A DNA stretch of 62,337 nt, counting the filler. It is 5 parts of 5 records of this genome, joined end to end, with 100 filler letters (N's around TTAATTAATTAA, not from the genome) between each part and the next. Parts side by side here need not be neighbours in the genome. Positions count along the whole stretch, not along the records: positions 44,749 to 51,530 come from DRR723986_10747; 4 more parts are not named here. One strand, written 5' to 3'. The notes below the pieces were generated by a model that had not been told where the DNA came from, ran no database searches, and worked only from the letters and a program-made list of their open reading frames with translations. Made by a program: the position numbers and the translations under genes. Every line of letters begins with the position of its first letter. Position 1 is the stretch's first letter. Positions 1-62,337 of the stretch are shown here, piece after piece.

Positions 1-64
1 CGGTCACAAGCCAAGACCGACAGCGATGTCCGCTTTGGGCTGACAGTAGCCTTTTGCGCCTCAC

Positions 65-1132
65 TTACCGCGTGGACGCCCGTTTTAGCAGGGCGATGGC
101 GTCAGGGCGGTCTAGGAGGGCTTTGGCGACGTCTAACCCGTGGCCTTCGCGGTCGGAGTGTTTCAGCAAGGGGCTGAGTTTTTCCAGCAGATCCTCGGGG
201 AGGGCCGGTTTGGTGCGGGGGTCGACCAGCATGGATTCAGCAGCGATGCCCTCGGCGTAGATGATGTGGTGGCGGTCGAACAGGATTTGGAAATAATCGA
301 CAAAGCCGCCGTCCATCACCGTGACGGTGTCGTCATTGACCAGATGGCGGGCCTTGACCAACAGCTCGGCTGAGCCAGCGCCGATTTGATCGGTGCGTTG
401 ATACACAAACAAGCGGTGGTCGGGGCTGACGGTCAGGTCGTGTTCGTTGTTCAGGGTTCCGGCCTGTATCACGATGGGGGCGAAATCACCGGTGGCGCGG
501 ACCGTGCTTTGGCCGATCCAGCGGATTTGCTGCACGCCATCGTCGCGGGTCAGGACCTTGTCGCCGATTTTCAGGTCTTCGATGCGGACCTGTGCGCCAG
601 ACCCCAGCGTGATGTGGGTGCCGCGTGTAAACGAGACACAGGCAACTTGGGCGAATTTCTGGCGGGCGCTATCTGAGTCCATGCCGACGAGGGAATAGTC
701 GGTTTTGGGGAGCAGCGGGGCGAGGGGCAGCAGGTAGACGTCGGCGATATGGCCGGTTTCATCAACCTCGACCAGCACCAATGCCTCGGTCGTGAGGCCA
801 TCGGGGGACATCAGATTCAGGGCACAATCCAGATGGATCTGGCCGCCGGGGCGGCCCAGTTCGGTGTCGCCCGCGATGTGAAAGCTGCCGTCGGGGTGGG
901 TCTCCAGCGACAGGCGGCGCAGAGTGGCACCCAGATCAAGGCCGTAGATATCGTCCAGCATCAGATCATCCATCGGCGAGATTTCGTCCCCGAAGTTGGC
1001 GCCGTTGATCACCGTAAAGGCATCGGCGCGGTAGACAGGGATGGATTGGATGGGGCTGATGGCGATCACGGGCAAAGTGTCTCTTGCTGTTATGGGTACT
1101 GGAAAACTGGGTATTCGGACGGTTTGAAACAA
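65..1132 (-). CDS. Hint-domain (Hedgehog/intein, Hint_2/BIL-type) protein
   Basis: ACVSFTRGTHI...IEDLKIGDKVLTRDDG...IRWIG...LTVSPDHRL...YFQILFDRHHIIYAEGIAAES follows the Rhodobacterales Hint_2 pattern. The start codon is uncertain and could be about 20 codons downstream. Confidence 0.85.
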   Translation of the reverse strand: MFQTVRIPSFPVPITARDTLPVIAISPIQSIPVYRADAFTVINGANFGDEISPMDDLMLDDIYGLDLGATLRRLSLETHPDGSFHIAGDTELGRPGGQIHLDCALNLMSPDGLTTEALVLVEVDETGHIADVYLLPLAPLLPKTDYSLVGMDSDSARQKFAQVACVSFTRGTHITLGSGAQVRIEDLKIGDKVLTRDDGVQQIRWIGQSTVRATGDFAPIVIQAGTLNNEHDLTVSPDHRLFVYQRTDQIGAGSAELLVKARHLVNDDTVTVMDGGFVDYFQILFDRHHIIYAEGIAAESMLVDPRTKPALPEDLLEKLSPLLKHSDREGHGLDVAKALLDRPDAIALLKRASTR

Positions 1133-1247
1133 GTCAGGTATAGCGCCAGATTGTGGCGGTTATCGGTCAGAGGTTCGGCGAAGTGCTGGCAATTGCTTTT
1201 GCGCTGGTGCTAACTCTGACGCAACAGCACATGCAAATGGAGAAATC

Positions 1248-2030
1248 GTGATGGATTTGGGAATTGCCGGAAAACGCGCATTGGTATCAGCCAGCAGCAA
1301 GGGTTTGGGTCTGGGCTGTGCCGAGGCTTTGGCTGAAGCGGGGGTCGACCTGATCATGACCGCGCGGGGGTCCGAGGCGCTGGAGGCGTCGGCGGCGGCG
1401 ATCCGGGCGGCACATGGGGTAAATGTGGTGACCTTGGCCTGTGATGTGACGACGCAGGAGGGTCAGGCGCAGGTGATCGAGGCGGCTGAGGGCGTTGATA
1501 TTCTGGTCACCAACGCGGGTGGTCCGCCCCCGGGCATGTGGTCGGATTGGGATCGCGATGATTTCATCAAGGCGCTGGATGCCAACATGCTGGCGCCGAT
1601 TGCGTTCATGAAGGCGCTGTTGCCGGGCATGATGGATAAGGGGTGGGGCCGAGTGGTCAACATCACCTCGCAATCTGTCCGCGCGCCGATTGGTGTGTTG
1701 GGTCTGTCGAATGCGGCGCGGACCGGGTTGACCGGCTATGTGGCGGGCACTGCACGTCAGGTGGCGGGCAAGGGCGTGACCATCAACAACCTGTTGCCGG
1801 GCATTCATGCAACGGACCGGGCGGTTTCATTGGATACAGGCGTGTCGACCCAGCAAGGGATCACGATGGCCGAAGCCAAAGCCGCACGCGAGGCGACCAT
1901 TCCGGCGGGCCGATATGGCACGCGGCAGGAATTTGGCGCGGCCTGTGCGTTCATGTGCTCGCAGCATGCGGGGTTCATGGTGGGGCAGAACATCCTGTTG
2001 GATGGCGGCGCAACCAACATCACGATGTAA
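1248..2030 (+). CDS. SDR family oxidoreductase (FabG-like)
   Basis: ALVSASSKGLG nucleotide-binding motif, DILVTNAGGPPPG, SNAAR and NNLLPG; GGAG RBS upstream. Confidence 0.9.
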   Translation: MMDLGIAGKRALVSASSKGLGLGCAEALAEAGVDLIMTARGSEALEASAAAIRAAHGVNVVTLACDVTTQEGQAQVIEAAEGVDILVTNAGGPPPGMWSDWDRDDFIKALDANMLAPIAFMKALLPGMMDKGWGRVVNITSQSVRAPIGVLGLSNAARTGLTGYVAGTARQVAGKGVTINNLLPGIHATDRAVSLDTGVSTQQGITMAEAKAAREATIPAGRYGTRQEFGAACAFMCSQHAGFMVGQNILLDGGATNITM

Positions 2031-2041
2031 GGGATGATCCT

Positions 2042-3133
2042 TTGAAAGATCAGTTGTTCAATGTGCAAAAGGTCCGCTATCTGGCGGGCCTTTTTGATCA
2101 GGGTGGCTTTGACGCGGCGGCGTTTGAGGCACGGGTGATGTCGCGGTTGCTGGATCTGGAGTTAAAGGCGCGGATGGCGTGGATTGCCGAGTGTCTGGCC
2201 GAAGCAGTGCCCGGCGATCTGCCGGATGTGGCCCCGGTGATCTTGCGCGCGCTGCCGCCGCCGTTGGATCCGGTCAAGACGGATGACGATTTCGGTGATT
2301 TCATCTTTGCCCCATTGGGCGATTGGGTGGCCGAGGTTGGGATCGAGCACCCGGAGCTGGCATTGGATGTGCTCGAAGAGATCACGCAGCGGTTTTCGAT
2401 GGAGTGGGCGATCCGGCCGTTTCTGAACCGCTGGCCCGAGGTGGTACTGGCGCGAATGCAGGCGTGGGCCGGGCACGACAGCTATCATGTGCGCCGATTG
2501 GTGAGTGAGGGCACGCGCCCTCGTTTGCCTTGGGGCATGGCGGTTGGGTTGGGGTTAAGCGACCCGCTGCCCTTGTTGGATCAACTGCATGGGGATGACA
2601 CCCGGTATGTCACGCGATCAATCGCCAATCACCTGAATGACATTGCCAAGAAAGACCCGGACATGGTGCTTGACCGTTTGGCGCGCTGGCGGAGAGCGGG
2701 GAATCAGCAGGTGGCCGAGCTGGACTGGATGACAGGTCATGCGTTGCGTGGGCTGGTCAAAGCAGGGCACCCCGGAGCAATGGCGGTATTGGGGTTTGAT
2801 CCTGAGGCGGATCTGGCGGTGTCGGTTGCAGTCAGCGGCCCGGCGCAGATCAACGGGGCCTTGACCTTTGACGTTACGCTTGAGGGGGCGGGTGAAGTGC
2901 CGGTGTTGGTGGATTACATCATCCATTTCATACGACCGGGGGGCAAAGTGTCCGCCAAGGTGCACAAGTTAAAACAGACCGTTGTCAAAGGCGGCGCGAT
3001 CGCCGTGACCAAAGTGCACAAGCTGAAAGGCAATGCGACCACGTTTCGGTTGGTGCCGGGCGTTCATCGGTTGCAAATTCAGGTCAATGGCGTGGTGCGG
3101 GCTGAGACGGAGTTTGATCTGTTGCAGGCATAG
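2042..3133 (+). CDS. DNA alkylation repair (AlkD-like/COG4335) family protein
   Basis: LKDQLFN, TQRFSMEWAIRPF, HVRRLVSEGTRPRLPWG and YVTRSIANHLNDIAK. The track ORF begins at 1643 inside the SDR gene; the probable start is TTG 2042 after AAGGGA. Confidence 0.8.
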   Translation: MKDQLFNVQKVRYLAGLFDQGGFDAAAFEARVMSRLLDLELKARMAWIAECLAEAVPGDLPDVAPVILRALPPPLDPVKTDDDFGDFIFAPLGDWVAEVGIEHPELALDVLEEITQRFSMEWAIRPFLNRWPEVVLARMQAWAGHDSYHVRRLVSEGTRPRLPWGMAVGLGLSDPLPLLDQLHGDDTRYVTRSIANHLNDIAKKDPDMVLDRLARWRRAGNQQVAELDWMTGHALRGLVKAGHPGAMAVLGFDPEADLAVSVAVSGPAQINGALTFDVTLEGAGEVPVLVDYIIHFIRPGGKVSAKVHKLKQTVVKGGAIAVTKVHKLKGNATTFRLVPGVHRLQIQVNGVVRAETEFDLLQA

Positions 3134-3267
3134 CAGGTCGATTAACGCCTTAGGGCGGGCTTGGCAGCGGGAACTGGTCACGCTTGTGTTAGGTTTCACG
3201 GCTAAGGATTGCGGGATGGGCTGCGAGACGTTAGCTCAGCAGCAACGATCAGGATGAGGACCCTCGG

Positions 3268-4311
3268 ATGAAACATGACTCTGTGCAGAACTATTATGGC
3301 GAAGTGTTGCAAAGCAGCGATGATTTGCAGACCAATGCCTGTTGTTCACCGGCAGACATGCCGGATCATCTGAAAAAGATCCTGAGCAAGGTTCATGACG
3401 AGGTTCTGACCCGATATTACGGGTGTGGTCTGATTGCGCCGCTGGATTTGACGGGGATGCGGATTCTGGATCTTGGCTGTGGGGCGGGGCGCGATGTGTA
3501 TGCCTTGGCCGCGATGGTTGGCGAAACTGGTCGCGTGGTGGGCGTTGATATGACCCCGGCGCAGCTGGATGTGGCGCGCGCGCATGAGGCGTATCACGCC
3601 GAGGCGTTTGGCTTTGCAGAAAGCAATGTGGAATTCCACCATGGCTATATCGAAAAGCTGGACGAGCTGGGTCTTGAGCCGGGATCGTTTGACATCATCG
3701 TGTCGAACTGTGTGGTGAATTTGGCCACCGATAAGGGTGCGGTGTTGCGCGGGGCGTATAACCTGTTGAAACCGGGCGGCGAGATGTATTTCTCGGACGT
3801 GTATGCGGATCGTCGGGTGCCACAAGCGATGGCCGAAGACGAGGTTCTGTACGGCGAATGCCTGTCGGGGGCGCTGTATTGGAATGATTTCCTAAACATC
3901 GCCAAGGCATCGGGGTTCAATGATCCGCGTCGGGTGACACATCGCCCGCTGACCATCGAGAACCCCGAGTTGGAAGCGCGAATTGCGCCGTTGTCGTTCC
4001 TGTCGGCGACCTATCGGTTGTTCAAGCTGGATGATTTGGAACCGGCTTGCGAGGAATACGGGCAGGCGGTGATCTACAAGGGCACCGTCGAACATGCGCC
4101 GCATGCCTTTGCGTTGGACGATCATCACGTGATCGAAACGGGCAAGGTGTTCCCAGTCTGTGGCAACACGTGGATGATGTTGAAAGACACGCGCTTTGCG
4201 GTGCATTTCGAATTCATCGGGAATTTCGACACGCATTACGGAATTTTTGAAGGGTGCGGCGGTGAAAGCCCGTTTTTACAAGAGTCTGGTGGCGAAGTCA
4301 GCTGTTGCTGA
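3268..4311 (+). CDS. SAM-dependent methyltransferase, ArsM/AS3MT-like
   Basis: LQTNACC, YYGCG, LDLGCGAGRD, GVDMT, IVSNCVVNL, YGECLSGAL and a C-terminal CC; GAGGA RBS. Confidence 0.85.
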   Translation: MKHDSVQNYYGEVLQSSDDLQTNACCSPADMPDHLKKILSKVHDEVLTRYYGCGLIAPLDLTGMRILDLGCGAGRDVYALAAMVGETGRVVGVDMTPAQLDVARAHEAYHAEAFGFAESNVEFHHGYIEKLDELGLEPGSFDIIVSNCVVNLATDKGAVLRGAYNLLKPGGEMYFSDVYADRRVPQAMAEDEVLYGECLSGALYWNDFLNIAKASGFNDPRRVTHRPLTIENPELEARIAPLSFLSATYRLFKLDDLEPACEEYGQAVIYKGTVEHAPHAFALDDHHVIETGKVFPVCGNTWMMLKDTRFAVHFEFIGNFDTHYGIFEGCGGESPFLQESGGEVSCC

Positions 4312-4378
4312 TGTCTTGCGCCTGAGGGGGCGGGTTGCTATCCCGTCCCAAGTCCGATGAAATTGATCGGAAAAGGCA

Positions 4379-5485
4379 GTGAGGCTTGCTTTGAGCGCTG
4401 AAATACAGGCACCCCGGTTGGAAATCCGCAATATCGTGCGTCAGTTTGACGGGCGCGCGGTCGTGGATGACGTGTCCTTGACCATTCAGGCGGGGCAGGT
4501 GACCTGTTTGCTGGGGCCATCTGGCTGCGGCAAATCGACGACATTGCGCATGATTGCGGGCGTCGAGATGCAGGACAGCGGCGAAATCTATGTGGATGGC
4601 AAGCTGATCTGTGACACCGTGTTTCGTGTGCCGCCCGAGCGGCGCGAAATTGGGCTGATGTTTCAGGACTTTGCCCTGTTCCCGCATCTGAGCGTGGCGG
4701 ACAATGTGGCGTTTGGTCTGAAGGGATCCAAGGCCGAAAAACGTGCGCGGGTCGAAGAGTTGCTGCATCGGGTGGATTTGTTCCGTTTTATCGACGGGTT
4801 TCCGCATCAGTTGTCGGGCGGTGAACAGCAGCGGGTGGCCTTGGCGCGTGCCTTGGCGCCGCGGCCGCGCATCATGCTGATGGACGAGCCATTTTCGGGG
4901 CTGGACAATCGGCTGCGCGACGGCATCCGCGATGAAACGCTGAGCCTGCTGAAAGAAGAAGACGCCGCTGTTTTGCTGGTGACGCATGAGCCAGAAGAGG
5001 CGATGCGTATGGCCGATGAGATCGCCTTGATGCGCAGCGGAAAGATCGTGCAGCAGGGTGCGCCTTATAATGTTTATACTCGCCCGGTTGATCGGTCTGC
5101 GGTGGCGTTCTTTAGCGATACCAATGTGTTGCGGGCCACGGTGAACGGCGCGCTTGCGGAAACACCCTTTGGTCAATTTCTGGCGCCGGGTGTGGCAGAT
5201 GGCACGGAGGTGGACATAGTGTTCCGCCCTCAACATGTGCGCATCGACTTTGACCGCAACGGGCGCGGACCGCTGCCAACCCCCAGCGATGGGGTGGCCG
5301 CGCGGGGCATCGTGCAGCGCGCGCGTTTTTTGGGCAATGAGAGTCTGGTGGAATTCCGCATGGACTTTGATGGCGCGTTGTTGCGGGCGACGGTGCCAAA
5401 TGTATTTGTGCCAGAAGCCGGTCGTGTGATGTGGCTGACGGTGCGGCGGGATCGCTGTTTCGTGTTCCCCGCCTCAGACGCCTAA
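4379..5485 (+). CDS. ABC transporter ATP-binding protein (Fe3+/polyamine PotA/FbpC type) with TOBE domain
   Basis: Walker A GPSGCGKST, FQDFALFPHL, LSGGEQQRVALARAL, Walker B LMDEPFS and VTHE. Confidence 0.9.
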   Translation: MRLALSAEIQAPRLEIRNIVRQFDGRAVVDDVSLTIQAGQVTCLLGPSGCGKSTTLRMIAGVEMQDSGEIYVDGKLICDTVFRVPPERREIGLMFQDFALFPHLSVADNVAFGLKGSKAEKRARVEELLHRVDLFRFIDGFPHQLSGGEQQRVALARALAPRPRIMLMDEPFSGLDNRLRDGIRDETLSLLKEEDAAVLLVTHEPEEAMRMADEIALMRSGKIVQQGAPYNVYTRPVDRSAVAFFSDTNVLRATVNGALAETPFGQFLAPGVADGTEVDIVFRPQHVRIDFDRNGRGPLPTPSDGVAARGIVQRARFLGNESLVEFRMDFDGALLRATVPNVFVPEAGRVMWLTVRRDRCFVFPASDA

Positions 5486-5502
5486 ACTGTCAGAGCGATA
5501 AG

Positions 5503-6558
5503 TCAGCCCCAGATATCCCCGATTGTATAGCCCTGCTGGAACGGATCACTTGGGTCCAGTGACCAATTGGCGGTGCCATAAATCCAACCTTGCCCCGATA
5601 GCGTTGGGATGATCGCATCATAGGGGCCGACATTGGTGGTGTCTTCGATCCGTCCCGTAAAGGTGGTGCCCATAGGGCCAGCGTTCACGTAATCCCGCCC
5701 GACTTCCAGTAGGCCTTTGGCGTGCATCACCGCCATTTTGGCGCAGGTGCCTGTGCCACAGGGGGAGCGGTCCAGAATACCGGTTAGGTTTTCGGGGCGG
5801 TTGGGGTCGAATTCGCCAGTAGACAACGTGATTGCGCCCAGACCATCGGTGCCGGGGGCCTTGGGCGGGGCGAACAGTTGCGAGATGGTCGGCCCGGTGA
5901 TGGCGGGGTTTTCGGGGTGCACCACTGGTAATTGTTCGGCGGTGGCCACGCGCAGGGCCTCGGACAGTTTCACGATGGCTGCGCCGTTTTCAGGGGTCAG
6001 CTCCAGCCCGAATTGTGCGGCTTCGGCAAGAACAAAGAACATGCCGCCCCACGCGACGTTAACCACCGCCTTGCCAAAGCCGGGCAGATCGATTTCAGCG
6101 TCCAGATGCATGGCAAAAGCTGGCACGTTGCGAAAGGTGACGCGGGTGACCTTGCCGTCTTTGCAATCGGCACGCACCTTAATCAGCCCGGCGGGGGCCT
6201 CGAGCGTCAGTTCAGTGACCGGTTCGACCATCGGCAGGATGCCGGTTTCCAGCAGGGTGGTCACGACACAGATGGTGTTGGAGCCGGACATTGGCGGGTA
6301 TTCGGTCTGTTCCATGATGATGAAGCCCGCATCCGCCGCAGGGTCACAGGGCGGCACAATCACATTGCAGCAGAGTGCGGGATTGCCACGAGGTTCACGC
6401 AGCATCAGCAGGCGCACATCGTCTGCGTTTTTTTGCATCCACTGCATTTTTTCAAACACGCTGTTGCCCGGCATATGGGGCAGGCCGGCGGTGATGACGC
6501 GGCCGGGTTCGCCTTCGGCGTGGGCTTCGACGGCGGTGATGATACGGGATGCGCGCAT
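5503..6558 (-). CDS. Proline racemase family protein (Ser/Cys active-site pair)
   Basis: HAEGEPGRVI, LREPRG, PPMSGSNTICV, VAWGGMFF and DRSPCGTGT. Confidence 0.88.
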   Translation of the reverse strand: MRASRIITAVEAHAEGEPGRVITAGLPHMPGNSVFEKMQWMQKNADDVRLLMLREPRGNPALCCNVIVPPCDPAADAGFIIMEQTEYPPMSGSNTICVVTTLLETGILPMVEPVTELTLEAPAGLIKVRADCKDGKVTRVTFRNVPAFAMHLDAEIDLPGFGKAVVNVAWGGMFFVLAEAAQFGLELTPENGAAIVKLSEALRVATAEQLPVVHPENPAITGPTISQLFAPPKAPGTDGLGAITLSTGEFDPNRPENLTGILDRSPCGTGTCAKMAVMHAKGLLEVGRDYVNAGPMGTTFTGRIEDTTNVGPYDAIIPTLSGQGWIYGTANWSLDPSDPFQQGYTIGDIWG

Positions 6559-6708
6559 TGGGGTTTCTCCTCTCCCTCAGAATTGTTTGCACGCTAACGC
6601 CTGACGGAGCGTTACGTCCAGCGTTTGTCTTGCCTGTCGGGACTGGCAATTATCGTCTGGCTGGGATATCCCGGCCCCAAGATCCATTGTCGACAGAAGG
6701 CTGCTGCC

Positions 6709-7842
6709 ATGAGCTTTGAAACACCCGGACCCGTTGAAACCACGTGGAGCGAAGCGATTTCGCCCATCGAAGAAATCATCAACGAGGCGCGCAACGGTCG
6801 GATGTTCATTCTGATCGACCACGAAGATCGCGAAAACGAAGGGGATCTGGTGATTCCGGCGCAGATGGCAACGCCTGAGGCGGTGAATTTCATGGCGACC
6901 CACGGGCGCGGCCTGATCTGTCTGACCCTGACGGAAGATCGCATTGACGCGCTGGGTTTGCAGTTGATGTCGACCAACAATTCGTCCCGTCACGAGACTG
7001 CATTCACCATCTCGATCGAGGCGCGTGAGGGTGTCAGCACCGGGATTTCGGCGCATGACCGGGCGCGGACGGTTGCCGTGGCGATTGATGCGGGTAAATC
7101 CGGCGATGACATCGCGACACCGGGCCACGTGTTCCCACTGCGGGCGCGGGATGGCGGCGTGTTGGTCCGTGCGGGTCATACCGAGGCTGCGGTCGATGTG
7201 AGCCGTCTAGCGGGGTTGAACCCATCGGGCGTGATTTGCGAGATTATGAATGACGACGGCACCATGTCGCGTCTGCCCGAGTTGGTCGCTTTTGCTCAGA
7301 AGCACGGGCTGAAGATCGGTACGATCAGTGATCTGATCTCGTACCGTCGTCGTCATGACAACCTTGTGCGTGTGACCAGCGAAGAGGTGGTCAACAGCGA
7401 GCATGGTGGCGACTGGACTATGCGGATTTATCGTGACGAGACACACGGCGACGAGCACATCGTGATGATCAAGGGCGATATTTCGGGCGAAGAGCCGGTG
7501 ATGGTGCGGATGCACGTGCTGAACGCGATGCGCGATGTCTTGGCGATTGGTGGGGCGAAACGCTCTGAAAAGCTGAGCAATGCGATGAACCGGATTGCCG
7601 AGCAGGGGCGCGGGGTTGTGGTGTTGTTGCGCGATGTGGATCACGCGGTGAAAACCGAAGGGGGCGTTGGTCAGGAAGTGTCGACCAAAGTGTTGCGCCA
7701 ATATGGTTTGGGCGCGCAGATCCTGTCGTCTCTGGGCCTGAGCCAGTTGACCCTGTTGACCAATTCGCCCGCCCCGAATGTTGTGGGACTGGACGCCTAT
7801 GGGTTGGAAATCACCGGCACCAGCCGGTTGGACGAGGAGTAA
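6709..7842 (+). CDS. ribB: 3,4-dihydroxy-2-butanone-4-phosphate synthase fused to a degenerate GTP cyclohydrolase II-like domain (RibBX type)
   Basis: DHEDRENEGDL, TAFTISIEA, TGISAHDRA, PGHVFPL, RAGHTEA and ICEI. Start taken at MSFETPG (6709). Confidence 0.93.
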   Translation: MSFETPGPVETTWSEAISPIEEIINEARNGRMFILIDHEDRENEGDLVIPAQMATPEAVNFMATHGRGLICLTLTEDRIDALGLQLMSTNNSSRHETAFTISIEAREGVSTGISAHDRARTVAVAIDAGKSGDDIATPGHVFPLRARDGGVLVRAGHTEAAVDVSRLAGLNPSGVICEIMNDDGTMSRLPELVAFAQKHGLKIGTISDLISYRRRHDNLVRVTSEEVVNSEHGGDWTMRIYRDETHGDEHIVMIKGDISGEEPVMVRMHVLNAMRDVLAIGGAKRSEKLSNAMNRIAEQGRGVVVLLRDVDHAVKTEGGVGQEVSTKVLRQYGLGAQILSSLGLSQLTLLTNSPAPNVVGLDAYGLEITGTSRLDEE

Positions 7843-7847
7843 GTCAC

Positions 7848-8399
7848 ATGGCCGGACATGAGCAGCATTACATCATGCCGCGTGCGGAATTTGACCGCCC
7901 CGTCAAGATTTTGATCGTTGTGTCGCCATATTACAAAGATATCGCGGACAATATGGTTGCGGGCGCTGTGGCTGAGATCGAAGCCGCGGGTGGCTCTTAT
8001 GAGATTGCCCAGGTGCCCGGTGCGCTGGAAATCCCGACGGCGATTTCAATGGCGGATCGTCAGGCGAATTTCGATGGATATGTGGCGCTTGGGTGCGTCA
8101 TTCGCGGTGAAACCACGCATTACGATACGGTGTGCAATGATTCGAGCCGTGCCATTCAATTGATGGGATTGCAGGGGCTTTGCATCGGCAATGGCATCCT
8201 GACAGTGGAAAACCGACCCCAGGCCGAAGTGCGTGCAGACCCGGCAGATCAGAATAAAGGTGGCGGAGCGGCCGCTGCGGCCTTGCATCTGATCGCACTC
8301 AGCCGTAAGTGGGGCGCTTTGAAGAAGGGCGTCGGTTTCAAGGCCCCTTCGGAGTCCATCCTGATGGCTGGCGATACCAACGGATCCACGACCGCATGA
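7848..8399 (+). CDS. ribH: 6,7-dimethyl-8-ribityllumazine synthase
   Basis: VPGALEIP, ALGCVIRGETTHYD, GNGILT and NKGGGAA; lies between ribB and nusB. Confidence 0.95.
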   Translation: MAGHEQHYIMPRAEFDRPVKILIVVSPYYKDIADNMVAGAVAEIEAAGGSYEIAQVPGALEIPTAISMADRQANFDGYVALGCVIRGETTHYDTVCNDSSRAIQLMGLQGLCIGNGILTVENRPQAEVRADPADQNKGGGAAAAALHLIALSRKWGALKKGVGFKAPSESILMAGDTNGSTTA

Positions 8400-8878
8400 C
8401 AAACGCAGACGCGCCCCTGTCGGGCAACCAGAAACGCAAGATGAAATCCGCCGCTCGGCTGTATGCTGTGCAGGCGCTTTATCAGATGGAACAGACCTCC
8501 CAGACCACCGAACAGGTGATCGTGGAGTTTTTGGACCACCGGTTTGGGGCCGTCTATGAAGGCGACGAGATGCAAGAGGGCGACGGCGCCCTGTTTCGCA
8601 CGCTGGTCAGCAATGCGGTGAACCATCAGGCGTTGATTGACCAGATGACTGACCGTGCCTTGGTCGCGAAATGGCCGATTGCCCGGATCGACCCCACGCT
8701 GCGTGGATTGTTCCGTGCCGCTGGTGCCGAGATGACGCAGACCGAGACGCCGCCCAAGGTGGTGATTGTGGAGTTCGTGGATATTGCGCGGGCGTTTTTC
8801 CCGGATGGCAAAGAAGCAAGTTTCGTCAACGCGGTTCTGGATCACATGGCGCGCGAGGCCCGTCCCGAATCGTTTTGA
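8396..8878 (+). CDS. nusB: Transcription antitermination factor NusB
   Basis: SAARLYAVQALYQ, WPIARIDPTLR, PPKVVIVEFVDIA and FVNAVLD; ATGA overlap with the ribH stop. Confidence 0.95.
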   Translation: MTNADAPLSGNQKRKMKSAARLYAVQALYQMEQTSQTTEQVIVEFLDHRFGAVYEGDEMQEGDGALFRTLVSNAVNHQALIDQMTDRALVAKWPIARIDPTLRGLFRAAGAEMTQTETPPKVVIVEFVDIARAFFPDGKEASFVNAVLDHMAREARPESF

Positions 8879-8908
8879 TACGTGGTCTGTAAAATTGGAT
8901 TAGCAAGG

Positions 8909-8946
8909 CACCGCTGTTTGCATTTGCAACAGCGGTGTTTCTTTTT
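8909..8946 (+). terminator. Intrinsic terminator of rib-nusB
   Basis: CACCGCTGTT...AACAGCGGTG stem followed by TTTCTTTTT. Confidence 0.8.
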
Positions 8947-8954
8947 GATTCAGT

Positions 8955-9230
8955 GTGTTCCAAGTGACCGCAGAGGGTCGCACAAAAATTGACGCAGGCG
9001 TCATTGAAAGACGTCTGCGCCAGAAAATAGCTATTACCACTCAAAAGCTTCCTGAAGACCACCACTCACAACAGAGGTTTCAAGACAGGACCGAAGATAC
9101 CCGAGCGAGTCTCAAATGGCTACTTATCGAAAACGATAGAAGGCTTTGCTGCGCATGTGGGCTCAAAAACATGCGAATGCCGCCAAAACGGTTAAAAACT
9201 GAGCGTTTTGTAGAGGGTGTGGGGGGCTGA
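8955..9230 (+). CDS. Possible small basic hypothetical protein
   Basis: 91-codon ORF fills the gap between the terminator and the LuxR stop and looks helical (IERRLRQKIA, LKWLLIENDRRL). There is no clear RBS and composition is more AT-rich than the flanks. Confidence 0.3.
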   Translation: MFQVTAEGRTKIDAGVIERRLRQKIAITTQKLPEDHHSQQRFQDRTEDTRASLKWLLIENDRRLCCACGLKNMRMPPKRLKTERFVEGVGG

Positions 9231-10007
9231 TCAGGGGTGATGAGGCATCGTGGGACGCAAGAGTCCCATCTGTACAGCGCGCACCAAGGCGGCCTCGCGG
9301 GTGGGGGCGTTTAGCTTTTCCCGGGCGGTTTTTAGATGTGCACGCACGGTGACCTCTTTGATCTCAAGATTGGCGGCAATCTGATCGTTGCGCAGCCCAT
9401 CCCCGAGCAAAAGCAGAACCTGCTTTTCTCGCTGTGACAGGGGTGGTGCATTGGCGACAAGCGGGGCGAGATCGTGGATCCCGCTGGGCACACCTTCGGT
9501 TTCGGAGCCTAGGTTTGTGGCAATGACGGTGGCGAGTATGCGCATTTCGCGCGCCTGTTCCGTCATGATCTGTTCTGCATCTGGTCGGTTGGAGCTAAGG
9601 ATAACGATTTTCACCTCGTTATCGGGGCAGGGCACCACGAGGCTGAACAGATGGTTATATCCCGCTGTCTTTAAGCCAGAGTAGAGTTTGGATGAGATTT
9701 CAACGTTGCTGGATTTGGCACGGCTTTCAGCGTTGACATAGATGCTTTCGACGCCGTTGGTTACCTGTGCCAGAATAGGGTCCCCTTCGGCATAACCGCC
9801 ATCTGAATAAATCTGCAGCCATTCCTCGGACATCGAGGTGCGGGCCCAGTGAATGATGCCGGTTTCGGGAGAGAAGCTGGCCAGGTTGAGCGCATTGAAC
9901 CCAAATTCCGATAGGCTGGTGACCACGAATTCCCATCTATCCCGGTCAGTAAAGCGTTGTGACAATTCATCCAGAAGATCTAGGGCGAACGAGCTAACGG
10001 ATTGCAT
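9231..10007 (-). CDS. LuxR family regulator with autoinducer-binding domain (LuxR solo)
   Basis: N-terminal W...Y...DP (EEWLQIYSDGGYAEGDP) and C-terminal HTH LSQREKQVL...G...QIA..L.IKEVTVRAHLKTAREKL. Confidence 0.88.
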   Translation of the reverse strand: MQSVSSFALDLLDELSQRFTDRDRWEFVVTSLSEFGFNALNLASFSPETGIIHWARTSMSEEWLQIYSDGGYAEGDPILAQVTNGVESIYVNAESRAKSSNVEISSKLYSGLKTAGYNHLFSLVVPCPDNEVKIVILSSNRPDAEQIMTEQAREMRILATVIATNLGSETEGVPSGIHDLAPLVANAPPLSQREKQVLLLLGDGLRNDQIAANLEIKEVTVRAHLKTAREKLNAPTREAALVRAVQMGLLRPTMPHHP

Positions 10008-10108
10008 TCGGTATTTGGCTTTCTTCGGTATGGATGCCTTGGGCGAAAAAGACGCAGGTGCTTTTCTAAGGATATGCTCTAAATTTGGAATGTGTAAAGG
10101 AGAATGGT

Positions 10109-10417
10109 ATGCCCAAATTGATCCGCCTCTACGTCACCCATGTTTTGATCGGGTTCGCTTTGTCCGCGTTGTTTACGGGATTGCTGCTGTGGTTGAACGT
10201 TGCCAACCTTTGGTCGTTGGTCAGTCGTTCGGATATGGGGTTGGTCGCTGTTGGAATGTTGTGGTTCACCAATGGGATCGTGTTCGCCGGGGTTCAGTTC
10301 GGCTGGGCGGTGATGAATATGGCCGAAACGCCCAAAGGTCCACGCCGTGGGACGCCGATCACACCAACATTGCAGGCGGTGCCTGCCGTTGCATCGAAAC
10401 CAAAGATCAAGCGTTAA
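10109..10417 (+). CDS. Small membrane protein with 2-3 TM segments
   Basis: MPKLIRLY... with hydrophobic segments; AAGGAG RBS before ATG 10109. Confidence 0.7.
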   Translation: MPKLIRLYVTHVLIGFALSALFTGLLLWLNVANLWSLVSRSDMGLVAVGMLWFTNGIVFAGVQFGWAVMNMAETPKGPRRGTPITPTLQAVPAVASKPKIKR

Positions 10418-10426
10418 TTGTGAGTA

Positions 10427-10450
10427 TCTGCCCGGTCAGTGCGGGGCAGA
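10427..10450. terminator. Hairpin between the convergent small CDS and the 6S RNA
   Basis: TCTGCCC-N10-GGGCAGA inverted repeat. Confidence 0.5.
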
Positions 10451-10614
10451 AAGTGTGACGGGACCACCAAGCAACCGTGCGGTTTTGATTCCCGGGGACC
10501 TGTATGTACAGGTGGGCGCCAGATAAACGGACCAGGGTCCGAACAGAGCCAGCTCCCTTGGAAATGCTTAAGGCCACTGGAATGCTACCTGACACAAGAA
10601 GGGCAGAACCCGCC
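10445..10614 (-). ncRNA. ssrS: 6S RNA
   Basis: The minus strand reads ...GGCCTTAAGC...AAGGGAGCTG...GGACCCTGGTCC...TGGCGCCCACCTG...CAGGTCCCCGGGAATC, resembling alphaproteobacterial 6S RNA blocks as I recall them. The region lacks a credible CDS and has its own promoter. Ends are approximate. Confidence 0.8.
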
Positions 10615-10621
10615 ACGCCCC

Positions 10622-10650
10622 TACCTAGGGCGCGCGGCGGGGCGATACAA
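10622..10650 (-). promoter_or_regulatory. Sigma70-type promoter of ssrS
   Basis: TTGTAT (10650-10645), 17-bp spacer, TAGGTA (10627-10622). Confidence 0.6.
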
Positions 10651-10664
10651 GGGGCCGCAGGGAC

Positions 10665-11090
10665 TTATGCGGCCACGGTGTCATGCAGGGCTGTGCGCAT
10701 TTGGTCCATGTGACCTTCCCACCCTTTGTCGAGCGCGAGGATCAGACCGAAAGCTTCGGCGTGTTGGGGCAGACCTTCGTGGGTTAGAGACAGTTGCGTG
10801 CCGCCTGTTACCGGGGTCAGGGTCCATTTGACGGTGCTGACCGCATCGCCCATGGGTTTGATCGTAAACGTATATTCCAGAAATTCGGGTTCACGGGCTG
10901 TGCGTACCTCGCCCCAGATCAACAGATCCCCGCTGTCGGCGCCGTGCATCTTGAGTGCTGCGCCTTGGGTTAGGGGGGCGTTGGGTTTGTGAAACCATTG
11001 GGCTAACAGATCGGGGTCCGTCAGATAGGCCCAGACCTGTGACGGGGTGGCGTTCAGGTAAATGGATTTGTGCAAGATCTTATCAGTCAT
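10665..11090 (-). CDS. SRPBCC/AHSA1 domain protein
   Basis: IYLNATPSQVWAYLTDPDLLAQWF, GTQLSLTHEG and GWEGHM; translationally coupled to the ArsR gene. Confidence 0.88.
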   Translation of the reverse strand: MTDKILHKSIYLNATPSQVWAYLTDPDLLAQWFHKPNAPLTQGAALKMHGADSGDLLIWGEVRTAREPEFLEYTFTIKPMGDAVSTVKWTLTPVTGGTQLSLTHEGLPQHAEAFGLILALDKGWEGHMDQMRTALHDTVAA

Positions 11091-11419
11091 GAGATGTCCT
11101 TTGCTTTTTGGGTTTCAATGGCAGTTTTCAGGCTGGCGAGGCGATCATCCCAGAACCGATCAAAGTATTGGAACCAGTCCAGCACCGGGGCCATGCCTAT
11201 GGGGTTCAGGCGGTTCACCCGTTCGCGGCCCCGAGGTTCAACAGTGATCAAACCGCCGTCTGACAGGACGGTCAGGTGCTTTTTGACGGCGGCACGGGTC
11301 ATGTCGAATTGGTCAGTCAGCTGTGCAATTGTCATGTCATCGTGGGACAGCAGGCGCACAATATCGCGCCGGGTCGGGTCAGAGAGGGCCCGAAAGGCCT
11401 GTTGTGTCATGTCGTTCAT
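11087..11419 (-). CDS. ArsR/SmtB family transcriptional regulator
   Basis: AFRALSDPTRRDI, AVKKHLTVL..GGLI...GRER and FWDDRLASLK; GGAGGA RBS before ATG 11419. Confidence 0.9.
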   Translation of the reverse strand: MNDMTQQAFRALSDPTRRDIVRLLSHDDMTIAQLTDQFDMTRAAVKKHLTVLSDGGLITVEPRGRERVNRLNPIGMAPVLDWFQYFDRFWDDRLASLKTAIETQKAKDIS

Positions 11420-11438
11420 TTGGGTCCTCCTGTTTTTG

Positions 11439-11480
11439 GATACCATTTGGTATCATTACGATGCGATACTAAAAGGTATC
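11439..11480. promoter_or_regulatory. Tandem palindromic operators, probably bound by the ArsR
   Basis: GATACC-ATTT-GGTATC (11439-11454) and GATACT-AAAA-GGTATC (11465-11480), next to TTGACG on the minus strand (11487-11482). Confidence 0.7.
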
Positions 11481-11511
11481 ACGTCAAGTGTGATTTTCGG
11501 ACTTGCTTTTT

Positions 11512-11526
11512 GTTTATGGTTTGTTC
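11512..11526 (+). promoter_or_regulatory. Putative alphaproteobacterial LexA box upstream of mmcB
   Basis: GTTT-N7-GTTC, one mismatch to GTTC-N7-GTTC, 11 bp before the mmcB ATG. Confidence 0.6.
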
Positions 11527-11537
11527 ACGTTTGAGGG

Positions 11538-11969
11538 ATGATGCCAGATCTTCAACCCGGACAGAGACTTGCGCGCGGCGTTGCCCGTCATTTGACCAGC
11601 CATGGTTTTGTTTCTGTTGAGGAATTCGTGCCAGCACGCGGGTTGCGCGTGGATGTGATCGGGCTGGGCCCCAAGGGCGAGATCTGGGTGATCGAATGCA
11701 AGTCCAGTCGCGCAGATTTTCAATCGGACAGCAAGTGGCAGGGCTATCTGGAGTGGTGCGATCGCTATTTCTGGGCGGTTGATCTGGAGTTTCCTACCGA
11801 GCTGCTGCCGGACGAAACTGGGCTGATCATTGCCGATTCCTATGGCGCAGAGATCATTCGCATGGGGCCTGAGGCAAAGCTGGCTCCGGCGCGGCGCAAA
11901 AAGATGATCCAGAAATTCGCCACGGATGCCGCGCGGCGCCTGTTGGCGCTGCGCGATCCAAGGATTTAG
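11538..11969 (+). CDS. mmcB: MmcB family DNA repair protein (PD-(D/E)xK fold)
   Basis: LARGVAR, RVDVIGLGPKGEIWVIECKSSRADFQSDSKWQGYLEWCDRYFWAV. Confidence 0.92.
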   Translation: MMPDLQPGQRLARGVARHLTSHGFVSVEEFVPARGLRVDVIGLGPKGEIWVIECKSSRADFQSDSKWQGYLEWCDRYFWAVDLEFPTELLPDETGLIIADSYGAEIIRMGPEAKLAPARRKKMIQKFATDAARRLLALRDPRI

Positions 11970-12154
11970 CCGGTCACGCTGCGCGCGGCCTGTGCAGCGG
12001 CGCGGATCTCTTCTGCAATTTCTTCGGCTTCTTCTGGATCGAAATCCATTGGGACCTCGATGCCTTGCGATTCGATAAAGATTCGAACCATGCCTTCGTC
12101 GGTTGGACCGATCTGCAGGTTGGCTTCGATTTCGCTTTCGGTGTTGATACCCAT
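11966..12154 (-). CDS. Small conserved acidic protein (DUF6324-like)
   Basis: MGINTESEIEANLQIGPTDEGMVRIF...MDFDPEEAEEIAEEIRAAA; GGAG RBS. Confidence 0.75.
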   Translation of the reverse strand: MGINTESEIEANLQIGPTDEGMVRIFIESQGIEVPMDFDPEEAEEIAEEIRAAAQAARSVTG

Positions 12155-12232
12155 GTTTGTCTCCGCTGGATGCGGGTTTCTGCTATCGCCAAGTGGGTTG
12201 TAAATCAAGCAGGGTTCGGGGTTTGATGGGGT

Positions 12233-12715
12233 ATGAGTACGGTAAACATACGCAGATTCGAACCATCAGATGCCGCTTGGGTGATTGCGCAGCATGGGCA
12301 GCACTATGCGCAGGACGAAGGATTCGACGACAGTTTTGGGGAATTGGTAACGCAAATCCTGCGGGACTTCGTGGATGGCCATAATCCGGCACGAGAGCGG
12401 GGGTGGATCGCCACCGTTGATGGGCAACGGGTCGGGTGCATTTTCTGTGTCAGTATTGGCGCTTATACGGCCAAGTTACGGCTATTTTTGCTGACGCCGC
12501 AGGCGCGTGGGCAGGGGCTGGGGCATCGGCTGTTGCGCACCTGCATGGATTTTGCGCGCGAGGTCGGTTATAGTGAAATGGTACTTTGGACGCACGAAAG
12601 TCACCGGGCCGCATGTGCCTTATATGCGGCGAATGGGTGGGAGATGGTCGACAGCGCACCGGTTCATTCCTTTGGGGTGGATTTGATTGAACAAACTTGG
12701 CGAATTGATCTTTAA
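12233..12715 (+). CDS. GNAT family N-acetyltransferase
   Basis: AKLRLFLL..ARGQGLG and LWTHESHRAACALY..NGW. Confidence 0.9.
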   Translation: MSTVNIRRFEPSDAAWVIAQHGQHYAQDEGFDDSFGELVTQILRDFVDGHNPARERGWIATVDGQRVGCIFCVSIGAYTAKLRLFLLTPQARGQGLGHRLLRTCMDFAREVGYSEMVLWTHESHRAACALYAANGWEMVDSAPVHSFGVDLIEQTWRIDL

Positions 12716-12720
12716 CCCCC

Positions 12721-12749
12721 TTGCAAACCCTCGGAGACTTCTCTAAATC
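12721..12749 (+). promoter_or_regulatory. tRNA promoter
   Basis: TTGCAA-N17-TAAATC, 10 bp before the tRNA. Confidence 0.6.
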
Positions 12750-12759
12750 GCCCCTCAGT

Positions 12760-12796
12760 GCCGCCATAGCTCAGTAGGTTAGAGCGCCTGATTGTG
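12760..12796 (+). tRNA. tRNA-His(GTG), 5' half, truncated by the fragment end
   Basis: GCCGCCA TA GCTC AGTAGGTTA GAGC G CCTGA TT GTG gives the acceptor strand, D-arm, anticodon stem and GTG anticodon. Confidence 0.9.
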
Positions 12797-12896
12797 NNNN
12801 NNNNNNNNNNNNNNNNNNNNNNNNNNNNNNNNNNNNNNNNTTAATTAATTAANNNNNNNNNNNNNNNNNNNNNNNNNNNNNNNNNNNNNNNNNNNN
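12797..12896. other. Artificial contig linker
   Basis: N44-TTAATTAATTAA-N44, which has stops in all six frames. Confidence 0.98.
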
Positions 12897-12995
12897 CAGG
12901 ATCACGAAGACCGGGAACAGCGCGATCACCGTATAGAGGATCAGGATGCCATGCGCTGCGGCGATATTGGCGGGGTTTCTGCGGGCTTTGTTCAT
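12897..12995 (-). CDS. Carbohydrate ABC permease 2, 5' fragment
   Basis: MNKARRNPANIAAAHGILILYTVIALFPVFVIL, directly downstream of permease 1 and cut by the gap. Confidence 0.8.
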
Positions 12996-13008
12996 GGTCT
13001 CATCCCCC

Positions 13009-13923
13009 TCAGAACTGATACCGGCGCATCCGGGTCTGGATACCGAAGAGGTAGATACAGACCCCGATCAGGATGATCGCGAACATGGCGCTTGCAATCG
13101 CGGACCCCATATGCGGATCGCCCAGTTGCAGCTGGAAGCCGAAGAAGGTGCGATACATGAAGGTGCCCAGAATATCGGTCGAGAAATCCGGCCCCGCCAG
13201 CGCGCCCTGCGCCGCATAGATCAGGTCAAAGGCATTGAAATTGCCCACGAAAGTCAGGATCGAGATGATCCCGATCGAGGGCAGGATGAGCGGCAGCTTG
13301 ATCTTCCAGAACGCGGCGGCGCCGGTGATGCCATCGCATTCGCCCGCCTCCAGAATTTCTTCCGGGATCGACAGAAGGGCTGCGTAGATCAGCATCATCG
13401 GGATGCCAACGAACTGCCAGACAGATATCAACGCCAGCGTTGTCAAAGCGGTGCTTTCCAACCCAAGCCAGGGCAGGAAGAAGGCGTCCAGCCCGACCGC
13501 ATCCATCATGCCGGGCGCGATGCCCCAGATCGGTGACAGGATCAGCTTCCACGCGAATCCGACGATGACGAAACTCAGAATCGTGGGAACGAAAATGGCG
13601 GTGCGATAGAGCGCAGCAAAGCGCAGACGCGGGTGGCTCAGGATCGCGGCCAGAAGAATTCCGATGGGGTTCTGAACCAGCATGTGGATCAGGAAAAACC
13701 AGAAGTTGTTGCCAAGCGCATTCCAGAACGCATCGGACCACAGCGGGTCTCCGAACAGCGTGCGGAAATTGTCCAACCCGACGAACACGCGCGTCCGGTC
13801 GACCTCGTCAAACAGGGCCAGCCGCAGGGTGTTGAACAGCGGGATGATCATGATCGCCGTATAGACCAGCACCGCAGGGGCGAGGAACACGAGGATGTGC
13901 CATCTGATCGGGGGTTTGCGCAT
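13009..13923 (-). CDS. Carbohydrate ABC transporter permease
   Basis: FVGLDNF, EAA-like loop IPEEILEAGECDG...FWKIKLPLI and multiple TM segments; start MRKPPIRW. Confidence 0.92.
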   Translation of the reverse strand: MRKPPIRWHILVFLAPAVLVYTAIMIIPLFNTLRLALFDEVDRTRVFVGLDNFRTLFGDPLWSDAFWNALGNNFWFFLIHMLVQNPIGILLAAILSHPRLRFAALYRTAIFVPTILSFVIVGFAWKLILSPIWGIAPGMMDAVGLDAFFLPWLGLESTALTTLALISVWQFVGIPMMLIYAALLSIPEEILEAGECDGITGAAAFWKIKLPLILPSIGIISILTFVGNFNAFDLIYAAQGALAGPDFSTDILGTFMYRTFFGFQLQLGDPHMGSAIASAMFAIILIGVCIYLFGIQTRMRRYQF

Positions 13924-13944
13924 CGGGAACTCCGGTGACTTGGG

Positions 13945-13971
13945 GTCCGGGCAGCGCGGGGCCGCCCGGAC
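13945..13971 (-). other. Stem-loop after the substrate-binding protein gene
   Basis: GTCCGGGC...GCCCGGAC inverted repeat, at the position typical of mRNA-stabilising hairpins. Confidence 0.5.
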
Positions 13972-13989
13972 AAGGTGCAGCAAGGGAGG

Positions 13990-15246
13990 TTACTGCTGCG
14001 GTTCGTACCAGCTGGCCAGGCCTGCTTGCAGGCGGGCACCAGCGTCTTCCGGGGATTCCGCACCTCGGATCACCTGGGCGGATGCGTTCCAGGTGTCGTT
14101 TTCAAGGTTCGGCGTGCCACGCGACAGGATCTGGTAGGTGGACCGGATGGTCGAGTTGCACTCACCGCGCCAGGACACGAATTCCTGCGCCAGCGGGTCG
14201 TCCATCGCCACGTCGAAGTTCGACAGCGAGAAGAAGCCGGGCAGCGCATTTGCGTAGATCGTCGCAAACTCTTCCGAACCGACCCATTCCAGGAAGGTGC
14301 GGGCGGCTTCTGCGTTCGGGGATGCCGGGTTCAGACCGATGGCGATATCGGTGTGATCCGAGATGTAGCATTCATCGCCCGCGTTCTGCACTGGCGGTGC
14401 AAAGGCGCCCATGGCGAAATCGGCTTGTGCGTTAAATCCGGTGATCTCCCAAGATCCGGCAGGATAGATTGCCGCGCGGCCAAGGGTGAACAGATTCTGG
14501 CTGTCAGGATAGGTCTGCGCCTCGAACCCGCGGCCCAGATACTGACCCCAACGGGCAAGCTGACGGTAGGGGGCAACCCAGGCTTCATCTGTCAGCGACT
14601 GTTCGCCCGCGATCAGGGCAAGACGGCCTTCTTCACCACGCCAATAGTTCGGCCCGATGTTGTTATAGCCCATTGTGGCCGCTTCCCACTGGTCATTGAC
14701 GCCCATGGCCATCGGGATGTAGCCGCCATCTTCCTCGATCGCGTCGAGCACAGCGAAGAATTCGTCGACGGTGGTGGGCTCTTCCAAACCAAGCTCTGCA
14801 AAAGCATCGGCATTGTAGATAAAGCCGTGGATCACAGACGCCATCGGAACGCAGAAGGTCGCAGAGCCATCGTCGGTCTGCCACGCGGATTGAGCCACAG
14901 AAGAGAAGTTGGACATTGCGTCCAGATCGCTCAGATCGGCAAGGTGGCCGGCTTCATAAAGTGCCAAAGACGCATCGAACGGACGGCAGGTGATCAGATC
15001 ACCGGCGGACCCTGCTTCCAGCTTGGAATTCAGCACCGCGTTGTATTCCGCCGGGGCAGAGGGGGTGAATTCCACATGGATGCCGGGGTTGTTGGCCTCG
15101 AACGCGGGGATAATCACATCCTGCCACAGCAGAAGGTCGTCATTCCGCCAGCTTTCGATGGTCAGGGTCACATCCTGCGCCGAAGCAACGGTTCCCGCCA
15201 GAATGGTGGTGGCCAGAAGTCCGGCACCGAGTTTCATCATGGACAT
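13990..15246 (-). CDS. Carbohydrate ABC substrate-binding protein (probably amino sugar)
   Basis: Signal peptide ending VASAQ, family-1 SBP features (YNADAFAELGL..PTTVDEF) and location in the nag/mur cluster. Confidence 0.9.
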   Translation of the reverse strand: MSMMKLGAGLLATTILAGTVASAQDVTLTIESWRNDDLLLWQDVIIPAFEANNPGIHVEFTPSAPAEYNAVLNSKLEAGSAGDLITCRPFDASLALYEAGHLADLSDLDAMSNFSSVAQSAWQTDDGSATFCVPMASVIHGFIYNADAFAELGLEEPTTVDEFFAVLDAIEEDGGYIPMAMGVNDQWEAATMGYNNIGPNYWRGEEGRLALIAGEQSLTDEAWVAPYRQLARWGQYLGRGFEAQTYPDSQNLFTLGRAAIYPAGSWEITGFNAQADFAMGAFAPPVQNAGDECYISDHTDIAIGLNPASPNAEAARTFLEWVGSEEFATIYANALPGFFSLSNFDVAMDDPLAQEFVSWRGECNSTIRSTYQILSRGTPNLENDTWNASAQVIRGAESPEDAGARLQAGLASWYEPQQ

Positions 15247-15285
15247 TTGGTATTCCTCCCTAAAGTCCTGGTTAAAGCCCGCTTC

Positions 15286-16182
15286 TCAGGCGTGGCTGTG
15301 CAAAGCCGCCATGGCGGCACGAAGTCGGCCGTCTGCTTTTGTCAGCAGATCTTCGGCCAAGGTCAGATTTGGGGCACCCATGGCCAACAGAACGGCAGGT
15401 TTGACCCGGCCCCCTGTCGTCGCCAGCGCGGATGCGGCTTGTGTCGGGGGCACTTGCGCGATGTCTGCCACCATGCGGGCAGCCCGATCGCGCAATTTGT
15501 CATTGTCGGCGTGCAAGTTGACCATCATCCCGTCATGCACATGGCCCAAAGCCACGCCCATGATCGTTGACATCATATTGAGCGCGGCTTTCTGCGCCGT
15601 TCCAGCCCCCATGCGGGTCGATCCCGAGATGACCTCTGGCGGGGTCGGCAGGCAGATAGCCACATCGGCAAGATCCAGCAGTGGTGCGTCAGGGTTGTTG
15701 GCCAGCCCGATGACATGCGCCCCGCGCTGACGCGCGATGCTGGCAATCGTCAGGGCATAAGGCGTGCGGCCAGAGGCGCTGAGCAGGATAACCGCATCGC
15801 CCCTGCAGATTATGCCAGCGGCGCTTTCCGCTTCAGCGGTATCGTCTTCGGTGTCGCCGGGCATGGCGGCACTGGTCGGAAGCCCACCGGCCATCAGAAC
15901 GCGGGTCCGTTCCGGCGGCAAACCAAAGGTTCCCGCCAGTTCGCAAGCATCAGCCATGGCCATAAGCCCGGATGACCCGGCGGCCGCATAGACGAGCTGC
16001 CCGCCCGCGCGCACGGCCCGCGCCATGACCAGCGCGCCTTTTGAAATATCTGGAACCGCAGAAGTGATCGCCTGCAACGCATCAATCTGGCCCGCCAGAA
16101 GCGTGGCGCCGATTTCTTCGACCGGGCGCGCATCCAGCCCAGGGGCAGCTGCGTGCAATTGTTCGGTCATGCGTTGAACCAT
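15286..16182 (-). CDS. murQ: N-acetylmuramic acid 6-phosphate etherase-like SIS protein
   Basis: AAGSSG..A..DACE...TFG, EDD, SASGRTPY, PEVISGSTRMGAGTAQK..LNM.ST and MVNL...NDKL. Start 16182 follows AGGAGG. Confidence 0.85.
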   Translation of the reverse strand: MVQRMTEQLHAAAPGLDARPVEEIGATLLAGQIDALQAITSAVPDISKGALVMARAVRAGGQLVYAAAGSSGLMAMADACELAGTFGLPPERTRVLMAGGLPTSAAMPGDTEDDTAEAESAAGIICRGDAVILLSASGRTPYALTIASIARQRGAHVIGLANNPDAPLLDLADVAICLPTPPEVISGSTRMGAGTAQKAALNMMSTIMGVALGHVHDGMMVNLHADNDKLRDRAARMVADIAQVPPTQAASALATTGGRVKPAVLLAMGAPNLTLAEDLLTKADGRLRAAMAALHSHA

Positions 16183-16204
16183 GTGATTCCCCCTCCTGAG
16201 ACTG

Positions 16205-16318
16205 AAAGATACCATTTACGTACCTTTTCGCCAAGAGGGAATGTTTGAGGGTATTATTGGCCCTATTTGGTAGTATAATCGCGATACCACCCCTAGAAAT
16301 TACCAAATAGGTATTGTA
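16205..16318. promoter_or_regulatory. Divergent promoter region with clustered GGTA(T)/(A)TACC sites (candidate GntR/NagQ-type operators)
   Basis: ATACC 16209, GTACC 16220, GGTAT 16250, GGTAG 16269, ATACC 16284, TTACC 16300 and GGTAT 16310 in an AT-rich interval. Confidence 0.55.
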
Positions 16319-16329
16319 ATGGTTCCCTC

Positions 16330-17211
16330 ATGACACAGACTAGGTCAAACCTCGTGATCGGCATCGACGGCGGTGGCAGCAATTGCCGCCTGGCCTTGGA
16401 TGCAGACGGTCATTTGCACGAAGTCAGATGCGGGTCCGCCAATGTTTCAAGCGACCTGCAAGGCGCGTTGTCCACTTTGCGCAACGGGCTTGAATCGCTT
16501 GCGCATTCCGCCGGTTTGCATCTGGACGACCTGAGACATGCACGGGCCTATCTGGGGCTTGCAGGTGTGGTCGGGCCAAAGATTGCGGCCGCCGTTTCTG
16601 CCGGCCTTCCACTGTCCAATGCCGTTGTCGAGGATGATCGAATCGCTGCTGTCGTCGGTGCCCTCGGTGTGGAAAACGGCGCGGTCATCGGCATTGGCAC
16701 CGGGTCATTCCTGGCGCGCCGATCTGCTGGCCGCATAGACATGATCGGCGGTTGGGGATTTATCCTTGGGGATGAGGCGTCGGGCGCGGATCTGGGCCGA
16801 AAGATCCTGTCTTCTACGCTTCATGCAGCGGATGGCCTGAATGCCGGGTCCAACCTGACGACAAGGTTGTTGGAGGAACTTGGCGGATCTGCCGGTGTCG
16901 TCGGGTTCGCCGCTGGTGCCACGCCAGCCGAATTTGCGCGCTATGCCCCGCGTGTCGTAACAGCCGCCAAACAGGGGGATGCCGTGGCCAAACGCCTTAT
17001 GGAAGACGGGGCAGCCTATATCGTGGCGGGTCTCAAACGGCTTGGATGGCAGGGCGGGGAAAGGTTGTGCCCCATTGGCGGGCTGGCGCAGCAATATGGC
17101 GCGTTCCTGCCTGATCCCATTGCCGCGTGTCTGACCGAACCTGAGGATACTGCATTGGCCGGTGCGCTCAGGCTCGCGCGCGCTTTGCCAAGGACCGGGG
17201 GCCCCTCATGA
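16330..17211 (+). CDS. BadF/BadG family sugar kinase (GlcNAc/MurNAc kinase-like)
   Basis: IGIDGGGSN, GSAN, GLAG, GTGS and GGWGFILGDEASGA. Confidence 0.88.
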   Translation: MTQTRSNLVIGIDGGGSNCRLALDADGHLHEVRCGSANVSSDLQGALSTLRNGLESLAHSAGLHLDDLRHARAYLGLAGVVGPKIAAAVSAGLPLSNAVVEDDRIAAVVGALGVENGAVIGIGTGSFLARRSAGRIDMIGGWGFILGDEASGADLGRKILSSTLHAADGLNAGSNLTTRLLEELGGSAGVVGFAAGATPAEFARYAPRVVTAAKQGDAVAKRLMEDGAAYIVAGLKRLGWQGGERLCPIGGLAQQYGAFLPDPIAACLTEPEDTALAGALRLARALPRTGGPS

Positions 17212-17963
17212 AGATCACCGATTACCTCAAGGCCGAGGGATGGCTCGATCAGGTCGCGGGGCCGCGCTATGTGCAGCTTCGCAAGCGGATTGAACGCGCG
17301 ATGGACCCAGAGGTGGGCATTCTGCCGCCGGGCGCGTCCCTCCCGTCCGAGCGCGAGATCGCGTCGCTGACAGGTCTTTCACGGGTGACCGTGCGCAACG
17401 CAATTCAAGCACTGGTAGAGGCGGGAACCGTGGTCCAACGGCAGGGATCCGGCACCTTCGTCACCGAAAAGGCGCAAAGGGTGGAACAGTCGCTGTCTCA
17501 CCTGACCTCGTTTTCCGAAGACATGGCCCGACGCGGGATGCAATCGACCTCTGTCTGGCTGGAACGCAGCGTTTGCCTGCCGTCGCCTGAAGAAACCATC
17601 GCGTTGGCGCTGTCAGCAAACGATTCCGTTTCGCGCATTTCCCGTCTCCGCATGGCGGATGACCGGCCCATGGCCATCGAGCGCGCGGCGCTGCCCGTTG
17701 ACATCCTGCCCAATCCCATCGCTGTTACCACATCGCTTTATGATGTGTTGGAACAGGACGGTAACCGTCCCGTTCGGGCGATCCAGAAGATATCGGCAAT
17801 CAACCTCTCCATGGACGACGCAGACCTTTTGGGCGTCGCAGAGGGTGCCGCGGGCCTGCGGATCGAGAGGGTGTCCTACCTGCCCTCTGGCCGGGTCGCA
17901 GAATTCACCAAATCCATCTATCGCGGCGATGCCTACGATTTCGTGGCAGAGCTGCGCCTGTAG
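17208..17963 (+). CDS. GntR/HutC family regulator with UTRA domain
   Basis: LPSEREIA...SRVTVR.A...L...G...QGSGTFV, LTSFSEDM..RG, SLYDVL and YRGDAY. Confidence 0.92.
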   Translation: MKITDYLKAEGWLDQVAGPRYVQLRKRIERAMDPEVGILPPGASLPSEREIASLTGLSRVTVRNAIQALVEAGTVVQRQGSGTFVTEKAQRVEQSLSHLTSFSEDMARRGMQSTSVWLERSVCLPSPEETIALALSANDSVSRISRLRMADDRPMAIERAALPVDILPNPIAVTTSLYDVLEQDGNRPVRAIQKISAINLSMDDADLLGVAEGAAGLRIERVSYLPSGRVAEFTKSIYRGDAYDFVAELRL

Positions 17964-17979
17964 CAAAGGCAAACCGACC

Positions 17980-19011
17980 ATGACCGATCACTCCACCCAG
18001 ATGCGCCGGGAAATCCTGGAAATCCCGCATGTGGTTGACCGCCTGGTGGCTGAAAAGTCGGCGGCTATCGCCGCGATTGCAGATGCCGCCCGCGCCACCG
18101 ATCCGCGCTTTGTTGTCACCGTGGCGCGCGGATCGTCCGACCATGTCTGTACCTTCCTGAAATATGCAATCGAGCTGGAACTTGGCCTGCCGGTCGCGTC
18201 CATCGGTCCGTCGGTGGCCTCGATCTATGGGGCGGATCTGAAACTGGCGGACGGGTTGTGCCTATCGGTGTCCCAGTCTGGCAAAAGCCCCGATATCGTT
18301 GCCATGGCCAAATGCGCCGGTGAAGGCGGAGCACTGACGGTTGCGATAACCAACGATCCCGGATCGCCCCTGGCGCAGGTTTCGGCCCACACCATCGACA
18401 TTTTCGCAGGCCCCGAACGCAGCGTTGCGGCCACAAAAACCTTCGTGAACTCTGCCGTCTCGGGCCTGCTACTTCTGGCCCATTGGTCGCGTAACGATGC
18501 GTTGCTTAACGCCCTCTCAAACCTGCCTGCCCATCTGGAACATGCTGCCGGGCTGGACTGGCCGGACCTGCGTCGCGCCATCGGACAAAAGAAATCGCTG
18601 TTCACCCTTGGGCGTGGCCCCTCCTGGGCGATGTCAAACGAAGCGGCCCTGAAGTTCAAGGAAACCTGCCAGATCCATGCAGAAAGCTATTCAGCGGCAG
18701 AGGTGCTGCACGGGCCGGTGTCGATCGTCGAGGAAGGTTTTCCGGTGCTGTGTTTTGCCGTCGGCGACGCAGCGGAACCGGCAGTCGTGAAGGTGTCTGA
18801 CGACCTGGCTGAAAAAGGCGCCAGCGTTTTCCTGACCTCTGCACTGGCTTCGGGCGCAACGCAATTGCCGCATGTGCGGACCGGCCACGCCCTGACCGAC
18901 GCGATCGCGCTGATGGTGTCGTTTTATACCATGGTGGAACGGGTCGCGGCGGACCGGGGCATTAACCCGGACACACCCCGCCATCTGCGCAAAGTGACGG
19001 AAACCGTATGA
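17980..19011 (+). CDS. SIS-domain glucosamine-6-phosphate deaminase (NagB-II type)
   Basis: MRREILEIP, ARGSSDH, SQSGKSPD, ERSVAATKTF and EAALKFKET...AESYSAAEVLHGP; start MTDHSTQ. Confidence 0.88.
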   Translation: MTDHSTQMRREILEIPHVVDRLVAEKSAAIAAIADAARATDPRFVVTVARGSSDHVCTFLKYAIELELGLPVASIGPSVASIYGADLKLADGLCLSVSQSGKSPDIVAMAKCAGEGGALTVAITNDPGSPLAQVSAHTIDIFAGPERSVAATKTFVNSAVSGLLLLAHWSRNDALLNALSNLPAHLEHAAGLDWPDLRRAIGQKKSLFTLGRGPSWAMSNEAALKFKETCQIHAESYSAAEVLHGPVSIVEEGFPVLCFAVGDAAEPAVVKVSDDLAEKGASVFLTSALASGATQLPHVRTGHALTDAIALMVSFYTMVERVAADRGINPDTPRHLRKVTETV

Positions 19012-20174
19012 CAATGCATCGGACAGCCTATCTCTGCCCCCGGATATTCGACGGCTTGGCCTTCCATGAGGATTGCGCGCTGATCGTTGAGGGCGACAGG
19101 GTTGTGGCGATAGCCCCCTCGCGCGATCTGGACAGCGACATTCCGCGCCATGACCTTGGAGAGGGCATTCTTGCACCGGGTTTCGTTGATCTTCAGGTCA
19201 ATGGTGGGGGCGGTGTCATGCTGAATGGCGATCAATCCGTCGATGCCCTGCGCCGCATTTCCAAGGCCCATGCCACGCTTGGGGCGACGTCCATCCTGCC
19301 TACGCTGATCACCGATACCCCGGAAAAAACCGGTGCGGCCATCAAGGCAGTTGAGGGCGCAATTACAGAGGGAATTCCCGGCATCATCGGCTTGCACCTC
19401 GAAGGACCGCACCTGTCGGTTGCCCGCAAAGGCGCGCATGAGGCGCGGTTCATCCGACCCATGACCGATGCGGATATCACCATTCTTCAGGATGCCGCCC
19501 GCCGGTTGCCGGTTCTGAAAATGACAGTCGCCATCGAAAACGTGACCCTTGAACAGATCCGGCACCTCACCGAAGCAGGTATCATCATCTCGCTCGGACA
19601 TAGCGAGGCCAGCGCAGAAGCCGCGAAAGCGGCTGTCGCCGCCGGGGCCACCTGCGTGACGCATCTGTTCAATGCCATGAGCCAGCTGGGCAACCGCGAA
19701 CCGGGACTTGTGGGCACTGCGATAACCGAGCCACAGCTTTTTGCTGGAATGATTGCGGATGGGATACACGTCCACCCCGACAGCATCGGCATTGCCATGC
19801 GCGCCAAAACGGGGCCGGGACGCATCTTCCTCGTCAGCGATGCTATGGCGGTGGCCGGGTCTGATCTGGGCACGTTCGAGCTTGGCGGGCGCAAGGTGCT
19901 GCGGGCAGGCGGGCGTCTGACGCTGGAGGACGGAACGCTGGCCGGTGCCGATCTGGATCTGCTGACCGCCATTCGCAACCTGATCCGGTGGGGCTTTGCC
20001 GATGAAGCAACAGCCCTGGCCATGGCCAGTTCGGTTCCCGCGTCCGTCATCCGGGATAGAACCGGGCTGGGACACCTCACGCCTGGCTGCTTCGCGGATT
20101 TTCAGCACCTGACCTTGTCTGGTCAAGATGCTGCGACGGTCTGGCAACGGGGTGCCAATGTGACAGGCGCCTGA
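19008..20174 (+). CDS. nagA: N-acetylglucosamine-6-phosphate deacetylase
   Basis: PGFVDLQVNGGGG, PTLIT, HLEGP, GAH, GHS, THLFNAM, ADGIHV, SDAM and GTLAG. Confidence 0.95.
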   Translation: MTMHRTAYLCPRIFDGLAFHEDCALIVEGDRVVAIAPSRDLDSDIPRHDLGEGILAPGFVDLQVNGGGGVMLNGDQSVDALRRISKAHATLGATSILPTLITDTPEKTGAAIKAVEGAITEGIPGIIGLHLEGPHLSVARKGAHEARFIRPMTDADITILQDAARRLPVLKMTVAIENVTLEQIRHLTEAGIIISLGHSEASAEAAKAAVAAGATCVTHLFNAMSQLGNREPGLVGTAITEPQLFAGMIADGIHVHPDSIGIAMRAKTGPGRIFLVSDAMAVAGSDLGTFELGGRKVLRAGGRLTLEDGTLAGADLDLLTAIRNLIRWGFADEATALAMASSVPASVIRDRTGLGHLTPGCFADFQHLTLSGQDAATVWQRGANVTGA

Positions 20175-20348
20175 GCAATTTGGTGCCAACCGGGCCGTTC
20201 TGATTGGCAAGACAGCCTCGCGTTGCCTATCTTCGTCAAAGGTGACATGAACCCTGCCAAGGGTGCACATGCGCCCGCCATCCGGCAGGTCTGAAGGGTG
20301 TTTTCCCGGTACCATCCAGACTGGAACCGCATTGATCAGGGGAAGACG

Positions 20349-20960
20349 ATGACGATCCATCTGTACAAGAACGACCTTCCCGATGGGCTGGACCTTGGGC
20401 CTGTCGTGGCAATCGACTGTGAAACAATGGGTCTGAACCCGCATCGCGACCGGCTGTGCCTGGTGCAGATGTCTGGCGGCGATGGGGATGCGCATCTGGT
20501 GCATGTGGACAAGGGCCAGTCCGAGGCCCCCAATCTGGCTCGTATGCTGGAAGACCCCGATGTGCTGAAGCTCTTCCATTTCGGGCGTTTCGATATCGCC
20601 GCGATGTACAATGCTTTCGGTGCGCTGGCTGCGCCGGTCTTTTGCACCAAGATCGCGTCGAAACTGGTACGTACCTACACAGACCGGCACGGGCTGCGAA
20701 ACCTGTGTCAGGAATTGCTGAATGTCGATATCTCCAAGATGCAGCAAAGCTCTGACTGGGGGGCGCCGAAGCTGACCGATGCACAGATGACCTATGCCGC
20801 GTCCGATGTGCTGTACCTGCACCGATTGAAAGAGATCTTCGAAACCCGGCTGGAACGAGAAGGCCGGACAGAGATCGCACAAGCCTGTTTCGATTTCCTG
20901 CCCACCCGCGCCAAGCTGGACCTTGCAGGCTGGCCCGAGCTCGACATCTTCTCGCATTAA
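20349..20960 (+). CDS. rnd: Ribonuclease D (short 3'-5' exonuclease)
   Basis: AIDCETMGL, RLCLVQ, KLFHFGRFD, CTKIASK and QSSDW...YAASDV. Confidence 0.92.
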   Translation: MTIHLYKNDLPDGLDLGPVVAIDCETMGLNPHRDRLCLVQMSGGDGDAHLVHVDKGQSEAPNLARMLEDPDVLKLFHFGRFDIAAMYNAFGALAAPVFCTKIASKLVRTYTDRHGLRNLCQELLNVDISKMQQSSDWGAPKLTDAQMTYAASDVLYLHRLKEIFETRLEREGRTEIAQACFDFLPTRAKLDLAGWPELDIFSH

Positions 20961-20970
20961 GGGGATCCGA

Positions 20971-21567
20971 ATGGCCGCGCCCAACACCTATTCGCGGGTT
21001 GTCGCCTGGGTAAAGGTGATCCTGCCGCTGCTGGCGCTGGCGCTGTTGTCGACCCTGTTCCTGTTTTCCCGCACCCCCGACCCGAACCGTGCAATTCCTT
21101 TCGCGGATGTGGATGTTGAGGAACTGGCGCGTGAACAAAGCATCGGCCACCCGCGCTTTGCCAGCACCATGTCGGATGGGCGAGAGGTCATTTTCACCGC
21201 TGCACGAGTCATTCCACGGCTAAGCAACCCCAACATGCTGGATGCCGAAACGATCGAGGCAAGGGTTGATCTTAACCCGGATGCAATCCTGTTGATCGTG
21301 GCGGGAAGTGGACAGTTCGACCTGCGCAATGAAGTCGCCGATCTGGGGGACGAAGTGCAGTTGACCACCTCTACCGGGTTCCGGCTGAACACCGCTATTT
21401 TGCACTTCGACATGGGCGCCTCCAGCGCCGATGCGCCCGGAGCAGTCGAGATCACCGGCCCGGGTTTGACCCTGACGGCGGGGTCGATGCGAATCAGCGC
21501 TGTTGATGGAAACGACGTTGTCCTTTTTAATGACGGTGTTCGGGTGCTATACGAGCCCGGAACTTAA
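20971..21567 (+). CDS. lptC: LPS export protein LptC
   Basis: N-terminal TM anchor (KVILPLLALALLSTLFL), beta-rich body and position before lptA-lptB. Confidence 0.8.
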   Translation: MAAPNTYSRVVAWVKVILPLLALALLSTLFLFSRTPDPNRAIPFADVDVEELAREQSIGHPRFASTMSDGREVIFTAARVIPRLSNPNMLDAETIEARVDLNPDAILLIVAGSGQFDLRNEVADLGDEVQLTTSTGFRLNTAILHFDMGASSADAPGAVEITGPGLTLTAGSMRISAVDGNDVVLFNDGVRVLYEPGT

Positions 21568-21577
21568 CGGAGCTTTC

Positions 21578-22063
21578 ATGCGCGCCTTTCTTATTGCCCT
21601 TTGCCTGGCCTGCCTTCCCGCTCTGCCGATTGCGGCACAAACCTCTATCGGTTTCGGCGGGGTGTCACACGACTCAAACCAGCCGATTGAGGTAACATCC
21701 GACAGCTTGCGAGTGGATCAAACCACTGGGAATGCGGTGTTTTCTGGGAATGTCATCGTGATCCAGGGGGATCTGAGGATGGCAGCCGGAGAGGTTTCGG
21801 TGATCTACGGAACCTCGGACACACAACAAGTCCAAGAGGTGCTGGCCACTGGCGGTGTACTTCTCACGCGCGGTCAAGATGCCGCCGAGGGCGCACAGGC
21901 GGAATATTCGGTGGAAACCGGTCATGTCTTCCTGTCGGGCGATGTTCTGGTCACGCAAGGGCGCACAACCATCGCCGGTGACCGGCTGAACATTGATCTC
22001 AACACCGGCAACGGTACGGTTGAAGGCCGGGTGCGCACCATCCTGCAACCTGCGGGGCAGTAA
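21578..22063 (+). CDS. lptA: LPS transport periplasmic protein LptA
   Basis: Signal peptide, PIEVTSDSL, AVFSGNV.V.QG and GRVRTIL.P. Confidence 0.9.
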   Translation: MRAFLIALCLACLPALPIAAQTSIGFGGVSHDSNQPIEVTSDSLRVDQTTGNAVFSGNVIVIQGDLRMAAGEVSVIYGTSDTQQVQEVLATGGVLLTRGQDAAEGAQAEYSVETGHVFLSGDVLVTQGRTTIAGDRLNIDLNTGNGTVEGRVRTILQPAGQ

Positions 22064-22066
22064 CCA

Positions 22067-22828
22067 ATGGCAGACCGGCCCGATCTTGTGATTGAACAAG
22101 GCCAGCAGGGCCTGCGCGTTACCAATCTGCGCAAAAGCTACAAACGTCGTCCGGTGATCCGGGACGTGACGATGACACTTGATCGGGGCGAGGTGGTCGC
22201 CCTGCTTGGGCCGAACGGTTCCGGCAAAACCACCTGTTTCTACGCCATCGCCGGTCTGGTCGCGCCCGAGGGTGGCAAGGTCATTCTGGACGGGCATGAC
22301 ATCACCTATCTGCCGATGTATCGCCGTGCCAAGGCCGGTATCGGCTATCTGCCGCAAGAGATGTCTATCTTTCGCGGCCTGACGGTCGAAGAAAACATCA
22401 CGGCGATTCTCGAAGTGGTCGAAAAGGACCGCCACAAGCGCCACGAGCGGCTGGAAGAGCTGCTATCGGAATTTTCCATCACCCACCTTCGCGCGGCTCC
22501 TGCCCTGTCATTGTCCGGAGGCGAACGACGCCGCGCCGAGATTGCCCGCTGCCTTGCTTCAAGCCCGCGCTATCTGCTGCTGGACGAACCCTTTGCTGGC
22601 GTCGATCCGATTGCAGTGTCCGAGATTCGCGCCTTGGTATCCGATCTCAAGAAACGCGGAATCGGTGTGTTGATCACCGACCACAATGTTCGCGAGACAC
22701 TGGAAATCGTGGATCGCGCCTACATCCTGCATGACGGCACGATGCTGATGAGCGGCACCGCCGAAGAGGTTGTCCGCGACGAGAACGTGCGCAGGGTTTA
22801 TCTGGGGCACAGTTTCCGCATCAGTTGA
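22067..22828 (+). CDS. lptB: LPS export ABC ATPase LptB
   Basis: GPNGSGKTTCFY, GYLPQE.SIFR, LSGGERRR.EIAR, DEPFAGVDP and ITDHNVRETL. Confidence 0.97.
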   Translation: MADRPDLVIEQGQQGLRVTNLRKSYKRRPVIRDVTMTLDRGEVVALLGPNGSGKTTCFYAIAGLVAPEGGKVILDGHDITYLPMYRRAKAGIGYLPQEMSIFRGLTVEENITAILEVVEKDRHKRHERLEELLSEFSITHLRAAPALSLSGGERRRAEIARCLASSPRYLLLDEPFAGVDPIAVSEIRALVSDLKKRGIGVLITDHNVRETLEIVDRAYILHDGTMLMSGTAEEVVRDENVRRVYLGHSFRIS

Positions 22829-23060
22829 TCTTCGCCGGTCGACAGATCACCGCGAGTTGCCGTTGACAGACCGCCCCGATTCAGCGCCAAATGGTGGGGA
22901 TGTACGAAAGCGTTCCCGATCTTGCACTGCACATCGCCGGACCCACCGGGCCGACGAATGCAAGCAAAAGTCAGGGGCGCTTTTTCGTAACATCGCTGCA
23001 CTGACCAACGGCCGCCCGGGGACCAACCCTGTGTCGGCCGTTTGCATTTATGGAGGTCCT

Positions 23061-23627
23061 ATGCGCTACCAGATCAGCGGAAAACAAATCGATATCGGCG
23101 ATGCCCTGCAAACCCATGTGAAGGACAGTCTCGGCGCCGTCGTGCAAAAATACGCTGAACGCCCGACGGATGCGAGCATCGTATTCTCGCGCAGTGGCCA
23201 CGAGCATGTCTGCGAAGCCACCATCCATCTTTCGACTGGCCTGACCGCGTCGGCAAAGGCCGCCGACCACGAAATCTACGCTTCCTTCGATCAATGCTGC
23301 GAAAAGATGGAAAAGCAGCTGCGCCGTTACAAGCGCCGCCTGAAAGACCATCACATCAAGCGAGCAGAGCCCGTTGAAACTTTCGCTGGTTCCTCGTATA
23401 TCCTCGCGGGCTCGGACCATGGGGATGAGGACGAGCCGGATTCGCTACAGCCGATGATCATCGCCGAGATGGAGACGAAAATTCCGTCCCTGTCGGTTGG
23501 TGAAGCGGTGATGCAGATGGAGATTTCCGGCTCGCCTGTTCTGATCTTCCGAAATGAGGGACACGACGGGTTGAATGTGGTCTACCGCCGCGACGATGGG
23601 AATGTCGGGTGGATCGATCCCCGCTAA
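23061..23627 (+). CDS. raiA: Long ribosome hibernation factor HPF/RaiA
   Basis: MRYQISGKQIDIG, KMEKQLRRYK and EAVMQM...FRN...NVVYRR.DG; GGAGG RBS. Confidence 0.94.
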   Translation: MRYQISGKQIDIGDALQTHVKDSLGAVVQKYAERPTDASIVFSRSGHEHVCEATIHLSTGLTASAKAADHEIYASFDQCCEKMEKQLRRYKRRLKDHHIKRAEPVETFAGSSYILAGSDHGDEDEPDSLQPMIIAEMETKIPSLSVGEAVMQMEISGSPVLIFRNEGHDGLNVVYRRDDGNVGWIDPR

Positions 23628-23679
23628 CAGAAACAACCGGGACCGGGCGAATGCACGGTCCCAACACCGGGACAGTTTC

Positions 23680-24144
23680 ATGGATCTTGCGTCACTATTA
23701 CGCCCGCAGGCGGTTCGGATCATCGCCGATGTCAGCAGCAAAAAAAGATCGATTCAAGCCGTAGCAGATATCGCCGCGCCGCTATTGGACCTATCTGTAA
23801 CCGATATCACCTCAGCCCTGCTGGAACGCGAAAGCCTTGGGCCAACCGGGTTTGGCAAAGGTGTCGCCCTGCCCCACGCCCGCTTGGCCGGCCTGACCGA
23901 AGTATGTGGTGCGTTCATCAAGCTGGATCGCCCCGTCGAATTCGACGCCGTTGACCGGCAGCCCGTGGATCTGATCTTTGCCCTGTTCGCGCCAGAAGAA
24001 TCCGGCACCGAACACCTCAAGGCACTGGCGCTGGTATCGCGCACATTGCGCGATCCGGTTCTGTGCGAAAAGCTGCGCGCCAATTCAGACCCCACGACGC
24101 TGCACACCCTGCTGACGGAAACACGGGCAACCCAGGCGGCTTAA
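23680..24144 (+). CDS. ptsN: PTS EIIA-Ntr
   Basis: ERESLGPTG.G.GVALPHAR, FDAVDRQPVDL and HLKALA.VSR. Confidence 0.94.
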   Translation: MDLASLLRPQAVRIIADVSSKKRSIQAVADIAAPLLDLSVTDITSALLERESLGPTGFGKGVALPHARLAGLTEVCGAFIKLDRPVEFDAVDRQPVDLIFALFAPEESGTEHLKALALVSRTLRDPVLCEKLRANSDPTTLHTLLTETRATQAA

Positions 24145-25571
24145 GCTTCCCAGCTTTGAAAACCGAAATTCAGGAAGTCCTTGCGATATATGTCGAAGAT
24201 CAGTGATTCGATCTCGGCATCGTTGATCTCGGCCAGTGGAAACGGTTCCACCGGCAGGGGCATGTCAAACTCCGCCCCGTTGCGGCCCTGTGCAGCGGCC
24301 ATCTTCGGCAGCTCTTCGATCAGATCGTCTTCGCGTAAAATACGATCGGGCAGGGTGAAATTCGCCATGCCCTGCAGCAACGCAGTCTGCGACGCGAAAA
24401 TCTGTTCCACCTTCAGGCTGGTTTGCCCCGCAAGGTTGCCCTTCAGGAAATGAAGAAAGGCAACAAACGCCTCTTTGTGCTGATCGGCGTAGTATCCGGG
24501 AACCAGACCATCCTTGGGGATCGGCAGGCTATATCGGCTCTTTAGCACCCGTCGGATATTCGCATATGCGGGCCGGTCAGCGGGCAGGATACAGGTGTTG
24601 AAAACATGATAAGCGCGTTCCAGCGGATGACGAAGCACGGTGAAACTGCGATGTCCGTCATGCTTGCGCATCCACTGGCGTATATCCTTCTGCTTCAAAC
24701 CGGTCAGCAGCCTGTCGGTACTGATGCCTTCCAGCCCGGCCATCCAGTCCCGGACGGGGTCCACCGCGGCGCCGCGGATCGGCATGAACATCAGACCTGT
24801 ATCCGGCATCAACACGAAACCTGGCACACCCGCATGACGCGCGGGTTCGAAATTGGGCGTCCTGGTCAGATCGAACCGATCCAGCTTGGCCAATGACCGA
24901 ACCATGTGATCGTAGTTTTCGACCTTCTGGCTCAAATCGCTCGGGTTTTGTTTCTTCAGTTTGGTGTTCGTTGCGTCCAACGCGTGATCCGAGCCAAGGA
25001 ACCGCGCCAAGCCGTTCACGATTTCTACATCGTTGATGTCCTCGTAGCGGATGTAGAACGCCGCCTGTCCCGTGCTCTGCATGCCCCGCTGCAACTGGAT
25101 CTGAAACGCCTGAAGATCTTCCAGCATCGTCTCGAATTCCCACAGGCGGAATTCTACCTTGGCGCTTTTCTGATGCTTCATATCCGTCAATCGCCATTGC
25201 CCGGTTTCGGTGGCGATCCGGCGGCTGACATAGCTTTCGAGCGGATTGCGGGTCAGGATAACCTTGGCGATGCGGGGATCGGGCAGTATCCGGTCCAAAA
25301 CGCGCGGATCGTGATCGTGGAAAAACCGAAACCCCGGCAACGCATCGCCCGCATTCTCGACAATCGCGTCCAGCAGATCGAGCGGGGCGCGTTCACGCCC
25401 GTCCATGTCGATGCCATGCATTTGGAACGTGTTGTGGTGGCCAATGAAGGTGGGGTTATAGACCTCGCCCAGACAGTCCAGATCCGGCAGGTCATTCAGC
25501 GTTGCCTCCAGGTAGTTCGACCCGGTGCGCATTTCGGCAAAAATCACGAAAGCATCGAAACGAGAGGACAT
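24141..25571 (-). CDS. Two-domain sulfotransferase (Stf0/NodH-like N-domain plus Sulfotransfer_2-like C-domain)
   Basis: 5'-PSB-like MRTGSNYL, 3'-PB-like LTRNPLESYVS and YED; second domain FTVLRHPLERAY...IYRKDFLNFGF. Confidence 0.8.
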   Translation of the reverse strand: MSSRFDAFVIFAEMRTGSNYLEATLNDLPDLDCLGEVYNPTFIGHHNTFQMHGIDMDGRERAPLDLLDAIVENAGDALPGFRFFHDHDPRVLDRILPDPRIAKVILTRNPLESYVSRRIATETGQWRLTDMKHQKSAKVEFRLWEFETMLEDLQAFQIQLQRGMQSTGQAAFYIRYEDINDVEIVNGLARFLGSDHALDATNTKLKKQNPSDLSQKVENYDHMVRSLAKLDRFDLTRTPNFEPARHAGVPGFVLMPDTGLMFMPIRGAAVDPVRDWMAGLEGISTDRLLTGLKQKDIRQWMRKHDGHRSFTVLRHPLERAYHVFNTCILPADRPAYANIRRVLKSRYSLPIPKDGLVPGYYADQHKEAFVAFLHFLKGNLAGQTSLKVEQIFASQTALLQGMANFTLPDRILREDDLIEELPKMAAAQGRNGAEFDMPLPVEPFPLAEINDAEIESLIFDIYRKDFLNFGFQSWEA

Positions 25572-25574
25572 GGC

Positions 25575-27275
25575 TTACCTGACCAGATAGGGCCGGGATC
25601 CGCCCGGCTTGGGTTGCATTCCGGGCTGATTGACGGGGAAATCGCCGGTGATATGCGGGTTCATCCCTTGATTTTTCAGGTTCTGAAGGAATTGACCAAA
25701 GCCGGTCAGATCAACCATGCGCGGCGCCTCGGATATACGCGCGCCCGAGGAGGGGCCGCCGATCGCATCGAGAATCGCCTGAAGGTTTTCCATCGGCTCC
25801 TCGACAAACTCTGCCAAGGTCCAGATCCGCACTTCCGCCCGGGTCTGCACACGGCGCAGGATATTGACGAAATCCGTTTCCTGTTTTTGCAGCAGCGCCG
25901 CTGTTTTGCGGATTGTCAGAAAGTCGAGATTGGACCGAAACAGCGGGACGGCCCACGCACCGGTAATGACCGATATCTGGGCATTGCCGTCAGAGGCCAG
26001 AAACGCGCCGATCCGCTGCTTGTCACGAGGGCTGAACTGAAACACCTGACGTTCGCCCCGGGTGTTCCAGATAAGGCTGGTCAGGAAATGTTCGGGGTCA
26101 TAGTCGCGCAACATGGCCGCCGAAGACAGACAGCCCGCATAGACATCGGCATCGCCGGAAAACCGCACCCGGGCGCGGTCAAACAGATTGCCATGTACCC
26201 GCGTACCAAGACGCCGGGCAAGCCACGGTTCATAGTTTTCGAACAGGTCGTTGAAACCCTGAAAGACCGAATAGGGCGCGCTGGTCTTGCCGTTTTCCCA
26301 ATCGGGGTTCGGAAAGCGGCTGTGCATATACATGCCTGCCCGCCCCCGCGTCCGGCGTTCCAACGCCTTGGCGAAGACCCGGTCGATCTTGCCCGGAGCG
26401 GGTTCCGCCATGACGGTGCCACGGTCCTGATCGGCCAGAAAGGTTTCATAAAGCCGATCGGCCTTGTGCCAGATCTTGCGCGCAACAAAGCAATCCGACC
26501 GCCGCAACAGATGCAGGTGATCGTCGTAAAAGACATGCGGTTTGCCCTGAAAGTCGAACTTCGACAGGGTCAAAGACCGGCTTTCGATATGGGTCGAATA
26601 CTTGCGAACGAGGGTCTGATAATAGCTTTCGTCCGGAATCCAGACCAGTTTAAAGAACCGGTCATAGGCCTTGCGTGACGGATCTTGCAGGATCGCCGAC
26701 AGCGTCTGCCGGGTCAGGCACCACCATTGACTGCCCAGATGCGCCTCTAGCCCGTCCGGCATTGTCCGCTTGAAACCGACCTTTCGCTGCATCTCGACAT
26801 AGCCGTCGAACAGCCTGCGGTGACGTTTCCACGAAAAGGGAAAGCGCAACTGAAACCGCTCTGCGTGCAGCCCATCCACCGTCCACTCCACGTCTTCGGT
26901 GGTCACGCTTTCGATGAAATCCGTGCGCGGACGGGCCGCAAGATAGGCCTTCATCTCCTCGACCGGGCGCAGAGGCAGGCATGATCCGCTGGCTAGAAAA
27001 ACGTGTCTGACATTGGGGAATTCGGCCAACATCATCTCGGATGCGGTCTGCGACGCAGCAACAAGAGACCAAGTGCCCCATTCACATTTATGACGGCCGC
27101 AGAACTTGACGTTCGGCAGGTCGGACAAATCGGATTTCAGACCCGAAAACGCCTGTTTCGACACCCGATGATCGACGTGGATCACAACAGGGCAATCCCG
27201 TTCCGCCCAATGCCGCGCCACTTGCGCCGCGCGGTGCAGTGCCGTGTGGCAGAGCATGACGAACCCGACACTCAT
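25575..27275 (-). CDS. GT14/Core-2-I-branching-like glycosyltransferase with C-terminal extension
   Basis: VIHVD, WGTWSLV, LASGSCLP, GSQWWCL, IPDESYYQT and FVARK. Confidence 0.82.
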   Translation of the reverse strand: MSVGFVMLCHTALHRAAQVARHWAERDCPVVIHVDHRVSKQAFSGLKSDLSDLPNVKFCGRHKCEWGTWSLVAASQTASEMMLAEFPNVRHVFLASGSCLPLRPVEEMKAYLAARPRTDFIESVTTEDVEWTVDGLHAERFQLRFPFSWKRHRRLFDGYVEMQRKVGFKRTMPDGLEAHLGSQWWCLTRQTLSAILQDPSRKAYDRFFKLVWIPDESYYQTLVRKYSTHIESRSLTLSKFDFQGKPHVFYDDHLHLLRRSDCFVARKIWHKADRLYETFLADQDRGTVMAEPAPGKIDRVFAKALERRTRGRAGMYMHSRFPNPDWENGKTSAPYSVFQGFNDLFENYEPWLARRLGTRVHGNLFDRARVRFSGDADVYAGCLSSAAMLRDYDPEHFLTSLIWNTRGERQVFQFSPRDKQRIGAFLASDGNAQISVITGAWAVPLFRSNLDFLTIRKTAALLQKQETDFVNILRRVQTRAEVRIWTLAEFVEEPMENLQAILDAIGGPSSGARISEAPRMVDLTGFGQFLQNLKNQGMNPHITGDFPVNQPGMQPKPGGSRPYLVR

Positions 27276-28282
27276 GCCCAGTTCCCCTTGGACATCAGGC
27301 CGAGGATTTCAAGCTGCCGCCAGTTGATGAAACGCTCAGACCACTTGCACCACAGGTTGGGGTCTTCCTGCAAACCGGCGGCATAGGCCTTGTATTCGTG
27401 ACTGTTTGCGTAGTGCTGCTTGCGTTGCAGTTCTTCGCGCGCCTTGGTCGTGAACGTATCCAGAAACTTGGCATGCATCAGAACGCCCGAAGCCTTTTCG
27501 CCCCCCCATTCGTCAAAAACCAGGTTCAAGCCCCGCGGCAACAACATATGGGTGGAGCTGGCAAAAGTATAATTCTTGTCCCATTTCACCAGCGGTATCT
27601 TGTTCAGTGCCGGGGCGCGCTCTGGATTTTCCGGGAAGAACAGTCGCGCCCTTGGGCCGCCCTGAATCCACAGATTTCCGAAATCCCAGTTCCGCCTGAT
27701 CATGTAGTTGCCGCTATCGAACCAGCAGGCAATCTCGAACGGGTTCTGCCCCTCGCTATAGGGCTGTGTGGTGATCGGACCCTTGGGGTACATGTCCAGC
27801 AGCATCGCACCAAAGGACTTGATCGAGCTACTTTCCAGCCAATCAGTCAGCGCCGGAATGGGCCGCGTGTCACAGAACGGGTAGACAAGAAATTCGTCCG
27901 GGTCGACCACAACACACCAATGCCCATGCCCATATTCCCGCAGCAACGCATTCAGCCAGTCCATTCCAAAACGAGACCGCTTGTAGCTGGCCGGGGTGGT
28001 CCAGACCGAACAATCGCCCTGACTGGCCAGGAATTCGCGTGTGCCATCGGTGCTGTCATTGTCAACGAAGATGAAATGCGACACGCCCCGATCACGGTAA
28101 TAACGCAGGAAATACGGCAGCCGGATGCGTTCGTTGCGCAGCGTGACGAAACACAAGACATCCTTTGGGCGGATCTGGTCGGTCCGATCGGCGACAAGCA
28201 GCAAATCCCGCGCCTTGCGCCAGGCGCGGATCAAGAACCGCTTACGTTCAAGGCGCAGCTTGTAGCGCCGAACCACCTTCAT
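27272..28282 (-). CDS. Glycosyltransferase family 2 (Glyco_tranf_2_4 type)
   Basis: LRNE..RLPYFL.YY, FVDNDSTDGT and WCVVVDPDEF; start overlaps the GT4 stop. Confidence 0.88.
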   Translation of the reverse strand: MKVVRRYKLRLERKRFLIRAWRKARDLLLVADRTDQIRPKDVLCFVTLRNERIRLPYFLRYYRDRGVSHFIFVDNDSTDGTREFLASQGDCSVWTTPASYKRSRFGMDWLNALLREYGHGHWCVVVDPDEFLVYPFCDTRPIPALTDWLESSSIKSFGAMLLDMYPKGPITTQPYSEGQNPFEIACWFDSGNYMIRRNWDFGNLWIQGGPRARLFFPENPERAPALNKIPLVKWDKNYTFASSTHMLLPRGLNLVFDEWGGEKASGVLMHAKFLDTFTTKAREELQRKQHYANSHEYKAYAAGLQEDPNLWCKWSERFINWRQLEILGLMSKGNWA

Positions 28283-29505
28283 TCCAAATCCCCTGCCCGG
28301 GCTCTTTGCAGAGCCGACGATACCGTGTCGAAATGTGCCTGCCACGTCGGAAGCTTGATCGCTGGCAGCACATCGTCCGCCAGTCTATCCGCCGATCGTT
28401 TCTTTATCGTTTCCACCCAAGAATACGCATCTCGGGGATCAAGGTAAACGGCGCATTCGCCAATGGTTTCACGCAAGACAGGCAGGTCAGAGCAGATCGG
28501 CAACACCCCAAGCCGCGCGGCTTCTAGCGGCGGGTAGCCAAACCCCTCTGCCAGAGTCGGAAAAAGCAACCCATGCGCCCCTTCCAACAAGGTCCGCATC
28601 TGCCCATCCGTCAGACTGTTGTGTTCGAAAATGGCCTTGTCCCTAAGGGGGTGCGTATCGAGATTATGAAAGAACTGCTCTGATGCCCACCCGCGTTGAC
28701 CGATGATGTGCAGATGCGGGCGATCAGCCGTTTCCAGCATCGACCAGACATCCAGCAACAGCTGATGGTTCTTGCGCGGCTCAATCGTTCCGACACAGAC
28801 AAAGCGTGGAGAAACAGGGTCTATACTGCTTGAAAGAGGCTCTTTTTCAGCAAGGTCCGACAGTCCCAGGTGGGCAATGATATAGGCTTTGTCCAACCCC
28901 AGATGTCGTTCAAGGCTGTGCCTGGTGTCTTCGGAATTGCAGATGATCAGGTTCGCTTGATCCCTGCTTGCCTCCAGCATCTTGCGGAAATGGGCCGGAA
29001 TTTCGGGGCGAGAATACTCCGGGTGATCCACGGGGATTGCATCGTGGAAAAGCACCGCAACACGAACATCCGGATTTGCGCGAAAGGCGCGCAGACAATC
29101 CCTGGTCAGATTGCTGTGGCCGGTATTCAGATAGGTCGTGTTTTCCCGCAGATGCTGAGACAGCATTCGAAACAGATTTGCATGAAGACAACGGGCAATC
29201 GCGTGGTGACGAAGTAGCGCTTCGGCCCTATGCCGCGGCAGATCGGCCTTGCCGGTCAGGCGCGACAGAAGGTCAGGCGGTGGCCACGCCGATTGACCAT
29301 CCAGTGCGCTTAGGAAGGCGTTGGCGCCCACTGCCCCGAACAGGATGTAGCCGCGCGAACTGCGCACCAGAAACCGCGGGTCGGGATCTGTTTTCAAAAC
29401 CCAGTCCGCATAGGCGCGTTCGACCCTGTCAACACCGGTCAAAGACCCGCGACCGACGCGGGATAGAAGTCGCGTCAGGTCAAGGCACAGGGCAAGCCCG
29501 GTCAT
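28279..29505 (-). CDS. Glycosyltransferase family 4
   Basis: TGVDRVE, HDAIP, GTIEPRKN and EGFGYPPLEA...SDLPV. Confidence 0.9.
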   Translation of the reverse strand: MTGLALCLDLTRLLSRVGRGSLTGVDRVERAYADWVLKTDPDPRFLVRSSRGYILFGAVGANAFLSALDGQSAWPPPDLLSRLTGKADLPRHRAEALLRHHAIARCLHANLFRMLSQHLRENTTYLNTGHSNLTRDCLRAFRANPDVRVAVLFHDAIPVDHPEYSRPEIPAHFRKMLEASRDQANLIICNSEDTRHSLERHLGLDKAYIIAHLGLSDLAEKEPLSSSIDPVSPRFVCVGTIEPRKNHQLLLDVWSMLETADRPHLHIIGQRGWASEQFFHNLDTHPLRDKAIFEHNSLTDGQMRTLLEGAHGLLFPTLAEGFGYPPLEAARLGVLPICSDLPVLRETIGECAVYLDPRDAYSWVETIKKRSADRLADDVLPAIKLPTWQAHFDTVSSALQRARAGDLE

Positions 29506-29508
29506 CCT

Positions 29509-30399
29509 TTACTGGGCTGCGTTCTTTGTGGCTGTCATGTGGTCGAGGAACTGGGAAAACTCCCCGCGCAGATCCTCGCGCGCTAGACCAAAGGCAACGG
29601 TGGCTTGCAGGAAACCCGCCTTGGACCCGCAATCGTAACGCTGGCCGCGGAACCGGAAGCCATAGACATTGTCCGATGTGGCGATCTCTTCGGCGATCGC
29701 ATCGGTCAGTTGAATTTCCCCACCCGCACCGGATTTCGCGCGGTTCAGGTTGCGCATCACGTCGGGTGACAGGATGTATCGGCCAATCACGGCAAGATTG
29801 GACGGAGCCTCTTCTACAGCCGGCTTTTCGACCATGCCTTTGACGGACACGACCGTCCCCATATCCTCGCGAATATCGAGCACACCGTAAGAGGATGTCA
29901 TCTCGGGCGGTACTTCCATCGCTGCAACCATGTTGCCACCGGTTTCCGCATGTGCCTCGATCATCTGTTGCAGACAGGGTTTTTCTGCGGCGATGACGTC
30001 ATCGGGCAGGATGACCGCGAAGGGTTCGTTCCCCAACAGACGCCGCGCACACCAGACCGCGTGACCAAGACCCAAGGCCTTGTTCTGGCGGATATACGCG
30101 ATCTGACCGGAATCCATATTGGTGGATTTCAGAGCCTGAAGAAGGTCGGTCTTGCCCTTCTTGCGCAGGGTATGTTCCAGTTCCGGCGCGACGTCGAAAT
30201 AGTCTTCCAATGCGCTCTTGCCGCGCGCGGTGACAAAGATGAATTCCTTGATGCCAGCGGCCCGCGCCTCGTCAATCGCATACTGGATCAGCGGACGATC
30301 GACCAGCGTCATGATTTCCTTGGGGATAGACTTGGTAGCAGGCAAAAATCGCGTCCCCAGGCCCGCCACGGGAAAAATCGCTTTAGTGACTTTCTTCAT
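29509..30399 (-). CDS. galU: UTP-glucose-1-phosphate uridylyltransferase
   Basis: KAIFPVAGLGTRFLPATK.IPKE, GLGHAV, VEKP and GEIQLTDA. Confidence 0.97.
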   Translation of the reverse strand: MKKVTKAIFPVAGLGTRFLPATKSIPKEIMTLVDRPLIQYAIDEARAAGIKEFIFVTARGKSALEDYFDVAPELEHTLRKKGKTDLLQALKSTNMDSGQIAYIRQNKALGLGHAVWCARRLLGNEPFAVILPDDVIAAEKPCLQQMIEAHAETGGNMVAAMEVPPEMTSSYGVLDIREDMGTVVSVKGMVEKPAVEEAPSNLAVIGRYILSPDVMRNLNRAKSGAGGEIQLTDAIAEEIATSDNVYGFRFRGQRYDCGSKAGFLQATVAFGLAREDLRGEFSQFLDHMTATKNAAQ

Positions 30400-30492
30400 C
30401 TTCGTCTCCAACACGGCGGAACGTTCAGTTCAGCACCTTAGCCGCACAATACCGGCCAAAAACGGCAAACTTCGTTCCTTTGATCGCTAACT

Positions 30493-31737
30493 TTATGACG
30501 CCTCGTCGGTTTTGCATCCCGGAGCCTTGGAAATCCAGCGAATTTTTTCCTGTCGCAGGGTTTCGGATCTTATGCGCCCTGTAAATGACCAAAGCGTAAA
30601 ACGGCGCTGGTTTCTTGACGATTTTCCAAACAAGCCGCCGGTCTGAACCCAAACCCCCTGGGCTGAAAACAACACTCGATGTGCGCGCGGTGTGTGGCCG
30701 AACACCATCAGGGTCACTGACCTGCCTTTCTGCGCCAAACTGTTTGCCTGACGCAGCAGACGTGACCTTGAAAACCAGCGGCCTGCCAGCAGGAGCGGTG
30801 GAGGGGCTGGCACCTCCAGAAGGGGGCTAAACACAGGGGCCTTCGTCTGGAATGTCCGGGTCAAAGGCGCGATGGTGCGGCCCGTGGTCAGCCCGGCTTC
30901 AAGCCCTTCAAGCAGGCCGTCCCCATCCGACCGGGCCAAAGCCCCGCTGCGCACAAACCGGTTCACCCGCTCGGATTGTTCGGCCCTGACGGCCGCCACG
31001 GCTTTTTCAATCTCGTTGCTCGGCGCATGTTTGATCAGGTAGTGCATGCTGCTTTTGCCGATCTGGTACAAGCCAAGCGGTACGCGTGTCTGGGTTCTGC
31101 GATTGCTGGCGGCATACCCATGATGGACGGTTGCAAGCGGCGCAAACCTGACCTGATGGCCGGTCGTCATCAGCCGATAGGCAAGATCGGTTTCATCGAG
31201 ATAGAAATCGAAGGCCTCGTCGAACCCCCCAAGAGACACGGCAACCTCTCTTCGAATGGCCATGTTGGTGCCTTCCAGCTTGACAGCCAAGCCTTCTCGC
31301 AGATGGCCGGGCCCTGCGGGGGATGCGGCACCAAGACGGTCCACGACACGGCCGGCCCACTGAACGCTGATGCCATTTCGCCCCAGAACCGTCCCGGTTG
31401 AGGCTGCGATATTAGTGTCTAACAAAGGGCAAACGAGATGATTGAGCCATGTGGGTTCAGGAACTGCATCATCATCGACGAAGGCCACGATCCGACCCGA
31501 AGACAGAGACAATCCCATATTCCGGGCGGCAGAGATATTGGGCGTGGCTTGTATGGCGGTCTTGATGCGGCTGGCGAAGGGAAGATCAGCGATCGCCGCA
31601 AGCCCACCTGCATCGGCAACCACCACAAGTTCGAATGGCCGATAGAACAGCTGCCCGATCCCGATCAGCGCGCGGCGCAGCAGGGCGGGGCGCCCGTGGC
31701 TGACGACAATCACACTGACGGGCGGGCTGTCGGTCAA
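30493..31737 (-). CDS. Glycosyltransferase family 2
   Basis: VSVIVVS, AARNMG, AFVDDDA, GTNMAIRR and GGFDEAF.YLDETDL. Confidence 0.9.
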   Translation of the reverse strand: MTDSPPVSVIVVSHGRPALLRRALIGIGQLFYRPFELVVVADAGGLAAIADLPFASRIKTAIQATPNISAARNMGLSLSSGRIVAFVDDDAVPEPTWLNHLVCPLLDTNIAASTGTVLGRNGISVQWAGRVVDRLGAASPAGPGHLREGLAVKLEGTNMAIRREVAVSLGGFDEAFDFYLDETDLAYRLMTTGHQVRFAPLATVHHGYAASNRRTQTRVPLGLYQIGKSSMHYLIKHAPSNEIEKAVAAVRAEQSERVNRFVRSGALARSDGDGLLEGLEAGLTTGRTIAPLTRTFQTKAPVFSPLLEVPAPPPLLLAGRWFSRSRLLRQANSLAQKGRSVTLMVFGHTPRAHRVLFSAQGVWVQTGGLFGKSSRNQRRFTLWSFTGRIRSETLRQEKIRWISKAPGCKTDEAS

Positions 31738-32534
31738 GGCGCCCCCATCTCGGCCAGCATGGTCTCGATCCGCGGAACGTCTTCGGGATTGTTCAGTTCC
31801 CAGAACTTGCGGCCCCTCGCTTCGACCTCAACGCACAGAACGTTGTGCCCGTTTTCAAGGAAGCGAAGCTGTTCCAACCCCTCCAGCGTTTCCAGCGCAC
31901 CAACCGACCATGTTGGATAGGCCAGCAGGGCATCGGGGCGATACGCGTAAACACCGACATGATGAAAGACCGGTGTGGGTTCGTCGCGCTGGTAGATGCG
32001 GCCGGTATAGGGAACCACCTCTTTGGAGAAGTAGAGCGCATGGCCGTTCACATCGAACACCGCCGTCGTTCCGCCAACGCGACCCGCATGCCGGTCAGCC
32101 ATCAAAGCGGAATGCGTTTCGCCGTCACACCGCAGGACCGGGGTGGCAAGGGCCGCATCGGGGGCGGACTTCAGCCCGCTTACCAGATCCTCAAGGAACC
32201 ACGCAGGGGTCAGCGGCGCATCGCCTTGCAGGTTCACAACCATATCCACATCACCGCCCAGAAGGCCCAGCGCCTCGGCACAACGTTCCGTGCCATTTCG
32301 GCAGGTGTCCGAGGTCATCAGAACCTCAGCGCCGAACCCTTCCGCCGCCGCTCGGATGCGGTCGTCGTCCGTGGCGACATAGACCGCGTCCAGGCCTTCA
32401 ACCTCTTGAGCTGCCAGCCAGCTGCGCTCTACCAGGCTGCGGGAAATACCGGTGGCGCCGCGCAATTCGGCCAATGGTTTGCCTGGATAGCGGGTCGATT
32501 CGTAGCGCGCGGGGATGATGCAGACAGTGGTCAT
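31734..32534 (-). CDS. kdsB: CMP-Kdo synthetase (KdsB/KpsU)
   Basis: IIPARYESTRYPGKPL, VATDD, NGTER, VNLQGD, HVGVYAY and E.LEQLR.LENG. Confidence 0.94.
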   Translation of the reverse strand: MTTVCIIPARYESTRYPGKPLAELRGATGISRSLVERSWLAAQEVEGLDAVYVATDDDRIRAAAEGFGAEVLMTSDTCRNGTERCAEALGLLGGDVDMVVNLQGDAPLTPAWFLEDLVSGLKSAPDAALATPVLRCDGETHSALMADRHAGRVGGTTAVFDVNGHALYFSKEVVPYTGRIYQRDEPTPVFHHVGVYAYRPDALLAYPTWSVGALETLEGLEQLRFLENGHNVLCVEVEARGRKFWELNNPEDVPRIETMLAEMGAP

Positions 32535-32538
32535 TCAG

Positions 32539-33333
32539 TCAGGCTTTCAGATCGACGCCCGGTGCATGGGCAATGAAGAAAGGGTTTTCATATCCCGGTT
32601 TACCATAGGTGAACGGGGTATGATCGTCGAACCGGATCACATGCCCGCCAGCGCCGCGCAGAACTGCGTCACCTGCTGCTGTGTCCCATTCCATCGTGCG
32701 GCCAAGGCGAGGGTAAAGATCGGCCTCGCCCGTCGCCACCAGACAGAACTTCAGCGAAGAGCCCGCGCTTTTCATGTCTTCGACACTGTACTTGCCAATA
32801 TAGGCATCGGTCGCGGCATCCCTGTGAGACTTGGATGCAACCACCAACAGAGCCGAATTGTCCGGTTTAGAGACTGAAATTGGTGTCACGCTACCCTTTG
32901 TGTCAGTGTCGAACGGGCCGGTTTCCTCAACCGAACGGCCATCGGCTTCGGTGTAGAACAACCGTCCCTTGGCCGGGGCATAGACCACCCCACGGATCGG
33001 AACGCCGTCCTGCACCAGGGCGATGTTGACCGTGAAATCGCCACGACGCTTGATGAATTCCTTGGTGCCGTCCAGCGGGTCGACGATGATGAAACTGCTG
33101 GCGGATTGCGCATGGCTGGCCGCCTGTTCCTCGGTCACCAGAACCATGTCCGGGAAGGCGGCACGAATCCCGGCAGAGATCAGCGCATCGGCGGCTTCAT
33201 CGGCTTCCGTCACGGGGCTGTCGTCGGACTTGGCTTTCACCTCGAAATCATCGGCTGTGTAGATCTGCATGATCCGGTCGCCAGCTTGCAGCGCCAGGTT
33301 GCGGAAGACATGCTCGATACTGGGGAAATCCAT
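32539..33333 (-). CDS. cysQ: 3'(2'),5'-bisphosphate nucleotidase CysQ
   Basis: KSDDSPVTEAD, VDPLDGTKEF, FTVNIAL, SKSH, GSSLKFC and TMEWDTAAG. Confidence 0.95.
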   Translation of the reverse strand: MDFPSIEHVFRNLALQAGDRIMQIYTADDFEVKAKSDDSPVTEADEAADALISAGIRAAFPDMVLVTEEQAASHAQSASSFIIVDPLDGTKEFIKRRGDFTVNIALVQDGVPIRGVVYAPAKGRLFYTEADGRSVEETGPFDTDTKGSVTPISVSKPDNSALLVVASKSHRDAATDAYIGKYSVEDMKSAGSSLKFCLVATGEADLYPRLGRTMEWDTAAGDAVLRGAGGHVIRFDDHTPFTYGKPGYENPFFIAHAPGVDLKA

Positions 33334-33465
33334 CCCGTTCCTCCTTTGGAGTTTCATTGAAAAAACCACTTTTTGCCGTTATCGTCGCCTAACAAGAATT
33401 GAGCAAGGTATCCCTGCGACAAAGACGGGGGCTTTCGGTTCGAGCAGACAGGTTTCGGTATTCGC

Positions 33466-34290
33466 ATGCAGTTCGGTCATTCCAGACGCAAATCGACCCT
33501 TGGTATTCTGATGAATTTGGCCGAGTTGATCTATACGTCCACAGTACGCAAGGTCCGACAATCGCATGGCAATGCCATCATGGCCCTGGCAATGAGCATG
33601 CTTCAGGCCATCCTGTTCATCGTTGCCTTCTATTTCATGTTCACTGTCCTGGGGACGCGTGGAATGGCCATTCGGGGGGATTTTCTGATCTACCTCGTGA
33701 CCGGCATCTTCCTGTACCTGACCCATATCAAGGCTTTGGGTGCGGTAATGGGCGCAGAGGGCCCGACCTCGGCTATGATGCTGCACGCGCCGATGAATAC
33801 GATTGTGGCGATTGTCTCGTCCGCCTTGTCAGCGCTCTATATTCAAACACTGTCGCTGTGCGTGATCCTTCTCGGCATTCACACAATTTTTGACGGGCTT
33901 GTCATCCATGACTGGTCCGGCGTCATCTTCATGTATCTGCTGTCATGGGCTTCCGGCTGCGCGGTCGGGTTGATCTTCATGACGCTCAAACCCTGGTTCC
34001 CCGATCTGATCGGGATCCTGCAAAGCGTCTACACGCGCGCCAACATGATTGCCTCGGGCAAGATGTTTGTCGCGAACTCTTTGCCAGCCATGATGCTGCC
34101 GTGGTTTACATGGAACCCCCTGTTCCACCTTATCGACCAGGCGCGCGGCTTTGCCTTCAACAACTACTTCCCGCATCACACCAATTGGCACTATCCGATT
34201 TATTTTACGATCGCCCTCGTGATGCTGGGCTTGATGGGCGACTTTTACACGCGGAAACGTGTTTCCGCCAGCTGGACGGCAGGACGATGA
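33466..34290 (+). CDS. ABC-2 type (KpsM/Wzm-like) polysaccharide export permease
   Basis: About six TM segments and the ABC-2 signature WNPLFHLIDQARG. Confidence 0.8.
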   Translation: MQFGHSRRKSTLGILMNLAELIYTSTVRKVRQSHGNAIMALAMSMLQAILFIVAFYFMFTVLGTRGMAIRGDFLIYLVTGIFLYLTHIKALGAVMGAEGPTSAMMLHAPMNTIVAIVSSALSALYIQTLSLCVILLGIHTIFDGLVIHDWSGVIFMYLLSWASGCAVGLIFMTLKPWFPDLIGILQSVYTRANMIASGKMFVANSLPAMMLPWFTWNPLFHLIDQARGFAFNNYFPHHTNWHYPIYFTIALVMLGLMGDFYTRKRVSASWTAGR

Positions 34291-34907
34291 AAAAGCTATT
34301 CTTGACCCTCTTTGTAGTATTTTTTGGCCATGCTGTGGCCGCGCAAGTGCATGATTACCCCGCGCTTTACCGTGTAACCGGCGTTGCCGCGACAGACGTG
34401 CTGAACGTTCGGTCCGGTCCTGGTGCGACCCATCAGATCATCGGGTCTTTTGCCCCGAACCAAACCCATGTCGAGGTGGTGGGCACCACCGAAGATCGTC
34501 GGTGGGGCCGTGTCATCATCGGCGAGGTTTCTGGCTGGTCTTCCATGCGCTATCTCACCCGGATGGGCCCGGACTGGAGCGCGGGCCTACCCATACCGCT
34601 TTATTGTAACGGCACAGAACCGTTCTGGAGCTTTGAGCGCCTGATCGGCGGAGGCAACTTCAACAGCGTGATGATCGCCGCCCCCGAGCCTTTCGCCGAG
34701 CTGTGGAGCGGGGTGCCCTCCGGTCGGGGGCCGCAAACCTTCGGCATGGTGCTGGACAGCGGCAATTCCAGAATGACAGCATTCATTCGTCGCGGCATCT
34801 GTTCGGACGGAATGACCGACCGGGACTATGGCATCAGCGCCTATTTCCTGCGCACCACTCCACAGGGGTCAGAGCTGCTGGAAGGTTGCTGCACCCTGTC
34901 GCGCTAA
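34287..34907 (+). CDS. Secreted SH3b + COG3650-like protein
   Basis: Signal peptide, DVLNVRSGPG, GWSSMRYL, CNGTEPFW, CSDGMTDR.YG and GCC. Confidence 0.82.
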   Translation: MKKLFLTLFVVFFGHAVAAQVHDYPALYRVTGVAATDVLNVRSGPGATHQIIGSFAPNQTHVEVVGTTEDRRWGRVIIGEVSGWSSMRYLTRMGPDWSAGLPIPLYCNGTEPFWSFERLIGGGNFNSVMIAAPEPFAELWSGVPSGRGPQTFGMVLDSGNSRMTAFIRRGICSDGMTDRDYGISAYFLRTTPQGSELLEGCCTLSR

Positions 34908-35512
34908 TCGACCACTCTTAGTGTCAGATTGATTCTCCCCCCGCTTGGCAAAAGCGGGGAGGAGCCCAGACGTATTCGATCAACCCCGTGATGGCGCAGC
35001 CGTGCTTCGCCGCCCATCACAACCACATCGCCCGACCGCAGCCAGACAGATTTCGTCGGCCCACCCCGTGCGACATTCCCCATTCGGAACAACGCCTCGT
35101 CGCCAAGCGATATCGACAGGACCGGCTGGCTGAAATCCTGTTCATCCTTGTCCTGGTGCAGCCCCATTCGGGCGCCGTCACCGTAGAAATTGACCAGACA
35201 GCAATCGGGATCTCGGTCCGACCCGGAAAGATCCCGCCAGACAGACAGAATGCTTTCCGGTATCGGCGGCCAGGCCATGCCGCCGGGATGCACCCGATCA
35301 TAGCGATAGCCGCGCCGGTCGCTGACCCATCCAACGCGCCCGGCGGAGGTCATTCTGACGGACATTTTCTGTCCCCTGGGGGTGACTGGATGAAACAACG
35401 GGGCCACACCTGCGATCTCCCGAACATCCGCAACCATCCGCGATTGGGCCTCGGGTGAAAGGTAGTCCGGGTAGATATCAAAGCCCTGAACCTGCAACCT
35501 GTTCAAATCCAT
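34904..35512 (-). CDS. alkB: Alpha-ketoglutarate-dependent dioxygenase AlkB
   Basis: MSVRMT, GWVSDRRGYRY, CLVNFY..GARMGLHQD, HGV and RINLTLR. Confidence 0.93.
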   Translation of the reverse strand: MDLNRLQVQGFDIYPDYLSPEAQSRMVADVREIAGVAPLFHPVTPRGQKMSVRMTSAGRVGWVSDRRGYRYDRVHPGGMAWPPIPESILSVWRDLSGSDRDPDCCLVNFYGDGARMGLHQDKDEQDFSQPVLSISLGDEALFRMGNVARGGPTKSVWLRSGDVVVMGGEARLRHHGVDRIRLGSSPLLPSGGRINLTLRVVD

Positions 35513-35580
35513 ATGCTCCTGCATCCCTGCTTGCATGGCGAAACTGATTCAGATTCCGCCCATTTCACCTCTTTGCCACG

Positions 35581-35610
35581 CTTGCAGCGGCTCGAAGCCC
35601 CACTTATATA
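35581..35610 (+). promoter_or_regulatory. RpoH-type heat-shock promoter of dnaK
   Basis: CTTG-N18-CTTATAT matches the alphaproteobacterial RpoH consensus. Confidence 0.7.
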
Positions 35611-35719
35611 CCCTCCGAAGCTTGGTCAGGGCACTCTCTGACCAAATTGGGATAAGGGGCCGGGGGCCGCAATCGGACCCGCCCCTGCAACATCGCCTTG
35701 AAGAAGGAATGACAAAGAC

Positions 35720-36181
35720 ATGGCCAAAGTGATTGGTATCGACCTCGGCACCACGAACTCGTGCGTTGCCATCATGGACGGATCGCAGCCTCGGGTTATC
35801 GAAAACTCGGAAGGCGCGCGGACCACGCCCTCGATCGTCGGCTACACCGATGATGAAAAACTGGTGGGTCAGGCTGCAAAACGGCAGGCTGTCACCAACC
35901 CCGACAACACGATTTTCGCCGTCAAGCGCCTGATCGGCCGCCGCGTGGGTGACCCTGCTGTCGAAAAAGACCGCAAGCTGGTGCCCTATTCCATCGTCGA
36001 TGGCGGCAATGGCGATGCATGGGTCGAGGTTCGGGGTGAGAAATACAGCCCCAGCCAGGTGTCTGCTCTGATCCTTGGCAAGATGAAAGAAACCGCCGAG
36101 AGCTATCTTGGCGAAGAGGTGACGCAAGCCGTCATCACCGTGCCCGCGTATTTCAACGACGCCCAGCGTCAGGCCACCAAG
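35720..36181 (+). CDS. dnaK: Chaperone DnaK, 5' fragment
   Basis: [17 protein letters not shown] and [18 protein letters not shown]. Confidence 0.98.
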
Positions 36182-36281
36182 NNNNNNNNNNNNNNNNNNN
36201 NNNNNNNNNNNNNNNNNNNNNNNNNTTAATTAATTAANNNNNNNNNNNNNNNNNNNNNNNNNNNNNNNNNNNNNNNNNNNN
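36182..36281. other. Artificial contig linker
   Basis: N44-TTAATTAATTAA-N44. Confidence 0.98.
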
Positions 36282-36414
36282 ATGGCGTCACGTCCTGGCA
36301 CCCCAGTCATTGACAGAGCTGTCGGTGCACAACATTATCTTGTCTGACAAAAAGTGGGCGGGAATGCCACCTTGTATGGGCGCCTGCACCCAAGAAAACA
36401 ATTAAGAGCCCAGG

Positions 36415-37644
36415 ATGATAAACCTACTTACCAATCCGGAATTTTGGCAATACCTCAGCATCCCCGTGATCGCCGCCCTCATCGGCTGGAGCACCAACTG
36501 GCTCGCCATCAAAATGACCTTCTATCCACTGGAGTTCATCGGCAAGCCGCCGCTTCTGGGCTGGCAGGGCATCATCCCCTCCAAAGCCCGCAAAATGGCC
36601 GCCAAAAGCGTGGATGCCACCATTGCCAAAATCGGTACCGTTCAGGAAATCTTCGAACAGATCGACCCCAAAGTCCTGGCCGCCCACATCATCTACACCG
36701 TCGACCCACGCATTGAGGAATATGTCGACGAACTCATGCTGCGGGAATACCCCACCTTCTGGGAAAACCTGCCGGCCTCGGCCCGCAAAATGGTCTACGA
36801 CCGGGTACGCAAATCCACCCCGCAACTGGTCGACAACCTGGTCGAAGACATCTCCGACAATATTGAAGACCTGCTCGACATCAAAGGCATGGTCATCGAG
36901 CGCCTGGCCCGGGATAAAAAGCTGCTCAACCGGATATTTCTGGAGTGCGGTGACGTGGAGTTCCGCTTCATCATCAATTCCGGCCTCTACTTCGGCTTTC
37001 TGTTCGGCATTATCCAGATGGGCGTGTGGTACCTGTACCCGGCCATCTGGGTGTTGCCTCTGTTCGGGCTCCTTGTGGGCTGGGCCACCAACTGGATTGC
37101 GCTGAATGTAATCTTCCGGCCCCTGCATGAACACAAGGTCGGCCCTCTGCGAATCCAGGGCCTGTTCCTCAAGCGCCAGCCAGAAGTGGCAGAATCCTTC
37201 TGTCATATCGTGACCCACGAGATACTGACCGTGGGCAACATCATCAATGCCATCCTCGAAGGACCCAAAGGTGACCGCGCCCGCAACATGGTGAAAAAGC
37301 ACATCAAACCGCTGGTGGATGAAACCGCAGGCATGGGCAAGGCCCTGACCCAGATGGCATTCGGCCCCACGGGTTTTGCCACCCTGAAAAATCAGGTGGG
37401 TGAAAAAGCCATCGCGATATCCCAGAGTTCCTTCAACAACCCCGTGTTCGAGCGAGACCGTGCCCGGGCGGTGGAGTCCATCATGGTGGAGCGGATGAAT
37501 GCCCTGTCTTCGGAAGAATTCCAGGATCTGCTGCGCCCGTGCTTCCAGGAAGACGAGATCAAACTGATCCTGGTGGGCGCCTTCCTGGGTCTGGTGGCCG
37601 GTGTGTGCCAACTGGTCTTTGTCTTTGGCGAGTCCTTTTTCTGA
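36415..37644 (+). CDS. DUF445 family membrane protein
   Basis: Duplicated IGWSTNWLAIKM.F.P...QGIIP / VGWATNWIALNV.F.P...QGLF and a C-terminal GAFLG. Confidence 0.85.
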   Translation: MINLLTNPEFWQYLSIPVIAALIGWSTNWLAIKMTFYPLEFIGKPPLLGWQGIIPSKARKMAAKSVDATIAKIGTVQEIFEQIDPKVLAAHIIYTVDPRIEEYVDELMLREYPTFWENLPASARKMVYDRVRKSTPQLVDNLVEDISDNIEDLLDIKGMVIERLARDKKLLNRIFLECGDVEFRFIINSGLYFGFLFGIIQMGVWYLYPAIWVLPLFGLLVGWATNWIALNVIFRPLHEHKVGPLRIQGLFLKRQPEVAESFCHIVTHEILTVGNIINAILEGPKGDRARNMVKKHIKPLVDETAGMGKALTQMAFGPTGFATLKNQVGEKAIAISQSSFNNPVFERDRARAVESIMVERMNALSSEEFQDLLRPCFQEDEIKLILVGAFLGLVAGVCQLVFVFGESFF

Positions 37645-37734
37645 TCGTTGTCAGGGCTGTGCAGGGTTGCATTACGCTACTATACTGGCCAGATAACCAG
37701 TCCATTCTTTATACACGCTATGCGGAGGCAAGGG

Positions 37735-38784
37735 ATGCCGGGCTTATTTTCCTGGATATCAGGCCTGTTCAACAGCACTCAATCCGTCCCACAGGCTGCC
37801 TCCGAAACCCGGCTTTTTAATCCTTCCAGCACCAGCCAGCCCGGCAATAGCAACGATGAAGGCGACATTGTTGGCCAACTGGAAGACCACCTGTTCACCT
37901 GGCTGCTTGATGTGGAACCCGCGCGCCTTCGTGCCGGCACAGATAGTGGCGAAAAGGAACTGGCCGAGCTCGAGCGGCGCCTGCAAATGAACGAAATGGA
38001 AGAACTGCCCAGGAAGCCTGGCAGTTTACCCATGCTGATGCGAGCACTGTCCAATGAAGCCACCGAACGCAAAGAGCTAACCCGCATCATTCTGAGTGAC
38101 CCGTCACTGACCGACCAGTTGCTCCAGGTGGCCAACAGCCCCTACTTCCGCCCGAGTGAACACGTCATAGAATCCGTTGACCAGGCGGTGTTCGTGCTGG
38201 GTGTGGACGGCATCCGGAACGTGATTGCGGCGGCGGTTATGCGGCCTATGATGGCGGCCCGAAACAGCCGCGAGGCACTTTTCGCCCAACGATCCTGGCG
38301 CTGGGGCCTGACCTGCGCCCGAGCGGCGGAAATGATTGCCAAGATTCACCGGGACGACACCAGCGCCCACTTCATGGTTGGCCTGCTGCCAGCATTGGCG
38401 TACATCACCATTCGCAGGGAACTGGGGCGTATCTACCGCACCAGGGGCTCCGGCAGTGAACCGGAGCCGGCGTTGCTGAGATTGGCCTTGGCCCGCTATC
38501 AGTGGGCCACTTGTCAGTTACTGGCAAATGTCTGGACTCTGCCGCCCAAATATCATGCTTGGCTGTTATCGGCAGAACGGCCGGCGCCGCGGCAGGCGCA
38601 CTCGGCACTGACCGACGGCCTGCTTCTGGGCACCCGGGAGGTGCTGCGCCATGCCCGCCAGAGAAACCTGTCAGAAGAGAATCTGATTCGCATTGTGCAC
38701 CTGTCCCCGGAGCAACTGGGCAGGGTACGTACGGTATTGCTCAGAATGCTCCAGGAAGGCAAAAGTTCACAGGTTCGGACCTGA
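37735..38784 (+). CDS. HDOD domain protein
   Basis: LP..P, IILSDPSLT..LL.VANSPYF and IESVDQAV..LG. Confidence 0.87.
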   Translation: MPGLFSWISGLFNSTQSVPQAASETRLFNPSSTSQPGNSNDEGDIVGQLEDHLFTWLLDVEPARLRAGTDSGEKELAELERRLQMNEMEELPRKPGSLPMLMRALSNEATERKELTRIILSDPSLTDQLLQVANSPYFRPSEHVIESVDQAVFVLGVDGIRNVIAAAVMRPMMAARNSREALFAQRSWRWGLTCARAAEMIAKIHRDDTSAHFMVGLLPALAYITIRRELGRIYRTRGSGSEPEPALLRLALARYQWATCQLLANVWTLPPKYHAWLLSAERPAPRQAHSALTDGLLLGTREVLRHARQRNLSEENLIRIVHLSPEQLGRVRTVLLRMLQEGKSSQVRT

Positions 38785-40122
38785 CTCCGGTGCTTTGACA
38801 ATATCCGCACCGGGCGGTGTACCGGCATTCAGCAGGCTGGCAAAGCTGACATCGTCACTGGTGGGCGCAAGATCGATCAGTTCCCTCGGCATGGCCCCGG
38901 CAGGCAGGCGATCCACCACCCGGTCTTCGTCCTTGCGCACGGCCCGCAGCACGCTACCGACCGTAATCAGATCCAGTGTTCGCCCTGGAACCAGCTGATC
39001 GCCATCGCGCCCCGCCAGATTCAGCAACCCGGCGCGTATCAGCTTGTCGCTGATCTTGCGGGTGACTTCGCCGGGAATCCGCAACTGCTGCTCCAGAGAC
39101 TCCTGCTGAGGCGCCGGTTCACCGCGGCTGAACGGCTTGGCCACCATCCACATCAGGGCAAGCCCTACCCGCTCCTGCAATTCCGGCGCCAGCTGGACAT
39201 TCCGGCGCTTGGCTACGGCCCCCGGGTTTTGCAGATAGAAAGCCAGACTGGCGCCAAGCAGCAGGATCATCCAGTTCAGATACGTCCAGATCAGCAGAAT
39301 GATACCGACCGCAAAACCGGAGTAGATGGCCGCATACTTGGCCGAGCCGGCCACGAACGAGGCAAACAGCATGCCGCCAGCCTGCCAGGACACGCCGGCC
39401 ACCAGCCCGGCGATAAACGCGTAGCGCAGCTTCACCCGGGTATTAGGGATAAAGATGTAAACAAAGGTGAACGCGCCCACCACCAGGAAAAACGGTGTAA
39501 ACCGACTGGCAAGGACAATCAACGAACCAAACGGTTCGATGGCCATAAGATTCTGCGCGATTTCTGAAGAGAAGATGGTGGCGGTTACCCCGATAGCCGA
39601 AACCATCAACAAGGGGCCTACCATGATGACGCTCAGATAGTTACTGAAACGCTGCGCCATGGAGCGCATTTCCGGCACCCGCCAGATCATGTTGAACGAG
39701 CGCTCGATTTTCTGAACCAGGGAAATGACGGTGTACACCAACAGGGCCAGACCCACTGAGCCCAGCACACCGACTTTCATATTATCGACAAAACCCAGGA
39801 TTCGCTCAGCCACCTCCACACCCTGTGGGCCCATCGGCTGGAAGAACTGGTACAGGAATGGCTCCATGCGCTGGTGCACACCCAGCGCTTTCAGCACGGA
39901 AAAGCTCAGGGCGAGCAGCGGCACAATGCTGAGCAACGTGGTGTAAACCAGGCTCATGGCGTGCAGTGTCAACTGACCACTGATCACATCGCGGATCAGG
40001 GCATAAGCCGAGCGCCCGGATTTATACAGCCAGGTCCAGGGCCAGGTCTGCGGTGGGTTGGAATTGGACAGTATCCAGTCTTCAGCAGCCTGCAGCCGCT
40101 CTTTCATCTGGGTGGAAGCCAC
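38767..40122 (-). CDS. YihY/BrkB family membrane protein with C-terminal Rrf2-like winged helix
   Basis: LVYTTLLSIVP, IERSFN.IW and IYSGFA...L.WTYLNW.I.L.GA. Confidence 0.88.
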   Translation of the reverse strand: MASTQMKERLQAAEDWILSNSNPPQTWPWTWLYKSGRSAYALIRDVISGQLTLHAMSLVYTTLLSIVPLLALSFSVLKALGVHQRMEPFLYQFFQPMGPQGVEVAERILGFVDNMKVGVLGSVGLALLVYTVISLVQKIERSFNMIWRVPEMRSMAQRFSNYLSVIMVGPLLMVSAIGVTATIFSSEIAQNLMAIEPFGSLIVLASRFTPFFLVVGAFTFVYIFIPNTRVKLRYAFIAGLVAGVSWQAGGMLFASFVAGSAKYAAIYSGFAVGIILLIWTYLNWMILLLGASLAFYLQNPGAVAKRRNVQLAPELQERVGLALMWMVAKPFSRGEPAPQQESLEQQLRIPGEVTRKISDKLIRAGLLNLAGRDGDQLVPGRTLDLITVGSVLRAVRKDEDRVVDRLPAGAMPRELIDLAPTSDDVSFASLLNAGTPPGADIVKAPESGPNL

Positions 40123-40247
40123 GTAACATCCTGCTTGTCAGTGTTTCTTCAAGCTTATCAGGCAGCTGTCAGTAAACAACCCGGAAACCGGGTATTTGTT
40201 GTACACCCGGACAAATCCTCCTGATGGTGGGCTTCCTTCACCCGACT

Positions 40248-41183
40248 TCAGGCAACCGACGCCAGATTACGCGCCGTAATCTCCACAATTCGCTGCCGCG
40301 CCTCCTGGCTCGCCCAGGCCGAGTGCGGGGTTAAAATCAGGTTGGGAACATTGTCTGCCAGCAGCGGGTTACCATTGCGGGGAGGTTCTTCGGTCAACAC
40401 ATCAAAGCCTGCACCGGCAATGTCGCCATTCCGCAAGGCGTCAGCCAAAGCCGATTCATCAACCAAGCCGCCCCTACTGGTGTTGATCAGCAGTGCCGAA
40501 GACTTCATCAAACCCAGTTCCCGGGCGCCAATCATGTTGCGGGTTTCTTCTGTCAGCAGGCAGTGGAGTGATAGCACATCAGCCTGCACCAACAGGTCAT
40601 CCAGCGGAATTCGCGGGTAGCCATCCACCTCGCCAGGCTCTTGGCCGGGCCGGCAGCCGAGGACGATGTTCATGCCAAACGCCTTTGCCCGTTCCGCCAC
40701 ACCCTGGCCAAGATCGCCGTAGCCGACAATGCCCAGAGTTTTGCCTTCCAGCTCCATAATCGGGTAGTCCATCAGGCAGAACATATCGCTTTTGGCCCAC
40801 TGGCCATTGCGGGCACCCCGGTTGTAATCCAGCAGCCGGGTGGCCAGTGCCAGGATGAGAGCCATGGTGTGCTGGGCCACGGTGGAACGGCCATAATTGG
40901 TAACGTTCATTACCTTGATGTCGTGGGCCTTGGCCGCCTCCAGATCGATGTTATTAAGACCGGTTGCCACCACCGCGATGGTTTTCAGTTCCGGGCAGGC
41001 TTCAAAATGTTCGCCGTTCAGCACCACCTTGTTCACCAGCACCGTATCAAAGCCCTGGATTCTTTGAATCACCTGCTCCGGGTTGGTGCGCGGGTGGCAG
41101 GTCAGTCCACCGGCAATGTTTTCAATGGGACTCAGATCCACATCCTCGCCCAGTGTTGCGGCATCCAGAAAAACGGCTTTCAT
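40248..41183 (-). CDS. D-2-hydroxyacid dehydrogenase (glycerate dehydrogenase HprA-like)
   Basis: MKAVFLD, ATG.NNIDL, GIVGYGDLG, SLHCLL, INTSRGG, DVL.EEPP and TPHSAW. Confidence 0.9.
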   Translation of the reverse strand: MKAVFLDAATLGEDVDLSPIENIAGGLTCHPRTNPEQVIQRIQGFDTVLVNKVVLNGEHFEACPELKTIAVVATGLNNIDLEAAKAHDIKVMNVTNYGRSTVAQHTMALILALATRLLDYNRGARNGQWAKSDMFCLMDYPIMELEGKTLGIVGYGDLGQGVAERAKAFGMNIVLGCRPGQEPGEVDGYPRIPLDDLLVQADVLSLHCLLTEETRNMIGARELGLMKSSALLINTSRGGLVDESALADALRNGDIAGAGFDVLTEEPPRNGNPLLADNVPNLILTPHSAWASQEARQRIVEITARNLASVA

Positions 41184-41257
41184 ACTTTTCTCCTGACTCA
41201 TCGACCCCACAGATTAAGGTAGACTGAGGAAAACGATCAATCTCCGGGAGGCTACCC

Positions 41258-41917
41258 ATGGAACACGAATTCTGGCACGAACGCTGGGCAAAAGACCAAA
41301 TCGGCTTCCACGAAGGCACGGTTAATCAGTACCTGCATGACCACTGGCCCGAACTGGCAGGCAACGGCACCGACGCCGTGTTCGTTCCCCTGTGCGGCAA
41401 GGCCCATGACATGTGGTGGCTGCACGATCGCGGACATCCGATTATCGGCGTGGAGTTAAGTGAGGTTGCCTGCAAGGATTTTTTCGAGGAAGCGCAGGAG
41501 AAAGCCAGCGTTCACCCGGGTGAACCCTTTACCACCTTCCGCCATGACGACCTGCAGATCTGGTGTGGGGATTATTTCCAGCTGGTGCCGGACGACCTCA
41601 AACACATTCGCCTGGTGTACGACCGGGCTGCCCTGATCGCCCTGCCCCCGGAAATGCGCAAGAGCTATGTCAATCATCTCACCGCTATTATTCCGGACGA
41701 CACCAGAATCCTGCTGATCACGCTGGATTACGACAGCTCGGAAATGCAGGGCCCGCCGTTCAACGTTACCGACGACGAAGTGTTCAGGCTCTATGGTGAG
41801 GATTATGAGATCAACCAGGTGCTGAAACGGGACATGGCCCGTGACAACCCGTTTGCCAAACGCCGGGGCCTGAGAAACGGCGCCACAGAGAGTGTTTTTA
41901 CCCTCGTCAAGAAATAA
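41258..41917 (+). CDS. tpm: Thiopurine S-methyltransferase
   Basis: FWHERW..DQIGFH, VFVPLCGK, GVELS, YDRAALIAL and GPPF. Confidence 0.93.
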   Translation: MEHEFWHERWAKDQIGFHEGTVNQYLHDHWPELAGNGTDAVFVPLCGKAHDMWWLHDRGHPIIGVELSEVACKDFFEEAQEKASVHPGEPFTTFRHDDLQIWCGDYFQLVPDDLKHIRLVYDRAALIALPPEMRKSYVNHLTAIIPDDTRILLITLDYDSSEMQGPPFNVTDDEVFRLYGEDYEINQVLKRDMARDNPFAKRRGLRNGATESVFTLVKK

Positions 41918-41928
41918 CCTTAGATCAT

Positions 41929-41968
41929 GGGCGGTAAGTCCCTGGTGTCCAGTCTGGCTTACCGCCCG
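41929..41968 (+). terminator. Hairpin after tpm
   Basis: GGGCGGTAAG...CTTACCGCCC 10-bp stem with an AT-rich tail. Confidence 0.6.
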
Positions 41969-42187
41969 TAACATAATTTAATGAACCTAATTTGACTGCT
42001 CACTGTCCAACCCCCGAACTCTGAACTAAGCTCAGATTAAGCAGGCCGGAAACCTCCGGATAACGTATACCTGCTTAACACCATCCCATTCATTCCTTAA
42101 CCAGACACACCGCCGGGACAGGCGGCGAAACAGCAACGGGGACATTGCGTGAATTTATAACAGGCAAGAGTAAGCGAGGGGCCATCT

Positions 42188-44110
42188 ATGAGCATTCTGC
42201 AGCACTTCAAAGACCGGTATGAACAGACTCAGGAGGAGGAATACTCCCTTGAGGAATACCTGGAGATCTGCAAAAAGGACCCAACGGCATACGCCACCGC
42301 CGCGGAGCGGATGTTGATTGCCATCGGCGAACCAGAACTGATCGATACCTCCCGTGACCCCCGCCTGTCACGCATCTTCTCGAACAAAGTCATCAAGCGT
42401 TACCCGGAATTCGACGAGTTTTACGGCATGGAAGATGCCGTCGAAAACATAGTTTCGTTCTTCCGCCACGCAGCCCAGGGTCTGGAGGAGAAGAAGCAGA
42501 TTCTCTACTTGCTCGGCCCCGTTGGCGGCGGTAAGTCTTCCCTGGCCGAGAAACTCAAGGCCCTGATGCAGAAGGTCCCCTTCTACGCCATCAAAGGCTC
42601 TCCGGTAAACGAAAGCCCGCTAGGCCTGTTCGACCCGGCCGAGGATGGCCCGATTCTGGAAGAGGAATACGGCATTCCCGGCCGCTACCTGAAAAACATC
42701 ATGTCACCCTGGGCAGTCAAGCGCCTGCATGAGTTTGGCGGCGACATCAGCCAGTTCCGGGTGGTTAAACGTTACCCCTCGGTGCTGGACCAGATCGGTG
42801 TATCCAAGACCGAGCCGGGCGACGACAACAACCAGGACATCTCGGCCCTGGTGGGCAAGGTCAACATCCGCATGCTGGAAGACTATTCCCAGGATGATCC
42901 GGATGCCTACAGCTTCAGCGGCGGCCTGTGCAAAGCCAACCAGGGGCTGATGGAGTTTGTGGAAATGTTCAAGGCACCAATCAAGGTGCTGCATCCGCTA
43001 CTGACGGCCACACAGGAAGGCAACTACAACACCACCGAGGGCATGGGCTCGGTGCCCTTCGACGGCGTGATCCTGGCCCACTCCAATGAATCCGAGTGGC
43101 AGACGTTCCGCAACAACAAGCACAACGAAGCCTTCCTGGACCGGGTGTACATCGTCAAGGTGCCCTACTGTGTGCGGGTCACTGAAGAGATTGAAATCTA
43201 TCGCAAGCTACTGAAGCACAGCTCACTCTCCGGAGCGCCCTGCGCACCTGACACTCTTGATATGCTGGCCCAGTTCTCGGTGTTGTCGCGGATCAAGGAG
43301 CCGGAAAACTCCAGCATCTTCTCCAAAATGAAGGTATACGACGGCCAGAGCATCAAGGACACCGACCCCAAGGCCAAGTCCATCCAGGAGTACCGGGATG
43401 CTGCCGGGGTGATGGAAGGCATGGACGGTCTGTCTACCCGCTTTGCCTTCAAGATCCTGTCAAAAGTATTCAATTTCGACACCACCGAGATTGCCGCCAA
43501 CCCTGTTCACCTGCTCTATGTGCTGGAAAAGCAGATCGAACAGGAACAGTTCCAGCCGGAGTTGCAGGAAAAATACCTGCGCTTCATCAAGGAATACCTG
43601 GCGCCCCACTACGTCCAGTTCATCGGCAAGGAAATCCAGACGGCGTATCTGGAAAGCTACAGCGAGTACGGCCAGAACCTGTTCGACCGCTATGTCACCT
43701 ATGCCGACTTCTGGATTCAGGATCAGGAGTTCCGGGACCCGGAAACCGGCGAGATTCTGGACCGTTCCTCCATCAACGACGAGCTGGAGAAAATCGAGAA
43801 ACCAGCGGGCATTTCCAACCCCAAGGACTTCCGCAACGAAGTGGTCAACTTTGTGCTGCGGGCCCGGGCCAACAACGGTGGCAAGAACCCGTCCTGGCTC
43901 AGCTATGAGAAGCTGCGCAGCGTGATCGAGAAGAAGATGTTCTCGAACACCGAAGACCTGTTGCCGGTGATTTCCTTCAATCCGAAGGCCAGCCAGGAAG
44001 ACCAGAAGAAGCACAAACAGTTTGTGGAACGCATGGTTGACCGTGGATACACGGAGAAACAGGTTCGCTTGCTTGCCGAGTGGTACCTGCGCGTCCGGAA
44101 ATCCCATTAA
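42188..44110 (+). CDS. prkA: PrkA/YeaG AAA+ serine protein kinase
   Basis: [47 protein letters not shown] and EWYLRVRKS. Confidence 0.97.
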
Positions 44111-44130
44111 CGGCCAGCGGGAGCAGTACC

Positions 44131-44648
44131 ATGGGTATGACCCACATTGTTGACCGGCGCCTGAACGGCAAGAACAAGAGCGCAGTGAACCGGGAACGGT
44201 TCCTGCGCCGTTACCGCCACCACATCAAGAAGGCGGTGTCGGATGCCGTGCAGAAGCGCTCCATCACCGATATCGAACGGGGCGAGAAGGTAAGCATTCC
44301 CGCCCGGGATATTGACGAACCCATCTTCCACCATGGCCACGGTGGCCGGCGAGAGGTGGTGCACCCCGGCAATCAGGAGTGGGTGGCCGGGGACACCATC
44401 CCAAAACCCGAGAGCGGCGGTGGCCAGGGCCAGGGGCAAGGCCAGGCCAGCCCGGACGGCGAAGGCATGGATGAGTTCGCCTTCCAGATTACCCAGGAAG
44501 AATTCCTCGACTTCCTGTTCGACGATCTGGAGCTGCCCAATCTGGCCCGGAAAAAACTCAAGGACACCGAAGCCTTCAGTTATGTACGCTCGGGCTTCAC
44601 CACCCAGGGAGTGCCCGCCAAGCTGGATGTGGTGCGTTCCCTTCGGGG
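44131..44648 (+). CDS. yeaH: YeaH/YhbH family protein, 5' fragment
   Basis: [21 protein letters not shown] and [10 protein letters not shown]; directly after prkA. Confidence 0.95.
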
Positions 44649-44748
44649 NNNNNNNNNNNNNNNNNNNNNNNNNNNNNNNNNNNNNNNNNNNNTTAATTAA
44701 TTAANNNNNNNNNNNNNNNNNNNNNNNNNNNNNNNNNNNNNNNNNNNN
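44649..44748. other. Artificial contig linker
   Basis: N44-TTAATTAATTAA-N44. Confidence 0.98.
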
Positions 44749-44806
44749 TTCATCTTGGCAAAAATACCTCGGGGGAGGCGCCGGAGGCGACGGGGGCAGA
44801 GCCCCC
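44749..44806. repeat. Short palindromic REP-like element at the fragment edge
   Basis: TTCATCTTGGCAAAAATACCTCGGGGG...GGGGGCAGAGCCCCC, intergenic after the truA stop. It resembles Rhodobacterales interspersed repeats as I recall them. Confidence 0.6.
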
Positions 44807-44813
44807 AAACCCG

Positions 44814-45587
44814 CTATCTTCCTGCGAACACCGGCTCTGGATAGCGCACATGGTTCAGATACAGACCCTCTGGTGAACAAACCGGCCCGCAGGCGGCCCG
44901 GTCGCAAGCCTCCAACGCTGTTTTCACATCCTCGGGCGCCCAAGACCCGGCCCCGACCCGTTCCAATGTGCCGATGATCGACCGCACCTGATTGTGCAGG
45001 AATGACCGCGCCCGCAGATGAAACCGGAACTCGGCACCAAACGGGTAGTCGACCTGTTCGATTCTGATTTCGTCCAGCGTTTTGACCGGGCTCGCCGCCT
45101 GACAGATGGTGGCGCGGAACGTGGTGAAATCATGCTTGCCGATCAGATGCCTGGCCCCTTCGCGCATGGCCTCCACATCCAGCCGGCTCTTGACGTGCCA
45201 GACCTTGCCCACGTCATGGGCCAGGGGTGCCCGCCGAGAGATCAGGCGGAAAAGATACTGCCGCTCCAACGCCGAAAACCGGGCATGCCAGTCATCGGCA
45301 ACGCGGGCCGCGGCGACAACGGCAACCGGCTGCGGCTTCAGGTGATAATTCACCGCCTCTGTCAGTCGAAACAAGTCCCACTCGCGCGCCATGTCGCAAT
45401 GGGCAACCTGTCCAAGCGCGTGGACACCGGCATCGGTTCGGCCTGCCGTCGCGATCGAGGGAACATTGGCGTCCAGACGGGACAAAGCCTGTTCCACCGC
45501 CCCCTGAACCGAAGGCTGGTCGGGTTGGCGCTGCCATCCGGAAAAGGGGCGGCCATCATATTCTATCAAAAGCGCGTAGCGGGGCAT
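44814..45587 (-). CDS. truA: tRNA pseudouridine(38-40) synthase
   Basis: [36 protein letters not shown] and GLYL. Confidence 0.97.
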
Positions 45588-45691
45588 GACCTTCCGCTAC
45601 CGCAAAGCGGATGAAAGGGCAATCAGCCCTGTAAACCGCCACTGCGAATGCTTATTCTCTGATCCATTGGATTTCGCAAAGGACAGATCGT

Positions 45692-47104
45692 TTGGTCATT
45701 GGCGCCATTTCCGACACTCTTGGCCGCGGCGTGGAAAGCGTCGGCTCAGCCATCTCTGAAACGTTTTTCGAACCGGTGATCCGCCTGGGTGTCACCGGTC
45801 TGTCGCGTGCGGGCAAAACGGTGTTCATCACGTCGCTGGTGGCCAACCTGCTGGACCGGGGCCGGATGCCGGGGCTGCAAGCCGCCAGTTCAGGGCGCAT
45901 TCAGGCGGCGTTCCTGCAGCCGCAGCCCGACGATACCGTGCCGCGCTTTGACTATGAAACGCATCTGGCGGCCCTGACCGGGCGCAACCCGCATTGGCCG
46001 CAATCGACCCGCGCGGTGTCGGAATTGCGGCTGTCGCTGCGGGTGCAACCCTCTGGCCTGCTGTCGGGCCTTTCCGGCCCGCGCACGGTGCATATCGACA
46101 TCGTGGATTACCCCGGCGAGTGGCTTTTGGATCTGTCCTTGCTGGATCAGAGCTATGATGAGTGGAGCGCGGACACCCTTTCACGGGCTGAAGCCCGCGA
46201 CCCGGCGCGCCCGTTCCTGGCGCTGATCGACAGCACGGACGGCGCCACCAGACTGGAAGAAGCGACCGCGCAGACGCTGGCTCGCAGCTTTACGACCTAT
46301 CTCAACGAGGCTCGTGAGATCGGGTTTTCCGACTGTACCCCCGGCCGCTTCCTGCTGCCCGGAGAGTTGGAGGGCAGCCCCGTCCTGACCTTTGCGCCTC
46401 TGCCCCCCGGTGATGTCCCGCGCGGCAGCCTGCGCCGCGAAATGGCGCGCCGGTTTGAGGCCTATAAATCCCAGGTCGTGAAACCCTTCTTCCGCAATCA
46501 TTTTGCCCGCATAGATCGGCAGGTGGTGCTGGTCGATGCGCTTGGCGCGATCCATTCCGGCCCGCAAGCGGTCGAGGATTTGCGGCGCGCGATGGCGGGT
46601 ATTCTGGGGGCATTCCGCCCCGGTCGGAATTCCTTCCTGTCGGCGATCATGGGCAAACGGGTGGAAAAGATTCTCTTTGCCGCGACCAAGGCCGACCATC
46701 TGCACCACACGCAGCACCCGCGCCTGACCGCCATTATGGAGGCGCTTTTGCGCGACGCCCGCGACCGCGCCGATTTCGCCGGGGCGAAGACGCAGGCCAT
46801 GGCCCTGGCCGCGTTGCGCGCCACGGTCGAGGAGACACGGGCGCATGGTGGCAAGGAGTTGGACCTTGTGCGCGGAACGCTTTTGGACACGGGCAAGCAG
46901 GCCGCGTTTCATCCCGGTGAACTGCCCGATGATCCCGGCCACCTGCTTGCGCCCGCCCGCAAGGGGGACACCGCCTGGCTTGATGCCGACTACTCGGTCA
47001 TGCGGTTTGCGCCGGCGGAACTGACCCTGAAACCCGGCGAGGGCCCGCCACATATCCGGCTGGATCGTGCCGCCGAATTCCTGTTGGGGGACAAGTTGTC
47101 ATGA
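45692..47104 (+). CDS. ycjX: YcjX family P-loop GTPase
   Basis: RLGVTGLSRAGKTVFITS, DYPGEWLLDL, PGRFLLPG, FAATKADH and PHIRLD. Confidence 0.94.
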   Translation: MVIGAISDTLGRGVESVGSAISETFFEPVIRLGVTGLSRAGKTVFITSLVANLLDRGRMPGLQAASSGRIQAAFLQPQPDDTVPRFDYETHLAALTGRNPHWPQSTRAVSELRLSLRVQPSGLLSGLSGPRTVHIDIVDYPGEWLLDLSLLDQSYDEWSADTLSRAEARDPARPFLALIDSTDGATRLEEATAQTLARSFTTYLNEAREIGFSDCTPGRFLLPGELEGSPVLTFAPLPPGDVPRGSLRREMARRFEAYKSQVVKPFFRNHFARIDRQVVLVDALGAIHSGPQAVEDLRRAMAGILGAFRPGRNSFLSAIMGKRVEKILFAATKADHLHHTQHPRLTAIMEALLRDARDRADFAGAKTQAMALAALRATVEETRAHGGKELDLVRGTLLDTGKQAAFHPGELPDDPGHLLAPARKGDTAWLDADYSVMRFAPAELTLKPGEGPPHIRLDRAAEFLLGDKLS

Positions 47105-48108
47105 GTGACCGAAAAGGCCCGGTTCTGATCGAATTGGACGACGCCCCCGACCAAGGCCCCGCCGCCGCCCCGCCGGTGCCCGACCTTGATTTGCCCGCCC
47201 CCACGGGCCGCGCGATGCAGACCGTGGCAACGCTGGCCGCGCGCAAACCTTCGCGCTTGGCGCGGTTCTTTTGGGCGTCGTTGCTGTCGCTTCTGGGGTT
47301 CGTGATCTCTCTGGCGGCATGGAATTTCGTCACCGCCCTGCTGGCGGCGAACCCGGTTCTGGGCTGGATCGCAACCGGCCTGATCGGCGCGTTCCTTGTG
47401 GCGGCCCTGCTGGTTGCACTGCGCGAAGCGGCTTCCTTTTTCAGCCTCTCTCGGCTGGACGGTTTGCAACGGGCAGCCGAATCCGCGCTGGCAACGGGGG
47501 ATCTTAAGGCCGCACAAAAGGTGTCGGATGACCTGATGGCTCTTTATCGTGCCCGCCCGGACCTGCGGTTGGGACGAGAGGCGGTTGCCGCCCGCAAAGG
47601 GGATGTGTTCGATGCTGACACGGCGCTTCATCTTGTCGAGGATCAGTTGTTGCAACCGCTCGACGCTGCCGCCCGTGCCGAGGTCGAGGCTGCCGCACGG
47701 CAAGTGGCGACCGTCACGGCGCTGGTCCCGCTTGCCCTGGCTGATGTGGTGGCTGCCCTGACCGCGAATCTGCGCATGATCCGGCGCATTGCAGAGATTT
47801 ATGGGGGCCGCGCCGGGACGCTTGGCGCATGGCGTCTGACGCGCACGGTCATCACCCATCTGGTGGCCACCGGAATGGTCGCCGTGGGTGACGACATGTT
47901 GGAACCCATCATTGGCAGCGGTCTTGTTGGCAAGATCTCTCGCCGGTTCGGTGAAGGCGTGGTGAACGGGGCGCTGACCGCCCGTGTCGGCGTCGCCGCG
48001 ATGGAGGTCTGCCGCCCGCTGCCGTTCCGCAAGGCGACGCGCCCGTCTGTCACCGGGCTGGTGCGCCGGGCGCTGTCCGGGCTGTTCAGCAAGGGGGACG
48101 CCAAGTGA
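47101..48108 (+). CDS. ycjF: YcjF family membrane protein
   Basis: TALVP.A.AD, IAEIYG and S.RFGEGV.NG.LTAR.G.AA...CRPLPF. Confidence 0.92.
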   Translation: MSDRKGPVLIELDDAPDQGPAAAPPVPDLDLPAPTGRAMQTVATLAARKPSRLARFFWASLLSLLGFVISLAAWNFVTALLAANPVLGWIATGLIGAFLVAALLVALREAASFFSLSRLDGLQRAAESALATGDLKAAQKVSDDLMALYRARPDLRLGREAVAARKGDVFDADTALHLVEDQLLQPLDAAARAEVEAAARQVATVTALVPLALADVVAALTANLRMIRRIAEIYGGRAGTLGAWRLTRTVITHLVATGMVAVGDDMLEPIIGSGLVGKISRRFGEGVVNGALTARVGVAAMEVCRPLPFRKATRPSVTGLVRRALSGLFSKGDAK

Positions 48109-49001
48109 CCGGAGATCGCCCGCTTTTGGGCGTCCTGTTCATGTTGGGGTTTTGCATTCTGATCCCCTTTGGCGATGCGCTGGCCAAGATGCTTGGCGAT
48201 ACCGTGCCACTGATCATACTGGTGCTGGTGCGCTTTGGTGCGCAGGTACTGCTGTTGGTGCCGATGGTCTGGCTGACCGGCAGTACCCTCAGGATGAGCC
48301 CACGCGCCTTCCGTCTGACGGCGTTCCGGTCGGTCCTGCAAATCCTCGGGATCTCCTTCATGTTCCTAAGCCTGCGCTACCTGCCCTTGGCAGATGCGGT
48401 GGCGATTGCCTTCGTGATGCCGTTCATCATGCTGATCATGGGGCATTTCATCCTTCACGAAGAGGTTGGCATCCGCCGGATAGCCGCCTGCGGCGTGGGC
48501 TTTGTGGGCACGATGATGGTGATCCAGCCAAGCTTTGCCGAGGTCGGTTGGATCGCGATGCTGCCCTTGTCGGTGGCCTTCATCTTTGCCCTTTTCATGC
48601 TGATCACCCGGCAGATTGCGAAAGAGGCCGATCCTCTGGCGTTGCAGGCTGTCGGCGGCATGGTCGGCGTGCCGATCCTGCTGACGCTGCTTTTGCTGCC
48701 CATAGACCTGCCGGACCTGACGCCCGGATGGCCTTCGGGCGCAGAGGCATGGCTGCTGGTGACCATGGGCGTGCTTGGTACCGTCGCGCATCTTTTGATG
48801 ACGTGGTCCCTGCGCTTTGCGCCCTCGGCCACCCTGGCACCGATGCAATATCTGGAGATCCCGGTCGCAACGCTGCTTGGCTTCGTCTTCTTCGACGATC
48901 TGCCAGACGGTCTGGCCGCAGCGGGGATTGCGCTGACCGTTGGGGCCGGGCTCTACATCATCTGGCGAGAGCGCGTCACCTCCCGCGCGCAACCGGCGTA
49001 A
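48105..49001 (+). CDS. DMT/EamA family transporter
   Basis: About ten TM segments, LPLADA.AI.F..P and A..LAP.QY. Confidence 0.92.
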   Translation: MTGDRPLLGVLFMLGFCILIPFGDALAKMLGDTVPLIILVLVRFGAQVLLLVPMVWLTGSTLRMSPRAFRLTAFRSVLQILGISFMFLSLRYLPLADAVAIAFVMPFIMLIMGHFILHEEVGIRRIAACGVGFVGTMMVIQPSFAEVGWIAMLPLSVAFIFALFMLITRQIAKEADPLALQAVGGMVGVPILLTLLLLPIDLPDLTPGWPSGAEAWLLVTMGVLGTVAHLLMTWSLRFAPSATLAPMQYLEIPVATLLGFVFFDDLPDGLAAAGIALTVGAGLYIIWRERVTSRAQPA

Positions 49002-50157
49002 GGGCCGGCATCGGCGGCACGAGGTCACCGCAGACCAACCGTGTGAGGATGGCGGGTGCCGGCCATGTCCGCGACAGTGGCGCCAGCAGGCGATCCCTGA
49101 TCACCGGCAGAACCCGGCTGTCCGATTGATATTGTGGGGTAAAGGACGCGCTAAGCGCCTGATACGCCGCCACATGCCACCGGCGCGCCCCGGCATAGAG
49201 GCGAAGCGCCTCCTCCCCTTCGGCAATTCTCAGGGCGCGCTGCAATGCCTCTGCATCCAGCAGCGCCATGTTGGCCCCTTGCCCCAGTTGCGGGCTGGCC
49301 CTGTGGGCCGCGTCGCCGATATGGGCAATGCCTGCGCCATAGGGGGCCGCAAGCGATCCGTGGGTGTAGCTGGCAAATGTAAAGGCGTCATGGCCGTTGA
49401 TCCATCCAAGGAAGGGGCCGAAATCTGGCCAAAGACGGCTGGCATCGGTCTGCCATTTCTCAAAGGGCGTGGTCTTCCAGTCTTGGAAGGATGAAACAGG
49501 TAGGGAATAGAAGATGGCCGCCAGCTTCTGCCAAGGTTGATCCGGCATCGCACCGACCGGCAATACCCCCAGCATCCGGTCGGCCCTGCGATAGCATTGT
49601 GACAGCCGGTCATACGGCAGCGTGCTGTCTTCGGGCCAGGGAACCGTTGCCCATACCGCGCCGTAGGGCAGGGGACGGCTGGACAGAGGCGAAAGCGGAG
49701 AGCTTGCGCCACAGGCATCAATGATCAGGTCGAACGGGTTTGATCGCTGATCGCCGAAGCAGAGCGATTGCCCCGCGCGCCCCGTAACCTGATGCGACGG
49801 GATAAGCCGCGCCCCTGCCTCGGTTGCCGCGTCATGCAAGAGCGAAAACAGGGCCGCGCGATGAATGCCGAGCCCCTTGCGGTCGTCCTTTTTACCATAG
49901 CTTACAGACAGAACCACGCGGTTGTTGCCAGCTTCATGTCCGAACATCGTGGTGATCGGCGCGCCCAGTTCACGCGCGCCCTTGCCGGCACCGATTCGAT
50001 CCAGCACCGACACGCCGACGGGTTGGATGACAAGGCCGGACCCAACCGGCTGCGGGGCCTCGAACTGATCGAAAACCGAGACGTCATGCCCGTCCCGCGC
50101 CAGCAACGCTGCGGCTGCCAATCCACCGATCCCCGCCCCTGCAATGCCAATTTTCAT
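48976..50157 (-). CDS. FAD-dependent monooxygenase (UbiH/salicylate hydroxylase-like)
   Basis: IGIAGAGIGG and IGDAAH..SPQLGQGANMALLDA; start MKIGI at 50157. Confidence 0.9.
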   Translation of the reverse strand: MKIGIAGAGIGGLAAAALLARDGHDVSVFDQFEAPQPVGSGLVIQPVGVSVLDRIGAGKGARELGAPITTMFGHEAGNNRVVLSVSYGKKDDRKGLGIHRAALFSLLHDAATEAGARLIPSHQVTGRAGQSLCFGDQRSNPFDLIIDACGASSPLSPLSSRPLPYGAVWATVPWPEDSTLPYDRLSQCYRRADRMLGVLPVGAMPDQPWQKLAAIFYSLPVSSFQDWKTTPFEKWQTDASRLWPDFGPFLGWINGHDAFTFASYTHGSLAAPYGAGIAHIGDAAHRASPQLGQGANMALLDAEALQRALRIAEGEEALRLYAGARRWHVAAYQALSASFTPQYQSDSRVLPVIRDRLLAPLSRTWPAPAILTRLVCGDLVPPMPALTPVARGR

Positions 50158-50288
50158 TTTCGTTATCCGATTAGATCTGTCGTTTCTTGCCAGCCACACC
50201 GCGGTGCAACAGTGGGACAATGCTTGACCCAACGGGGAAAGCGACGCAACCTGCCGTTGTTTGAAGCAGTCATTTTCAGGAGAAAGCC

Positions 50289-50597
50289 ATGAGTTGGAGC
50301 AGCTTGTCCGGCGCCAGCAAAGCCGCACTGATCTTTGCAGTGCTCGGGTTCGTCATCAGTTTCACGACACTGTCGACATCGACGATCAATGGGGTGCGAA
50401 CCTGCAACTATATGGATTACGGCGCGCTGATCTTCGGGGCGCTGGCGATGCTTGCGGGGTCTTTGGGTTTGATGCGGGTGCGGGATCTGGCACCTGATGC
50501 ACGGACCCTGAATCTGGTGGTCTGCGTGGCAGCGGATATTGTCGGCGTGGTCCACATCCTGCGCGGCATTGGCATGGTCGGCGGCCCCTGCGGCTGA
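50289..50597 (+). CDS. Small three-TM membrane protein
   Basis: AGGAG RBS, three hydrophobic segments and two loop or terminal Cys (TCNY, GPCG). Confidence 0.7.
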   Translation: MSWSSLSGASKAALIFAVLGFVISFTTLSTSTINGVRTCNYMDYGALIFGALAMLAGSLGLMRVRDLAPDARTLNLVVCVAADIVGVVHILRGIGMVGGPCG

Positions 50598-50633
50598 CCC
50601 ATCCGTCCCGCGCGGCATGGGCCTGCCTCATGA

Positions 50634-51044
50634 TTACCGAAGCTTTGGGATGCCCCCCGGCAGAATGTCCCGGTCCACGACGCCCGCCCGCAGGGAACGC
50701 CCGATCCGGTGCGCTAGTGCTGACCAGCGGGCCGCCTGTGCCGCGCTCAGTTCCTCGGCCAGAACGCTGTCGAACAGCTTCAGCCACGGCTCGAACATGC
50801 CCGGCCGCACATTGCCCGCCTGCATATGCGCCACCATCGGATTGCCGTCATAGCTGCGTTCGCCCAGAATCGCGTTTGCCCAGAACCGGGCGATCTTGGC
50901 CTCGTGCGGGGGCCAGTCCGTGATATGGGCGGCAAAAACCGGCCCAAGCACCGGATGCGCGCGAACACCGGAATAGAACCGGGCGACAACGCGCTCGATC
51001 TCTGGTCGCGTGATGTCGAACTTGGCTAGCGGAGTAGTATTCAT
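50634..51044 (-). CDS. Group III truncated haemoglobin (trHbP)
   Basis: VARFY..VR.HP.LGPVF, W..H..KI..FW, Y.GNPM..H and F..WL.LF. Confidence 0.9.
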   Translation of the reverse strand: MNTTPLAKFDITRPEIERVVARFYSGVRAHPVLGPVFAAHITDWPPHEAKIARFWANAILGERSYDGNPMVAHMQAGNVRPGMFEPWLKLFDSVLAEELSAAQAARWSALAHRIGRSLRAGVVDRDILPGGIPKLR

Positions 51045-51107
51045 GACGACAAGATGGGACCGTCAGGACCGCTTCGCCAGTGGCCATCTGGTCGCGCTAC
51101 CCGCCTC

Positions 51108-51136
51108 TGGACGCCTCCCCGCAGCGGGCCTATAAG
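51108..51136 (+). promoter_or_regulatory. Sigma70 promoter of the ileS leader
   Basis: TGGACG (51108-51113), 17-bp spacer, TATAAG (51131-51136); the expected start site falls at or near ATG 51144. Confidence 0.7.
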
Positions 51137-51143
51137 GCAGATC

Positions 51144-51197
51144 ATGACCCGCCCATTCGTGCGCATCATTATTCGAATTATCGGCCCGGCTCTCTGA
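51144..51197 (+). CDS. Putative Ile-rich leader peptide of ileS (MTRPFVRIIIRIIGPAL)
   Basis: ATC ATT ATT CGA ATT ATC gives 5 Ile in 6 codons, 87 nt before ileS; the stop lies inside hairpin 51185-51214. Confidence 0.8.
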   Translation: MTRPFVRIIIRIIGPAL

Positions 51198-51284
51198 GAC
51201 CAAGAGACGCCGGGACAAGGTGTTTGATTTTTCGCACCGCCCTGATAACCCCATCCCGACCGAATATCACGAGGACGCCGATCC

Positions 51285-51530
51285 ATGTGCGCCGACACGC
51301 CTGAGCAATCGCTCGACTACAAAGACACGCTGAACCTGCCCAAAACCGATTTCCCGATGCGCGCGGGCCTTCCCAAGCGCGAGCCCGAGTGGCTGGACCG
51401 TTGGGAAAAGATGGGGATCTATGATCGCCTGCGCGCAAAAGAGGGCCGCACGCCCTTCACGCTGCATGACGGTCCGCCCTATGCCAACGGGCACCTGCAT
51501 ATCGGCCACGCGCTGAACAAGACGATCAAG
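51285..51530 (+). CDS. ileS: Isoleucine-tRNA ligase, 5' fragment
   Basis: [19 protein letters not shown] and [19 protein letters not shown]. Confidence 0.97.
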
Positions 51531-51630
51531 NNNNNNNNNNNNNNNNNNNNNNNNNNNNNNNNNNNNNNNNNNNNTTAATTAATTAANNNNNNNNNNNNNN
51601 NNNNNNNNNNNNNNNNNNNNNNNNNNNNNN
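51531..51630. other. Artificial contig linker
   Basis: N44-TTAATTAATTAA-N44. Confidence 0.98.
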
Positions 51631-51801
<171 letters not shown>

Positions 51802-51818
51802 TCTGCTGATCTGAGGAT

Positions 51819-51856
51819 AAAAACCCCCGGTGCCAGACTGGCATCGGGGGTTTTTT
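51819..51856. terminator. Bidirectional intrinsic terminator
   Basis: AAAAACCCCCGGTGCCAGACTGGCATCGGGGGTTTTTT between convergent genes. Confidence 0.9.
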
Positions 51857-51918
51857 GTTGGAACCGACAGGACGGGGAGAGGAGCCTCCTGCCGGTTCCG
51901 GCCCGTGAGTTATGGGCA

Positions 51919-52299
51919 TCAGTCTTCGAAGCGCGATTCTTCTGCCAGTTGGGCGAAGATGCGGGCTGCGACATCGTTCTGACCGAAGCTCTGGGTCGAA
52001 ATCACTTCGGTGCCGCCGTTGGTCAGGTAGGCCGCAATGGCGTGCTCGTCATCGTCCTGAGCCTGACGAACGCGGGCGTCAAAGGCGACCGACGCGTCAA
52101 CCGGGCCAGCGCCGCCGTTCAGGATGAACGCCACTTCGGCGTGGTCGTTGTCGGACAGGGCTTGGCTCAGACGGACCAACTCAGAGGTGGAGTAGGTGCC
52201 GGGTTCAACACCCAAAGACGCGGCAAGGCTGTCAGAAGCGAAAGCGGCAGGGGCAGCCAGAACTGCGGTGAGGGCGGTGGCAAGTGCAAGGGTTTTCAT
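51919..52299 (-). CDS. Small secreted acidic protein with internal duplication
   Basis: Signal peptide MKTLALAT...PAAFA, AAAGGA RBS and strongly biased codons. Confidence 0.85.
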   Translation of the reverse strand: MKTLALATALTAVLAAPAAFASDSLAASLGVEPGTYSTSELVRLSQALSDNDHAEVAFILNGGAGPVDASVAFDARVRQAQDDDEHAIAAYLTNGGTEVISTQSFGQNDVAARIFAQLAEESRFED

Positions 52300-52480
52300 T
52301 GTGATATCCTTTCGAGTGTCATGTTCAGTGCGTTTGCGGTTGAAGGCGGTGTGCCTCCGATGACACTCAACTTAGGGCGTCGATTTCGGTGTTTCACCCA
52401 ACGAAACCGAGAAATCAGCGTGAGGTTGGTGCGTGAGTGCACATAAGGATCTGCGAGTCGGCCCAGACCGTCACGCCCGG

Positions 52481-54526
52481 TTACGGGCCCGTGATTTCCA
52501 GAAACACTGTGGCCACCCGACCCCCTGAATCGATCACCGTCAGGTCAACAAAGCCCGATCCGGGGGTGCCCAGATCAACCTCTCGGTCCTGCACCCCGAT
52601 TCCCACCGGGCGGCCGTTCCACAGCCATGTGTAGGGCGGTGTGCCCCGGTCTACCCGCGCCATCAGCGGCAATCCCGGCTGACTGGCCAATACCGCACCA
52701 TCGGGGGGGAAGGCGATTTCGGGCGCGTTGGGGTCGGTCGTGGCGGCGGCACGGCTGGCAAAGCGTTGCAGCGGTGCGGGCAAATCTGAATGGTTGACGG
52801 TCAACGCGCCGTGGGGCGGAGCAGGCAGCGGTGTCAGGCGCGGGGCGATGCGGGCGAAAGCCTCGAACAACAAGGGGGCCGCGACATCGGCCCCGAAAGC
52901 ACCGGGGACCGAGGCCCCGTCAGCACGCCCCAGCCAAACGCCCACCACATGCCGCCCATCATAACCGAAGGCCCAGGCATCGCGGTGGCCGTAGCTGGTG
53001 CCGGTCTTGTAGGCCAACCCGATACGCGGTGCATTGGCGGGGGGGATCATGTCGGACAGGATATCACCCACATACCAGCTGGCCACTGGCGACAGCACTT
53101 GAACCGGTTCGCCGGCGCGGTCGCCCTGCCGGTAGTGCAGCGGCACATAAGCCCCGCCAGAGGCCAGCGCACCATACATGCGCATCAGGTCTTCCATCGT
53201 CACGCCGACACCACCAAGCGCCACCGCCAGCCCCGGCTGACCGGCGGGCAGTTCGGGGTTCATGCCCGCGCGGCGCATCCGGTTCATCAGCTCCGCCGGG
53301 CCCAGTTCTTCCAACAGGGACACGACGGGGATGTTTAGCGAGGCCTGAAGCGCGCGGCGCACGGACAGCTCGCCGCGAAAGACATGGTCGAAATTCTGCG
53401 GCGCGTAGCTGCCGAACCGCGTGGGGCGATCCTCGATCAGGCTTTCGGGGTGGATCAACCCGGCCTCGAATCCCAATCCGTAGATCAGGGGTTTTAGGGT
53501 CGAACCAGGCGAGCGCAGGGCCTGGGTCATGTCCACGAAGCCCTGCAAAGGGTTGTCGGAATATTCGGCGGAGCCGACCGAGGCCAGAACCTCGCCCGTC
53601 TGATGATCCATCACCATGATCGCGGCATTCAGCCGGTCGCCCTGCCCGCGCACAGCCTCTTGCGCCAGTGCCTCCATCTGCGCCTGCAAGGTCGCGTCAA
53701 TGGTCAGGTGGTGCTGGCCCGCCAGATCTTCCACCAGCATCCGATCCGAAAGGTGCGGGGCCAGCAGCGGGAAATCGCGGCGTTCCGTTGGCAGGGGTTC
53801 GGCCATGGCCCATTCGACATCTTCTGCGGTCAGCACGCCAAAGGTCAGGGCCCGGGCCAGAACCCGGTTGCGCGCGGCAAGGGCGTTGTCGGGGTTGCGG
53901 TCGGGGCGGCGGCTGTTGGGGGCTTGCGGGATGGCAACCAGCAGCGCGGCCTCGGCGGTGGTCAGCTGCCCCGGTTCCTGTCCGAACCAGGTGAACGTTG
54001 CGGCGCGGATGCCCTCGATATTGCCGCCATAGGGCGCCAGATGCAGGTAGAGCGTCAGAATCTCGTCTTTGGTCAGCTGACGTTCCAGCGCCAGTGCCAA
54101 ACGGATCTGCCGCAGTTTGCCGCCCCATTCACCGGTGCCGCTATCTTCCAACAGCCGCGCGACCTGCATGGTGATGGTGGACGCCCCCGACACGATCCGC
54201 CCATTGGTAACGGCCTGCCATGCAGCGCGCGTCATGGCGCGCCAGTCTACGCCAGCATGGTCATAGAACCTGCGATCCTCGAAATTCAGCAGCAGCTCGA
54301 TAAACTCCGGGTCCACCTCGGCCAGCGATACCGGCAGTCGCCAGCGCCCATCCTCAACCGTATAGGCGCGCAGCAGCGCGCCATCGCGGTCCAGCACCTC
54401 GACCGAGGTGATCGGCACCAGCGGTGGAATGACGGTCGCGTCGATCCACGCATCAAACCGGGCCCGCGCCAGACCAAGCGCCAGCAGCAGCGCCGCCAGC
54501 CAGAAGAAGACCCTGGCCCTGATCAC
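52481..54526 (-). CDS. pbpC: Penicillin-binding protein 1C
   Basis: Transglycosylase motifs EDRRF..H.G and GASTITMQ; transpeptidase motifs SPGSTLK, SLN and KTGTS; follows the A2M gene. Confidence 0.96.
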   Translation of the reverse strand: MIRARVFFWLAALLLALGLARARFDAWIDATVIPPLVPITSVEVLDRDGALLRAYTVEDGRWRLPVSLAEVDPEFIELLLNFEDRRFYDHAGVDWRAMTRAAWQAVTNGRIVSGASTITMQVARLLEDSGTGEWGGKLRQIRLALALERQLTKDEILTLYLHLAPYGGNIEGIRAATFTWFGQEPGQLTTAEAALLVAIPQAPNSRRPDRNPDNALAARNRVLARALTFGVLTAEDVEWAMAEPLPTERRDFPLLAPHLSDRMLVEDLAGQHHLTIDATLQAQMEALAQEAVRGQGDRLNAAIMVMDHQTGEVLASVGSAEYSDNPLQGFVDMTQALRSPGSTLKPLIYGLGFEAGLIHPESLIEDRPTRFGSYAPQNFDHVFRGELSVRRALQASLNIPVVSLLEELGPAELMNRMRRAGMNPELPAGQPGLAVALGGVGVTMEDLMRMYGALASGGAYVPLHYRQGDRAGEPVQVLSPVASWYVGDILSDMIPPANAPRIGLAYKTGTSYGHRDAWAFGYDGRHVVGVWLGRADGASVPGAFGADVAAPLLFEAFARIAPRLTPLPAPPHGALTVNHSDLPAPLQRFASRAAATTDPNAPEIAFPPDGAVLASQPGLPLMARVDRGTPPYTWLWNGRPVGIGVQDREVDLGTPGSGFVDLTVIDSGGRVATVFLEITGP

Positions 54527-57500
54527 TCGGTGATCACCACATGACCCGATGCCGTCTGAGCGCGGAAGGCGGGGCGGTACATGTCTTCGACCGAGGCAGC
54601 AGGGTGGTGGAAACTGCCGGGGCTGACCGCGCGCACGATATAGGCCAGCCGCATCAGATCGCCCCGGCTGTGGGTGACGGCGGCAAGGAACCTGTCCTGC
54701 CGAAACTCCGAATGATCGGTAAAGTCGGTCACTTCCAGATCACTGAGCGTGCCGATGTCGCCCGCGCGCAGCAGGTTGGGGTTGTCGATCTCGAACCCCG
54801 CTGGCAGCGGGTCATTCACCATCAGCCGCGCAGTGCGATCGGTAAAGCCCAGAACATGCAACACCACGACCAGCCTTGTGCCAACAGTCACTTCGGACGG
54901 ATCGGCGGGCAGGCCATCCAGCGTCATGTAACTGCGGGTGATGCTGTAGCCGTTGCCGCCCGCCTGCGTATCGCCCTCGGCCTGACCATAGCGGGTCAGC
55001 GTCAGGGACTCCGGCCGGTCGCCGGTGTTGGTCAACGTCCGGGTGGTGGAATCGCCCGCCTCCAGCACCTCGATCAGCGGACCATCGGCCTCAATGCCAT
55101 TCAGTGTCAGGGAGGACAGCCCGTCCATGTCGATCAGCGCATCGGCGGCCAGAAGGCTCCAAACCGCGTCTTGGGTAGAGATGTTGGTGTCAGGCGCAGG
55201 CAGCGCTGCGGCGAGGGTTTCAAGCGGGATCGCCTCTGACCCGGCGGCGGCGGCCAGTGTCAGCAGGGCGGTTGCGTCCCGGCGTCTGGTGCCGAAATCG
55301 GATCGCCATCCGGTCCGTTCCGAGACGATGCTTTGCGTAATCAGCAGCTCATAGCCCTGCCGGAACATCGCGTCGGCCCTTGGCTGATCGCCATACATCG
55401 CCAGCGCAGCCCCAAGCTGACCGAGCGCCAGCGGGGCAGAGAAAGCATCGGCCTTTACGTCCGCATAGTAGCGCAAATCGCCAATGGCGGCCGCACCCTC
55501 GCGCGCCAGCACCATCAGGGAATAAGCGATGGATTCGCCGCCTTCCTCGAAATCAGGGGCGGTGGCGACGTGATTGCGCAGCGCGTCCAGCGCCGACTGA
55601 AAGGCAAGATCGGGGACGACATAGCCCTCGGCCCGTGCGCGCGACAGGAAGTCGGTTACATAGGCATCGAGCCAGGAATCGCCCGAATAGGCCCCCCACA
55701 GCCCGAACCCGCCATTGGCCGCCTGATTGACCAGCACTGCATCGATCGCCTGTTGGATGCGGGTCGCCAGATCGCCCGCATGGGCAAGGTCCAGCGCCTC
55801 GGCCACATCGGCCATGTAAAGCAGCGGCAAAGCCTGACTGGTCACCTGTTCGGTGCAGCCATAGGGGTAGCGGTCCAGCATTTGCAGCAGCCCCGGTGCA
55901 TCGAACCGGGCAAGGGGACCGGTGGACAGGGTCGCGCGCCCGGTGCCGGGGCGAAGGCCCGCCAGAACCGACGCATCGAAGTCAAGGCTGTCACCAGGGG
56001 CGAGCGTAAAGCGAGAGGTGACGGCAGTGACGGGGTCATTCGATTGCACCAGCAGCCGCAACGTCCGCGACAGGCGCTGTCCGTCCGGGGTGACAAGCGT
56101 GACCTCAACCTGTTGTTCGCCAAGCTGGTCCAACGCAAAGAGCGGCACGCGCAGGCGTTCTGTCTCGCCCTCCTCCAACGTCACGGCAGAGAGGATGGAG
56201 CCGATGTTCAGCCCGGCAGAGGTTTCAATCTCAATCGGCATCAGGCCGGTCGGCCCTTCCGCGTGGGTGACCTCCAACAGCAGCCGCGCCGTGTCTCCCG
56301 GCGCCATGAAGCGGGGCATGCTGGCCGTCACGACGACCGGATCGCGGACCAGAACATCGGCCTCGGCCTGCCCGATCCCGGCATCATTCCACGCAATCGC
56401 CATGACCCGAACGGTGCCGTTGAAGCTGGGGATGTCGAAGCTGACGCGCGCCAGCCCGTCCTCATCCACCGTGACGGGACCGGAATGGAAGGCAACCAGC
56501 GCCTCGGTCGGGGGCGGGGCCTGCATCCGCATCCCGGCGCTGGAATCGCCACCCTGACGGATCGCGCCGGGTGTGCCGCCACCGGAAATCAGCCGCCCAT
56601 AAAGATCACGGATACCCACGCCAAGCCGACGCTGGCCAAAGAAATGCCCCATCGGATCCGGCGACTGGAACCCGGTGAGGTTCAGGATACCCAGATCGAC
56701 GGCGGCGATGCTGGCATAGACGGTGTCGCCCGGTTCGGCATTGCCAACGCGCAGCGCAACCTCCAGCGGGCCGCGCGGGGCAGAGGTGATGGGGGTCTCC
56801 ATCACCACATCCAGCGCGCGGGGGCCGGGATTGACCGTGGCATGCACCAGCCCCAGAGACCGGGCGGGCATCTGCGCGGGCAAACCCTCTAACGGGCGCA
56901 GCAGGGTGGCGGTGACATAAGCTCCGTTGCCCCAGTCCTCGGTCACGGCCAGCGGAAAGCTGTCAGGGCTGTCGCCGATGGAAACCAGTTCCTGATGGAC
57001 CAGCCGGTTCGACATGACCCGGATCAGCACAAGGCCACCAGATCGCGGCACGACACGCAACCGCGCCTCGTCGCCCACGTCATAGCTTTCAGCGTCCAGC
57101 GAGACCTCCAGCAGATCGGGCGTGCCGGTGCTGTCGCCTTCACCATACCAACCGGCGCGGAAACTGACGGAAGACGCTGTATAGAGACCATCGGTGCTTT
57201 CCACGCGCAGTTCATAGCGGCCCCAATCAGCGGGCGCGGCGATCTCTTGTGGATCGGTGCCAAGCATTGCGTCACCGGTAGCGATCCGGGTGCGGGTTGT
57301 GATCGGTTCCCAGTTCCAGCGTCCGTTCTGGGTATACCACTGATAGCGGCGTTCAATTCGGTTCAGGGTCCAGCGCACCGGCACTTCCTCGGCCCCGACG
57401 GCGATCAGGTGAAACTGCGCCTCGGTTCCTTCGGGAAGGGTGCCGTCAAAGAGCGGGCGAATGCCGATCAGTGTGCCCGTGGGTTCAAGCGCACGGGTGA

Positions 57501-59940
57501 TCTGGCGTTCCACCGGACGGCCAGAGCCTTCGGTCACGCGGGCGATGATCGTGACTTCGCGCGGGTGCGGGGTGCCGGTGAATTCGGGCAGGCTCAGCTC
57601 CAGCCGGGCGGCGCCGGATGCATCGGTGCGTTCGCTGTCGGGCAGGCCGCTAAGCGACGTGCCGACCGGGTCATCATGACGGCCAAAGCGGTAGCCGGGA
57701 TAGCCCGCGAGGGTCGAAACACCCCGCAGAATGCGTTCACCCTCGATCGGCAGATCGCCCGCAGGCGCGCCGAACAGATAGTCCGCCTGGAGGTCCAGCA
57801 GGATGGGATCGACCGCAGGCAGGGGGCCATCCGGCAGGGACAGCTCGACGTCGATGCGTTCCGGCAGGAAATCCTCGACCAGCAGGGTGCGGCTGGCCAG
57901 CGGCTGCGCGTCGGGGTCGGCATGGACGGCCAGACGCCAGGTGCCGCGCGGCACGTTCGCGCCAAGGGGCATCTGCCAGACAAAGCCACCTGCGCCGGTT
58001 TCCTCCAGCACCATGCGGCTGTATTCGACACCATCGGCACGCGTCAGGATCGCGGTCAGTGGCAGGCCCGACAGCGCGTGCGATTGCCCGTCGCGGGCAA
58101 GGGCGGTGACATGAATGGTTTCGCCCGCCCGGTACGCGCCACGCTCGGTGGTCAGGAACAGGTCAATGGGCGGCGCTGCGGGACGGCCTTCAACGCCCCG
58201 GTCAGACAGATCGAATTCCGCCTCGCGCAGGGACAGGAAGGCAAAGTCGGTATTGCTTTCCACAGTGATCATGGCGGGCGTGGCCCCGGCGCGGCCTGCG
58301 GTCAGATCGGCCGGGAAATGCACCCGCCCCTGACGGTCACTGTCCAGTTCGGCCAGCACCCGGTTCGATTCCGAGACCAGCCGGACAACCGCCCCTTCAA
58401 CGCCAGAGGTATCCGCCAGAGATCGGACGATCACATGCACGCCATCGGTGCCGGAAACCGCAGAAACCCCCATGTCAGAGACAAAAAACCACTGCGTGGC
58501 GGGAGGCTGATCGCGGCCCTCGGGGCCATCTATGCGGGCCTCCAGCGCATAAAGGCCGGGGTCAAGCGCGGTCAGAACCTCGCCGAAGGGCAGGCTGGTG
58601 GTGACATCCTCGTTCAGACGGTTCTCAACCTCGCCCACGCCTTCCCATACGGCTTCGGACACTTCGCTTTCAAAACGGCCCAGTTCCCAGGAATTGAGCG
58701 GTCGCCCGAAATAGTCCTCTTGCAGGGTCCGCACCAGGTTGCGGTCGGTCACGGCATAAAGCCGAAGCGCGACCTCATCGGTGTTCACGGTCACTATGGG
58801 CAGCGATCCCCCTTCGATCCGCGGCAGCACATAGGCCCGGCCGGGAAAGCGCAGGGCGGGCGACCGGTCACGCACGTAAAGGCGCAGGGTTGCGGGGTTG
58901 CGCAGGGTCTCACCCGAGGCGGCGGGCAGACCCGCGCGCAGGGTGAATTCATAGCGCTGCCCATGCTGGACGCCGGAAATGCAGAACTGCCGATCCTCGG
59001 CGTCGACCGACAGGCCGTTTACGGTGGTTTGCAGAAAATCGGCATGGGTGACGCCGCCTGCAATGTCTTCAGAAAAGATGGCGCAGATGCGCGGCTCGGC
59101 AGCATCGTTTTCAACCCGCGTGCTGGTGACACGGAAGCCATAAAGCCCGATGGCGCGGTCAAGCTCCGCTGTCAGCGCGTCCGACGGGGCCTCGGCAATC
59201 GCCAGCCGCAGGGCGAATATCATGTCGCGGCCCCGGCTGTTTTCCTCCAGCGCGCGGGCCAGAAGGGCGGCTGTGTCGGACAGTTCCTGCCCAGGTTCTG
59301 CGCGGAGGGCGGCGTTGATGGCGGCGTGAAGCGCGGTGCGCGTCAAGGTCCGTTGCTCGGACCGGCTGGATACCTCAAGCTCCAACGCCAGACGCGCATA
59401 TTCGGACCAATGGGCGGGATCATCAGTGACGGTGGTCGCAGAGCCAAAAAGGCGCATGGCCTGCTGAAACTCTCCCTCTTCCAGACGTGCCTGGGCGGCG
59501 TCGAGGATACGCTCTGCCGTCCAGGTGCCCGCGTAGTGGCGGCGTGGCAGGCCAAGCGCCTGACGCCGGGCAGTCGACAGGTCGTTCGCCGTCATGAACC
59601 CCAGCTGTTCCAGCCGCGTATCAAGGCGGGCCAGAACGGTGGGGTCGGTGTTGCGGACCGTGGCGGACATGGCGCCGTCATAAGACTCCATCGCCAACAC
59701 GGCGGTTTTCGGAAAACAGACACTGTTTAGGCTGTTAAATGTGAAGGCCACGCAGTTCGGGTCCGCCATGCAGGCGCGGCTGCACGTGTCGAACGTGGTG
59801 TCATAGATCGGCGTCATGTCCGCGCCGGGGAAATCGGTGTCTTGCGTGATTGCAAAGAAACGCTCGGCAACCGGCCCGTCCTGGGCGGTGGCGACAAGCG
59901 GCAGAAAGGACATCAAACCAGCCACGACCAATGCGCGCAT
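54523..59940 (-). CDS. Bacterial alpha-2-macroglobulin with N-terminal PAN/Apple domain
   Basis: Thioester motif YPYGCTEQ, YRAGE, VEDFLP.R, AVD.GIL, LPAGFEI and VEDMY.P; N-terminal CSRAC...C.AFTF...C. Confidence 0.95.
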   Translation of the reverse strand: MRALVVAGLMSFLPLVATAQDGPVAERFFAITQDTDFPGADMTPIYDTTFDTCSRACMADPNCVAFTFNSLNSVCFPKTAVLAMESYDGAMSATVRNTDPTVLARLDTRLEQLGFMTANDLSTARRQALGLPRRHYAGTWTAERILDAAQARLEEGEFQQAMRLFGSATTVTDDPAHWSEYARLALELEVSSRSEQRTLTRTALHAAINAALRAEPGQELSDTAALLARALEENSRGRDMIFALRLAIAEAPSDALTAELDRAIGLYGFRVTSTRVENDAAEPRICAIFSEDIAGGVTHADFLQTTVNGLSVDAEDRQFCISGVQHGQRYEFTLRAGLPAASGETLRNPATLRLYVRDRSPALRFPGRAYVLPRIEGGSLPIVTVNTDEVALRLYAVTDRNLVRTLQEDYFGRPLNSWELGRFESEVSEAVWEGVGEVENRLNEDVTTSLPFGEVLTALDPGLYALEARIDGPEGRDQPPATQWFFVSDMGVSAVSGTDGVHVIVRSLADTSGVEGAVVRLVSESNRVLAELDSDRQGRVHFPADLTAGRAGATPAMITVESNTDFAFLSLREAEFDLSDRGVEGRPAAPPIDLFLTTERGAYRAGETIHVTALARDGQSHALSGLPLTAILTRADGVEYSRMVLEETGAGGFVWQMPLGANVPRGTWRLAVHADPDAQPLASRTLLVEDFLPERIDVELSLPDGPLPAVDPILLDLQADYLFGAPAGDLPIEGERILRGVSTLAGYPGYRFGRHDDPVGTSLSGLPDSERTDASGAARLELSLPEFTGTPHPREVTIIARVTEGSGRPVERQITRALEPTGTLIGIRPLFDGTLPEGTEAQFHLIAVGAEEVPVRWTLNRIERRYQWYTQNGRWNWEPITTRTRIATGDAMLGTDPQEIAAPADWGRYELRVESTDGLYTASSVSFRAGWYGEGDSTGTPDLLEVSLDAESYDVGDEARLRVVPRSGGLVLIRVMSNRLVHQELVSIGDSPDSFPLAVTEDWGNGAYVTATLLRPLEGLPAQMPARSLGLVHATVNPGPRALDVVMETPITSAPRGPLEVALRVGNAEPGDTVYASIAAVDLGILNLTGFQSPDPMGHFFGQRRLGVGIRDLYGRLISGGGTPGAIRQGGDSSAGMRMQAPPPTEALVAFHSGPVTVDEDGLARVSFDIPSFNGTVRVMAIAWNDAGIGQAEADVLVRDPVVVTASMPRFMAPGDTARLLLEVTHAEGPTGLMPIEIETSAGLNIGSILSAVTLEEGETERLRVPLFALDQLGEQQVEVTLVTPDGQRLSRTLRLLVQSNDPVTAVTSRFTLAPGDSLDFDASVLAGLRPGTGRATLSTGPLARFDAPGLLQMLDRYPYGCTEQVTSQALPLLYMADVAEALDLAHAGDLATRIQQAIDAVLVNQAANGGFGLWGAYSGDSWLDAYVTDFLSRARAEGYVVPDLAFQSALDALRNHVATAPDFEEGGESIAYSLMVLAREGAAAIGDLRYYADVKADAFSAPLALGQLGAALAMYGDQPRADAMFRQGYELLITQSIVSERTGWRSDFGTRRRDATALLTLAAAAGSEAIPLETLAAALPAPDTNISTQDAVWSLLAADALIDMDGLSSLTLNGIEADGPLIEVLEAGDSTTRTLTNTGDRPESLTLTRYGQAEGDTQAGGNGYSITRSYMTLDGLPADPSEVTVGTRLVVVLHVLGFTDRTARLMVNDPLPAGFEIDNPNLLRAGDIGTLSDLEVTDFTDHSEFRQDRFLAAVTHSRGDLMRLAYIVRAVSPGSFHHPAASVEDMYRPAFRAQTASGHVVITE

Positions 59941-60030
59941 GGGAACCTCCGGATCTGAAATCGTATCAATAAAAGTCTTTGAGCCATGCTGCCACGGTCG
60001 TCCCGCTTAGTCCATGCCGCCCCGTCGGCA

Positions 60031-60045
60031 TTAAGCCGATAGTAA
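60031..60045. promoter_or_regulatory. Candidate CtrA box
   Basis: TTAA-N7-GTAA, one mismatch to TTAA-N7-TTAA, about 50 bp upstream of the kinase. Confidence 0.5.
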
Positions 60046-60097
60046 GGAAACCGGCGTCATTCTGCCGGTCGAGCATTGGATTCGCGAGAGACAGGGC

Positions 60098-62233
60098 ATG
60101 GACGGCACCGGCTTCGACGATCGTTTGGCGCGGGAACGCCGGGCGCGGTTGGCCGCGGAACGCCTGCTTGTCCAAAAGCAGGAGGAACTGTTTGCCGCCA
60201 ACCGGAAGCTGGCGCAGCAGGCTGACAGGCTGTCAGATCAGGTCATCGAACAACGCGAGGAAAACGCAGAACTTGTCGGCGAAACCACCCGCGCCCGCGC
60301 CGATCTGGAGGTTGCAACCGAAAAGGCCGAGCGCGCCGAACGGCGGTTATGGGATTCGCTCGATATCATTGAAGATGGCTTTGCCATCTATGACCGATCC
60401 GGCAGGCTGGTGGCCGCCAATGGAGCGTTCCTGAATATCTTCGAAGGGATGGTCGAGGTCGGCCCCGGTGCCAGCTACGATTCGATCCTGCGCATTGCCG
60501 TGGATGAAGGTCTGGTTGATCTGGAAGGTGAACATCCCGACGACTGGGTCGATGACATGACCGCCCGGTGGGAACAGGATCCGATCCCGCATCGCACGGT
60601 CAAACTGTGGAACGGCGGTTTCGTCAAGCTTGTCGACAAACGCGCACCCGATGGCGACATGGTCAGCCTGATGCTGAACATCACCCAAACCATCCGCCGC
60701 GAACGCGACCTTTTGGAGGCACGCGATCAGGCGGAGGCGGCGAACCGCGCCAAGTCTGCCTTCCTGGCCAATATGAGCCACGAGATTCGCACCCCGATGA
60801 ACGGGGTGGTCGCCATGGCCGAGCTGCTGCGTGAAACCGATCTGGATGAGGATCAGCGCCAATGCGCCGATACGATCCGCAATTCCGGCGAGGCGCTGCT
60901 GGAGATCATCAATGACGTGCTCGATTTCTCCAAGATCGAGGCGGACAAGCTGGTGCTGCATGCCGAAGCCTTCGACCTGGAGGATCTGATCCGCGAGATC
61001 TTCCGCCTGCTGCGCCCGTCCCTTCAGGGCCGCGATCTGCAATTGCTTCTGGATTACGACATTTTCCTGCCAGAGAACCTCGTTGGCGACCGGGGCCGGG
61101 TGCGGCAGGTTCTGACCAACCTGATCGGCAATGCCGTGAAGTTCACCGAAACCGGCCATGTGCTCGTTCGGGTCATGGGTGAGCCGGTCGAAAACGGTCA
61201 GGTCACGCTGGTGGTTGCCGTTGAGGATACAGGAATCGGAATCGCCCCGGAAAAACAGGCCGATGTGTTTGGAGAGTTCAATCAGGTCGAGGATCAGGCG
61301 AACCGGAAATACGAGGGTACAGGGCTGGGGCTGGCGATCACCCACAAACTGGTGCGGATGATGGGGGGCGATATCTGGGTCGATTCAGAACTGGGGCAGG
61401 GCGCGACCTTTGCCTTCCGGCTGACGCTTCCGGTGTCGCAGGGAGAGGTTCCTTGCCCGGTGTCACCTCTGCCGCCCGAGGTGTCACAGGTGGCATTGGT
61501 CGGGCCCGATGGCATCACCCGGCGGCTAGTGGAGCGGCAGCTTCACAAGCTGAAAGCCGATGTGTCGCTGCATGATACCGTCGCGTCGGCTGGCAGCTCG
61601 TTCTCTGTGTTGATCCTGACCGAGGAAGCGGAGGGCGAGCTGTCGTCCGGGGCTGGCCTTCCCGTGATGCGATGCCTGTCGCAGCGCCGTCCGGCATCCA
61701 CAGCCGACGTGCCGGAAATCACCCTGGAAGCGCCTTTGCGCAACTTCCGCCAGGCGATACTTGATGCCGTTGCGCAGATGCCGAAACGCAACCTCACCGA
61801 AGCGGGCGCCACGCCCGAAGGTGCGCGCAGGTTGCGGCTGTTGGCGGCAGAGGACAACAAGACGAACCAGTTGATCTTTCGAAAGATGATCAAGGCGCTC
61901 GATCTTGACCTGGTCCTTGCCAACAATGGCAAGGAGGCCTGGGACGCCTATCAGGCGGAACGGCCGGACCTTCTGTTCACCGATATCTCGATGCCCGAGA
62001 TGGACGGGCTGGACCTGACCCGCCGCATCCGGAAGCATGAGGCCGAACAGGGGTTGCCGCGACTGCCTATCGTCGCCATGACCGCCCATGCGATGGAGGA
62101 TCATGAAGCCGAGATTGTGGCGGCGGCTGTGGATCACTATCTGACCAAGCCGCTGAAGAAAGCGGCGATTATCGGCAAGCTGGAGGCGTTGAAGCCAGAC
62201 GGTGTGCTGCCATTGACGGAGCAGGAAGCGTGA
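60098..62233 (+). CDS. Cytoplasmic hybrid histidine kinase (coiled coil-PAS-HisKA-HATPase-degenerate REC-REC)
   Basis: FLANMSHEIRTPMNG, NLIGNAVKFT, DTGIG, GTGLGL and AEDN...DISMPEMDG...MTA...KP; no TM segment. Confidence 0.95.
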   Translation: MDGTGFDDRLARERRARLAAERLLVQKQEELFAANRKLAQQADRLSDQVIEQREENAELVGETTRARADLEVATEKAERAERRLWDSLDIIEDGFAIYDRSGRLVAANGAFLNIFEGMVEVGPGASYDSILRIAVDEGLVDLEGEHPDDWVDDMTARWEQDPIPHRTVKLWNGGFVKLVDKRAPDGDMVSLMLNITQTIRRERDLLEARDQAEAANRAKSAFLANMSHEIRTPMNGVVAMAELLRETDLDEDQRQCADTIRNSGEALLEIINDVLDFSKIEADKLVLHAEAFDLEDLIREIFRLLRPSLQGRDLQLLLDYDIFLPENLVGDRGRVRQVLTNLIGNAVKFTETGHVLVRVMGEPVENGQVTLVVAVEDTGIGIAPEKQADVFGEFNQVEDQANRKYEGTGLGLAITHKLVRMMGGDIWVDSELGQGATFAFRLTLPVSQGEVPCPVSPLPPEVSQVALVGPDGITRRLVERQLHKLKADVSLHDTVASAGSSFSVLILTEEAEGELSSGAGLPVMRCLSQRRPASTADVPEITLEAPLRNFRQAILDAVAQMPKRNLTEAGATPEGARRLRLLAAEDNKTNQLIFRKMIKALDLDLVLANNGKEAWDAYQAERPDLLFTDISMPEMDGLDLTRRIRKHEAEQGLPRLPIVAMTAHAMEDHEAEIVAAAVDHYLTKPLKKAAIIGKLEALKPDGVLPLTEQEA

Positions 62234-62337
62234 CGGGTTTCGCCGCGCATTGCGCGTCGACCCGGGGGCGGCCCTTCTCAACCCCTGCTTGCACGGGGGC
62301 CTCAAACGGCCACTTGGGGTTCCACCCCAAACCCCGG

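Follow-up and report, generated by a model that had tools for sequence, protein, structure and literature searches.

An isoleucine-codon leader ORF conserved upstream of ileS in Alphaproteobacteria is a probable sensor of tRNA-Ile charging

To our knowledge, T-boxes are absent from Alphaproteobacteria, and how these bacteria match aminoacyl-tRNA synthetases to demand is largely unknown. In Firmicutes and Actinobacteria, T-box leaders of ileS sense the charging of tRNA-Ile (PMC1262725). The question raised by the locus described here is whether a short isoleucine-rich upstream ORF (uORF) directly 5' of an alphaproteobacterial ileS could obtain the same information by translation and, if so, through which step it would act on the gene. 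The locus lies in the window, i.e., the whole stretch of DNA that was analyzed (62,337 nucleotides), where TGGACG, 17 nt, TATAAG, and 7 nt are followed by the ATG of the uORF at 51144. The uORF comprises 17 codons, with 5 Ile within 6 codons, and its stop codon (51195-51197) forms the top of hairpin P1, which begins 4 nt past the motif CGAATTA. The promoter, the uORF, P1, a second hairpin (P2), the Shine-Dalgarno (SD) sequence, and the ileS ATG were all located where a preliminary description of this DNA had placed them:

51108-51113, plus strand: -35-like hexamer TGGACG, aligning with conserved CTGGAC/CTTTAC/CTTGTN hexamers 17 nt 5' of the -10 element (alignment A1)
51131-51136, plus strand: -10 hexamer TATAAG, part of a CTATAAG conserved at at least 90% in A1
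51144-51197, plus strand: leader ORF MTRPFVRIIIRIIGPAL plus TGA stop, very probably leaderless (frame test and comparison)
51165-51182, plus strand: Ile-codon run ATC ATT ATT CGA ATT ATC (codon counts in 77 Rhodobacterales uORFs)
51174-51180, plus strand: near-invariant core CGAATTA, i.e., Arg CGA, Ile AUU, then A (columns invariant or conserved at at least 90% in A1 and A2)
51185-51214, plus strand: hairpin P1, arms CCCGGCTCTC / GAGACGCCGGG (RNAalifold, covariation, and model R1)
51219-51238, plus strand: hairpin P2 (GGTG...CACC), specific to Rhodobacterales (covariation)
51239-51270, plus strand: variable C-rich, G-poor spacer, a candidate rut site (base composition)
51271-51275, plus strand: ileS SD sequence GAGGA, consensus AAGGAC (sequence and A1)
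51285-51530, plus strand: ileS, first 82 codons only (Pfam tRNA-synt_1, NCBIfam)

The ileS gene is truncated at 51530 by a contig joint (N runs around TTAATTAATTAA). For this fragment, TIGR00392 (ileS) was the second-ranked NCBIfam family (E value, 1e-17), outranked by NF040702 (ileS with GNAT domain), which is also an isoleucine--tRNA ligase model, and for the L007 orthologue TIGR00392 was the best family (E value, 2.7e-143).

In 75 of the 79 Rhodobacterales-type loci and 18 of the 27 class-wide ones, a -10-like hexamer lies 5 to 9 nt (mode, 6 to 7) 5' of an in-frame ATG. A strict sigma-70 scan missed the promoter of the window leader, as the final base of TATAAG is G. In Methylorubrum, dRNA-seq places the start site of PileS at an A, TAGAAG plus 7 nt, 150 nt 5' of ileS (PMC9320726), the same geometry as the -10/ATG spacing of the window. 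We infer that transcription starts at or adjoining A51144. RNA contigs from two studies start at 51152-51198, which hints only weakly at the 5' end, as contig starts are not true 5' ends; likewise, positions 50966-51141 are covered by no contig from these studies, a mere hint given that contigs cannot report levels. One RNA contig spans the leader into ileS. Taken together, the conserved -10/ATG spacing, the Methylorubrum geometry, and the contigs agree with the earlier suggestion of a leaderless uORF, which is very probable.

The reading frame of the uORF is kept in 102 of 106 loci, whereas the two alternative frames are kept in 3 and 6. Of 80 loci, the great majority carry the uORF, with the consensus ..AIIIRII[SCT]PAL* and a length of 16 to 17 codons. 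Among 77 Rhodobacterales uORFs, the number of Ile codons ranged from 1 to 7 with a mode of 5, and 53 of them carried 4 to 6. Most Ile codons of the run are rare ones, and codon choice in the uORF departs from that of the downstream gene. The Ile codons of the 77 uORFs were ATT (171), ATC (97), and ATA (50), versus ATC (1695), ATT (218), and ATA (15) in the ileS coding parts, so that ATT/ATA made up 70% in uORFs and 12% in ileS; CGA provided 77 of 129 uORF Arg codons (60%) but 61 of 2822 (2%) in ileS. The A that follows AUU stays even though the residue it helps to encode varies (I, T, S, M, N, or R), and the Pro codon CCG inside P1 is invariant. Outside Rhodobacterales there are usually just 1 to 2 Ile codons per ORF, and sensing in those lineages would therefore hang on the single AUU. 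The module lies 5' of ileS in 28 of 80 sampled class-wide alphaproteobacterial genomes; as judged by sequence comparison, its conservation at this place extends over the Rhodobacterales and roughly a third of the sampled Alphaproteobacteria. These comparisons indicate that the uORF is a real, conserved Ile-codon leader that would directly control ileS and is very probably leaderless.

Covarying pairs were sought in the homologous leaders, and both hairpins covary. Pairing over P1 and P2 together amounted to 91.1%, and compensatory changes were seen at 11 pairs, a result reached by 0 of 500 shuffles, with slid controls at 38 to 50%; helix 1 was 96.2% paired. P1 was the sole helix returned by RNAalifold on A1 (10 pairs, 5 compensatory). 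Its distance from CGAATTA was 4 nt in 71 of 106 loci; in the remaining loci, the heuristic picked additional flanking pairs. The covariance model R1 gave a single match in the window, the P1 module (62.1 bits; E value, 2e-12). In P2, the pair 185-208 was CG in 41, UA in 29, and UG in 5 sequences, and P2 is missing from the Paracoccus loci L024, L037, and L040. The fold of the leader as a whole was not above chance (z score, -1.46; 19 of 200 shuffles folded equally well).

The same module also occurs in front of other genes. A small ACT_12-like protein is encoded downstream of it in 13 of 19 non-ileS regions and in one region of G059, tandem copies precede a threonine ammonia-lyase-like PALP gene (threonine-dehydratase-like), and one copy precedes an HMGL/IPMS (leuA-like) gene. 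Tandem copies were likewise found at L191 (G061), and the regions downstream of L191, L198, and L201 gave no assignable gene. The plain pattern CGAATTANNNNCCCG matched in 107 of 201 genomes; its reversed-pattern control also matched often, and most of its 20 non-ileS places were inside long coding ORFs. The pattern was uninformative for these reasons, and R1 was used instead. One recurrent CGAATTANNNNCCCG site falls inside a gene whose translation looks like Rho.

Considering the codons, the frame, and the genes served, we regard it as likely that the module acts in cis on ileS as a leader-peptide sensor of charged tRNA-Ile, a judgment that covers the sensor and the cis-control core and excludes the output step. 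When Ile-tRNA is scarce, the ribosome would wait at AUU or at neighboring Ile codons; its P site would hold CGA, a poorly decoded codon, while P1 would stand at the mRNA entrance, and long ribosome occupancy would raise ileS expression. A reading without Ile-tRNA sensing is improbable, in which CGAAUUA plus the hairpin would be a protein-binding site, or the peptide R-I-x-x-P an arrest peptide, and the Rhodobacterales Ile run would be secondary; the binder might be IleRS itself as in thrS autoregulation, an Lrp-type factor acting on DNA, or another RNA-binding regulator. It would account for the invariance of CGAATTA at the nucleotide level, for the invariant CCG Pro codon, and for the 1 to 2 Ile codons of most class-wide copies. 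It sits poorly, however, with the frame-specific ATG and stop of the 102 loci, with the expansion to 4 to 6 Ile codons in most Rhodobacterales uORFs, and with targets that comprise ileS and Ile-pathway genes. Moreover, class-wide conservation does not extend to the left half of the ATTCGAAT palindrome, and the residues after Pro track the covarying stem and are thus not constrained as peptide. Anticodon-loop mimicry in the P1 loop (thrS-like) was rejected, as the base following UGA varies and the stop codon is also TAA or TAG in relatives. A programmed frameshift from uORF to ileS was rejected as well: the phase of the uORF to ileS was distributed as 36/42/28, and the shifted frames were open and in phase in 10 of 106 and 4 of 106 loci.

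How occupancy would reach ileS was addressed by weighing several outputs. The preliminary description had favored translational attenuation, with the codons of the uORF paired to the SD region of ileS until a stalled ribosome releases the SD sequence. The window does contain the three complementary segment pairs of this model, as well as its alternative ATCGGC/GCCGAT pairing, just as written; part of the segments appears in the minimum free energy fold, and leaderless poly-Cys short ORFs of mycobacteria offer an experimental precedent (bioRxiv 10.1101/834739). Nevertheless, the predicted accessibility of the SD-AUG region over 78 loci was flat, at 0.47 in the free RNA, 0.49 with a ribosome masked at AUU, and 0.48 with one at the stop (up by >0.05 in 22 loci, down in 9, and unchanged in 47). 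The best duplex between uORF and downstream sequence in the window was -15.2 kcal/mol compared with a shuffle mean of -17.0, with 67 of 100 shuffles as good, and the mean z score over the 78 loci was +0.38. The spacer that would hold the partner segments cannot be aligned among relatives, and one module serves unrelated downstream genes, which would be impossible with a gene-specific pairing. Compared across homologues, pairing between control codons and the ileS ribosome-binding region appears largely refuted, and we consider it very unlikely to be the output.

Classical transcription attenuation through an intrinsic terminator is less likely still, to the point of being barely credible. A scan did flag a terminator-like site at 51205-51225, with the hairpin AGACGCC/GGTGTTT followed by GATTTTTC, a detail that differs from the earlier statement that no hairpin directly precedes a U-tract. 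Such sites were present in just 4 of 79 Rhodobacterales-type and 2 of 27 class-wide leaders, and the homologous leaders have no conserved intrinsic terminator. In the window, the flagged site combines the 3' arm of P1 with the 5' arm of P2, and the covarying P2 has the T run as its loop. The antiterminator-like helix between these two arms (2:3) was rejected: it can form in 78% of cells with no covariation, being 78.0% paired against 78.4% in shuffles, of which 388 of 500 were as high. Nor was there a signal for the idea that the P1 3' arm pairs with the C-rich tract further 3' and so hides a rut site (duplex z score, +0.26), and in the test of this arm against downstream sequence the pairing of the post-P1 region was unchanged (0.517 versus 0.529). 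A conserved pause-like Y-G dinucleotide 11 nt 3' of P1 was discarded because it is confined to Rhodobacterales (0.79 versus 0.09 class-wide). An Rfam 15 scan of 49500-52500 with E values up to 10 detected no T-box; the sole match in the leader, snoZ168 on the minus strand (E value, 3.3), is due to chance, and neither a T-box nor another Rfam family occupies the site. In our reading, the output would operate without an RNA switch, in that no conserved terminator, antiterminator, or anti-SD pairing was found; the accessibility, duplex, 2:3, and P1 3' arm tests identified no conserved structural change linking stalling to ileS.

Our tentative choice for the output is that Rho terminates transcription prematurely within the C-rich, untranslated leader, with RNase E-type decay close behind; that Rho may act on the C-rich tract had been raised in passing by the preliminary description. 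Stalled ribosomes would mask the 5' half of the leader and relieve Rho termination, in a tna-like arrangement with a bipartite rut site interrupted by hairpins. From the end of P1 to the SD sequence, the C/G ratio was 1.76 in Rhodobacterales-type ileS leaders (C>G in 74 of 75) and 1.43 class-wide (C>G in 24 of 26), compared with 0.94 far upstream, and the 40 nt after P1 were C-rich and G-poor in 72 of 76 Rhodobacterales-type and 18 of 22 class-wide ileS leaders. The ACT_12 leaders lack this skew (6 of 11; C/G ratio, 1.09), which weakens Rho as a general mechanism. CGAAUUA is conserved as a nucleotide sequence, down to the A after AUU whatever the residue, which a protein or nuclease site would explain as readily as an effect of codon context. 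Occupancy-dependent stabilization of the mRNA, a doubtful reading that nevertheless deserves attention, starts from this site: GA|AUUA, 4 nt before a stem-loop in GC-rich RNA, would be an RNase E entry site, and a ribosome at AUU together with an initiating 70S ribosome on the 5'-terminal AUG would cover both the site and the 5' end, shielding the RNase E-type site GA|AUU so that the ileS transcript would live longer when Ile-tRNA is scarce. ermC-type mRNAs are stabilized by stalled ribosomes, which offers an analogy. The reading would explain why CGAATTA is invariant in every module copy, including the A whose codon varies, and why the Rhodobacterales run is made of AU-rich rare codons. By the geometry of the window, P1 would stay folded during stalls at the upstream Ile codons, so that a mechanism that covers RNA fits better than one that melts P1; no RNA switch would be required, consistent with the null pairing and accessibility tests. 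Against it, a random 7-mer fits RN|WUU, the loose RNase E site rule, about 1 time in 20, and the role of P1 and the exact 4-nt spacing are loosely explained. RNase E sites of R. sphaeroides are AU enriched, and those of E. coli favor A or U at +1 followed by U at +2 (PMC6238624), preferences that would suit the site.

Joining sensor and output, we put forward, as a serious possibility rather than the expected outcome, that Alphaproteobacteria possess a self-contained sensor, as yet undescribed, that works without an RNA switch. Such a sensor would consist of a leaderless mini-ORF in which the decisive CGA-AUU(-A) lies one ribosome-entrance length (4 nt) before a stop-holding GC hairpin; dwell time there would set transcript fate via Rho or RNase E access, and Rhodobacterales would be sensitized by added rare Ile codons. 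Its isoleucine regulon would comprise ileS, threonine dehydratase, a leuA/cimA-like synthase, and the small ACT_12 protein of unknown role. The module thereby suggests a candidate isoleucine regulon and would tie the uncharacterized ACT_12 protein to isoleucine. Occurring from roseobacters to many other orders, it would offer a mutable element for the study of aminoacyl-tRNA synthetase control in Alphaproteobacteria. Intrinsic terminators are scarce in GC-rich bacteria, and leader-peptide control without the textbook terminator/antiterminator switch, if true, would bear on attenuation in such genomes.

Among known systems, trpL, ilvL, ivbL, leuL, and pheM are ribosome-mediated leader-peptide attenuators of amino acid operons and pheST, with leuL using rare codons, as the module does. 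The module shares with these systems, which are summarized in bioRxiv 10.1101/834739, a short, cognate-codon-rich ORF directly 5' of a metabolism or tRNA synthetase gene and a hairpin overlapping the end of the ORF. In contrast to the trp, ilv, and pheST attenuators, the ileS leader has neither a conserved intrinsic terminator nor a supported, exclusive antiterminator pairing, and its uORF is very probably leaderless and, outside Rhodobacterales, shows one invariant control codon in the fixed context CGA-AUU-A. The mycobacterial Ms5788A type, a translational attenuator, resembles it in its tract of cognate codons and its lack of a terminator and probably also in the leaderless start of its sensory ORF and its occupancy-dependent output. 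In that system, compensatory mutants showed pairing of the codon tract to the SD sequence downstream (bioRxiv 10.1101/834739); the ileS leader differs, since its codon-SD pairing is neither conserved nor above chance. T-box leaders likewise sense tRNA-Ile charging to control ileS, whereas the module has no T-box match and no tRNA-binding architecture and would sense via translation. In tnaC-tnaA the signal is free tryptophan at the stop codon, and mgtL/corL-type signals are Mg2+/proline. These Rho-controlled systems are similar in that the leader ORF gives way to an untranslated C-rich tract that lacks an intrinsic terminator and where a stalled ribosome could hinder Rho; such a C-rich, G-poor tract follows the leader ORF in ileS leaders and is missing from the ACT_12 leaders. 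The ileS signal would differ in being a hungry sense codon, with no alternative structure evident in the predictions. Our literature searches turned up no paper on ileS control in Alphaproteobacteria; they yielded the Methylorubrum start site and a passing mention of the Caulobacter crescentus "ileS leader CDS" CCNA_03934, annotated from ribosome profiling and used as a negative control (PMC4117421). Being a ribosome-profiling-supported small CDS 5' of ileS in an alphaproteobacterium, CCNA_03934 is probably the same element as the module described here.

Comparison of ileS upstream regions indicated a leader form conserved across Alphaproteobacteria, and the aligned sequences point to a new form of leader-peptide control, apparently operating without a terminator and without an RNA switch, through a hairpin and a single fixed codon pair. 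In the window, reading of positions 50800-51500 reproduced every coordinate of the preliminary description for the promoter, the upstream open reading frame (uORF), the hairpins, the GAGGA motif and the ileS start codon:

51108-51113, plus strand: -35-like hexamer TGGACG
51131-51136, plus strand: -10 hexamer TATAAG, 17 nt after TGGACG and 7 nt before the ATG at 51144
51144-51197, plus strand: uORF, ATG ACC CGC CCA TTC GTG CGC ATC ATT ATT CGA ATT ATC GGC CCG GCT CTC TGA, peptide MTRPFVRIIIRIIGPAL
51185-51214, plus strand: GC hairpin P1, with the stop codon of the uORF at its top
51219-51238, plus strand: small hairpin P2
51271-51275, plus strand: GAGGA Shine-Dalgarno (SD) motif
51285, plus strand: ATG of ileS

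The downstream gene was assigned to ileS by Pfam tRNA-synt_1 and by NCBIfam TIGR00392, which ranked second for the 82 residues present in the window (E = 1e-17), below the related ileS-with-GNAT model NF040702, and was the top family for a 581-residue orthologue at locus L007 (E = 2.7e-143). A contig joint (N runs around TTAATTAATTAA) ends ileS at 51530, with joints at 51531-51631 and about 44640-44700. Beyond it, a different contig contributes the 3' end of a thiolase gene (51632-51801), and a divergent gene upstream of the leader (50634-51044, minus strand) encodes a bacterial-like globin. After the thiolase fragment, a strong bidirectional terminator-like hairpin (aaaaacccccggtgccagactggcatcgggggtttttt, 51807-51922) overlaps weak sub-threshold Rfam matches to NsiR1 and, on the minus strand, to ar14 (E = 0.049; 25.5 bits, where the gathering score is 58.8).

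With the 82 IleRS residues as query, a search of species-representative genomes yielded 80 loci, all Rhodobacteraceae or Paracoccaceae judging from record titles, the great majority of which carried a short ORF about 100 nt upstream of ileS with the consensus ..A-I-I-I-R-I-(I/T)-x-P-A-L-stop; L012, L074 and L079 had no obvious uORF, and the Ile run was degenerate in about eight. Alignment of these Rhodobacterales-type leaders (A1), a check proposed in the preliminary description, revealed that the Ile-codon uORF and covarying P1 and P2 were kept, in the order of a conserved -35-like hexamer, 17 nt, CTATAAG, 6 to 8 nt and an ATG (at least 90% conserved), with a near-invariant CGAATTA and both hairpins, then a nonalignable spacer, and finally AAGGAC and ATG TGC GCC GAC. 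In 77 Rhodobacterales uORFs, Ile was encoded by ATT 171, ATC 97 and ATA 50 times, while the coding portions of ileS at these loci had ATC 1695, ATT 218 and ATA 15 times; Arg was CGA at 77 of its 129 positions in the uORFs and at 61 of 2822 in ileS. These uORFs contained one (2 uORFs), two (9), three (11), four (21), five (25), six (7) or seven (2) Ile codons.

A class-wide sample of 201 genomes gave an IleRS match in 172, and 80 upstream regions were retrieved, 28 of which (30 under a looser pattern) contained CGAATTA, 4 nt and a CCCGG...CCGGG hairpin, the CGA-ATT frame belonging to a short ORF. Among 106 motif-bearing loci, an in-frame upstream ATG together with a stop no more than 45 nt further on was found for the CGA-ATT frame in 102, versus 3 and 6 for the other frames, and the uORF noted before ileS is conserved in frame. 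Outside Rhodobacterales, the peptide ended in R-I-(I/T/S/M/N/R)-x-P-(A/V)-x-stop, and its Ile codons numbered just one or two. In every copy, A followed AUU, regardless of the encoded residue. P1 started exactly 4 nt past CGAATTA in 71 of the 106 loci, the remaining spacings being extra flanking pairs chosen by the heuristic. Judged from these sequences, the element reaches far beyond Rhodobacterales and is much broader than was visible from a single sequence.

RNAalifold on A1 predicted P1 only, with 10 pairs, 5 of them showing compensatory changes. Over P1 and P2 together, 91.1% of cells were paired and 11 pairs had double changes (the third pair of P2 was CG in 41, UA in 29 and UG in 5 sequences); this pairing was matched by 0 of 500 shuffles, and slid controls reached 38 to 50%. 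The attenuator-like alternative, joining the 3' arm of P1 to the 5' arm of P2, was rejected, with 78.0% of cells paired versus 78.4% in shuffled alignments and 388 of 500 shuffles as high. The whole-leader fold in the window had a z score of -1.46. The Rfam search advised in the preliminary description (49500-52500, E up to 10) retrieved six weak matches in the region and no family matching the leader, the sole match inside it being snoZ168, by chance. Intrinsic termination was likewise discarded, as terminator-like sites occurred in only 4 of 79 and 2 of 27 leaders; the window has one of these few, built from the unsupported alternative pairing plus the P2 loop. Release of the P1 3' arm as a switch did not hold across 93 leaders, in which the predicted unpaired fraction of the post-P1 region was 0.517 versus 0.529 and the duplex of this arm with downstream sequence had a z score of +0.26. 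The phase of the uORF relative to ileS was 36/42/28; therefore, a frameshift fusion was unsupported.

The reading as an Ile-sensing, very probably leaderless leader held, its sensing step resting on the design of the leader. In 75 of 79 Rhodobacterales-type loci, and in 18 of the 27 class-wide ones, the in-frame ATG was preceded at 5 to 9 nt (mode, 6 to 7) by a -10-like hexamer. A strict consensus scan of the window detected no promoter, since the last base of TATAAG is G. Differential RNA-seq of Methylorubrum extorquens (PMC9320726) assigned ileS a promoter with TAGAAG, followed by 7 nt and the start site A, which lies 150 nt ahead of the gene; this geometry equals that of the window from promoter to ATG. 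Two studies of related organisms supplied RNA-seq contigs, which start at 51152-51198; none covers 50966-51141, and one identical contig spans 51154-51339, linking the leader to ileS; contigs cannot prove a start, and their edges are therefore a hint only. Our literature searches found no study of the module, that is, the probably leaderless mini-ORF with CGA-AUU-A, 4 nt and P1 holding the stop codon. The only traces that they gave were this start site (PMC9320726) and the Caulobacter "ileS leader CDS (CCNA_03934)," which serves as a negative control (PMC4117421). Actinobacterial ileS is described as using translational T-boxes (PMC1262725).

The preliminary description had also proposed that the Ile codons pair with the ileS SD region until a stalled ribosome frees it, and this part did not survive comparison of accessibility and duplex strength at 78 loci. 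Averaged over them, the SD-AUG region had an unpaired probability of 0.47 with no ribosome, 0.49 with the ribosome masked at AUU and 0.48 at the stop. Duplexes between the uORF and the segment from the P1 end to the ileS start were no better than with dinucleotide shuffles of that segment (mean z score, +0.38; below -1.64 in 3 of 78), and for the window (-15.2 versus -17.0 kcal/mol) 67 of 100 shuffles were as good. In contrast, the leaderless poly-Cys ORFs of mycobacteria use real codon:SD pairing, shown with compensatory mutants (bioRxiv 10.1101/834739).

The design of the leader suggests that it senses Ile-tRNA. A ribosome would begin at the transcript 5' end and meet rare Ile codons; the decisive one would be AUU, which is decoded by G:U wobble. 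There, with the hairpin at its entrance and CGA, an inosine-decoded codon, in its P site, the ribosome would linger under Ile-tRNA scarcity. By ribosome footprint geometry, the P1 base would lie at the mRNA entrance when the P site holds CGA and the A site AUU. Rhodobacterales have three further Ile codons 5' of CGA, and a ribosome stalled upstream of CGA would not touch P1; therefore, output should depend on occupancy of the 5' leader, not on P1 melting.

Tentatively, the output may run through Rho, in that a ribosome over the 5' part could, in the manner of tna, keep Rho from part of a split loading site. The leader past P1 is C rich and G poor, with C/G ratios of 1.76 (C>G in 74 of 75 loci) and, class-wide, 1.43 (24 of 26) versus 0.94 far upstream, and C exceeded G within 40 nt past P1 in 72 of 76 and 18 of 22 ileS leaders; however, leaders of the ACT_12 protein described below are without this skew (6 of 11). 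A second route that fits, in our estimate only slightly less probable, would be RNase E, whereby the stalled ribosome would cover a GA|AUU site. The site lies immediately 5' of the stem-loop and fits the AU preference reported for Rhodobacter as well as the E. coli preference for A/U at +1 and U at +2 (PMC6238624).

A covariance model of CGAATTA plus P1 (R1, built from alignment A2) gave one match in the window (62.1 bits, E = 2e-12) and 47 matches in 39 of 151 class genomes (E up to 0.01), 25 of them linked to ileS (one before ribF-ileS) and 22 elsewhere. For downstream-gene assignment, 19 non-ileS regions were retrieved, 3 of which gave none; downstream of the module lay:

13 of 19 regions: a protein of about 100 residues with the motif CFSV.A.ADPGVMPRVLELFAKRGLVP
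2 of 19 regions: AAA_33 P-loop proteins (L185:201-740, plus strand; L192:819-1310, minus strand)
1 of 19 regions: an HMGL-like/IPMS (leuA or cimA-like) gene

The small protein (L181:2015-2383, minus strand; 13 loci within L183-L202; L141) had weak matches to acetohydroxyacid synthase small subunits, namely, to Pfam ACT_AHAS_ss for 4 of the 13 members (lowest E, 0.0089) and to PDB entries (E = 0.19 and 0.99), and its Atlas neighbors were "ACT-like domain" clusters with PF26954 ACT_12 (score, 0.95). It is possibly an isoleucine-binding regulatory subunit, e.g., for a short threonine dehydratase lacking an ACT domain. On sequence reading, L141 has it between leader and ileS, its stop overlapping the ileS start. 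Genome G059 (L161/L182, G059:C1:885600-888900, minus strand) carries two module copies in tandem, then a 321-residue PALP enzyme for which threonine ammonia-lyase models rank first in NCBIfam (E = 1e-101, short of the full-length cutoff), and an additional copy ahead of the small protein. These targets argue for an isoleucine-responsive and also self-contained module, the latter agreeing with the lack of gene-specific pairing.

Tandem copies in G059 and G061 (L191) are about 200 nt apart, and the second, not being at the transcript start, would need its own ribosome-binding site. The ACT_12 leader at L183 (G134:C59) has a doubled CGAATTA unit (..G-R-I-I-G-R-I-S-N-P-V-L), and local duplication may therefore be a way of multiplying the sensor codon pair. 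As a plain pattern, CGAATTACCTGCCCG turned up repeatedly in a conserved coding gene (L163, L166, L168 and L169; translation ..LRSPEANYLPGPDDIYVSP..) that resembles the transcription terminator Rho; we regard these matches as chance look-alikes and as a warning against pattern-only searches.
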